This document shows, piece after piece, positions 1 through 38,949 of a stretch of 38,949 nucleotides of DNA. The notes below the pieces were generated by a model that was given only the letters and a program-made list of their open reading frames with translations, had not been told where the DNA came from and made no database searches. The stretch comes from a virus. The DNA lies in UHGV virus genome UHGV-0097970, one strand, 5' to 3'. The translations under genes and the position numbers were made by a program. Positions within the stretch are counted from its first letter, which is position 1. Every line of letters starts with the position of its first letter.

Positions 1-6
1 AACCTA

Positions 7-69
7 ATGATGAATGACGGTAAGCAACAATCTACCTTTTTGTTTCACGATTACGCGCAATACCCCTGA
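7..69 (+). pseudogene. sbcB: Displaced native 5' end of sbcB (exonuclease I), first 16 codons then phage sequence and stop
   Basis: Translation from ATG at 7 gives MMNDGKQQSTFLFHDY, matching the ExoI N-terminus as I recall it, then AQYP-stop after the att core. Confidence 0.75.
43..55. repeat. attL core
   Basis: tttcacgattacg is identical to 38871-38883; flanking 28 bp aligns with 4 mismatches (caaTctaccttTTtGttt vs caaCctaccttCCtCttt). Confidence 0.75.
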
Positions 70-110
70 GAACCGCAATGAACAAGGGTTTCATGATTTG
101 TGATTTTAGT

Positions 111-131
111 TTGGTACGCAATTTGGTACAC
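111..131 (+). promoter_or_regulatory. Putative integrase arm-type binding sites (left arm), TTGGTACGC and TTGGTACAC
   Basis: Two direct 9-mers here; three more copies of the same motif at 38666-38708 next to int. Confidence 0.45.
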
Positions 132-538
132 AACACTATTTTCACTTCAGCGGGTAGTCATCAAACTCACCATAACGAGCATCGTTGATGATGTATGTGA
201 TCACCACAAATATCACATCTGGACTAGTTCCGTCTTCATGCGCAGGTATCTGTTCACGCCTCCCTTTCTGCAAATCCTAAAGATGAGATTTTGGGGTTTT
301 GGGATATCTTTTTATCCTCAGTTCTCTATCCATTCTACAAAGCAGTAATGAACCATCACCGTGTGATAGTGAGGCATCCGCTACGTTAAGCGCAGAGAAA
401 TGATGCAGTGGTGGTCGGACTGGATTGATGAAAAGGTGTAGCAACCAACATTGCTATATCTCAGATAGCACAAAGCCTTGCAATCCAGTGCAAAGCTTTG
501 TGTGTCTCAGTTTTGTCTCATCGGTAATTATGTGTTCG

Positions 539-838
539 CTACGATGCAAGAATCCATACCAATAAGCATCCGATAATTGGGAAAGAAAAATCCAACAAAC
601 TTCCCACATCCCACACGCGTGGATCAAAACCTCCCCACCACGGCATGTTGACACGTTTCCCTTTCCCAAACTTTTCTATCCAGCGATATTCTGCCTGGGT
701 GTGTTCACGCGCAATGAAGAACGTACAACCGGCTATCGCACCGTAAGCCCAGTTTCCGGTAAAAATACCAACCAGTACCTGAGCCGCAAAAGCGCAAAGC
801 GAGTGAAGAAATGGAGTGACATCAATGCTCTTAATCAT
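539..838 (-). CDS. Small predicted membrane protein, hypothetical; possible moron
   Basis: 99-aa ORF with hydrophobic segments ([44 protein letters not shown]); its ATG overlaps the tailspike stop (ATGA at 835-838), implying co-transcription; sits between tailspike and attL. Confidence 0.5.
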
Positions 839-2892
839 GAAACTTCCCCGTTGGTTGAAAATATGGCTCCTCCAACTCCAAGTGTATTTCGTGTTGTGCT
901 CAACCTAAGAGGGCTGGAGTCAGAATTAGAATATCCTGTAGCAGAAATAAAAGATCCTCCACTAATAGTCAACTGCGGAACATCGGCTATATCTGAATAA
1001 GTTCTGTCAGCAACAGTATTATTTATAGCCACATATGATCCAAAAAAACTTCTTATTGTTTGGTTTTTAACTTTACTTCCTTCAATGGTTATCCTACTAC
1101 CACAGTCGGCAATAAATCCTGAATCTGCATCCAGCGTTGCATTCATAAAAGAAGCTTCAGATCTCTCTACATCAATCCATCTAATATCTTTTGTGGGATT
1201 TGCACCAAATACATGACAAATATTAGAGTTAAACCTTACACCATCTTGGAGGTGCATTAATTTTTTTATATCTGTACCCCATAGCCTTGGAAAATTAACA
1301 GATGCTCCTGCATGGCAATCAAATCCCAGCTCAGCCCCTGAGATATCTACAGCCTTTCCTGAAATAACAGCACCAGTGTCTGCATTAACGGCTGTTCCAC
1401 AATTGCGCATATCATTACCAGCAACATCAACACAACCCGCACCATCAATACGCACACCAAGTGCACATCCATAAAAACCTTTTTCAATATTTGGTTCAAG
1501 GACTTTACCACTTGTTTCTGCATCACTTTCTTCAACGTCATGTCGTCTTGCATCAACATATGCTGTATGAATGCAGGTTAATCCACGATATGAGCAATGT
1601 ATAGTTTTATGGTCGCGTATATTAACATTTGAACCATCTCTTACATTCCATCCTATATAACAATAGCTTGCACTTGACCCCTGAAAATCTGCTTTAACAT
1701 TATAAATACAATTAACTGACGCAACCGTACTCTCTGTGCACCGTTCAAACTTGCTTACAGGCATTGATGCCTTGACATTATTTACCAGTTGCAGGGAAGA
1801 GTATCTGCTATAAGAAAAATCACATACGTAATACCCTTCTGGCATATATGCAGCAACACTTTCCTCATCAGGAGCACATCCGGTATGATATGCACTAATT
1901 TTTGCACCAAAGCTACCATGAATTCCAACGTAGAACTTTCGAGCACCTGAATACGGATAGAAATTAAGTTCAGCTTTTTGAGTTACAATAAATGCACAAA
2001 CATCGCTATCATCTCTATTTTCTTCAATCTGAATAGCAAATACAGGACTTTTTGCTGCATCGCAAATGTAAAATAAATATTTGTATTCGTAATACGTCCT
2101 AACAGTTTTAGTAAACAAACTGGTATCAGAGAAAACCACTGAGTCTTCTGATATTATTTTAATCCATGATAAGTCACATCCTGCTGAAATTTCTATTTGC
2201 TCATTGAGCACAAAACCGGAAAGAATTTTAATTATGCAAAAATCAATGCCATTTTTCCATAGTGGACGCAGTGCAACAGCTGAGTTTAGAGCATCACTAA
2301 TAGATTTAAAATTACCATATTCCCCAACTGTTATTGTGAATGCATACCTGGAATTAAATACTGCGGCACTCTCTCCAGAGTTAATAGCTGCAGATATCAT
2401 GTCATAATTTGATATAAAATCATTTGGCGTGATTATTTCTGCGTTTTTATTGTGCTGTGTTCTAAGTTTTGAATTTACATGAACACTTTTAACTGCAATA
2501 CGGGAGTCGTCAACAAGTATTTCATTACCCTCTGTTGCTAACTCTTGTCTTAACTGATCCGGGTCATACTTCAGCACATTCGGAAAATAGAACTGCTGTG
2601 CACCATACGCATCATAAACAGCCATAGAATGGCCTTGCACAGTTACGAACTTGGCAATCTGTCCGTTATATACCGGGTAACCAGCAGTGTTAATGATGAT
2701 TGGTTGAGAAACAGGAACGTGAGAGCCGTCTTCGTTCTCCACATAAACCTGAATCTGGTTTTCAGGATTTACCGGGTCAGTGTCAATTTTACCGATATAA
2801 ATTTTGCCATTAGCTACGGCTTTAAAAGAACGCGCCATAGTGAAGAGTTGCGAAGGCATTGATACGATCACATTGGCTGTAATGTCTGTCAT
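835..2892 (-). CDS. Tailspike protein with P22 gp9-type N-terminal head-binding domain and divergent receptor-binding domain
   Basis: N-terminal ~110 aa ([13 protein letters not shown]...KYDPDQ) closely matches the P22 tailspike head-binding domain from memory; remaining ~570 aa are unrelated to P22 gp9 and AT-rich. Confidence 0.9.
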
Positions 2893-3024
2893 TTAATTTG
2901 CTCCAGATACAAGGAATGGCCGCAGCATGGCTACGGTTGGAATTTGTTACATACCTAAACGGTACGATTGTTGATTTGTACAGTGGGTTTTACGATGCCA
3001 TTCCACCCATTTGGTGAGGCATTG

Positions 3025-3282
3025 ATGATGTACAGCAAATACGATGAGGCGCAGTTCCACTTGAGGCTTACACACGAGTTGCACGCTAAGATTAAGCAGC
3101 GTGCAAAAATGAATAACAGGTCTATCAATTCCGAAATTGTGGCTACGATGGAAGAATCACTCTCCAAACCATCACCTGTAAGCGGGTATCGTGATGAAGA
3201 AGAAAGGCTGGCCTCATTAATCTCGGAACGAGTAAAAGAAGTTGCGGCTGAAATTCTAAGGAAAGAAAAAACCCGCGATTAA
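3025..3282 (+). CDS. mnt: Mnt-like ribbon-helix-helix repressor
   Basis: SKPSPVSGYRDEEERLA matches P22 Mnt SKPSPVTGYRNDAERLA; RHH N-terminus FHLRLTHELHAKIKQRAKMNNRSINSEIV; start chosen at internal ATG after GGTGAGG RBS. Confidence 0.8.
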   Translation: MMYSKYDEAQFHLRLTHELHAKIKQRAKMNNRSINSEIVATMEESLSKPSPVSGYRDEEERLASLISERVKEVAAEILRKEKTRD

Positions 3283-3297
3283 GCGGGTTTAGTTTTC
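3265..3297. terminator. Bidirectional intrinsic terminator between convergent mnt and antirepressor genes
   Basis: aaaaaaCCCGCgattaaGCGGGtttagtttt: GC stem flanked by A-run and T-run, so U-tract on either strand. Confidence 0.6.
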
Positions 3298-3308
3298 ATT
3301 ATAAAATG

Positions 3309-4037
3309 TTACGCCACATTTGAGCCATGTAGTAGGTGTTGTAGTGCTTTAACGCCTTCAGAATTGTAACGGAACGCCTCTACCTGTTTGCTGGAATGCG
3401 CCGATTTATCCAGGAAGAACTTCCCGTACTGCTCAGTTTTGAGGTTGTTTGCGTTAGCAATGCGACCAATCTTGTTGGCCGTTACTCCAAGCTGCTCTGC
3501 AACCTCCCCTGCTGAGTAGTAATGCTCTTCTATTGCCGGAAGAGGTATTGCATTAAAACCAACGAGCGGGTTGATTATACTTGCTGCCGCTGTCTGCTTT
3601 GCCTCAGGCGCAAGATTTGGCATCAGATCGAACAGATTGGTAACAGCTTCAACCGTCATTTTCAATGTTCGCGCTTGACGATACTCAACAAGTCCACTCG
3701 CTGATTTACCGCTTTTAATGTGCGCTTCTTGCATACTTTCAAGTTGGTCTACCAGTGAGCGGCGAACGGCTTTTGACTCGCGAGCGGCAACTCGCAATGC
3801 TTGCTTGATTGACATCTCAATGATAACCATCGAAGTTTTGTTCGCTTTTTGCACTACACTTTTTGTGTAGTGCTCTCCATCCAATTCATCTTCAATTTTC
3901 TCGATGAATTTGTTATTACGAACCTCCGGCTCACCGCACTGTCTACGAGCCTGATTTACCATCTCAAGAAGGCGCTGGCTGTCAATGGTTTTATCCGTGA
4001 CAACGGATCCGATGTTTGCTACATTCTTAAAAGTCAT
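3309..4037 (-). CDS. Putative antirepressor-module / phage regulatory protein
   Basis: 242-aa ORF downstream of ant; AAGGAA RBS 7 nt before MTFKNVANIG; C-terminal region looks like a DNA-binding segment (SAGEVAEQLGVTANKIGRIANANNL). Family assignment from memory only. Confidence 0.45.
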   Translation of the reverse strand: MTFKNVANIGSVVTDKTIDSQRLLEMVNQARRQCGEPEVRNNKFIEKIEDELDGEHYTKSVVQKANKTSMVIIEMSIKQALRVAARESKAVRRSLVDQLESMQEAHIKSGKSASGLVEYRQARTLKMTVEAVTNLFDLMPNLAPEAKQTAAASIINPLVGFNAIPLPAIEEHYYSAGEVAEQLGVTANKIGRIANANNLKTEQYGKFFLDKSAHSSKQVEAFRYNSEGVKALQHLLHGSNVA

Positions 4038-4075
4038 TAGGCATTCCTTATGTGGTAGTAAGGGTGTGACATAGG

Positions 4076-4106
4076 CCGCCAGCAGCACACTGGCGGTTTT
4101 CTTTTT
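4076..4106 (+). terminator. Intrinsic terminator on + strand, antisense to the ant operon
   Basis: CCGCCAG-cagcaca-CTGGCGG followed by ttttcttttt on the + strand. Confidence 0.5.
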
Positions 4107-4125
4107 GCGCCGTCCGGCGCACCAA

Positions 4126-4752
4126 TCAATGAATCCATTCCTCGCCGCGCAGTTTTGCCAGCATTGGCTGAGCGTTCTTTACGACAAAATTGTTGGTATC
4201 AAGATTCTTCATTTCACGAAGAAGTGATTTCTTGGTTTCTTCTGACATATAGCGAGTCTCATATGCGATATCGTAAATCCTTCCTGAAAGCTCAGAACAA
4301 ATTTGCTTCATTCCTGGGTAGATGTGTTTGCACATTTGTTGACTCTTCTCCATCCACAATTGTAAGTAGCAGAGATTAACCAGTTCTTCGTCAGTAAACT
4401 GTTTTGCAATCGGTGAGCATTCTGCCTGCCGATCCAAAATATCCAGCACCCAGCGGCGGAACTCTTTGGCTACCGGAGTGCGAGCAAACATCGCGATTAG
4501 GTGGGCACCGCGTAGTGAGAAAACTCGCACTTTTTTGCGATAATTTCCTGAGGTACTCACTTCGAGTACCTGAGTCATTCCAGCGCTAAACTCATCGCTA
4601 TACTTGTTATAAATCATTGTTACTGCACGACTATTTGCGTATTTAAGTGCAGATGCAATATTAGATGATGTAAACCAAACACCATGCATATCACGGGTGG
4701 GCACCAACTCAACTCCGTGGAAGTTGTATTCTGATTTTGCTACAATATTCAT
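4126..4752 (-). CDS. ant: Antirepressor Ant (Bro-N domain)
   Basis: MNIVAKSEYNFHGVELVPTRDMHGVWFTSSNIASAL...FSLRGAHLIAMFARTPVAKEFRRWVLDIL is a Bro-N-type antirepressor N-terminus; start set at internal ATG preceded by GGAAA; follows arc. Confidence 0.8.
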   Translation of the reverse strand: MNIVAKSEYNFHGVELVPTRDMHGVWFTSSNIASALKYANSRAVTMIYNKYSDEFSAGMTQVLEVSTSGNYRKKVRVFSLRGAHLIAMFARTPVAKEFRRWVLDILDRQAECSPIAKQFTDEELVNLCYLQLWMEKSQQMCKHIYPGMKQICSELSGRIYDIAYETRYMSEETKKSLLREMKNLDTNNFVVKNAQPMLAKLRGEEWIH

Positions 4753-4825
4753 GTTAGTTTCCTTGCATACGGTTACTGACATAGAGGCCCGGTTTGTGTT
4801 CGCGCACTGCCGGGCTTCACTATTT
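4743..4825 (+). ncRNA. Candidate sar-like antisense RNA covering ant RBS/start and arc 3' end
   Basis: Extended -10 TGcTACAAT at 4728-4736 (+) inside the ant start region; + strand hairpin GCCCGG...CCGGGC (4777-4805) followed by T-rich tract over the arc stop. Confidence 0.3.
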
Positions 4826-4999
4826 TTATTGGATGACAACATCGCCCTTTGCCTCAAGTTTCATCAATAACTCCATTCGATAAGCTATCTCTGCCTGAAT
4901 TGACCTATGGCATCTTTTTGCTGATTCGCGGATATGTGAATCAACCTTTTCTGTAAAACGAACCTGACGCGGCTTGATGGAAGATATCTTTTCAGTCAT
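4826..4999 (-). CDS. arc: Arc-like ribbon-helix-helix repressor (57 aa, below ORF-track cutoff)
   Basis: My translation: MTEKISSIKPRQVRFTEKVDSHIRESAKRCHRSIQAEIAYRMELLMKLEAKGDVVIQ; AGGAG RBS 6 nt upstream; RHH pattern as in P22 Arc; directly upstream of ant. Confidence 0.7.
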   Translation of the reverse strand: MTEKISSIKPRQVRFTEKVDSHIRESAKRCHRSIQAEIAYRMELLMKLEAKGDVVIQ

Positions 5000-5041
5000 T
5001 ATGCACTCCTGTTTTTAAAAAACTCATAATCTCACTTTTTG

Positions 5042-5077
5042 TAGTTTGATTATTCACTCACACTCAGTATGAGTCAA
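5042..5077 (-). promoter_or_regulatory. Pant-like promoter for arc-ant with overlapping inverted repeat
   Basis: Minus strand -35 TTGACT (comp. 5072-5077), 17-bp spacer, -10 AATAAT (comp. 5049-5054); ACTCA-N3-TGAGT inverted repeat at 5062-5074 overlaps the -35. Confidence 0.5.
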
Positions 5078-5098
5078 TGAATTTTTTATGGTGAACTA

Positions 5099-5740
5099 AT
5101 GAATTTTGACGATCAATTCCCATCAAGAGTATCTCTGGCAAGACAGTCCAGGGGTATGACGCAGGCGCAGTTGTCAAAATTAGCTGGTGTTGTTCAACGT
5201 CAAATAGCTGCATACGAGGGTGGTGAGGCTAAACCACGGCTTCGGGTATTGCAGGCATTAGCCAACGCATTAGGTACTACGGCTGAGTGGTTAGCTCTAG
5301 GTGAAGGTCAGGGTCCGGGAACAAAAAACGTCATGCCTGACGTTCTGGTAAAGCAAATACCAATCCTCAAACTAGATGAAGTTATGCATTACCTAAACAC
5401 AGGTGAACATTCATCGTCTAGATTTCATCCGGCAATATACAATGTTGGTGACTCTGCATTTGCATTGACTATTGAAGGTGAAGCTATGACTACAAGTTCA
5501 GGTATTAGCTTTCCCAGAGGATCAGTTGTCACGTTCAGCCCTCTAGTAAAAGCTAAAAGCAAAGATTATGTAATAGCATCATTGGATAAAGAGCAAATAT
5601 TGAGCTTCAAGCAGGTTTACATTGGTGAAATAGAGACAAACTTAGTATCCCTAAACCCAATGTATCCTAATATTCTTGTTAGAAATGAAGATGTTAGTAT
5701 TTTGGCAACCGCAGTTTACCTTGAAATCCCGTTGCTTTGA
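5099..5740 (+). CDS. CI/LexA-family repressor (HTH_XRE + S24 fold) with Ala at the nucleophile position
   Basis: N-terminal HTH (GMTQAQLSKLAGVVQRQIAAYEGGEAKP); C-terminal region aligns by eye to lambda CI S24 domain (DSAFALTIEGEAM vs DSAFWLEVEGNSM; LVSLNPMYPNI vs LQPLNPQYPMI); the GxSM serine is Ala. Confidence 0.8.
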   Translation: MNFDDQFPSRVSLARQSRGMTQAQLSKLAGVVQRQIAAYEGGEAKPRLRVLQALANALGTTAEWLALGEGQGPGTKNVMPDVLVKQIPILKLDEVMHYLNTGEHSSSRFHPAIYNVGDSAFALTIEGEAMTTSSGISFPRGSVVTFSPLVKAKSKDYVIASLDKEQILSFKQVYIGEIETNLVSLNPMYPNILVRNEDVSILATAVYLEIPLL

Positions 5741-5804
5741 TATCCTTTAGGAAGCGACACATTATCATCCGGTGTTCTGCTCAAAACTAAGGAGTGGCTA
5801 CTCA

Positions 5805-6443
5805 ATGAAAAAAATAGATATATATAGCGATACATCAGCCTATGTCATAGGCTCATTGGGTTTTTTAATTTTTTTTGTTTGGCAGTACCAGTCACTATCT
5901 CCAGGATGGCGATTTTTGGGGATGTCTTTGATATCACTTGGTGCAGGAATAGCAACGCAGGTGTTGATGTATCTCTTTAATGGATGGATCTCAAAAAGAG
6001 TTGAGAAAAAAAGAGCTACTTCAATATGTAGAAGCCTAGCTATTCCAGAAGACTCTACAGATCAGGATGATATTGCAAAATGTTGGCGGTATATGATTGC
6101 AAGATACTCAAATGAGTTACTGGCAAACAGACTGTCCGACTTAATCGGGATCGTAGTTACCTCTGTTGGAACAATCATCAGTATAGGGATATCAATTTGG
6201 TATGTCGGGATGATTGTCTATTTTGTTTGGAATAGAGACTTCAATGAACCTTCCATTCTTTTTATACCTTTATTTTTCAGGGTATTAGCATTCATATGTG
6301 AGTTATTGCTCTCTTTTTTCTGCAATGTTTTGTTCAACAGATACCCAGGTGAAGCAAGAAAGTTTAATAAAAACTATGATGAGTTAAGGAGAACAGATCC
6401 TTTTCTATCAAGCAAAGAGTTCCGCGATTCCATTCGCAATTAA
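5805..6443 (+). CDS. Multi-pass inner-membrane protein, hypothetical (SieA position)
   Basis: Four or more hydrophobic helices; very AT-rich relative to neighbours; TAAGGAG RBS before ATG at 5805 (track ORF starts 5772); lies between gp16 and immI module like P22 sieA; no sequence similarity recognised. Confidence 0.6.
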   Translation: MKKIDIYSDTSAYVIGSLGFLIFFVWQYQSLSPGWRFLGMSLISLGAGIATQVLMYLFNGWISKRVEKKRATSICRSLAIPEDSTDQDDIAKCWRYMIARYSNELLANRLSDLIGIVVTSVGTIISIGISIWYVGMIVYFVWNRDFNEPSILFIPLFFRVLAFICELLLSFFCNVLFNRYPGEARKFNKNYDELRRTDPFLSSKEFRDSIRN

Positions 6444-6464
6444 CAACATCCATGACATCAACCC

Positions 6465-8306
6465 TTAGCGATCAGTTGCATCATTGGCAAGTATTGGTCT
6501 GATGGCATTTGCGGCGTTATTCAGCGCTCTTTCATAGGCTGGCGTTCCAGCTTTAGTGTTTGCCAGACGTAAGAGCGCATTCCTTGCTGCTTTGGACTCA
6601 TACAAGCGCATCATTGCACCAAAACCAGCCTCAAGCCCCATTGATACGCCAAGAGTCGCAGTTGCGCCAATCGTCCTTATCCTGTTGGCTTGCGATTGCC
6701 CCGTCTGAGTTACTACATTTGCGGTGTCTGACCTTGCTGTTTGCTGTAGAACTTCATTAAGAGCATCAAGTTCTTTCATGTGCTTTCCAGAAAAAATAGT
6801 GTTGTAAATTTCACCGCCTGACTGAGATTTCAGCTTATTAACTTCAGTGATGAACTTGGCTGGAGAGTCACCGGCCTTTTCCGCTATTTTGCTGACGTAA
6901 GCTGCACGCATAGCATCTTTCCCTTTATCATCCAGTGCGCTCCAGATTCGTTTCACGTCAGATGGTTTTCTGCTTAATACAACGGTATTTATAAGTTCAG
7001 GACTGGCTTCACTGCTTGCCTTGTTGAGTTTGTTAGCAATGTTTTTATTAAGCACCTTATTATAAACGTTTGCATAATCGGAATTTGCTTTAAGGTATTT
7101 TGCTGCGTCTGATGCACCGAGGTTTTTAGCAACTGCGTTACGAAGGTCTTTTGACATTGCATTCTCTACCATATTGGTAGCTGCTTTTGCCTGGTTGGGG
7201 AAGACCATAGCATCTCCCTGAACATTAGATCTAAATGCTGTTCTGTGCTGACGCAAGAGATCAAACGTAACATCCAAATCAGTTGCAGGGTTTGCTAATT
7301 CTTCACGTAGGTTACGCAAGGATGTAAGCAGGCTTTGATTGGCTGAAGTCCCAAGCCGTTCCTGTCTTGCGATCGCTGTATTCAGAGCATTCATGGTATT
7401 TGTGGTATCAACTGCGGCATTACCCATTTTATTGGTGACGTCATTGATAACAGCGCCAGCGGCATCCTTCCGCCCCCTTAACGTGGTGGTCAGAGATTTC
7501 ACCACATCATCAGGGTTGTACTCACCAAAACGGTCAAAATAATTTCTTACCAGCTTACTACGCGTTGCATATTGCTCCGCTCTCTTTGAGCCTGTCCCGA
7601 GCAAAGCCCCCTCGGCATCCTGAGTAAGGCCGCGAGTGAAAGCATTTTTCGGCGGGATAACATCAGATGTCATTGGTGTCACTCCCATCGATTCTGATGT
7701 GGCAATTTTCTTCGCCACTTCTGGCGCAATATCACCTTTTATAGCCGTTATTCCACGCCCTATTCCCTTTGCTGCTGCGGAAAGAACCCCCTGAGCGGCA
7801 AGGTTAACTCCGGCATTTTTGGCTGCATTTTGTGCGAAATCGCCTTTCTGGTTTGCGGCTTCTGCCAGTGATCCAATAGCCATGCTTCCTGCCGTTCCAA
7901 CTCCTGGAACTAAATACCCGCCAATTGTTTCTCCAGCTTGCGCATAAGGGTCTGTCGGTCGATCGACAGGGCGATAAACATCATCCAAAACCTTGGGGCC
8001 ACCAAGCCCCTGGCTGATTGCATTAATCAGACTTGCGCCACCCTGCAATACGTCAAATGGTATGTTTACCAGACCACGACCAGCCTGCTCTGCAATTTGC
8101 CCTGCACTTTGACCACCTGTGAGCCAATCGCCAGCTTTTTGCATCAATGATGGTTCTTCACGTGCTGGTTCATTATTGGCCTGATTAACTGTTTGTTGCT
8201 GAACAGCCTGACCAGCAAAATACTCATCAATGGCGGTGCCAATATCTTCCGTGCTCGTACCATCAGGGAAGGTAAATGTCTTACCGTTTGCAGTTACTTT
8301 CATCAT
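6465..8306 (-). CDS. Ejection protein, P22 gp16-like
   Basis: [33 protein letters not shown] resembles P22 gp16 N-terminus; size and synteny (last of 7-20-16). Confidence 0.8.
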
Positions 8307-9778
8307 TCCACCGTAAATTGAATGCCTGATTTTGAGGTATATGATCCGGATTGACTCTGCTGCTGTTGGGTATTTGTCGGTTGTTGGCTATTGCTCTGTT
8401 GTTGACTATTTGCAGCACTTGAAACCACCAAAGCATCATAAACGCGACCAGACTGACCACGTAATGAGTTATATTGGCCCTGCATTTTTCGCATTTTTGT
8501 TTCAGTAGCAGCCTTGGAATCACCGGGCTGAGGCAGGTACATTTTGGAATACTCCTGCATCTCTGGCAGAGTAATTGCTGCACCTGTTTCTGGGCGCAAA
8601 ATTGCATACAAGGCGTCTCTCGCATTTACCATATATTGCTGCTCCGCTGGTGATAGGCTTAAATTTGCAATAGTCCCATCACCAAGAGAGCGATTTATTA
8701 ATGCAACTCGCTTAGGGTCAATGCTTTTACTAAGCTGATTCATTGAGTCCATTGAATCTTTTAATCGCAAAGCAAATCCTGCCGCCTTCTTGGAACCCTC
8801 ATTAGCCTTATCTATGATGCTTTGCGCTTGTGGCAAGCTAATTGGTTTAATGCCATCACCAGATATAGGTTGGTTTAGTTTTCCGGCTTCCTCGCAGCCA
8901 TCGGTGTAATACTTAGTTACCGAGCCATCAGGATTGGTTTCAACCTTAAGTAATTTCTTAGCATTGGGATTAATTCCCGCCGCTGCCGCAAATGCTGCTG
9001 CACCATCTGGATCCGCCTTTAACATTTGCGCGTACTGATTGTAATTCTGCATTGCGGCTGTTGGTGCATATGCTGACGTTAACGCATTTGCTCGGCTAAT
9101 ATCCTGCCCTCTCGCCTGAAGTGCTTCGCTGGCCTGATTGCTGCGGATTGTCTCTGCCAGCCTGCCTCGGTCAATTTCACGACCAGCTATCTTGTCCTGA
9201 ACAGCAAACGCCTTTTCTGGTCCAAGCGCACCGAGAGACATAGTAGTCAGCATGTGTGATAGCTGCTCTGGATTCTGAATACCTGTCTGAATCATCCAGT
9301 CAGCATTAGCGCCAACGCGATTTAACCTGTCCTTGTTGTCAGTAATGAATTTACTGTAGGCTTCCGGTCCCTGAGAAAGAGCGACGTTAGCCCTCATGGC
9401 TAAATCGCCCATATCGTTGCGTTGCTGATCATTAAGACCTGAAAACGCCTGTTGTGCCTGTGCAACAAACGCTGGATTTTCCTGGGCAAACTTAAATAGT
9501 CCCGATGGATCACCAGAAGCCCATGCATCAGCGTGAACCTTATTGAACGCACTAATCGCTTTCTGTTGCTGTTCCTGCTTATAAATATCAGCAACTCCAG
9601 CCAGACCACGTAACGCGGTCAGACCAACGTTATTTGCACCTGAGCGAGCCAGTTCATTGTTTTCGCGGATCAGACCAAGCGTTGCGTTAATGTCGCTTGC
9701 CTTTGGCGCATTCTCGTTTTGCGCACCAATGCCAGCCAGAAAACCACCAGAATTAATACCCTGTTGCCACGTAGCCAT
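8303..9778 (-). CDS. Ejection protein, P22 gp20-like
   Basis: 491 aa, Gln/Ala-rich, between gp7-like and gp16-like genes. Confidence 0.75.
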
Positions 9779-9788
9779 TGATTACCCC

Positions 9789-10481
9789 TTAAAACAACGA
9801 GCCAAGCAGACCAAGACCAGCACCGATACCAGCACCCCACGGAGTTGATAGCTCGAGAGCACTGGCTATGCCACCACCCAAAAGCGCACCGGATGCAGCA
9901 CCACTAACACCCTGCTGCAATGCTGACGGTCGGTTGGCGTTTGCAGCCGCCAGCGCCGCGCTTTGCTGTGAAATCTGGCTCATGTTGTTGGCATATGTTT
10001 GCCCGGCGTTTGCCTGCCCCTGAAGAGCGCCAAGACCGATATTTGCCAGGTTGTTGTAATTGTTCATTTGTCCAGATAGCCATTGCTGACCAAGCGTTGG
10101 TGCGATTGTTGCTAACTGATTACTGGTTGCGGTGGAACCCAATCCACCTGTTGCTTCCGCTGCCGCCAGACTCTGATAGCGAGCCTGACCTGCAAGGTCT
10201 TTATACTGCTGAGAGTTGTAATACTGGTTAAGTGCCTGACCTTGCCCCTCCAGAGACGATAAGTTCTCGAGGCTGCCGACATACTTCTCAGCCAGAGGAG
10301 TAAACGGCTTCAGGTTATTCATGATGGTGTTGAACTGCTGATTTTGCAGGTCTGCGGCATACTTCTGAGCTTCTGCTGCATACTTTGCGCTTTTATCAGA
10401 ACTGCCACCTTTCCCACCCTTTTCAGGGCAATAAGGTTCCTCGCCGCGCAGTTTTCTGCCCAGCTTAAATGCATATAACAT
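9789..10481 (-). CDS. Ejection protein, P22 gp7-like
   Basis: MLYAFKLGRKLRGEEP N-terminus as in P22 gp7; 230 aa; synteny. Confidence 0.8.
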   Translation of the reverse strand: MLYAFKLGRKLRGEEPYCPEKGGKGGSSDKSAKYAAEAQKYAADLQNQQFNTIMNNLKPFTPLAEKYVGSLENLSSLEGQGQALNQYYNSQQYKDLAGQARYQSLAAAEATGGLGSTATSNQLATIAPTLGQQWLSGQMNNYNNLANIGLGALQGQANAGQTYANNMSQISQQSAALAAANANRPSALQQGVSGAASGALLGGGIASALELSTPWGAGIGAGLGLLGSLF

Positions 10482-10483
10482 GG

Positions 10484-10939
10484 CTATCTCCCGTGATTCA
10501 GGAAGTCGATTAGTTCTTCGCGTGTTGCGCTGTAAAACGTCACGTCATCCACGCCTTTGAAGTATTTCTTGATGGTTCCTACACGCTTAAGACCAATCAT
10601 TGCGCAATACATCTGACCGTGGCGGAATTTGCGTGCGGCGAACGATGTGACGCACTGAACGGTGGTGTTAGTCAGAATATATCGCCAGAACGCCAGCCCG
10701 ATTTCCTTGCTGAATCCGCGAATCTCTGGCAGGTACATGGCGTGGCAATCGAATGTAAGCGGCTGAATCTCCTGATAGTAAACAATTCCGCCGAACTGAC
10801 CGTGCACGTTCACCTCAAAGTAACGGCATTCAGGTTTGTAGTCGTATCCATCGCCGTTGTTGCTCCCGGCGATAATGTCAGGGTGATTTCCGACTGCTTC
10901 TATCAGGTCGATGTTTCGCGTTGGTTTGAATGTAATCAT
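10484..10939 (-). CDS. P22 gp14-like protein (by synteny)
   Basis: 151-aa ORF between tail needle and gp7 genes, the position of P22 gene 14; sequence not independently recognised. Confidence 0.55.
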   Translation of the reverse strand: MITFKPTRNIDLIEAVGNHPDIIAGSNNGDGYDYKPECRYFEVNVHGQFGGIVYYQEIQPLTFDCHAMYLPEIRGFSKEIGLAFWRYILTNTTVQCVTSFAARKFRHGQMYCAMIGLKRVGTIKKYFKGVDDVTFYSATREELIDFLNHGR

Positions 10940-11640
10940 CAGTCAATCAGCCCATGTAATCTAAGTGCCGTTTCAAGCGCCAGAATACGCTGCCGCGCCT
11001 GCTGCAAACCTGTAGCGAGAGCTGCGACTTCGGATTGTGTGTACGTAGTGCCGACAGTGTATGACTGGTTAGCGTTGAATGAGCCAAGAAGTGGCGTACC
11101 TGTGGCTGTAGTCCATCCGGTATTTCTTGCTCCAACAACCTGAATTCCATCAACTGAATATGATGTTTTTACATCCAGCGGTGACGCAAGAGACTGCGAT
11201 TCGGTTACGGTTTTCGATACGTAATCACTCTTAATGTCAGATACATCGCTTTCTACGCCATCCAGTCTTTGGTCAACAGTGACCAGATGCGCCTGAATAT
11301 CGATAACCTCATCCAGCAAGTAATCAACATCGCTACGCAGTACGACTATCTTCCCTTCGGCGGTTGTTAACCTGACCTCAAGTAGATTTATCGCTTTTGT
11401 GTTTGCGGTGATTCTTGCGTCGTGATCAGCCAGTTCGACGTCCTGTTCATCGTTTTTCACCTGAGCATCGTAAGCGCCCTGACCAGCCTGATTTGCCTTC
11501 CCGGCAATTGCGCCGACATCAGCCCCCTGATTAATGACATACAACAGGTAAGACTGGCTGAATATATTGCGTGGAAGGATTGATGTATCGAGTCGTGTAG
11601 CCTGAATTGTTACCGGCTCATTGAGATTCGAATCCGCCAT
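10939..11640 (-). CDS. Tail needle protein, P22 gp26-like
   Basis: [36 protein letters not shown] and C-terminal ALRLHGLID match P22 gp26; 233 aa. Confidence 0.9.
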
Positions 11641-13058
11641 TACTCAATCCTTATCTGGCAGCCAGACAGAGTGACAGGTGACTTCGTGATAACGCGCAAT
11701 TTGAAACCAATGTTTTTCCTGATGCGCCCTACTCGTTTCCACAAAACGCGTTTGTCGTAAACGAACGGTTCATTCTGCTCAATCATCTGCTCACGCCCAT
11801 AATTTATGCCGTCAGTGGTTGCAGAGAGGAACAGGCGGTCGGCGTACTGAGCTACGCCAGTGGATGATTCCACCTCCAGATCGAAGCATCTGGCGTTATC
11901 CGCTTTGAACAGTGGAGTAAACAGCAGGTGTTCCTGTTGAAGCCCATACTGACTGCTGATATCGAACTGCAATTTCCCGGTCACCGATTCCAGCTTATCG
12001 CCGCACGTTATCTGATTTCCTTCGTAAATGAAGTCGATAGCGCGGTACACATCGTCATACAAGCCTGTTTTCAGTACACACCATTGCGGACCATTGGCGC
12101 TTGAAGATGCGTCGTACACGAGAACATGGCGAGGAAGGTGGATAATCAGCAACTCATGAGCATCAAACCGCAGCGATTCCATCACACCATCAGCCAGTTC
12201 ATCAGCAGTGTAGGAGCGGAGGATTTTCTCAATGCTCGCGCTGGCAATTGGTGACACCTGACCGGAGCCGATGATATACACAGACGGCGCACCCGTTGCC
12301 GGATTGCTGATGAACGCATAGGAATCAGCAAACGGCGTTTTGCAGTAAGTTCCGGCAATGCCTTTTTGCACCATCAGTGATGGCTGTGCGACATACAAAG
12401 CAGCACCAACGGTGGTTGCGCCAGTCAGGGAGAAATATTCAATCGTCGATGAACCAAAGCAGACGATGAAGTCTCGCCATGTTCCGATGCCGATGATACC
12501 GTCCGGCTGCGATTCTGCGCGATATTGTGCGCTGTAACGGTCAGGATGTGATTCGTCTTCAGGGTCAGTGATAAACCATGAATCAGTTCCGTCTTTTGAC
12601 CACGCATAACGCCCACGTAAGCGCGTAATGTCACGAACAGAACCTATCTCATACTGCGTAAATCCGCTGTCTGTAGGCCAGTTTGAGACGGTTTTAACCG
12701 TGCCATCATAACGATACTCGACCAGTTGACCATTAACGCCTACTGCCTGTGATGTCCTACCATGCGCCATTGATACGCGACCACTTCCGGCAACATCACC
12801 GACCTCACTTTCGCCCTTATACAGTTTGCCACCACAAACGCGATAAACAGCATTCTGCGCCATGTTGTACTCAACTCCGCGCGATACGCCGTTCACATCA
12901 GAACGTTTGGCAATGCCCGGGAATGAGCGAAGATATCCGCTGCTGTTGAGTATTTCTTTGGGTGTAGCCAACATATTCACTGGCAGATAGTCGATATAGT
13001 CGGCGTTTCGAAAGTCTTTGCCGACACCTTTCATAAGCGGAAGTTGCTGAATCGGCAT
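11640..13058 (-). CDS. Tail hub protein, P22 gp10-like
   Basis: [48 protein letters not shown] near-identical to P22 gp10 from memory; 472 aa. Confidence 0.9.
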
Positions 13059-13067
13059 TTATTCACC

Positions 13068-13529
13068 TCACGTACTCGGATCACCTTTCTCGATGTAAAA
13101 CCGATTCCACGTAAACGCGCTTTTGTTACCACTACCGCGAGGCATGTCATTTCGCCGCTCAAGTGGTGGTATTTTGGTTAAAGCGATACAGATTGTCTGA
13201 TATGCACTGTCAGCAGCGGTAAGGAGAGCGTCTGACGGCTGAATGACGTTATCCATGCACACTTGCACAGCGAGTTTCAAAGCGACGCCATCATTTGCCC
13301 ATGCAGGGATACCTGAATCATCGTCAGGTAACGGCATGATGCCGTTTTCTGTATCAGCAAACTGATATCCAAGCTCGATACCTTTAGCCTGCCATGCTGC
13401 CATCATGTCTTCGAGGTCATTAATGGCATCTTCAATTGCCTGAGGGTCAGCATCTGTCAACGTGGCATTGGAATACAGCCCGGCTTTTCGTAAAGCCTTA
13501 AGAACGAGATCACCCTTCGTTTTCGCCAT
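13068..13529 (-). CDS. Head-to-tail adaptor, P22 gp4-like
   Basis: MAKTKGDLVLKALRKAGLYSNATLTDADPQ resembles P22 gp4 N-terminus; synteny after coat gene. Confidence 0.8.
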   Translation of the reverse strand: MAKTKGDLVLKALRKAGLYSNATLTDADPQAIEDAINDLEDMMAAWQAKGIELGYQFADTENGIMPLPDDDSGIPAWANDGVALKLAVQVCMDNVIQPSDALLTAADSAYQTICIALTKIPPLERRNDMPRGSGNKSAFTWNRFYIEKGDPST

Positions 13530-13698
13530 CTTCTTCCGCCTTAGCCACTTTATGCTTCGTTGCGGTTTCTTCAGGAGTTTTCACCCAGCCTTTTTTCAGG
13601 TGAGATTTAACTTCTTCGTCATCAACAATGATGTAATCGACAGCAAACTGACCACAGGTGATCATGTTGCCAGGCTTATAGAGCATTGTTCGTGCCAT
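13510..13698 (-). CDS. Hypothetical small protein
   Basis: 62-aa ORF (MARTMLYKPGNMITCGQFAVDYIIVDDEE...) with GGGAGAAG RBS, immediately after the post-coat terminator. Confidence 0.5.
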   Translation of the reverse strand: MARTMLYKPGNMITCGQFAVDYIIVDDEEVKSHLKKGWVKTPEETATKHKVAKAEEDGENEG

Positions 13699-13708
13699 TG
13701 TCTTCTCC

Positions 13709-13734
13709 CAATAAAAATGGGGCCGAAGCCCCAC
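13709..13734 (-). terminator. Intrinsic terminator after coat gene
   Basis: Minus strand GGGGC-ttcg-GCCCC followed by ATTTTTATT, 5 nt after the coat stop. Confidence 0.65.
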
Positions 13735-13739
13735 CAAAA

Positions 13740-14993
13740 TTACTGCCCGGCAATAACGATGCCCGTATATTCAGGAACAAGTACAGAGCAACCATACAGA
13801 GTGGTGAAACGAGCAGTGGTTACGCCTTTGATGTGGTCGAAGGCGTAAGACATGATCAGCGTAGCGCCCTGCTCGGTGGTTGCCGTCATTACCTGTGGCC
13901 CCTGACCAGTTGGGAACGCCAGTTTGCCGTACATCAGTTCAACAGAACCATCAGCCCAGAACAGGTTAGCCGGTGCGGCATTTTTGTTGAGAATGGTGAT
14001 TGCTGCGCTACTTGCCGCGTTAGCATCAACGTTTGCATATGGTCGGCTGGCGACATCCGCGTTGTCAGGCGGCAGAATTTTCGGGGAGATAGTTACTGTC
14101 GTTCCGCTTACTGCCAGAACGCGGAATACCTGCGGCTGCCCGGTGGTATCTTTGGTGATCTGGTGTACGGAATTCACGCCAGCAATAGTGAACGCATCGC
14201 CAACCTGCAAACCAGATGCAGATACCGTAATGGTCCCCTGTCGGTTATCCACTGGCATATCGTTGGCATCTTTCGCTTCAACCTTGTGCGCAGGTGCTGC
14301 TGCCAGCGTAATGGGAGTTGCTGTACCCTTCGGAACACGACCAGAAATATCGGTCTTGTAGCTATCAAAGGAAGCAACCGGAGGGATCTGCGCTTTTTCG
14401 TATGCTGTCAGGGTTGCGCCCTGAGCATAGGCACGGTGACCAAGCTCGCCAGCAAGGTCTTTGTAGTTGAAGGGGTTCCAGAAAGAGCGACGGTTGATAC
14501 CCTGAGGTACACCAATCGCCGTCATGGTGGCATCAATACCTGCCGCACAGTTCCACAAATCACGGCCCTGTGAACCAGTGGTTGAGTCAGCCATTGTGAT
14601 CACGTTAGTAGCACGCTGCGTGACCATGGAAATCAGGTCAGAGTCAATCTGTGCAGCAAGGCGCATACCTGCGGCGCGACCAGCTTCAGTTTTATGTTCC
14701 GGGTCACGCATTTCACGCGCATCCAGAGTGTACAGAATGTTTTTCGGCTCCTTGAACACAGAAGGAACAAGGCGCTGAACCAGTGCTGTTGGCGTTTTTC
14801 TGCTGAGGTCGAGGCCTTCCTCAATATTCATGTGGTAATGCTGCGGACGATACAGAACATCACCTGCTCGCTGCATTGCTGTATCACCGGGACGGAATTT
14901 TTTAGCGTTACGGGAAACTACGCAGGCGGCCTCAAAGCCTTCAACGTAGTTTTCGAACATGATTTCAAGGTCTTTTGCTAATTGGTTAGCCAT
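13740..14993 (-). CDS. Major capsid (coat) protein, P22 gp5-like
   Basis: 417 aa between scaffold and gp4-like genes, followed by terminator; synteny with P22 gene 5. Confidence 0.85.
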   Translation of the reverse strand: MANQLAKDLEIMFENYVEGFEAACVVSRNAKKFRPGDTAMQRAGDVLYRPQHYHMNIEEGLDLSRKTPTALVQRLVPSVFKEPKNILYTLDAREMRDPEHKTEAGRAAGMRLAAQIDSDLISMVTQRATNVITMADSTTGSQGRDLWNCAAGIDATMTAIGVPQGINRRSFWNPFNYKDLAGELGHRAYAQGATLTAYEKAQIPPVASFDSYKTDISGRVPKGTATPITLAAAPAHKVEAKDANDMPVDNRQGTITVSASGLQVGDAFTIAGVNSVHQITKDTTGQPQVFRVLAVSGTTVTISPKILPPDNADVASRPYANVDANAASSAAITILNKNAAPANLFWADGSVELMYGKLAFPTGQGPQVMTATTEQGATLIMSYAFDHIKGVTTARFTTLYGCSVLVPEYTGIVIAGQ

Positions 14994-15011
14994 GCTTAAT
15001 GCTCCGATAGG

Positions 15012-15905
15012 TTATTTTTTTGCCTTTTTAGCGGCGAAATATGGCGTCCAGTCACCAGTTTCCAGCGCCTTGGCTTTCAGTTTGTCGAGGTTGTTGATTA
15101 CTGCGCCGTTGCTCCCCTTAACTGTCGGGGTTGTGGCTGCCGTGGTTTTTGCTTTTGGCATGATTCTGGCCTTCGATTCGATACGTTCCAGCAGACGACC
15201 AATTGCTACGGGGTTGGTAGCTTCTGCCAGTTGCTTGCGCAGTTCAGCGTTGCGACCGAGCGCCAGAACAACGATTTCCGGCTTCTCTGACTCAAACAGG
15301 ATCGCGTTTTGTGTCTCGATGGGAATTTCCTCGAGTACGGCCTGCTCAGCTTCCTGATAGCCAGGAACTTTGAGAGCCTTAACACGTTGCTGATATTTGG
15401 ATAATCGCTCTTGATAGGCAGCCTGAAGCTCCTGCTCCTTCTGCTTGCGAGCCATCTCCTGTTGCTGGTACTTGCCGTTATCCTCTGCCCACTTAGCCAT
15501 GCGTTGCTGGTAGATTTCTTCATCGAAACCGATGTCCTCATCGTCCAGTTTTGGCATTCGCGGTGGTTGAGTGATTACCGGCTGCTGCTCGACGGGTTTC
15601 TGAGACTGACGCATCAGCTCTTTCAGCTCGCGGTCTTTCTCTTTAATCGTCTTGCGCAGGTGTTTTACCAGTCCATGCTCTGCGCTATCTTCGCTGGTTG
15701 GCGAATCCAGCTTTTCGTCACCAAAGTAGAATTCCTGCTCTGATTCGTCGTCATCAGTTTCAGTAGTTTCCTCTGCATCATTGCCGGAGGACTCACTGCC
15801 ATCTTCTGTTTCGACTTCTTCAGCCAGTTCGACATCATCAGGAATCTGCTCTGACGCGTCGGTTTCGATTTCAACTTCTGGTGTGTTTTCTGCCATCTGG
15901 TCCAT
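15012..15905 (-). CDS. Scaffolding protein
   Basis: 297 aa, highly acidic N-terminus and charged helical C-terminus; between portal and coat. Confidence 0.8.
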   Translation of the reverse strand: MDQMAENTPEVEIETDASEQIPDDVELAEEVETEDGSESSGNDAEETTETDDDESEQEFYFGDEKLDSPTSEDSAEHGLVKHLRKTIKEKDRELKELMRQSQKPVEQQPVITQPPRMPKLDDEDIGFDEEIYQQRMAKWAEDNGKYQQQEMARKQKEQELQAAYQERLSKYQQRVKALKVPGYQEAEQAVLEEIPIETQNAILFESEKPEIVVLALGRNAELRKQLAEATNPVAIGRLLERIESKARIMPKAKTTAATTPTVKGSNGAVINNLDKLKAKALETGDWTPYFAAKKAKK

Positions 15906-15995
15906 TTGTTACCCCTGTTTACTCGATGTTCAGCCCATCGGAAGGCAATAGGGTGCCAGGCCTCATAAAGACAGCCATTGCACGTTATGGGTTAA

Positions 15996-18194
15996 TTACT
16001 GCTGTGGTTGTTGCTGAGTTGATTTTTGCAGGATACTGCTGATGTCCATGCGCTGCGCATGGCCCTGCGCCTGACTTTTCAGGACAAGCTCTGCATCAGC
16101 ACGGGCATTATCTCCTTGCTGTTGCTGGAACTGTCCGAGCAGTTTCAGAGCCTCGCGGATATCAGATTTCTGCTGACTATCGGCAGATGCGAGTATTTTC
16201 ACAACATTTGCCGCTGCAACCTGAGCATCAGTCTGTGCCTGGAATGCTTTAACCTGAATGGCTGCCTGTTCGTTCTGCGCTTTCTGCAATTCAGCCTGAC
16301 CAGCAAGAAGCTGACCTTGCGCTGCAACCATAGCCGGATCTGGCTGACTGGCCTGTTGTTGTTTCGCCTGTTCAACCATCTGCTGTTCTTCAGGCGTTCT
16401 CGGCTTGATAACGCCAGACAGAAGCAACTGATTGCGGTTATATTCTTTCAGGTCGTCCATCCCTTCGCCGTCCATATTGTCGAGAATCATCGACGATACA
16501 AGGTCGTGCTTCGGCGTTCCTGGTGGGATAAGTGCCAGCATGGAAAGTAACGACTTAACCGTTGCATCACGGCGAGTAGCGAACGACTGACCAACATCGA
16601 CAGTCACTTCATAGTTGCCCTGCGAAAGGTCATTAAGCGCGATAACCTGCCCTGTCTGACGGTCAACCACTTCACCGGTCATCAGCGCCACGTCATCGCT
16701 GCCGTCCTCATTAACGATACGCATCGGCGTATCACTGCCATAGACCTCACGCGCCATAGAAAGCCACACAACGCCAGCGCGACGCATGGATTTAGCCATG
16801 TTGTCCATGTAGATATATGACTGCGTGTCCATCCTGTTAAAGATGCTATCAACGGTATCGGTAGCGACGTTGCTCGGCATGTTCTCAAGCTGCGACGCAC
16901 CTGTAATTTGCTGAATAGCCGTTCCGGTGTACTGCAATAGCCCGGCAAGAGCTGGAGGCATTTGTGTCGGAGGCGTATAACTGCTGACCTGAGCCTGCGC
17001 AGTAATATCTCCGTTTTTGTTTTTCAGACTGACCATCGGCAGGAACGCCGGGCGCTTTTTGTTGCGCTCCGCCCAATGAGTGGCGAGAGGACCAGGAATC
17101 ATGTCAACATCAACTACAGGAATGCCATCACCGCCAGCCTGAGTAGCGTTATCTGCAATCATGGAAACCATCAGGTTCTCAAGACGCTGTGCATCCATCG
17201 CTTTTGCTGCGTGGCCTTCGATTCGTTCCTGATTATCAACAAATGAGCGACGTCCATATACCGGGATGAGAGGAATATGTTCGCCCGGAATACGCTTCGG
17301 TTCTTCCAGCCATTCAGCGCCAGACAGAAGGCCGCAATAAACGCGGCGTTTCTTCACCGTTCGCTCGCCAATCAGTTCGAATGCACCATCGGTCAGCTCG
17401 TCGACAATATCTTTGATTTGCTCTTCATCATAGATTGCCGTTTCTCCGCTAACAGGGTTGCGCCATGCCGTGAGCTTCACCTTCTCTATGCGAACTTCGT
17501 AGTAGCGCCCAACATAGATGGCATCTGGCGTTGACCAGTCATATTGAGTGCCAGTCTCATCACGAGAAAGGCCTGCCGCGATGGAATCAGGGTATTCAGC
17601 CTCGAACGCTTTAGGCGTCATGGAGAACATTTCCATAGCCCACATAGCATCAGAACGGTCATATTGCTTGCTGTCCTGATCGAAGAAGACGCATGTCGCT
17701 GGGTCGTAAACAGGAAGAAGGCTGATGCGTCGCTGCTCGTTACTTGGGTCCATTTCATCTTCGTAATCGGCACACATGCGGAAACAACCGAATCCGCCCG
17801 TTACAGCATCATCAAATGCGTTATCACACGCTTCTCCACCGGATGTTTCCTGATAGTCAGCGCGGAATTTGCCGTTCATCTTTTCGGCTAACGCTTCCGA
17901 TGCCTTATCGTCCTTCGGCCTGAATTTAACGCTGATGCGATTCTGTCGATACTCGCCAATGATGCGATCACATTCACGGGCAATCTTATTCAGTTCAAAG
18001 CGCGGATAATGCTCAAACCTGCCTTCATCAAATGAGTAACCAGCGTTTGTACTGCCTTCCCACTGTGCGCCGGATACCCGGACGAAACGTTGAGCCTCAA
18101 TAATCTGCTCACGCATATCCTGCGTTGCTGACCAGGCATTATCAAAGTTGCACAGCACCTTGCGATGCCAGTCAGTCATCTTTTTTTCTGCCAT
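15996..18194 (-). CDS. Portal protein, P22 gp1-like
   Basis: 732 aa; motifs shared with P22 portal (GEHIPLIPVYG, TPEEQQ, DPAMVAAQGQLLAGQAELQKAQNEQ); follows large terminase. Confidence 0.9.
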   Translation of the reverse strand: MAEKKMTDWHRKVLCNFDNAWSATQDMREQIIEAQRFVRVSGAQWEGSTNAGYSFDEGRFEHYPRFELNKIARECDRIIGEYRQNRISVKFRPKDDKASEALAEKMNGKFRADYQETSGGEACDNAFDDAVTGGFGCFRMCADYEDEMDPSNEQRRISLLPVYDPATCVFFDQDSKQYDRSDAMWAMEMFSMTPKAFEAEYPDSIAAGLSRDETGTQYDWSTPDAIYVGRYYEVRIEKVKLTAWRNPVSGETAIYDEEQIKDIVDELTDGAFELIGERTVKKRRVYCGLLSGAEWLEEPKRIPGEHIPLIPVYGRRSFVDNQERIEGHAAKAMDAQRLENLMVSMIADNATQAGGDGIPVVDVDMIPGPLATHWAERNKKRPAFLPMVSLKNKNGDITAQAQVSSYTPPTQMPPALAGLLQYTGTAIQQITGASQLENMPSNVATDTVDSIFNRMDTQSYIYMDNMAKSMRRAGVVWLSMAREVYGSDTPMRIVNEDGSDDVALMTGEVVDRQTGQVIALNDLSQGNYEVTVDVGQSFATRRDATVKSLLSMLALIPPGTPKHDLVSSMILDNMDGEGMDDLKEYNRNQLLLSGVIKPRTPEEQQMVEQAKQQQASQPDPAMVAAQGQLLAGQAELQKAQNEQAAIQVKAFQAQTDAQVAAANVVKILASADSQQKSDIREALKLLGQFQQQQGDNARADAELVLKSQAQGHAQRMDISSILQKSTQQQPQQ

Positions 18195-18195
18195 A

Positions 18196-19611
18196 TCAAC
18201 CTACACCACAAGGAATTGAGTAACTGGAATAGTCGGGTTGCGCAGCCGACTCCGGGCAATGCATACACATCATCAGCGCATCAGCCAGGTTAGGAGATGG
18301 AATACCGAGCTTCTGCTTCATTTCGACCTTAGTCATAAGCTCCAGCTTCCCGTTGTTATTGAATTTGCGCTGAATCTGCGTCAGTTCTGCAAACAGCTTC
18401 TCCAGCATCTTCTCGCCTATTGCTTCTTTGTCGAAACTCAGCATGTCGTCGGGGTCTGCATACTCACCGTGGACAACCGCCCGATATGTCAGATACAGCC
18501 TGTCAGCCAGCGCGTAATAGAATTGCGCTCGCTTATTGCGGAACACATCGCCAATAGTGCGAACGTTGTCGCCCTGCACGACTTCATCAGCCCATGCTCC
18601 GGCCTGATAAGGCGCATCCTCATCGAATGGCGATTCGCTGCCCTTGAACATCGTGGCGGTGATTTTCTTACCGGAGAACGCTTCCGTTGTCTGTCTGCGT
18701 AGACCTGCACCAACACCATCACCATCCCACAAGTAGTGGTCAGCGCCGTCTTCAATCGCCAGAGAAGTAGCCCAGTCAGCACCCTCGTTGATGTCCATCA
18801 GCAGACCTTCGGCAATGCGCTTAACTACCGAACCGTGACGCGATGCGTAACCTTTAGCATCTGGCCCTGTATCTGATGGGTCATGCGCAGAAACAACCGC
18901 GCCTTTCGCTTTCCATCCGAGTTTCTTGTGCGCATCGGTAGCAGCTTCAAGCCATTCACGTTTGATGATTGCCATATCACTTGCGCTCACTGGCTCACCC
19001 AGCCAGATGTGACGATACAGTGTCGGATTTCTGCGTTTGCACTCTTCCATCTCCAGACGGAGAACTTCAGGAAAGTGCGGGTTGTCGGTGTAGTTCACCG
19101 TCAGCAGACAAATATCATCTGGAGGATTTACGACGAACCGCTGATAGGTATCGTCGAGGATGTTCTTCGGGTTAAAGCTCACCCATATTTCGGAAAATGG
19201 CTTACGGATGGTTGGTATCAGGATATCCCATGATTCCTTCGTTACCGCTTCCGCTTCTTCCACCCAGCAGATATCAATGCCTTCGAGCGATTTAATCTTC
19301 GTCGGGTTGTTTTTTATGCCGTAGAACATGAATTCAGCATTCGTTCCGAGATGACGAATCATTGAACGCTGAATTTCAAACTCAGCCGAATACCCTTCCC
19401 GCTCGATGGTATCTTCAAGCAACCGGATTACCGAATCGCTGATACTGTTTTGCAGTTCACGAGCGCAGAGAATACGCACAGGCTGCCGGCGCGCCGCTTC
19501 AACAAGCAGCCTCGCAATTGCCCATGACTTACCGCTACCTCGACCGCCTTTGGCGACTTTGTAGCGATGCGCCTCAATGAACGGTTCAAAGATAGGATTA
19601 ATCGAGGTCAT
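18196..19611 (-). CDS. Terminase large subunit
   Basis: Walker A KVAKGGRGSGKS near N-terminus; 471 aa; between small terminase and portal. Confidence 0.9.
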   Translation of the reverse strand: MTSINPIFEPFIEAHRYKVAKGGRGSGKSWAIARLLVEAARRQPVRILCARELQNSISDSVIRLLEDTIEREGYSAEFEIQRSMIRHLGTNAEFMFYGIKNNPTKIKSLEGIDICWVEEAEAVTKESWDILIPTIRKPFSEIWVSFNPKNILDDTYQRFVVNPPDDICLLTVNYTDNPHFPEVLRLEMEECKRRNPTLYRHIWLGEPVSASDMAIIKREWLEAATDAHKKLGWKAKGAVVSAHDPSDTGPDAKGYASRHGSVVKRIAEGLLMDINEGADWATSLAIEDGADHYLWDGDGVGAGLRRQTTEAFSGKKITATMFKGSESPFDEDAPYQAGAWADEVVQGDNVRTIGDVFRNKRAQFYYALADRLYLTYRAVVHGEYADPDDMLSFDKEAIGEKMLEKLFAELTQIQRKFNNNGKLELMTKVEMKQKLGIPSPNLADALMMCMHCPESAAQPDYSSYSIPCGVG

Positions 19612-20048
19612 TTTCCGAATAGAGTACTCATCGGTGATGTTTCAATCTGGATTGCGCCGCCGTCTTTGCCGGTTAGCTCGTGATCAACCTTGTCGCGCCA
19701 TTTATCCTTCTGTCGATTCTTAAGCCAGAAGATGGCAGCGGTTGTATCAGGCGGGTAATACTTCTCAAGCGGAGTTTCGACAATTCTGTTTTCAATAACA
19801 CGAATATCGATGTCTGGAGCCACGAAGCCCATAGCGCGTTGATAAAGACGATCACTAACTTCTGCATCAGCGACGGCCTTACCCTTTTTTAGGGACTCCG
19901 AAAACTTAGGATAATCAAGCTTCCACTTGTTAATAGTTGACTCACTGACTTCGAAGAAATCAGCAAGCTCTGCATCGGTGTAGCCCAGCAAGCACAGTTT
20001 GCGTGCCTGTTCGGCGTATGCCTCTTGATACTTTGTTGGGCGCGCCAT
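19608..20048 (-). CDS. Terminase small subunit
   Basis: 146 aa immediately upstream of and overlapping large terminase; C-terminus TGKDGGAIQIETSPMSTLFGK resembles Sf6-type small terminase from memory. Confidence 0.7.
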   Translation of the reverse strand: MARPTKYQEAYAEQARKLCLLGYTDAELADFFEVSESTINKWKLDYPKFSESLKKGKAVADAEVSDRLYQRAMGFVAPDIDIRVIENRIVETPLEKYYPPDTTAAIFWLKNRQKDKWRDKVDHELTGKDGGAIQIETSPMSTLFGK

Positions 20049-20050
20049 GT

Positions 20051-20293
20051 TTATGCTCCGGTAGTGAACAGGTCTAACGCTTCCTTCGATTTACGCACCG
20101 CTTCAAATGTGCGGATCGTGATATCTGAATTAGCGCCGCCTGACTGGAAGTGAATTTTGAATAGCTCAAGCTTCAGCTCGTCAGTGCCAATGAACTGAAA
20201 TGCTTCTTCTGCGGCTGCGTTCTGGTTCATGACCAGTTTGTAAATCTCTAACTGGAATTTCTGTTCTTCAGTCATGGGAATAATCTCTGCCAT
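20051..20293 (-). CDS. Hypothetical protein
   Basis: 80-aa ORF directly upstream of small terminase. Confidence 0.5.
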   Translation of the reverse strand: MAEIIPMTEEQKFQLEIYKLVMNQNAAAEEAFQFIGTDELKLELFKIHFQSGGANSDITIRTFEAVRKSKEALDLFTTGA

Positions 20294-20741
20294 TGTTGGC
20301 TCCGTTTATCCGTTAAAAGGGATATCAGTTAAGTTATCCCGTGTAGGGTATAAGCCATTGTCGAGACCACTCATTGAATGGTCTCTGCAATAACCGATGT
20401 CTTTCCATCAGTCCGCCACCACAAAGAATCTTTTTTGCCATCAGGCAGGAGGTTCATCTTTCAGTGGCTGCCAGTGTTATTTCCCCACTTACTGGCTTTG
20501 GTTGTTTCGCTGTACTGCCGTAACTGGTTACCCAGAATAAATTCCGGTTTCATTATCAAGCCCACCAGTAGATAGGCTTTGTAATGAACTGGCTCTTATC
20601 TCAACGCAACCCCCTTACCGCGCGCCAGATGCTCAATATCAAGCATCAGCAATGAGATGTTTAATCTGGATTCACTCCAGAAGTGATCACCACCCTGTCT
20701 ACAGAGCCAGATGTGAAGGATGATGAGTAAAATTATCGCTA

Positions 20742-21179
20742 TCATCGAAGGCATTGCGTCCTGATGTATTCCTGCAGGTAGTTAACCTGCGCGGTTATCC
20801 TGTCGATTCCACTTCGGAGACGGTAATAATTGAGTTCAGCATCTGCTGTAAGTCTTGGGCTTTCTCCATCGCCCATGCTGCTGGCTCCGGTCGTTGACTT
20901 TGCACAGGTGGCGGCGACTTGCAGGCGCTTACGCCCAGCAGAAACATCAGCACGGAGGCTTTCGATAGTCGCGTTAGCATCAGCAAGCTCCTTTGTGTAT
21001 CTGGCGTCAAGTTCTGCTACATCACGTTGACGCTTCTGCATGTCAGCGATGATGGATGTGGCTTTGTCGCGCTGGGCTTTGTAGGCGATGGCGTTATCCC
21101 GGTAATGATTAACAGCCCATGACAGACAGACGATGATGCAGATAACCAGAGCGGAGATAATCGCGGTGACTCTGCTCAT
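20742..21179 (-). CDS. Rz: Spanin inner-membrane subunit Rz
   Basis: [31 protein letters not shown]... matches lambda Rz; follows R. Confidence 0.9.
20795..20980 (-). CDS. Rz1: Spanin outer-membrane lipoprotein Rz1, embedded in Rz in +1 frame
   Basis: Internal [39 protein letters not shown]... with lipobox LGVSAC and proline-rich segment; start set at the internal Met. Confidence 0.7.
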
Positions 21180-21652
21180 ACCTCAATCTCTCTGACCGTT
21201 CCGCCAGCCTCTTTGAATTTTGCAATCAGGCTGTCAGCCTTATGCTCGAACTGACCATAACCAGCCCCCGGCAGTGAAGCCCAGATATTGCTGCAACGGT
21301 CGATAGCCTGACGAATATCGCCGCGATCAATCATCGGTAAAGCGCCACGCTCTTTAATCTGTTGCAATGCCACAGCGTCCTGGCTTTTTGGAGAGAAGTC
21401 TTTCAGGCCAAGCTGCTTACGGTAGGCATCCCACCAACGGGAAAGAAGCTGGTAACGTCCGGCGGCTGTTGATTTGAGTTTGGGGTTTAGCGTGACAAGT
21501 TTGCGAGGGTGATCGGAGTAATCAGTGAATAGCTCTCCGCCTACAATGACGTCATAACCATGATTTCTGGTTTTCTGCCGTCCGTTATCAGTTCCCTCTG
21601 ACCACGCCAGCATATCGAGGAACGCCTTACGTTGATTATTGATTTCCACCAT
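21176..21652 (-). CDS. R: Endolysin R (lytic transglycosylase)
   Basis: [39 protein letters not shown]... matches lambda R. Confidence 0.95.
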
Positions 21653-21959
21653 CTTCTACTCCGGCTTTTTTAGCAGCGAAGCGTTTGATAAGCGAACCAA
21701 TCGAGTCAGTACCGATGTAGCCGATGAACACGCTCGTTATATAAGCGAGATTGCTACTTAGTCCGGCGAAGTCGAGAAGGTCACGAATGAACCAGGCGAT
21801 AATGGCGCACATCGTTGCGTCGATTACTGTTTTTGTAAACGCACCGCCATTATATCTGCCGCGAAGGTACGCCATTGCAAACGCAAGGATTGCCCCGATG
21901 CCTTGTTCCTTTGCCGCGAGAATAGCGGCTAACAGGTCATGTTTTTCTGGCATCTTCAT
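21636..21959 (-). CDS. S: Holin/antiholin S (dual start)
   Basis: [41 protein letters not shown]... matches lambda S107/S105. Confidence 0.95.
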
Positions 21960-22075
21960 GTCTCACCCCCAATAAGGGGATTTGCTCTATTTAATTAGGA
22001 ATAAGGTCGATTACTGATAGAACAAATCCAGGCTACTGTGTTTAGTAATCAGATTTGTTCGTGACCGATATGCAC

Positions 22076-22116
22076 GGGCAAAACGGCAGGAAGTTGTTAG
22101 CGCAACCTCATGCCAC
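22076..22116 (-). terminator. tR'-like intrinsic terminator (lambda-homologous)
   Basis: Minus-strand GGCATGAGGTTGCGCTAACAACTTCCTGCC followed by GTTTTG, matching lambda tR' with a few substitutions. Confidence 0.55.
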
Positions 22117-22250
22117 CCGCTTTCACGAAGCCAGCCATTGCGCTGGTTTTCTTTTATGCAAAGCACACCGCACCGTAGCCACAGCGGATAAGGTGATTAT
22201 TTTGGTCTGTCTGGTATTTGGTTTGATGCGCTTTCAGAAAGGTCGTGCTT

Positions 22251-22290
22251 AAAACGCAAAAAGCCCCGAGCTATTAACTCAGGGCTTTAT
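22251..22290 (-). terminator. Additional intrinsic terminator about 45 nt downstream of the pR' start
   Basis: Minus-strand AAGCCCTGAG-ttaatag-CTCGGGGCTT followed by TTTTGCGTTTT. Confidence 0.55.
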
Positions 22291-22314
22291 TTAACGAGTG
22301 CATTTATCCATCGT

Positions 22315-22350
22315 TGAGTCAAATTTACCCAACTTTATTCAAAAAGTCAA
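22315..22350 (-). promoter_or_regulatory. Late promoter pR' with qut-like site
   Basis: Minus-strand -35 TTGACT, 17-bp spacer tttttgaataaagttggg, -10 TAAATT, then TGACTCAACGATGG, near-identical to lambda pR'/qut from memory. Confidence 0.75.
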
Positions 22351-22392
22351 TATTATGCCGTTAATTTGTTGCCATCCGTGGCAATCATGCTG

Positions 22393-23016
22393 CTAACGTG
22401 TGACCGCATTCAAAATGTTGTCTGCGATTGACTCTTCTTTGTGGCATTGCACCACCAGAGCGTCATACAGCGGCTTAACAGTGCGTGACCAGGTGGGTTG
22501 GGTAAGATTTGGGATTAGCATCGTCACAGCGCGATATGCGGCGCTTGCTGGCATCCTTGAATAGCCGACACCTTTGCATCTTCCGCATTCTTTCTCAACA
22601 ACTCTCCCCCACTGCTCTGTTTTTGCTATATCAACCGCACGGCCTGTACCGTGACAATCTCTGCATCTTGCGCCCGGCGTCGCGGCACTACGGCAATAAT
22701 CCGCATAAGCGAATGTTGCGAGCACTTGCAGTACCTTTGCCTTAGTATTTCCTTCAAGCTTTGCCACACCACGGTATTTCCCCGATACCTTGTGTGCAAA
22801 TTGCATCAGATAGTTGATAGCCTTTTGTTTGTCGTTCTGGCTGAGTTCATGCTTACCGCAGAATGCAGCCATTCCGAATCCGGCTTGTGATTGCGCCATC
22901 CCCATAGCAGCCATCACATCAGTACCGGAAAGAGAGTCAGAAGCCGTGGCCCGTGGTGAGTCGCTCATCATCGGGCTTTTTGGCGAATGAAATTTAGCTA
23001 CGCTTTCGAGTCTCAT
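22393..23016 (-). CDS. Q: Late antiterminator Q
   Basis: MRLESVAKFHSPKSPMMSDSPRATASDSL... appears identical to lambda Q from memory. Confidence 0.95.
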   Translation of the reverse strand: MRLESVAKFHSPKSPMMSDSPRATASDSLSGTDVMAAMGMAQSQAGFGMAAFCGKHELSQNDKQKAINYLMQFAHKVSGKYRGVAKLEGNTKAKVLQVLATFAYADYCRSAATPGARCRDCHGTGRAVDIAKTEQWGRVVEKECGRCKGVGYSRMPASAAYRAVTMLIPNLTQPTWSRTVKPLYDALVVQCHKEESIADNILNAVTR

Positions 23017-23201
23017 CGTCTTCCCCTCTTGCCCTGTTTGACCATCAGGACGCCGTTAACTATTACATGACGCTCGCCTTTGCTGTCTCGGTTGTACTTG
23101 AGCACTGTTCCTCTTGCGCAGGAAAGCATCCTTGCCACTTCAGTCTGATTGCCTCGTGTCTGGATAAGAAGCTCTGGTATCGTTTGAATTGTGGCGTTCA
23201 T
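23013..23201 (-). CDS. ninH: NinH-like protein
   Basis: TIPELLIQTRGNQTEVARMLSCARGTVLKYNRD resembles lambda NinH; directly upstream of Q. Confidence 0.7.
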   Translation of the reverse strand: MNATIQTIPELLIQTRGNQTEVARMLSCARGTVLKYNRDSKGERHVIVNGVLMVKQGKRGRR

Positions 23202-23560
23202 GCGTTCTCCAGTTCGGTGATTTTTATTCCAAGCCTTCCGCCTGGTACTTTCACGCCACGAATTACGCGAATGTCATCGAATTGCTCGTCGTCTTCCGCA
23301 AATCCGGCGTGGATAAGGGAGTCGAGTAAACCTTTCAGGATGTTGTCGAGGTCGCGGCGGCGGGAGTCTGGAACGTCTGCGATGACTTTGATGCGGAGTC
23401 GTGATTTGGTGAAAATGTCTAACTTAAGTTGGCGGATGATTTGCTGAACGTCTTTTCGGTATTTCTGGCCTTTATCGCTGATGTAGTATTGGCTTCCCCG
23501 TCTTCGCCAGTAGGTGTTCACCGACGGCGGGTATGGAAGCACAAACTGATATTCGCTCAT
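23198..23560 (-). CDS. rusA: Holliday junction resolvase RusA
   Basis: 120 aa, MSEYQFVLPYPPSVNTYWRRRG... typical RusA N-terminus and acidic catalytic region. Confidence 0.85.
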   Translation of the reverse strand: MSEYQFVLPYPPSVNTYWRRRGSQYYISDKGQKYRKDVQQIIRQLKLDIFTKSRLRIKVIADVPDSRRRDLDNILKGLLDSLIHAGFAEDDEQFDDIRVIRGVKVPGGRLGIKITELENA

Positions 23561-23847
23561 GACTTAATCTTCCCCTCCTTCAGCAGTATCGCCTGCGTCC
23601 TGATCACGCCTTCGAGGTGGTAAAGTCTGGCGTCTTTGTTGTCGAGATTATGGGTGCGTCGGTCGATCTCCGCGTGGCAGTCACTACAAGCCCATGCACC
23701 GATCAGGTCGTCAGGCTTCATTCCCGTTCCGCAAATTCCAGCCATCCGGTAATGTGCCAGAACTGTAGTTTCAGGATTACCATTGCATACGCCGTAAATA
23801 CGTACCTGGCATTCTCTGTTGCGCGCTTCTTTGCGTAGGTTAGCCAT
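23557..23847 (-). CDS. DUF1364-type Cys-rich nin-region protein (YbcO-like)
   Basis: MANLRKEARNRECQVRIYGVCNGNPETTVLAHYR...CSDCHAEIDRR; Cys/His zinc-binding pattern, 96 aa. Confidence 0.6.
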   Translation of the reverse strand: MANLRKEARNRECQVRIYGVCNGNPETTVLAHYRMAGICGTGMKPDDLIGAWACSDCHAEIDRRTHNLDNKDARLYHLEGVIRTQAILLKEGKIKS

Positions 23848-24569
23848 TAAGCAGCCTCCCCGGTTACTTTCAGCATTCCGTTATCGAGCAGCTTTCTGGT
23901 CAGCCACTGTTGACCACGCCCGGTGATTTTTGTGGTGAACGATATCTGTATTCCGTGATTTGTGTTGACCGCTGTTTCTTTCACTGCGAAATAGCCGCGA
24001 TCCATATATTCCTGCATTGGCACATTGCGCCGGGAACCTGAAGCAATAAGGATTTTGTGATCGCGCATCCACGCAAACAGTTTGTTTGGACCAATTCCAA
24101 CAACCTTTGCAAAGTTTCCAATCAAAATTCCGCTGGCCTCGCCAACGCGATCGGCAAACTCAACTTTAGGTGCGGCAATTGCGAGCTGGTTTTCCAGTTG
24201 CATTTTCTGCTCAGCAAGGTCAGCAGCAAGGCGCAACGCTTCCGGTAGCGTTTTGGGGATATTAACCGCAGCTTCTTCAAGCTCTCGCCAACGGTCAACA
24301 AGGCGAGCGGTGAACTCTGGCGACAACTGGGCAACAACGACAATACTGTCTCGCTTACCTTGTTCGCCCTCGAAGACGTAATGCTCGTACTGAACATTGA
24401 ACCCTAAGTTATTGATTCTTTCGGAAACCTCAATTTGAGGAAGCCGGATAACACCATTTTTAGCCAGCGTTTCGATGGTACGTTTCACATTGTCATGACG
24501 CTTACCCACCAACTCAGCGATTTCAATGCTTGTCATTTTGATGGCATTGCCATTTATTAACTCATTCAT
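23847..24569 (-). CDS. Rha-family phage regulatory protein / antirepressor
   Basis: N-terminus [35 protein letters not shown] typical of Rha-family proteins; C-terminal antirepressor-like domain; coordinates from ORF track. Confidence 0.7.
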   Translation of the reverse strand: MNELINGNAIKMTSIEIAELVGKRHDNVKRTIETLAKNGVIRLPQIEVSERINNLGFNVQYEHYVFEGEQGKRDSIVVVAQLSPEFTARLVDRWRELEEAAVNIPKTLPEALRLAADLAEQKMQLENQLAIAAPKVEFADRVGEASGILIGNFAKVVGIGPNKLFAWMRDHKILIASGSRRNVPMQEYMDRGYFAVKETAVNTNHGIQISFTTKITGRGQQWLTRKLLDNGMLKVTGEAA

Positions 24570-24732
24570 CGTCTTCTTCCTCGTACATTGAGCTATTCGG
24601 ATCGCTCATCAGTTCTGCGCAGCAGTGCTCACACACGTGAACTTCCAGCACATGCAGCTTCTGACCGCAGTTAGCGCACGTTAAAGCCCGCTCGACGCTT
24701 TGTTGTTCGTAACTTCGATTTGGGTCAATCAC
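24563..24732 (-). CDS. ninF: NinF-like protein (GTG start; not in ORF track)
   Basis: My translation: (V)[55 protein letters not shown], resembling lambda NinF; GAGGAAAA RBS; coordinates +/-1 nt. Confidence 0.6.
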
Positions 24733-24911
24733 CTTGTTTTCCTCGCACGTTCTCTAAGCCACCGGATATCCCACAGGGGAGCCGTGTAGTTGAAGGTTTT
24801 TACGTCAGATTCTTTTGGGATTGGCTTGGATTTATTTCTGGAGCGTTTCGTTGGAAGGTATTTGCAGTTTTCGCAGATTATGTCGGCGATACTTCGTCGC
24901 TGTCTCGCCAC
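24729..24911 (-). CDS. ninE: NinE-like protein
   Basis: [60 protein letters not shown] resembles lambda NinE. Confidence 0.75.
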
Positions 24912-25051
24912 ACGTCCTCCTTTTCCTGCGGTAGTGGTAACACCCCTGTTGGTGTTCTTTCACACCGGAGACACCATCGATTCCAGTAAGGCTGTCCTGG
25001 TCGAAAGCGATCGTCTTCCTTTCGCTCTCCACATCGATAACAGTGCTTCAT
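24878..25051 (-). CDS. Small CxxC zinc-ribbon protein (NinD-like?)
   Basis: [34 protein letters not shown]... two CxxC pairs; overlaps ninE in another frame. Confidence 0.4.
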
Positions 25052-25638
25052 GCGATCACCATTTTGCATGGTTTAATCGCCATGCCGGGAGCCAGTTCAA
25101 AATCGGAGTCGCACTGATTTCCCCACATATCCCACCCGGTCACTTTGTCGCGGCTAAATAACTCACAGCGCGGCACGTCGCCAAGCAACTTAGCTAACAT
25201 GTCTCTTACGATCGGTGGTTTTGCACTGTGCTCCATTCTCGGTGCGGTAAAGTGCTGGCATATTGAAGCGTCCATTCTCTCAGGTAACCGCCCTCGAACG
25301 GCAAACAAGCAATCCTCGCTATTTGCCCGGGTCATATGCCCCATTCCGATCGCACTGTTGCCTTTGTGCTTATTGGTTTTGTGCCAAGTAAAGCCTTTCA
25401 TAGTCATCAACCTGAATCCCCACGCCTCAATTACCTTTAGCGCTTCGGCTGGCTGTGTCGGCACCCACCACATCGCTAACAAGCAAGATTCTGGATCCGC
25501 TAAATCCCATACTGGCAGTCGGCAAATGTCCTGAACATTCATAACATCGTATTTATGTCCAGCACCGCGATTGCCATCGTTGGCTTTGTCGCGATATTGC
25601 CAAGGCGGATCTGCGTAAATAAGTTGGTATTTGTTCAT
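25048..25638 (-). CDS. MT-A70 family DNA N6-adenine methyltransferase
   Basis: N-terminal [12 protein letters not shown] (DPPW catalytic motif); 196 aa; no adjacent restriction endonuclease. Confidence 0.8.
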
Positions 25639-26075
25639 TCAGTTTTATCTCCCCATCTCGCTTTCCACTCCAGAGCCAGTCGCGCTTCGTCTGACCACTT
25701 AACGCCATGTTCTGTACCGAATGCCTGTATAAGCTCTAATAGCTCCGCAAATTCGCTTACACGCATCCTGCTGGTTGACTGGCCTATTACCACAAAGCCA
25801 TTCCCGGCAAGGTTAGGAACAACATCCTGCTGCTTTAATGCTGCGGTAAACACACACTTCCAGCTTTCTGCATCCAGCCAGCGACCATGCCATTCAACCT
25901 GACGAGAGACGTCACCAAGGCAAGCCCAAAGCTTTCGATTCTGGTCTAAGCTGCGGTTGCGTTCCTGAATGGTTACTACGATTGGTTTTGTTGGGTCTGG
26001 AAGGATTTGCTGGATAGCTTGAATGGCGTTCTGCTGATGGATGGGGCTTCTTATTTCAAACGTTAGTTTCCTCAT
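25635..26075 (-). CDS. ninB: NinB recombination protein
   Basis: MRKLTFEIRSPIHQQNAIQAIQQILPDPTKPIVVTIQERNRSLDQNRKLWACLGDVSRQ... near-identical to lambda NinB from memory. Confidence 0.9.
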   Translation of the reverse strand: MRKLTFEIRSPIHQQNAIQAIQQILPDPTKPIVVTIQERNRSLDQNRKLWACLGDVSRQVEWHGRWLDAESWKCVFTAALKQQDVVPNLAGNGFVVIGQSTSRMRVSEFAELLELIQAFGTEHGVKWSDEARLALEWKARWGDKTE

Positions 26076-26310
26076 GGCTCACCTTCTGCACGCATGGATT
26101 AATTAACGCCAAAATAGCTTCTGGTTTCTCAATAACATCGAACCGCTCACCACTTGCCATTCTTACAATCGTAAATCCGGCATCAAATAGGGTTTCGATG
26201 TTGTCAGAGTTAACGTACAAGGGCTCATATGCACTTCTGGTGCTTTCTATCACGCCTGTGCTTGGTGGCTGATAGATGCTGCATTGCATGGTTAATTTTA
26301 TAAATGGCAT
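26056..26310 (-). CDS. Hypothetical nin-region protein
   Basis: 84-aa ORF in operon context. Confidence 0.4.
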   Translation of the reverse strand: MPFIKLTMQCSIYQPPSTGVIESTRSAYEPLYVNSDNIETLFDAGFTIVRMASGERFDVIEKPEAILALINPCVQKVSHEETNV

Positions 26311-26314
26311 ATAA

Positions 26315-26596
26315 TCACTCCTTCACTTTGACTCCAGCAGCGCGAATCCGTCCTTCGCATTCACTAATTGCGTTGTTATAACCAAATGTGACCCCATCCT
26401 CGAAATCGGTAGAAAATGCCTCACTCTCTCTTTCTCCAGGACACTCAATCTCGATAGCTGCTCGCGATGCCTGCCACGCTTGCCAATACATCTCAACCAT
26501 ATTGGCGTATATTTTATTTTTAGGATCACATCCGGTGTAATTTTCAAACCATTCTTCAAACTGCTTTCTTGATTCGTCCATATTCCTCTCCATCAC
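26315..26596 (-). CDS. Hypothetical nin-region protein
   Basis: 93-aa ORF. Confidence 0.4.
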   Translation of the reverse strand: MMERNMDESRKQFEEWFENYTGCDPKNKIYANMVEMYWQAWQASRAAIEIECPGERESEAFSTDFEDGVTFGYNNAISECEGRIRAAGVKVKE

Positions 26597-26844
26597 TCGT
26601 CAATGAATATCAGACCTTTGGGGCAGGAGTCCCAGAAATTACCTTTGCGGTCGGTCATCGTGTACCAGAGCCCAGGATTCATTCGCCCGGTCACTCTTTT
26701 CTGTTTCACGAAGTACGCATCACGGCGTGGATTGTCTTCACCTGCCACAAGGTTGCGCATTCTGTCGCCAAACTGAGGCTTTCGACCTGCGTTAATCGCT
26801 GCTGCTTTTTCGTGAATTTCTAAAATGTGCGGATATGTCATCAT
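26593..26844 (-). CDS. Hypothetical nin-region protein
   Basis: 83-aa ORF, start overlapping next gene stop. Confidence 0.4.
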   Translation of the reverse strand: MMTYPHILEIHEKAAAINAGRKPQFGDRMRNLVAGEDNPRRDAYFVKQKRVTGRMNPGLWYTMTDRKGNFWDSCPKGLIFIDE

Positions 26845-26869
26845 TCCTCTCCATCAGCGTGCTGGGGTG

Positions 26870-27055
26870 TTAGCGTCCACGGTTTTCCTTATAAAGCGTG
26901 TCGCAGATTTTTAGGTACTCATTCTTAAACCAGTCGCGGTTGTCGTTGTAGTTTCGACCAATGACCTTAATTTTTTCACATGCAAGATTGGTGGCAGCAT
27001 TAATCAGAGCCACCTGAACATCGACTGGTAAATCAGGAAATTTTGGTTCACTCAC
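26870..27055 (-). CDS. Hypothetical protein
   Basis: 61-aa ORF downstream of helicase. Confidence 0.35.
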   Translation of the reverse strand: MSEPKFPDLPVDVQVALINAATNLACEKIKVIGRNYNDNRDWFKNEYLKICDTLYKENRGR

Positions 27056-27136
27056 GCTCTCACCTCTCTATTCCGATCCAATAAAAAAGGGCCACTGTGT
27101 AAGTAGCCCCTGTTATTAACTCTGTGATGTAGGCAG

Positions 27137-28510
27137 TCATACATCCGCTCCTGCATAACGCCGCCCTTTCTGTTGTGGCTGGCTTGCTGCGGTGCATTTA
27201 TTCCGGGCTTCATCCTGGTCGCATGCGACAAAGTGACCGTTGTGGAATCGCTGGTATACAGTCCCTAGAGAGCCAAAGCGGTTTTTCGTTACGATGATTT
27301 CTGCATAAGGTGCGGCCTGACTGTTTTCATCGTACACAGCTTCGCGGTACAGCATGATGATTGAGTCTGCATCCTGTTCGATGCTGCCGGAGTCGCGCAG
27401 GTCTGCGTTGGTAGGGCGTTTGTTCGGTCGCTTCTCAACGTCTCGCGATAACTGACTTAGCGATACAACCGGAGTTTTAAGCTCCTTCGCCATTGCCTTC
27501 AGACTTCCTGAGATGTGCGCAATAGCCAGGTCGTTTCGTTCTGCTTTCGGCTTCTCAATCAGGCCAAGATAATCCGCCATGATGAGTGACAGGTTTGGAT
27601 TTTCCTGTTTGTGTCGTTCTGCGATTGAGCGTATTTCTTCGACCGATAACCGCGAGGCATCGACTACCCATACATCCAAATCTGCAAGCTGACTCATGCC
27701 GTTAGCAACACGCGCCCAGCCTTCGTCATCCATCGATGCAGGATTTCGCAGTACGCTAACCGACATCCTCCCGGCGTTGGCAATGCTTCGCTCTGCAATC
27801 TGCAATGCGCTCATTTCCATTGAGAAAATCAATACCCCGCGTCGGACGTCAGAACCAGGAATAACGCGGCTTGCAACGCCTTCGGCAATCTTCAGCGCCA
27901 GTTCGGTTTTCCCCATACCAGGACGAGCAGCGATTATCACCAGGTCTTCCGCGTTCATCCCTCCGGTGATGGCATCAAGTTCTTCGATTCCGGTCTTCAG
28001 GGTATCTGACTCTTCTCCGTTCCTCAGACGCCTGTCAAGCGTGTCAGTGTAGTCAGTAATGATTTCCCCTAACCGTACAGGTTTTACCTCGTCACGGGGC
28101 TTTCTGATGGCTGAGAGACGCTTTACAAGCTCGTCCATCGCCTGACTCGATGTATCGATGGTTCCGCTCTGAATTGGTTCACGCATTTCATCCATGATTT
28201 CCAGCACCAGACGGCGGTGATAGTTATCAGCGACCATTCCGGCATATCCCTTCAGGTTTGCGGCACTCGGGCAGTTCTTACTGGTCATCAGGATTGACGT
28301 GAAATGCTCCTCTCCGCACGCCTCGGCAACCATCAGCGCGTCGATTAGGTTTCTGTTTCGCGCCTGCTTGCGGATAACCTCGAAGGCTTTCCGGTAGAGC
28401 GGAATTGAAAACGCTTCCGGCTCCAGCGTTGCCAGAACGTCGCTGGCGGTTGGTGTTAATCCACCAATCAGCAGGCCACCGATAACGCTCGCTTCGATAT
28501 CCTGTCTCAT
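27137..28510 (-). CDS. Replicative DNA helicase (DnaB family)
   Basis: 457 aa; Walker A region [13 protein letters not shown]; DnaB-like N-terminus; start overlaps O-like stop. Confidence 0.9.
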
Positions 28511-29454
28511 GCAACCCCCCTGTCTGCAAACTTCCCTTCCCGTACTCCCGTTAACGAATCTTCCCTCAGCAGGTAATCAAAATCTGCCGTCCAGCCAGTG
28601 TCGTTGTCTCCGAAGTAAAACGGCTTGGCCTGATGCACAAACGCCCTGACATACGCTCTGAAACCGTCCACGTTTGGCGTTTTCAGTTGCGGGATGATTT
28701 TCTTCAGGCGGCGTTTGCGTTTCTCGTTGACTGCAACAGCGTGTGGCAGTCTGTCACCGACTTCGGTGTTGTAGGCGTTCAGGAAGGATTCGTAGTCGAT
28801 TCGTTCTGCCTTGCGACGTTCAGGTTTAACCTGCCCATCGCCTCCCCCATTGGGGGGTAGGGGGGTATTATTTATATTCTTGTTAATACCTTCTTGTTCA
28901 TGATGTGCGGTTGTTTGTGCGGCTTCATGTGCGCTTTCATGTGCGGTATGTGCGCTGAAAGCCGCGCCATTACTGGCTTCGTCATGTGCGGCATCATGTG
29001 CGGTTGTTTGTGCGGCTTCATGTGCGGGTAAATTGTCCGTTTTTTGAGCATATTCATGGTAATTTGTGATGGTGATCACACGACCTTTTTGCTTCTCTCC
29101 ATCAATGGAGATCATCCCCTCTTTCACAAAAACCTGAAGCATCCGCTCAACCTGATCACGGCTTGCCGGCTTGCCATGCCTGTCGCATAACTGAAGACCT
29201 AAATCAGCTGCTGTCACAACCAGTTGACCGGGTTGCAGATGCCATTCATGACCTTTGAAATTCGCTTTGTATGGCTTTCTGGCGGCATTCAGGAGAAGGT
29301 TTTCCCACAGGGTGCGAAGATAAACATCTTTCGCCCATGACTGTTTCAGAATGCTCCGGTACAACGGAATGTAACCAGTTTTCTGGTTCTCCATCCTGTT
29401 GCTCCTGCGCTCGTGTGCGGCGCTGAAATCGTAGATTTTTGCTGTATTGCTCAT
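28507..29454 (-). CDS. Replication initiator (O-like) with internal origin iterons
   Basis: 315 aa upstream of the helicase; central [14 protein letters not shown] repeats are encoded by the DNA iterons. Confidence 0.8.
28895..29035. repeat. Replication origin iterons inside the O-like gene
   Basis: 35-bp direct repeat at 28899-28933 and 28992-29026 (catgatgtgcggttgtttgtgcggcttcatgtgcg), about nine ATGTGCGG units at ~11-bp spacing, with AT-rich tract at 28861-28890. Confidence 0.75.
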
Positions 29455-29456
29455 AA

Positions 29457-29729
29457 CTACCTGCCTTGACGAAAGACCTTAAGAACATCGTTAAACTGAC
29501 TTACGGATATGTCTTCTTTGAGCAGCTTTTCCAGAAATGAGTTTGGAATGAACGTATATCCCTCCTCTTTTGGTAGAGACGGGAGCAACGCCCTCGCCTC
29601 AGCCTTCAAAAGCTCAGTTCTGGCAACTTTCACAAAAGAGATTTGAGTTCTTTCATCAATGGAACGAAGGAAGCGCAAACGCTTAGCTTCTTTGTGTGTA
29701 TCAGGTGGATTAAAGCCTTTGTTTCGCAT
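29457..29729 (-). CDS. Hypothetical protein between cII and O-like gene
   Basis: 90-aa ORF starting MRNKGFNPPDTHKEAKRLRF with GAGG RBS; the longer track ORF 29457-30038 overlaps cII and is unlikely to be real upstream of this Met. Confidence 0.5.
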   Translation of the reverse strand: MRNKGFNPPDTHKEAKRLRFLRSIDERTQISFVKVARTELLKAEARALLPSLPKEEGYTFIPNSFLEKLLKEDISVSQFNDVLKVFRQGR

Positions 29730-29751
29730 ATAATTACCTCGTTGGATGTTG

Positions 29752-30045
29752 TTAAAATTCCATTTGTATTTGATCAGAACGCTCGGTTGCCGCCGGGCGT
29801 TTTTTATTGGTGAGAATCGAAGCAACTTGTCGTGCCAATCGAGCCATGTCGTCGTCGACGACACCCCATTCAAGAACAGCAAGCAGCATTGAGAACTTTG
29901 GAATCCAGTCCCTCTTCCACCTGCTGATCTGCGACTTATCAACTCCCACAGCTTCCGCTGTCTTCTCAGTTCCAAGCATTGCGATTTTGTTAAGCAACGC
30001 ACTCTCGATTCGTAGAGCCTCGTTGCGTTTGTTTGCACGAACCAT
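29752..30045 (-). CDS. cII: Transcriptional activator CII
   Basis: MVRANKRNEALRIESALLNKIAMLGTEKTAEAVGVDKSQISRWKRDWIPKFSMLLAVLEWG... essentially identical to lambda CII from memory; 97 aa from the internal Met. Confidence 0.95.
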   Translation of the reverse strand: MVRANKRNEALRIESALLNKIAMLGTEKTAEAVGVDKSQISRWKRDWIPKFSMLLAVLEWGVVDDDMARLARQVASILTNKKRPAATERSDQIQMEF

Positions 30046-30102
30046 ATGTAAGTATTTCCTTAACAAATAAGAAGTTATGCGCATCAACTTATGCGCGTTG
30101 TA

Positions 30103-30147
30103 TTCCCGCATTTCGGCGGGAATGATGACCATGACTGTTAAAGAGCG
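30103..30147 (-). promoter_or_regulatory. nutR (boxA CGCTCTTTAAC + boxB hairpin CCCGCCGAAATGCGGG)
   Basis: On the minus strand between cro and cII; the same boxA/boxB pair recurs on the + strand at 31821-31862. Confidence 0.7.
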
Positions 30148-30154
30148 GTGTTAC

Positions 30155-30379
30155 TTATGCTGCCTGATTAGGTTTTGGAAACAGGTGTGGCAAATCGGGG
30201 CGAATTTCGTAAGCCTTGATCTGCCCTCCAGTGGCGTTAACGATGGCGGTAACTTTCTCTGGAGAGACCAATCCGCCTTTCAGCCATTTGTGTACTGCTG
30301 GCTGCGTTACACCACACTTGTCGGCAAGGCGCTTTTGGCTACCGACAATTTTCAAGGCTCGTTGAATTACTAAATTCAT
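30155..30379 (-). CDS. cro: Cro-like repressor
   Basis: MNLVIQRALKIVGSQKRLADKCGVTQPAVHKWLKGG... Cro-like HTH; AGAGG RBS; divergent from cI across the operator region. Confidence 0.8.
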   Translation of the reverse strand: MNLVIQRALKIVGSQKRLADKCGVTQPAVHKWLKGGLVSPEKVTAIVNATGGQIKAYEIRPDLPHLFPKPNQAA

Positions 30380-30400
30380 GAGCATACCTCTTGTGGTCAT

Positions 30401-30490
30401 TGATTATAACCAAAGATAACTCAAGTTATAAAAAATAGCAATAACCTTTGTTATTTTACTTTGGATAACCGTAGTTATAGATTTGTGGGT
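30401..30490. promoter_or_regulatory. OR operator region with pR/pRM; three ATAAC-N4-GTTAT operators
   Basis: Sites at 30415-30428, 30440-30453, 30464-30477 spaced about 24-25 bp; minus-strand -10 TATAAT (comp. 30402-30407) upstream of cro. Confidence 0.7.
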
Positions 30491-31198
30491 ATGAAAACAT
30501 TCGCAGAAAGACTAAATGCAGCCATGAGCTCAGCTGGGGTATCACAATCACAGCTTGCTGACATGGTTGGAATATCTCAGCCAGCCATACAGAAGATGTC
30601 GTCCGGTAAAACAAACGGATCTCGCAAGATGGTTGAATTAGCCAATGCTTTAAAAGTGCGCCCTGAATGGCTTAGTTCTGGTATTGGTGAAATGAGGGAT
30701 GGTGCACATGAAGAACCATCCAATGTCCGTGAGTCATCTTTAAAAGCTGTGGTATGGGAAGACATTAAAAGAAACGATGACGAGTTTGTTGCGTTGCCTC
30801 TTCTTAACGTTTCGCTTTCAGCGGGAAGCGGTAGCTGCGAGCTAGAGGAATCATCGGAGTTCTCTTTGGTTTTCAGAAAGCACTATCTGAAAAAGATGGG
30901 AGTATCTGAAAGATCAGCCAAGCTAGTTAGGGTTGTAGGGCAAAGCATGGAACCAACGCTTCACGATGGCGATGTTGTTGGTGTTAACACGCAAGATACC
31001 ACCATCAGAGATGGTAAAACCTACGCTATTTGCCAGTCTGATTTGTTACGAGTAAAAACATTAATCGCCACCCCTACATCGGTGATAATCAGATCAATAA
31101 ATCGCGAAGAGTACCCGGATGAAGTAATGGATAGAGATGAATTTCATGAAACCGTAAGGATTATTGGCAGAGTATTCTGGTCGTCTCATAGTTGGTAA
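30491..31198 (+). CDS. cI: CI-type prophage repressor (HTH + active-looking S24 peptidase)
   Basis: HTH LSQSQLADMVGISQPAIQKM; C-terminal GQSMEPT (Ser present) and LRVKTL Lys; start at MKTFAERL since upstream ATG overlaps the operators. Confidence 0.9.
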   Translation: MKTFAERLNAAMSSAGVSQSQLADMVGISQPAIQKMSSGKTNGSRKMVELANALKVRPEWLSSGIGEMRDGAHEEPSNVRESSLKAVVWEDIKRNDDEFVALPLLNVSLSAGSGSCELEESSEFSLVFRKHYLKKMGVSERSAKLVRVVGQSMEPTLHDGDVVGVNTQDTTIRDGKTYAICQSDLLRVKTLIATPTSVIIRSINREEYPDEVMDRDEFHETVRIIGRVFWSSHSW

Positions 31199-31238
31199 CC
31201 GATAATCAGAAGAAGACTTACGGAAGTGCGGAGGGATA

Positions 31239-31535
31239 ATGGAATTTCTGATAGTTTTTGTTGTTGTTTTGGTCATCATTCTTTTTGTTTTGCTAAGCAT
31301 TAGTAAAAAGCTATCTCAAGTGATTGAACATAGCTCTAATCGCGCAAAAGAAGAAGAGCATCTAATTGATATAAAAGATATTCTCTCTGATATAAAAATC
31401 ACATTAGATGAAATAAAATACACAACAGATCTAATTGAACAGTATAAAATACCAACCCCAAACGAGAGAAAAGCAATAGATCAATATCGTATTGACTTAG
31501 AAATCGACGAAATGCTAAGCAAAAGAAAAGACTAA
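31239..31535 (+). CDS. Small single-pass membrane protein co-transcribed with cI (rexAB position), hypothetical
   Basis: 98 aa: hydrophobic N-terminus EFLIVFVVVLVIILFVLLSI then charged helical region; extremely AT-rich; 40 nt after cI stop, followed by terminator. Confidence 0.6.
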   Translation: MEFLIVFVVVLVIILFVLLSISKKLSQVIEHSSNRAKEEEHLIDIKDILSDIKITLDEIKYTTDLIEQYKIPTPNERKAIDQYRIDLEIDEMLSKRKD

Positions 31536-31540
31536 AAACA

Positions 31541-31567
31541 CCCGGCCTCAGCGCCGGGTTTTCTTTT
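31541..31567 (+). terminator. Intrinsic terminator ending the cI operon
   Basis: CCCGGC-ctcagc-GCCGGG followed by TTTTCTTTT. Confidence 0.7.
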
Positions 31568-31699
31568 CCTGCCGTTCACCACCCAATCACCCATCATCAT
31601 CATAGACAAGCATCAAGCCAAAGGTAACACCTTCACCCCGCACGCAAGCCCTCAAACACCAATCAATCAGCAACATTTACAAAAATAAAATACCTTTGT

Positions 31700-31780
31700 T
31701 ATCCATTACTTATAACTTATTTACCACAAAATATAAATTAGGTTATTGACCACACCTATAACCTAAGTTATCTTTAAGCC
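31700..31780 (+). promoter_or_regulatory. OL/pL region
   Basis: -35 TTGACC (31746-31751), 17-bp spacer, -10 TATCTT; operator-like ATAAC-N4-GTTAT at 31758-31771 and ATAAA-N4-GTTAT at 31733-31746. Confidence 0.6.
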
Positions 31781-31820
31781 ATCAGCAGGACGCTGGTAGC
31801 CAAACGGAACAGATTGGCAG

Positions 31821-31862
31821 GCTCTTTAACATTGATGGGATTGTCCCGCCGAAATGCGGGAA
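31821..31862 (+). promoter_or_regulatory. nutL (boxA GCTCTTTAAC + boxB CCCGCCGAAATGCGGG)
   Basis: Same boxA/boxB pair as nutR, here on + strand between pL and N. Confidence 0.7.
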
Positions 31863-32055
31863 CCAAAGAGTAGTTGGCTTTGGGATTGGATGAATGAGCA
31901 GGCTGATGCTCGACCAATGTATAAACAGCGCTCATGGCAAGCAGTAACCAATCTGCGCCTCAAGACAGCGTCACTGGTAGTGCGGGCGCTCTAACCAGTA
32001 AGCCGGGGTTCAGCGCCGGCCATCCAATCGCCAAAGTCAATCATCGGAGGTCAAC

Positions 32056-32355
32056 ATGACAGTAGTCATTACATATCTGGCTGACGATAACGCCAGAAAT
32101 CGCCGCAGAGCACGCAGACAGGATCAACGTGAACAGGCAATGCAAGAACAGCGACTGGCGCGAAAAATTGCGCTAAAGCTCTCTGGTTGCGTCAGAGCAG
32201 ACAAAGCAGCATCACTCGGAAGCCTTCTCTGCAAGAAGACAGAAGAAGTCGAGAGTAAACAGAATCGTATTTACTACCGCAAGCCACGCAGTGAAATGGG
32301 TGTGACTTGTGTTGGTCGCCAGAAAATGAAATTAGGCAGCAAACCACTTATTTGA
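32056..32355 (+). CDS. N: N-type transcription antiterminator
   Basis: Arg-rich motif DNARNRRRARRQDQREQ near N-terminus; C-terminus YYRKPRSEMGVTCVGRQKMKLGSKPLI resembles lambda N (WYSKPGERGITCSGRQKIKGKSIPLI). Confidence 0.8.
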   Translation: MTVVITYLADDNARNRRRARRQDQREQAMQEQRLARKIALKLSGCVRADKAASLGSLLCKKTEEVESKQNRIYYRKPRSEMGVTCVGRQKMKLGSKPLI

Positions 32356-32363
32356 GGTGATAT

Positions 32364-32615
32364 ATGGAATTTCATGAAAGTGCGATTTATGATTTTCGCG
32401 CTAACGCAAATTCAGTAAAACCACAGCCAATTGCAGTTCTTTTTAAAACAATGGGTGCGTGGGCTGTTTTATGCTTCGCCGCTGATGACACTGACGCAAG
32501 AATGGCAATAGGCCAAGAGATGGAGATGGACCCGACAAACGATGAATTCATAATTTATGGCGCTCCATCTAATTACTTACTTGATACCTGCAACATTTAC
32601 AACAAGGCTGCCTGA
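32364..32615 (+). CDS. Hypothetical pL-operon protein
   Basis: 83-aa ORF 9 nt after N. Confidence 0.45.
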   Translation: MEFHESAIYDFRANANSVKPQPIAVLFKTMGAWAVLCFAADDTDARMAIGQEMEMDPTNDEFIIYGAPSNYLLDTCNIYNKAA

Positions 32616-32837
32616 TGGTGGCCTTTATTTTTAGCATAAACAACAGAATAAACACTGCACTGTGCATTCATTCCAGCGAGTGAATACACGGAGCAATGTC
32701 GCTCGTAACGAAACAGGAGCCGACTTGTTCTGATTATTGGAAATCTTCTTTGCCCTCCAGTGTGAGGGCCTTTTTATATGCATACCAATAACGCTTCACT
32801 CGAGGCGTTTTCGTTATGTATAAATAAGGAGCACACC

Positions 32838-33002
32838 ATGCAATATGCCATTGCAGGGTGGCCTGTTGCTGGCTGCCCTTCCGAATCTTTACTTGAACGA
32901 ATCACCCGTAAATTACGTGACGGATGGAAACGCCTTATCGACATACTTAATCAGCCAGGAGTCCCAAAAAATGGATCAAACACTTATGGCTATCCAGACT
33001 AA
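32838..33002 (+). CDS. cIII: CIII (FtsH inhibitor)
   Basis: MQYAIAGWPVAGCPSESLLERITRKLRDGWKRLIDILNQPGVPKNGSNTYGYPD appears identical to lambda CIII; AAGGAG RBS. Confidence 0.95.
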   Translation: MQYAIAGWPVAGCPSESLLERITRKLRDGWKRLIDILNQPGVPKNGSNTYGYPD

Positions 33003-33084
33003 ATTCACTATCGCCACTTTTATTGGCGATGAAAAGATGTTTCGTGAGGCCATCGAAGCCTACAGAAAATGGAGGTCAAAATGA
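32971..33084 (+). CDS. kil: Kil-like small protein
   Basis: MDQTLMAIQTKFTIATFIGDEKMFREAIEAYRKWRSK overlapping the cIII 3' end as lambda kil does; from memory only. Confidence 0.5.
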   Translation: MDQTLMAIQTKFTIATFIGDEKMFREAIEAYRKWRSK

Positions 33085-33269
33085 TTCCGGTAGAACTGGC
33101 GAAAACTCCAGAATTAAGTCGATTAAAAAGAGAATATCACATTGCTGAGGCTCGTTACTGGCGTAAAGCGGGAGATAAATCAAAGAAACAACTTTGTTTA
33201 TGGCAGGCTCAAAGAGAGCGCATGAATGAGCGCGAATTTCTTTCCGCCCCATCCGAATTACCATTCTGA
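33081..33269 (+). CDS. Hypothetical protein
   Basis: 62-aa ORF MIPVELAKTPELSRLKREYHIAEARYWRK, GGAGG RBS, ATGA overlap with kil-like stop. Confidence 0.4.
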   Translation: MIPVELAKTPELSRLKREYHIAEARYWRKAGDKSKKQLCLWQAQRERMNEREFLSAPSELPF

Positions 33270-33277
33270 GGCAAATT

Positions 33278-33958
33278 ATGGGAACTGCGACATTAATACT
33301 CGGTGAATCTGGCACCGGAAAATCAACCAGCATGAGAAATATCAATCCAGAGGAAGCAATACTTATAAAACCAATAGGCAAGCCGCTACCATTTAAATCA
33401 AAAGACTGGCTTGCATGGGATGCCAGAGCAAAAAAAGGAACCGTAGTTACCACTGACAAATGGGACGTAATAGTTGCCGCAATTAAGCGTGCTCACGAAT
33501 ACGGGAAAAGAATCGTTATTGTTGATGACTTCCAGTATGTGATGAGCAATGAGTTTATGCGCCGCTCAGAAGAAAAATCGTTTGATAAATTTACTGAGAT
33601 AGGCCGCCACGCATGGGAGGTGATTAAGGCTGCACAGGATGCACCTGATGACCTGAGAGTCTATTTTCTTGCACACACCGAAGAAACCCCTATGGGGCGC
33701 GTGAAAATGAAAACTATCGGCAAAATGCTGGACGAGAAAATCACTGTCGAAGGCATGTTTACTATAGTTCTTCGCACCCTTACCCGTGATGACCAGTTCT
33801 TTTTCACCACAAAAAACAACGGTGCAGACACTGTTAAATCCCCAATGGGAATGTTTGACTCCAATGAGATTGATAACGATCTCTCTTTCGTCGATGCCAC
33901 TGTTTGTGATTACTACGGCATCAATAATGTTCATCAAATTAAGGAAAACGCCGCATGA
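33278..33958 (+). CDS. P-loop ATPase, Sak4-like recombination protein
   Basis: Walker A GESGTGKST at residues 9-17; Walker B-like IVIVDDF; 226 aa; followed by SSB-like gene. Confidence 0.65.
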   Translation: MGTATLILGESGTGKSTSMRNINPEEAILIKPIGKPLPFKSKDWLAWDARAKKGTVVTTDKWDVIVAAIKRAHEYGKRIVIVDDFQYVMSNEFMRRSEEKSFDKFTEIGRHAWEVIKAAQDAPDDLRVYFLAHTEETPMGRVKMKTIGKMLDEKITVEGMFTIVLRTLTRDDQFFFTTKNNGADTVKSPMGMFDSNEIDNDLSFVDATVCDYYGINNVHQIKENAA

Positions 33959-34542
33959 GCAACGTGATTTTTACTTATAACGAAGAAGCAGCACTGACCG
34001 CAGGGCAAGGTGGTTTTATTAACGAAACTGGCGCTCATATCATTACCATTACTGAAGCAGAACTAAAGCAATCAGAAAAAGGAGCCAAATTTATTGAGTT
34101 TTCTGGCGAATCCGACGACGGACGTAAAATCCAATATCTTAGCGTCTGTGTTCAGAAAAATGACGGAACGGAAAATAAATTTGGCGCAAATGTCGTCCAC
34201 GCCATGATGGGGTGTGCCGGGATTGGACAATTAACGCAACATATGGTTTCCGCCAGTAAATTTGTTGCTCCTGAATTTCATGGAAAGAAAATCGGGTTAG
34301 TGCTCCAGAAAGTATTAACCACAAACAAAAAGACTGGCGCAGACAGCTACCAGATGGAAATACGCATCCCGTTTATTGCAAAAACAGGTCAAACCCTTAA
34401 AGAAAAGGCGGAAGGCAAGCAACCAGAAACTATCGCCAACATGGTTGCCAGCCTCAAAGATAAAGACAATCGCTCTAAAAACGTAAGCCAGAATCATGCA
34501 GATGATTATGGTTACAGCCAGAACGATTACCCTCCTTTCTGA
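33955..34542 (+). CDS. Putative phage ssDNA-binding protein
   Basis: 195 aa, start overlaps ATPase stop; acidic aromatic C-terminal tail ...DDYGYSQNDYPPF like SSB tails; family not confirmed. Confidence 0.45.
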   Translation: MSNVIFTYNEEAALTAGQGGFINETGAHIITITEAELKQSEKGAKFIEFSGESDDGRKIQYLSVCVQKNDGTENKFGANVVHAMMGCAGIGQLTQHMVSASKFVAPEFHGKKIGLVLQKVLTTNKKTGADSYQMEIRIPFIAKTGQTLKEKAEGKQPETIANMVASLKDKDNRSKNVSQNHADDYGYSQNDYPPF

Positions 34543-34565
34543 TTACTGAAAATAAGGCTCCCATT

Positions 34566-34862
34566 ATGCCAGCGCCTCTGTATGGTGCGGATGACCCGCG
34601 CCGCTGTTCCGGCAATTCCGTATCGGAGGTGCTGGATAAATTCAGAAAAAACTACGATCGGATAATGTCGCTACCGCAGGAAACGAAAGAGGAAAAGGAA
34701 TTTCGCCATTGTATATGGCTTGCAGAGAAAGAAGAACGCGAGCGAATTTACCAGACATCAATCCGACCATTCCGCAAAGCCACATATACCCACTTCCCTG
34801 AATATATCGACCCGCGCCTGCGTAATTACCGCTCACGCTATGGCGCTATCAGTAATGACTGA
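34566..34862 (+). CDS. Hypothetical protein
   Basis: 98-aa ORF. Confidence 0.4.
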
Positions 34863-34872
34863 GGAATTTACC

Positions 34873-35037
34873 ATGAGAGGACTTGCATACAATCCCGGCA
34901 TTCTTCCGGCAGAAATGATTATTCGCCAACGCGTAAAGCCAATGCCATCGAGAGAGGAATTGCTTAAGAGAAATAGTTTCGGTTCTGTTAATGACAACAA
35001 ATATCTGAATGCGATGTGGCGCAAAGGAGGCAACTAG
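34873..35037 (+). CDS. Hypothetical small protein
   Basis: 54 aa from internal ATG of track ORF 34720-35037, GAGGAA RBS. Confidence 0.4.
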
Positions 35038-35570
35038 TGAGCAAGATTGACTATCAGGCACTGCGTGAGTTAGCAAAACAGGCAACACAGGGCGAATGGG
35101 TCGCATTTATTTCGCCGGGCAAATACGGCACGTACGCCGTACACACACCAGGTGATAATCATCACGGAGATATTGTCGACTGGCCAGGATTCGACGAACA
35201 GAAAAACGCAGAGAACAACGCTCGTTATATCGCAGCTTTCAACCCTGAAGTAGTACAGGCGCTGTTGGATGAACGAGAAGCCCAAAGCAAACGCATAGCA
35301 GAACTGGAAGCACGGGAAATAAAACCAGCCAAAGGTGAAGTTCTTGTCGTTGTTTCTGGTTTTACTGGTTGCGGAAAAAGCGCCATAGCCGGGGAAATAG
35401 AAATCGCGATGAAGGCTATTGGTGTACCGGTTCAGTGGACTAATGGCGATGCGGAAAAGCGTATGACAGGAGCTGACTGGCTGACAGCGATTGAGATGTA
35501 CAAACCAACAGTGCGCATCGTGGAAGTTAATGTGCCACGCGCCGCTGGCATTCGCATCAAAGGAGAGTGA
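35037..35570 (+). CDS. Ead/Ea22-like protein
   Basis: KIDYQALRELAKQATQGEWVAF motif typical of Ea22-like proteins; GTG start after AAGGAGG. Confidence 0.65.
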   Translation: MSKIDYQALRELAKQATQGEWVAFISPGKYGTYAVHTPGDNHHGDIVDWPGFDEQKNAENNARYIAAFNPEVVQALLDEREAQSKRIAELEAREIKPAKGEVLVVVSGFTGCGKSAIAGEIEIAMKAIGVPVQWTNGDAEKRMTGADWLTAIEMYKPTVRIVEVNVPRAAGIRIKGE

Positions 35571-35575
35571 GTGAT

Positions 35576-35773
35576 ATGGATAAAAATACCCCTGCTTACT
35601 GGAGTTTATCACTTGATACCGAATGCCCAAAATGCGGTCACAATTTCGATCTGCTTTGTGATGCTGATTTTTGGGAGTTTTCGGGAGCAAAACAGGCGTG
35701 TGAAGAAATAGAAGGTTACGAAACATGCTGCCCAGAATGCAACCATGAATTTAAAACAGATTTTGTGTATTGA
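35576..35773 (+). CDS. Small zinc-ribbon protein
   Basis: CPKCGHNF...CCPECNHEF two Cys pairs; ATG 8 nt after AAAGGAGAG. Confidence 0.5.
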   Translation: MDKNTPAYWSLSLDTECPKCGHNFDLLCDADFWEFSGAKQACEEIEGYETCCPECNHEFKTDFVY

Positions 35774-35783
35774 AGCATAGCAA

Positions 35784-36743
35784 ATGACCACCTTTACCAA
35801 AGAACAGCTAATTGATCATATTAATGATCGCAAAGATGTCCGTCAGAGAATGTTGGATACCGCAACGATTTCTTCTGGATTCCGAGAATATCTTGAAAGA
35901 GAGCTTGCTACCGATCAGATTGCCCTAGCTTCGCTGGAAGCTGAACCTGTTCTGTATCAGTCCTGCACTCGCCCCACCTGGAATAGCGGTGTTCCGTGGA
36001 CGGAATGGAAAGAACGTAGTCGTGAGGGCTACGAAGACGATTTGCGCTTTACAGACACGCCTGACCATGCCGGTTGGATAAACAAATGTCGAAAACTATA
36101 TACCACTCCGCCAGCGCCGATAGCGTTAGAGGCCATTGAAAACGCAATTGAATACATCCGCAGTATCGCTTTTCACATCAATGAAGACGATTACCACGGC
36201 AAGCATATTGCGTATTTCATGCGACAAGCATTGGCCTGGCTGGAAGGGCATTCATGCAGCGACGACAGACTGGGTAAAGCCGAGAATCAAACAGTACACG
36301 GCAACCAGGCTGCCGAATCCAATCGCGGTAATGAGTGGACCGGCAATCCTGATATTGATAACGCCATCATTATGCTCGATCGCATAGATACGCTGGAAAG
36401 TTGCGATGATAACCGTATTGAGGCGGTTAAAGCTGTTTTGCGTAAACTGGCTGGCAACTCTCCGGTAACTCAGGATAGTTGGATAAGCTGTAGTGAGAGA
36501 ATGCCTGTAATCGGCGAGCTAAATTGGAGAACTAGTTTTCCTTTGCTGATTACGTGTGAGATCGGCGTTATACCAGCTTATTACGGCTTTGTGAGCGTTA
36601 ATGGGAATAAGCATTATGGTTTTATGGAGAGTCTTAAATACGGAGACGATAACGGCAACCATCCTCAAACTAATGAATATGGTCTGATTAGCAATGTCAC
36701 ACACTGGATGCCACTACCAGAACCGCCGCAGGAGGCAAAATGA
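35784..36743 (+). CDS. Hypothetical protein with DUF551-like C-terminal domain
   Basis: C-terminus WISCSERMPV...THWMPLPEPP resembles DUF551 from memory. Confidence 0.5.
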   Translation: MTTFTKEQLIDHINDRKDVRQRMLDTATISSGFREYLERELATDQIALASLEAEPVLYQSCTRPTWNSGVPWTEWKERSREGYEDDLRFTDTPDHAGWINKCRKLYTTPPAPIALEAIENAIEYIRSIAFHINEDDYHGKHIAYFMRQALAWLEGHSCSDDRLGKAENQTVHGNQAAESNRGNEWTGNPDIDNAIIMLDRIDTLESCDDNRIEAVKAVLRKLAGNSPVTQDSWISCSERMPVIGELNWRTSFPLLITCEIGVIPAYYGFVSVNGNKHYGFMESLKYGDDNGNHPQTNEYGLISNVTHWMPLPEPPQEAK

Positions 36744-37000
36744 TGGATGTAAAAGAGAAGGTTTTGCAGGTGATGCGTTCCCGTTCTGCCCTGCAAGAGA
36801 AAGCTCTCGGCGGGGAATATCCATTCACGATAGCAACCTGGAATCTGCGGTTGGCAATGGAGAAGGAATTTCCTGATGAAGAATGGCGTTCGGCAGATTT
36901 GCGCAAAATTCTTATGGAGCTGGCTAAAGACGGAGCAGTATCCAAAGATACCTATGCCAGCCGGATTGGTCAGGCGGTATGGAGACTGGAGGTGCGGTAA
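36740..37000 (+). CDS. Hypothetical protein
   Basis: 86-aa ORF with ATGA overlap to the upstream gene. Confidence 0.45.
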   Translation: MMDVKEKVLQVMRSRSALQEKALGGEYPFTIATWNLRLAMEKEFPDEEWRSADLRKILMELAKDGAVSKDTYASRIGQAVWRLEVR

Positions 37001-37038
37001 TGGCTAACCTGCAACTTGCCGTCAAATGTGAATAACAA

Positions 37039-37066
37039 TCCTCGCACTCGCGGGGATTTCTTTTAT
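37039..37066 (+). terminator. Intrinsic terminator (first of tandem pair)
   Basis: TCCTCGC-act-GCGGGGA then TTTCTTTT. Confidence 0.55.
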
Positions 37067-37069
37067 CTG

Positions 37070-37094
37070 AACTCGCTACGGCGAGTTTTGTTTT
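37070..37094 (+). terminator. Intrinsic terminator (second of tandem pair)
   Basis: AACTCGC-tacg-GCGAGTT then TTGTTTT. Confidence 0.65.
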
Positions 37095-37107
37095 ATGGAG
37101 ATGATAA

Positions 37108-37275
37108 ATGCACTTCCGAGTCACAGGTGAATGGAATGGAGAGCCATTCGACAGGGTTATCGAAGCAGAGAACATCAACGACTGCTATGACCACTGGATG
37201 ATATGGGCGCAGATAGCACATGCAGACGTAACCAATATTCGAATTGAAGAACTGAAAGAACACCAAGCCGCCTGA
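37108..37275 (+). CDS. Hypothetical small protein (55 aa; not in ORF track)
   Basis: My translation: MHFRVTGEWNGEPFDRVIEAENINDCYDHWMIWAQIAHADVTNIRIEELKEHQAA; GGAG 7 nt upstream; bracketed by terminators. Confidence 0.4.
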   Translation: MHFRVTGEWNGEPFDRVIEAENINDCYDHWMIWAQIAHADVTNIRIEELKEHQAA

Positions 37276-37290
37276 TGGCGGTTTCTTTTT
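37267..37290 (+). terminator. Intrinsic terminator
   Basis: GCCGCC-tgat-GGCGGT then TTCTTTTT. Confidence 0.6.
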
Positions 37291-37305
37291 GCCTGGAGAA
37301 TTAAG

Positions 37306-37497
37306 ATGACCGATACCAGCCTGATTCCTGAGAAAGAAGTGATGAACAAGCTCGGTGTTTCATCACGTCAGACAATCTGGAACTATACCAAACGGCATGG
37401 ATTTCCGAAGCCAGTCAGAACCCACCCCAAATCATACCTTCGCGAAGCTGTTGAAGGGTGGATTCTTAACGGTGGCGTTAATCAGAAATGCTCCTGA
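37306..37497 (+). CDS. AlpA-family excisionase / DNA-binding regulator
   Basis: EKEVMNKLGVSSRQTIWNYTKRHGFPKPVRTHPKSYLREAVEGWI fits the AlpA/Xis pattern. Confidence 0.8.
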   Translation: MTDTSLIPEKEVMNKLGVSSRQTIWNYTKRHGFPKPVRTHPKSYLREAVEGWILNGGVNQKCS

Positions 37498-38656
37498 TGT
37501 GCCAGAACAATTTATCAGCGTGAAGCTCATACGCTTTGCGCTGAGCCTCTATCCAATCGTGTTTATTGTATACGGACATTATCCCGCCAAGTTCATGACC
37601 GAGCATTCGCTCAGTAACATGAGGCTCGACATTCATCTCGGACAGACGTGTAACAAGCGTTCTTCTGAAATCATGTGTTCGCCAGTAACCTATATCCATC
37701 CCTCCCCTTATTCTATTTACGAATCGGTTGGCTGCAGCGATGCTGATCGGTTTGTTTATGTCTTCTCCAGGGAAAAGAACATCATTGTACGTTGTCATGG
37801 CCTTTTCGAGAAAAGGCTTAATTTGTTCGAAGATTGGACGACGGATAACATTACCCATCTTGCTATGCTCTTTCGGTACGGTCCATACGTTGTCCAGCAG
37901 GTCAAATTCTGTCTTTGTTGCCAGCCTAAGCTCTGAGAGCCTCGCCCCCCACAGCATAAGCATCTGATGAAGGAGCTTATTTGACGTAGACGCACGGCTT
38001 CTTTCAATAGCAAGCCAAATCTTAGCCAGTTCGTGATACGACAGTACCCGATCCCCTACCTCAGCGCGGGAGCCGAAGTCCCTTGGCTGGATGCTCATAA
38101 TTGCGCAACTATCTATCAACTGACGCCGCATGCACCAACTAATTGCTGATCTTAGTTGACTTAGCACCTGCCTTGCTCGGCGTGGATTATCTCTTTCTTC
38201 TTCGGTAAGCAGGTCAACCCATTGCTTAACCGTGATAGAAGATGCCGGACGATTAGGAAATGCGTCATGCATGCGCTTCATAACCGTTGATCGGTAAAGT
38301 GCCTGGGTCTTTTCTCTGAGAGTTGTAGAGACGTAGTTGTCGAACCAGTAGTCGAGACACTGGGCGACCGTCATGGAGTTCTCCACCTTCTCTTCAAAAT
38401 AAGTGCGTGGATCCGTTCCTGAGAAATAGAGCTTTCGCAAGTCAGCAGTGATCTGTCTGGCATCCTTCAAAGACAGGGATGGGTATCGACCAAGCCCAAG
38501 TCGATTAGGCTTGCCATGCCAGCGATAGCGGTACTGGAACTGGATGACCCCCTTCGGTGAAATTCGTACGCTGAGGCCATCGGCATCAGCCACTTCTTGT
38601 GGGCCCGAATATGGTTTACCATAAATAGTACGAAGTTTTGTGTCGCTTATAGCCAT
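37478..38656 (-). CDS. int: Tyrosine integrase
   Basis: 392 aa; N-terminal arm-binding-type region; C-terminal catalytic signature HDFRRT ... GHELGGIMSVYNKHD with Tyr; adjacent to attR. Confidence 0.95.
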   Translation of the reverse strand: MAISDTKLRTIYGKPYSGPQEVADADGLSVRISPKGVIQFQYRYRWHGKPNRLGLGRYPSLSLKDARQITADLRKLYFSGTDPRTYFEEKVENSMTVAQCLDYWFDNYVSTTLREKTQALYRSTVMKRMHDAFPNRPASSITVKQWVDLLTEEERDNPRRARQVLSQLRSAISWCMRRQLIDSCAIMSIQPRDFGSRAEVGDRVLSYHELAKIWLAIERSRASTSNKLLHQMLMLWGARLSELRLATKTEFDLLDNVWTVPKEHSKMGNVIRRPIFEQIKPFLEKAMTTYNDVLFPGEDINKPISIAAANRFVNRIRGGMDIGYWRTHDFRRTLVTRLSEMNVEPHVTERMLGHELGGIMSVYNKHDWIEAQRKAYELHADKLFWHIRSISD

Positions 38657-38665
38657 AAATAATAT

Positions 38666-38708
38666 TTGGTACGCTCAAAAATAATGGTTTGGTACACATC
38701 TGGTACAC
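38666..38708 (+). promoter_or_regulatory. Putative integrase arm-type sites (3 copies) overlapping the int promoter region
   Basis: TTGGTACGC (38666-38674), TTGGTACAC (38689-38697), TGGTACAC (38701-38708); same motif as 111-131. Confidence 0.45.
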
Positions 38709-38837
38709 AATATCACATGGACAACAGCGCACAGTAAACAACTATATTTGACGTTCGTAGACATACTCAGGTGAAAAAAGGGTTGTTTTTCGAGTTATAA
38801 CAGACAGTTAATTAACTACAGTGGACAATGCTAGACA

Positions 38838-38949
38838 ATGACAGACACAGATAAGCAACCTACCTTCCTCTTTCACGATTACGAAACCTTTGGAACGCAC
38901 CCCGCGTTAGATCGCCCTGCACAGTTCGCAGCCATTCGCACCGATAGCG
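38838..38949 (+). CDS. sbcB: sbcB (exonuclease I) 5' end, reconstituted with phage-encoded first 10 codons; partial, continues beyond window
   Basis: MTDTDKQPTFLFHDYETFGTHPALDRPAQFAAIRTDS; from the att core onward matches the ExoI N-terminus as I recall it, while the first ~10 codons differ from native MMNDGKQQST. Confidence 0.8.
   Translation, partial: MTDTDKQPTFLFHDYETFGTHPALDRPAQFAAIRTDS
38871..38883. repeat. attR core
   Basis: tttcacgattacg identical to 43-55. Confidence 0.75.

Follow-up and report, generated by a model that had tools for sequence, protein, structure and literature searches.

The int/xis end of this genome carries a complete integration module of the sbcB type, and its arrangement is the standard layout already published for lambdoid phages of the 2851/phi24B type that insert in E. 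coli sbcB. The DNA analyzed, hereafter called the window, is the whole 38,949-nucleotide stretch of the virus genome UHGV-0097970. We consider it very probable that the element is a P22-like lambdoid prophage lodged in the 5' end of sbcB and that its site-specific recombination module is of the published '2851 type', a relative of the phi24B system. The module is probably functional. When the 2.25-kb module was compared, its xis/int/att arm DNA proved to be 98-99% identical to that of HK140, mEp234, phage 2851 and many Stx phages, and the attP of the matching phages is annotated as 'type 2851'. Among 5426 complete E. coli genomes, 135 have 80% or more of the 2.25-kb query beside sbcB. The features discussed below are collected in Table 1.

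Table 1. Features of the integration module and its surroundings (positions are those of the window)
Feature	Position	Strand	Remarks
att core, int-distal junction	43..55		13 bp; preceded by the native sbcB 5' end (7-55)
Conserved distal att flank	56..520		Travels with 2851-type int; holds decayed gene remnants
Putative arm-type doublet, distal arm	111..131	-	TTGGTACGC at 111-119 and TTGGTACAC at 123-131, read on the + strand
Terminator-like hairpin 1	37037..37058	+	Opens the tandem pair that precedes orf55; stem of 9 pairs with a T-run behind it
Terminator-like hairpin 2	37069..37088	+	-11.9 kcal/mol; corresponds to the predicted t4 of lambda (PMC4195576)
orf55	37108..37275	+	Homologue of lambda lambdap35, 55 aa; accessory gene of the lambdoid exo-xis region
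Terminator-like hairpin 3	37265..37284	+	Overlaps the orf55 stop codon; 22 nt before the xis start codon
xis	37306..37497	+	AlpA-like helix-turn-helix recombination directionality factor of 63 aa; final gene in the pL operon
xis/int 3'-end overlap	37478..37497		20 nt
int	37478..38656	-	P4-family tyrosine integrase, 392 aa; transcribed away from the adjacent att, towards xis
Putative arm-type repeat 3, int-proximal arm	38666..38674	-	Read on the int strand as GCGTACCAA; the int ATG lies 10 nt beyond its end
Putative arm-type repeat 2	38689..38697	-	GTGTACCAA on the int strand
Putative arm-type repeat 1	38700..38708	-	Read on the int strand as GTGTACCAG; differs from the 9-mer at one position
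Best candidate int promoter	38709..38738	-	-35 TTTACT (38738-38733), 18-nt spacer, -10 GATATT (38714-38709)
Five degenerate GTnnA units, 10-bp phase	38718..38762	-	GT at 38762, 38752, 38742, 38732 and 38722
Replacement sbcB 5' end, phage-borne	38838..38870	+	MTDTDKQPTFL...; keeps the host gene open after insertion
att core, int-proximal junction	38871..38883		13 bp, TTTCACGATTACG; direct repeat with 43-55

The attP core, CGTAATCGTGAAA, which recombines with the 5' end of sbcB, is duplicated at the two junctions, and the attP of HK140 corresponds to the two ends of the window joined at this core. The same 13-bp core in sbcB has been published as the attP core of phages 2851 and Sf101 (PMC4159516). 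The distal att flank is 91-95% identical in mEp234, 2851, Sf101 and 1717. On the int side, the prophage gives the host sbcB its first 11 codons together with the whole promoter region; indeed, PGAP annotates in a lysogen an intact sbcB that starts at the equivalent of position 38838.

The two recombination proteins fit this assignment. Int contains an Arm-DNA-bind_3 domain (PF13356, E = 8e-18) followed by a Phage_integrase domain (PF00589, E = 7.5e-17), and its catalytic residues R239, K266, H328, R331, H354 and Y363 are invariant in an alignment with the integrases of phi24B and SEN34. Type-2851 phages such as EC.P3 and Stx2_5044 have integrases about 99% identical to it; with the integrase of phi24B it shares 56.5% identity. 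The small gene on the + strand, preceded at 9 nt by the Shine-Dalgarno sequence GGAG, had been taken for an excisionase gene from the sequence alone, and its product is indeed a homologue (46.6% identity) of the experimentally validated Xis of phi24B. The phi24B xis gene was validated by complementation, and it is for the phi24B protein only that Xis was shown to be needed for, and sufficient to direct, Int-mediated excision (PMC3064807). The protein of the window, which recurs with 100% identity in HK140 and mEp234, matches PHROG 66 (E = 2e-8), annotated as 'excisionase and transcriptional regulator', with no match in NCBIfam. Its description as 'AlpA-type' holds at the level of the family only, since the window protein itself scores 17.8 bits (E = 0.003) against the Pfam AlpA profile PF05930, below the gathering cut-off of 21. 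Among 21 Xis relatives, ten reach E <= 0.01 with PF05930, the strongest match having E = 4e-7, and a profile built from the 21 matches the AlpA structure 8c3t over residues 2-54 (E = 6e-4). A single-sequence AlphaFold2 model of Xis (pLDDT 59.6, pTM 0.34) was too poor for a fold search.

As the sequence-only reading had stated, xis and int converge, their 3' ends overlapping, and they do not form an operon, int being on the strand opposite to xis and to the pL operon. This differs from a lambda-type operon, in which xis and int are co-directional and co-transcribed from pL toward att, pI serving as a further promoter for int. That reading had also called this end of the prophage 'unusual', a description that has to be given up, because the convergent overlap is found in published phages and is conserved among relatives. 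We scanned 53 of these, all from Enterobacterales except for one from Orbaceae and with integrases mostly 49-75% identical to that of the window. In 45 of them the overlap measures 14, 17, 20 or 23 nt, a length that is always congruent to 2 modulo 3; in a few (L023, L047, L011, L048) a gap of 2-25 nt or of more than 700 nt separates xis from int. We regard the 20-nt convergent overlap as a feature inherited with the int-xis gene pair. There is no terminator between the two genes, and a conserved intrinsic terminator 3' of int, on its own strand, was sought in 34 relatives and found in none, which means that int transcripts probably reach into xis. The sole hairpin beyond int in the window is the weak reverse side of terminator 3, located past the xis start; as a dedicated int terminator it was discarded in view of the same 34 relatives. 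Conversely, pL read-through, if it continues beyond xis, would run antisense through int.

These observations raise the question of whether the overlap works as a reciprocal switch, based on antisense RNA or transcriptional interference. After induction, N-antiterminated pL transcripts would cross xis into int and silence Pint or the int mRNA; in the lysogen, constitutive int transcripts would span xis and suppress leaky Xis synthesis. The conserved overlap in a fixed frame and the lack of a terminator between the two genes speak for such a switch, as does the lack of a conserved intrinsic terminator behind int in the 34 relatives. The conservation, however, may merely reflect vertical inheritance of a compact gene pair; the overlap is not obligatory, since a few relatives have the two genes apart; and a strong silencing of int at induction would be counter-productive because Int is needed for excision. 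On balance, we think that a functional switch of this kind is unlikely, and hold to the overlap as an inherited trait of the pair. Another regulatory consequence may be considered for the host gene. The sbcB promoter region lies in the same 180-bp arm as the Int sites and the putative Xis sites, so that exonuclease I expression could depend, through occupancy by Int and Xis, on whether the prophage is lysogenic or induced. Taken jointly, the interference switch and this coupling of exonuclease I to the prophage state have, in our estimation, a low probability.

The repeated 9-mer TTGGTACRC, which had been reported five times across both prophage ends, is present as four exact copies (starting at 111, 123, 38666 and 38689), confined to the two ends; the fifth, at 38700 (CTGGTACAC), carries one mismatch. 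Only 0.44 exact copies are expected, and none of 100 shuffled sequences reaches four matches. The shorter TGGTACRC occurs six times versus 1.4 expected, and five of the six are inside the att arms. Three repeats with a GTAC core directly precede int in all 51 relatives examined; repeats 1 and 2 are spaced by 11 bp in 50 of these 51, and the GTAC cores of repeats 2 and 3 by 22-25 bp in 48. On the distal arm, the doublet starts 56 bp from the att core and its GTAC cores are 12 bp apart, and a doublet with this 12-bp spacing is also found on the other arm in SEN34 and phi24B. The repeats are placed, on both att arms, as expected for arm-type sites of an integrase, and this is how they are best read from the sequence. 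Which way the sites point cannot be told from the sequence, GTAC being a palindrome.

One could suppose instead that the repeats are operators for Xis or for a host regulator, or mere promoter-context sequence. They do overlap promoter elements, and P4 Vis and KplE1 TorI are known to act at int control regions as well (PMC2951348). But the exact 9-mer is found on both att arms and nowhere else, and the doublet and the triplet are kept while the bases around them change in step with the integrase subfamily (GTACCAA for the window type versus GTACA(G/T)AAT for the phi24B type). In addition, Int has an arm-binding domain, and a second repeat, GTYCA phased at 10 bp, is a better candidate for recognition by a directionality factor. 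Operators or mere promoter context in place of arm sites are thus highly improbable. This second repeat is clear, with an exact 10-bp spacing, in several relatives (L009-L011 and others) and weak in the window, where the five GTnnA units may be binding sites for Xis or for another architectural protein. The two att arms contain no exact match to the IHF consensus WATCAANNNNTTR, whose total number of sites is lower than expected by chance. This agrees with the reported independence of phi24B Int from IHF but is no proof.

The interpretation of the GTAC repeats as Int arm-type sites bears on the expression of int itself. The int ATG (38656) is separated from the core by only 214 bp, and since int is adjacent to att and transcribed away from it, its promoter should lie within the att arm. 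The best candidate, identified by a script scan, matches 8 of 12 consensus positions and has an extended -10 TG at 38717-38716. A generic sigma-70 scan of 36000-38949, its threshold set at 9 of 12, returned no promoter in front of int or elsewhere in that interval, so that the candidate is drawn from the script scan and from conservation. Indeed, a TGn(G/A/C)ATATT block is conserved within the sbcB-type subfamily. In the window, the extended -10 ends 1 nt before repeat 1 and 2 nt before its GTAC core, and the predicted transcription start falls within repeat 1. Candidate promoters are predicted to overlap the repeats in both subfamilies, L028 having a 10-of-12 sigma-70 match, and the overlap is clear in phi24B-type relatives. 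The int gene of phi24B has its own promoter, mapped by 5'-RACE, which is not repressed by CI (PMC3064807). KplE1 IntS and P4 Int repress their own promoters, which overlap att, and Panis et al. 2010 had predicted int autoregulation as a general case (PMC2951348). By analogy with these two integrases, autoregulation is likely here too, a reasonable suggestion because the repeats occupy arm-site positions and would overlap the best promoter candidate.

The 55-aa ORF upstream of xis is flanked, as had been noted, by three terminators on the + strand, two hairpins before it and one after. These terminators are real: nine terminator-like sites were counted in 36000-38949 versus 2.4 +/- 1.4 in shuffled sequences. 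Hairpin 1 (-13.1 kcal/mol, z = -4.9) is identical in lambda, and hairpin 3 (-13.0 kcal/mol on the + strand, weakly terminator-like on the - strand with z = -1.1) corresponds to the predicted t5 of lambda, is an annotated terminator in HK140 and is common to P22, ST64T and HK633. An earlier list of predicted terminators for the lambda exo-xis region (PMC4195576) includes at least two of the three hairpins, t4 and t5. An Rfam scan of 36000-38949 (E <= 1) returned no known RNA family, with two sub-threshold Leu-leader matches only, both on terminator hairpins. The orf55 product is identical to lambda NP_597778 at 54 of 55 residues and belongs to PHROG 676 (E = 2e-39), with no match in Pfam or NCBIfam. 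The whole block, orf55 plus hairpins, is about 97% identical to lambda 29100-29357 and near-identical up to the end of terminator 3, the same three hairpins being present there. The bracketed ORF can thus not be counted as a feature of the int/xis module: it is a block of the lambda exo-xis region that stands upstream of xis by chance, outside the recombination module. Moreover, mEp234 and other phages with the same int and xis are devoid of the block, so that the module does not need it. That orf55 is an autonomous moron, expressed in the prophage from its own promoter, ended by its own terminator and tied to int/xis control, is most unlikely: terminators do flank it, as in many morons, and the block travels as a whole between lambdoid phages (it is complete in 65 phage records), but the generic scan found no promoter-like site in the region, the T-tail of terminator 2 touches the orf55 Shine-Dalgarno sequence and leaves no space for a promoter, and the block precedes xis genes of unrelated types in lambda and in the window.

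How the module relates to known systems can now be specified. Phages 2851, Sf101, HK140, mEp234 and HK544, as well as many Stx1 and Stx2 phages inserted in sbcB, carry essentially the same element, with the same 13-bp core in the sbcB 5' end, the 20-nt xis/int overlap and the distal flank. They differ from the window in neighbouring cargo only, the lambda orf55 cassette being upstream of xis in the window and HK140 and missing from mEp234. Beyond the module, the window has a P22-like virion module. Phage phi24B (Fogg et al. 2011, PMC3064807; Mohaisen et al. 2020, PMC7581858) has homologous Int and Xis proteins, an int gene that runs opposite to pL from a promoter of its own, a convergent xis with a 17-nt 3' overlap, and likewise three GTAC repeats before int and the doublet on the other arm. 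Its core, integration site and arm-site flanks, however, are not those of the window, and the promoter geometry differs, the -10 overlapping repeat 2 in phi24B whereas the extended -10 of the window type is just upstream of repeat 1.

Parallels are also offered by the IntS-TorI systems of KplE1 (CPS-53), HK620 and Sf6 and by Int-Vis of the satellite phage P4. There, the int promoter sits within the att arm, where arm-type sites overlap it, Int acts as its own repressor, and transcription of int is uncoupled from that of the directionality factor (PMC2951348). The Int of P4 and that of the window are members of one broad integrase family, and Vis resembles AlpA in being a small helix-turn-helix protein of the same kind. 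The KplE1/Sf6 layout was rejected as an exact precedent for the convergent overlap, since torI, attP and int are co-directional there with attP in between, unlike the convergent, overlapping xis and int of the window. KplE1, HK620 and Sf6 also use the argW tRNA gene for integration, whereas a protein-coding gene is used here; and autoregulation, which was tested experimentally in the KplE1 and P4 systems, is for the window suggested by analogy. With the lambda int-xis operon and its sib retroregulation, the window shares the position of xis at the distal end of an N-antiterminated pL operon and the block of orf55 and terminators directly upstream of it. It differs in that int is inverted and independent of pL and that Xis and Int are unrelated in type to those of lambda.

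A working model can be assembled from these elements. Int recombines at the 13-bp core, and its N-terminal domain would bind the five putative GTAC-core arm-type sites, three beside int and two on the far arm. The int gene would have its own promoter inside the att arm, reading away from att, which would place it outside pL/CI control. As the three proximal arm sites would cover the int promoter and leader, bound Int would limit its own transcription, resulting in a low constitutive expression of the kind suggested by KplE1 IntS and P4 Int. With the N-like, cI-like and cro-like genes as landmarks, xis falls at the end of pL; located behind three intrinsic terminators, it would be expressed only after induction, under the action of the N-like antiterminator (32056-32355). 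The supply of Xis alone would then decide excision, as in the model proposed for phi24B.

The comparison has yielded a few by-products of possible use for engineering or typing these phages: the conserved GTAC triplet and doublet, the two promoter geometries and the second repeat phased at 10 bp. The putative GTAC arm sites, the promoter geometries and the phased repeat are concrete targets for footprinting; with them a known paradigm is extended rather than a new question opened. The integration module of the sbcB type is the kind that spreads Stx and serotype-converting phages.

The window contains a single complete prophage, ~38.8 kb long, lying between the halves of a split sbcB gene. Its two ends share an imperfect direct repeat of 28 nucleotides (28-55 and 38856-38883, 86% identical), the final 13 of which, TTTCACGATTACG, are the same at both ends. 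Since the attP region of the free phage HK140 is exactly the right end of the window joined to the left end at this 13-bp core, the assignment of the junctions is proven. The virion genes are P22-like, as exemplified by the tailspike gene, and the early region is lambdoid; the cI-like, cro and N-like genes identify the + strand from ~31.6 kb to 37.5 kb as the pL operon. Elsewhere, a cluster of 12-bp periodic repeats of the CATGTGCGG type (28897-29039, at least 4 copies) sits within a 315-aa ORF (28507-29454) beside a DnaB-like helicase ORF, and resembles the iterons of a lambdoid origin of replication in an O-like gene.

Coordinates of the features of the prophage and of its int/xis/att end
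Feature	Coordinates	Strand	Remark
Native sbcB start	7-55		left end; MMNDGKQQSTFLFHDY
Distal GTAC doublet	111-131		exact 9-mers at 111 and 123
Tailspike gene	835-2892		P22-like
cro	30155-30400	-
cI-like repressor gene	30461-31198	+
N-like antiterminator gene	32056-32355	+
Terminator 1	37037-37058	+	-13.1 kcal/mol
Terminator 2	37069-37088	+	-11.9 kcal/mol
orf55	37108-37275		55 aa
Terminator 3	37265-37284	+	-13.0 kcal/mol
xis	37306-37497	+	63 aa
int	37478-38656	-	392 aa
Repeat 3	38666		exact 9-mer
Repeat 2	38689		exact 9-mer
Repeat 1	38700		variant 9-mer
Candidate int promoter	-35 TTTACT 38738-38733; TG 38717-38716; GATATT 38714-38709	-	script scan
Degenerate GTYCA array	38718-38762	-	GT at 38762, 38752, 38742, 38732, 38722
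sbcB continuation	from 38884		right end

The terminal 2.25 kb (36700-38949) is 98-99% identical to HK140, mEp234, 2851, 1717 and many Stx1 and Stx2 phages, whose records carry the annotation 'type 2851' for an att site in sbcB. At least 80% of this query, adjoining sbcB, is present in 135 of 5426 complete E. coli genomes. The closest characterised relative is the Stx phage phi24B (Int 56.5% and Xis 46.6% identical to the window proteins), which has the same layout: int at 236-1405 and xis at 1389-1571 on the opposite strand, overlapping by 17 nt. The int gene of phi24B is inverted relative to lambda, has its own 5'-RACE-mapped promoter that is active in lysogens, and escapes CI repression; its Int cannot excise alone, the excisionase being a small convergent ORF placed under pL (Fogg et al., PMC3064807). 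Thus, the arrangement that the sequence-only reading had called unusual is the described arrangement of the family, and the end of the window is an ordinary sbcB-type module of the kind already described in the literature. Every sequence element listed in that reading was found where it had been placed, and it had correctly recognised an int/xis/att end that carries arm-type repeats, binding by Int being the inferred part.

The convergent xis and int genes have 20 nt in common at their 3' ends, as had been noted. We fetched 80 genomic loci encoding Int relatives and located the xis homologues in them; none was detected in 4 of the loci searched. Overlaps were counted in 53 Enterobacterales loci (one from Orbaceae), with Int mostly 49-75% identical and one near-identical E. 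coli copy. A convergent xis overlaps int by 14, 17, 20 or 23 nt in 45 of these, and the length is always 2 modulo 3, so that the relative reading frame of the two genes is fixed. In a few loci the genes lie 2-25 nt or more than 700 nt apart. The overlap is therefore, as judged from these loci, an inherited trait of the integrase clade, but not an obligatory one. An antisense or interference role for the overlap has a low probability. In its favour, no conserved terminator was found 3' of int on the int strand in 34 relatives, so int transcripts probably extend across xis; against it, the overlap is dispensable in some relatives, which lack it.

The designation of Xis as AlpA-type holds only at the level of the family. 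A profile of 21 members matches the AlpA-family structure 8c3t over nearly its full length (E = 6e-4), and 10 of the 21 match PF05930 (best E = 4e-7). The window protein itself falls below threshold (17.8 bits versus a Pfam cut-off of 21), and its single-sequence structure model was too poor for use. It is most aptly called a distant AlpA-like helix-turn-helix excisionase.

Four of the five reported copies of the 9-mer TTGGTACRC are exact, versus 0.44 expected (0 of 100 shuffles reach four); the fifth, repeat 1, reads CTGGTACAC. When the 110 nt upstream of int were compared in the window and 50 relatives, three GTAC-core motifs appeared in a strikingly constant architecture: the spacing of the first two is 11 bp in 50 of the 51 sequences, that of the second and third is 22-25 bp in 48, and the third begins 12-18 nt 5' of the int start codon in most. 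Their flanks split by subfamily, GTACCAA for the window type versus GTACA(G/T)AAT for the phi24B type, a pattern that co-evolution with the arm-binding domain would produce. The other att arm carries two GTAC motifs 12 bp apart in the window, SEN34 and phi24B, the window doublet lying 56 bp from the core. Together with the Arm-DNA-bind_3 domain of Int, these features argue far better for Int arm-type sites than for any other reading of the repeats; operators for another protein are unlikely, given their occurrence on both att arms. In many relatives, GTYCA units at exact 10-bp intervals (22 instances; four to five tandem units in loci L009-L011) lie immediately upstream of repeat 1, and the window retains a degenerate array. 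Helically phased direct repeats beside arm sites are binding places of directionality factors such as lambda Xis and TorI; by analogy, the GTYCA units are, speculatively, candidate Xis sites.

A generic scan at its threshold gave no sigma-70 site upstream of int in the window. By script scan, two promoter geometries were found over the same three arm sites, according to subfamily. Relatives of the phi24B type have TTGCCA-18-CA(T/G)AAT, matching at up to 10 of 12 positions (L028, one such locus, was confirmed by the scan tool), with repeat 1 inside the spacer and repeat 2 abutting or overlapping the -10. This prediction agrees with the phi24B 5'-RACE start, ~25-30 nt 5' of the start codon as estimated from the paper's description (PMC3064807). 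The window subfamily keeps an extended -10, TGn(G/A/C)ATATT; its end lies 2 nt ahead of the repeat 1 GTAC core. Relative to the arm sites, the promoter position differs by ~20 bp between the subfamilies L028-L051 and L008-L027. In either predicted geometry, the arm sites lie over the promoter or over the first 45 nt of the transcript. KplE1 IntS and P4 Int act as autorepressors in such a configuration, whose generality was predicted by Panis et al. (PMC2951348); by this analogy, autoregulation of int is likely in the window. No recognisable Shine-Dalgarno sequence precedes the int start codon (38657-38670, - strand), the 12 nt 5' of the ATG being A/T only, as in most relatives; this would fit low int expression.

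The prophage replaces the first sbcB codons (38838-38883 versus 7-55; native MMNDGKQQSTFLF becomes MTDTDKQPTFLF) and likewise the whole upstream region of the gene. As sbcB is annotated intact by PGAP in such lysogens, the host gene promoter must then lie in the phage att arm, where it would face away from int and sit amid the Int sites and the putative sites for Xis. The far-side flank, ~460 bp past the core (56 to ~520), is kept at 91-95% in type 2851 phages. Positions 133-441 hold decayed coding remnants only, including a 22-codon stretch ending in RYVKRREMMQWWSDWIDEKV and a stop, which may resemble the C-terminus of P4-type integrases. This flank also matches a stretch labelled error-prone repair protein in one mEp234 record, and an intact UmuD-like gene adjoins attP in HK140.

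Three hairpins with T-runs do surround orf55, and the region 36000-38949 holds 9 terminator-like sites versus 2.4 +/- 1.4 in shuffles. The block bounded by terminators 1 and 3 is nearly the same in lambda (29100-29357; ~97% identity, estimated from the alignment), whose lambdap35 shares 54 of 55 residues with the orf55 product; the homology ends within ~20 nt past terminator 3, where unrelated xis genes start. At least two of the hairpins had already been listed, as t4 and t5, among the terminators predicted for the lambda exo-xis region (PMC4195576). The full block occurs in 65 phage records, among them lambda, 434 and DE3, and single hairpins are separately common to P22, ST64T, HK633 and many Stx and Salmonella phages, a pattern typical of mosaic boundary sequences. 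Hundreds of lambdoid and P22-like phages have individual hairpins of the cassette at boundaries between modules, which suggests that the hairpins may act as linkers where mosaic blocks recombine. Phage mEp234 has the same int and xis without orf55. Terminator 2 has a T-tail that extends into the ribosome-binding site of orf55, leaving orf55 without a promoter of its own, and this want of room contradicts an autonomous moron. Taken together, these comparisons make the cassette lambdoid cargo from lambda. Its sole bearing on the module is that antitermination is needed for pL transcripts to reach xis, which is textbook lambda logic and also the phi24B model.

We propose that in the lysogen, with pL shut by CI, the three terminators would halt stray transcription and no Xis would be made, while int would be weakly transcribed from its att-embedded promoter and self-limited via the three proximal arm sites. 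Upon induction, N-modified pL transcription would pass the terminators and supply Xis, which would build the excisive complex together with resident Int at the arm sites and core.
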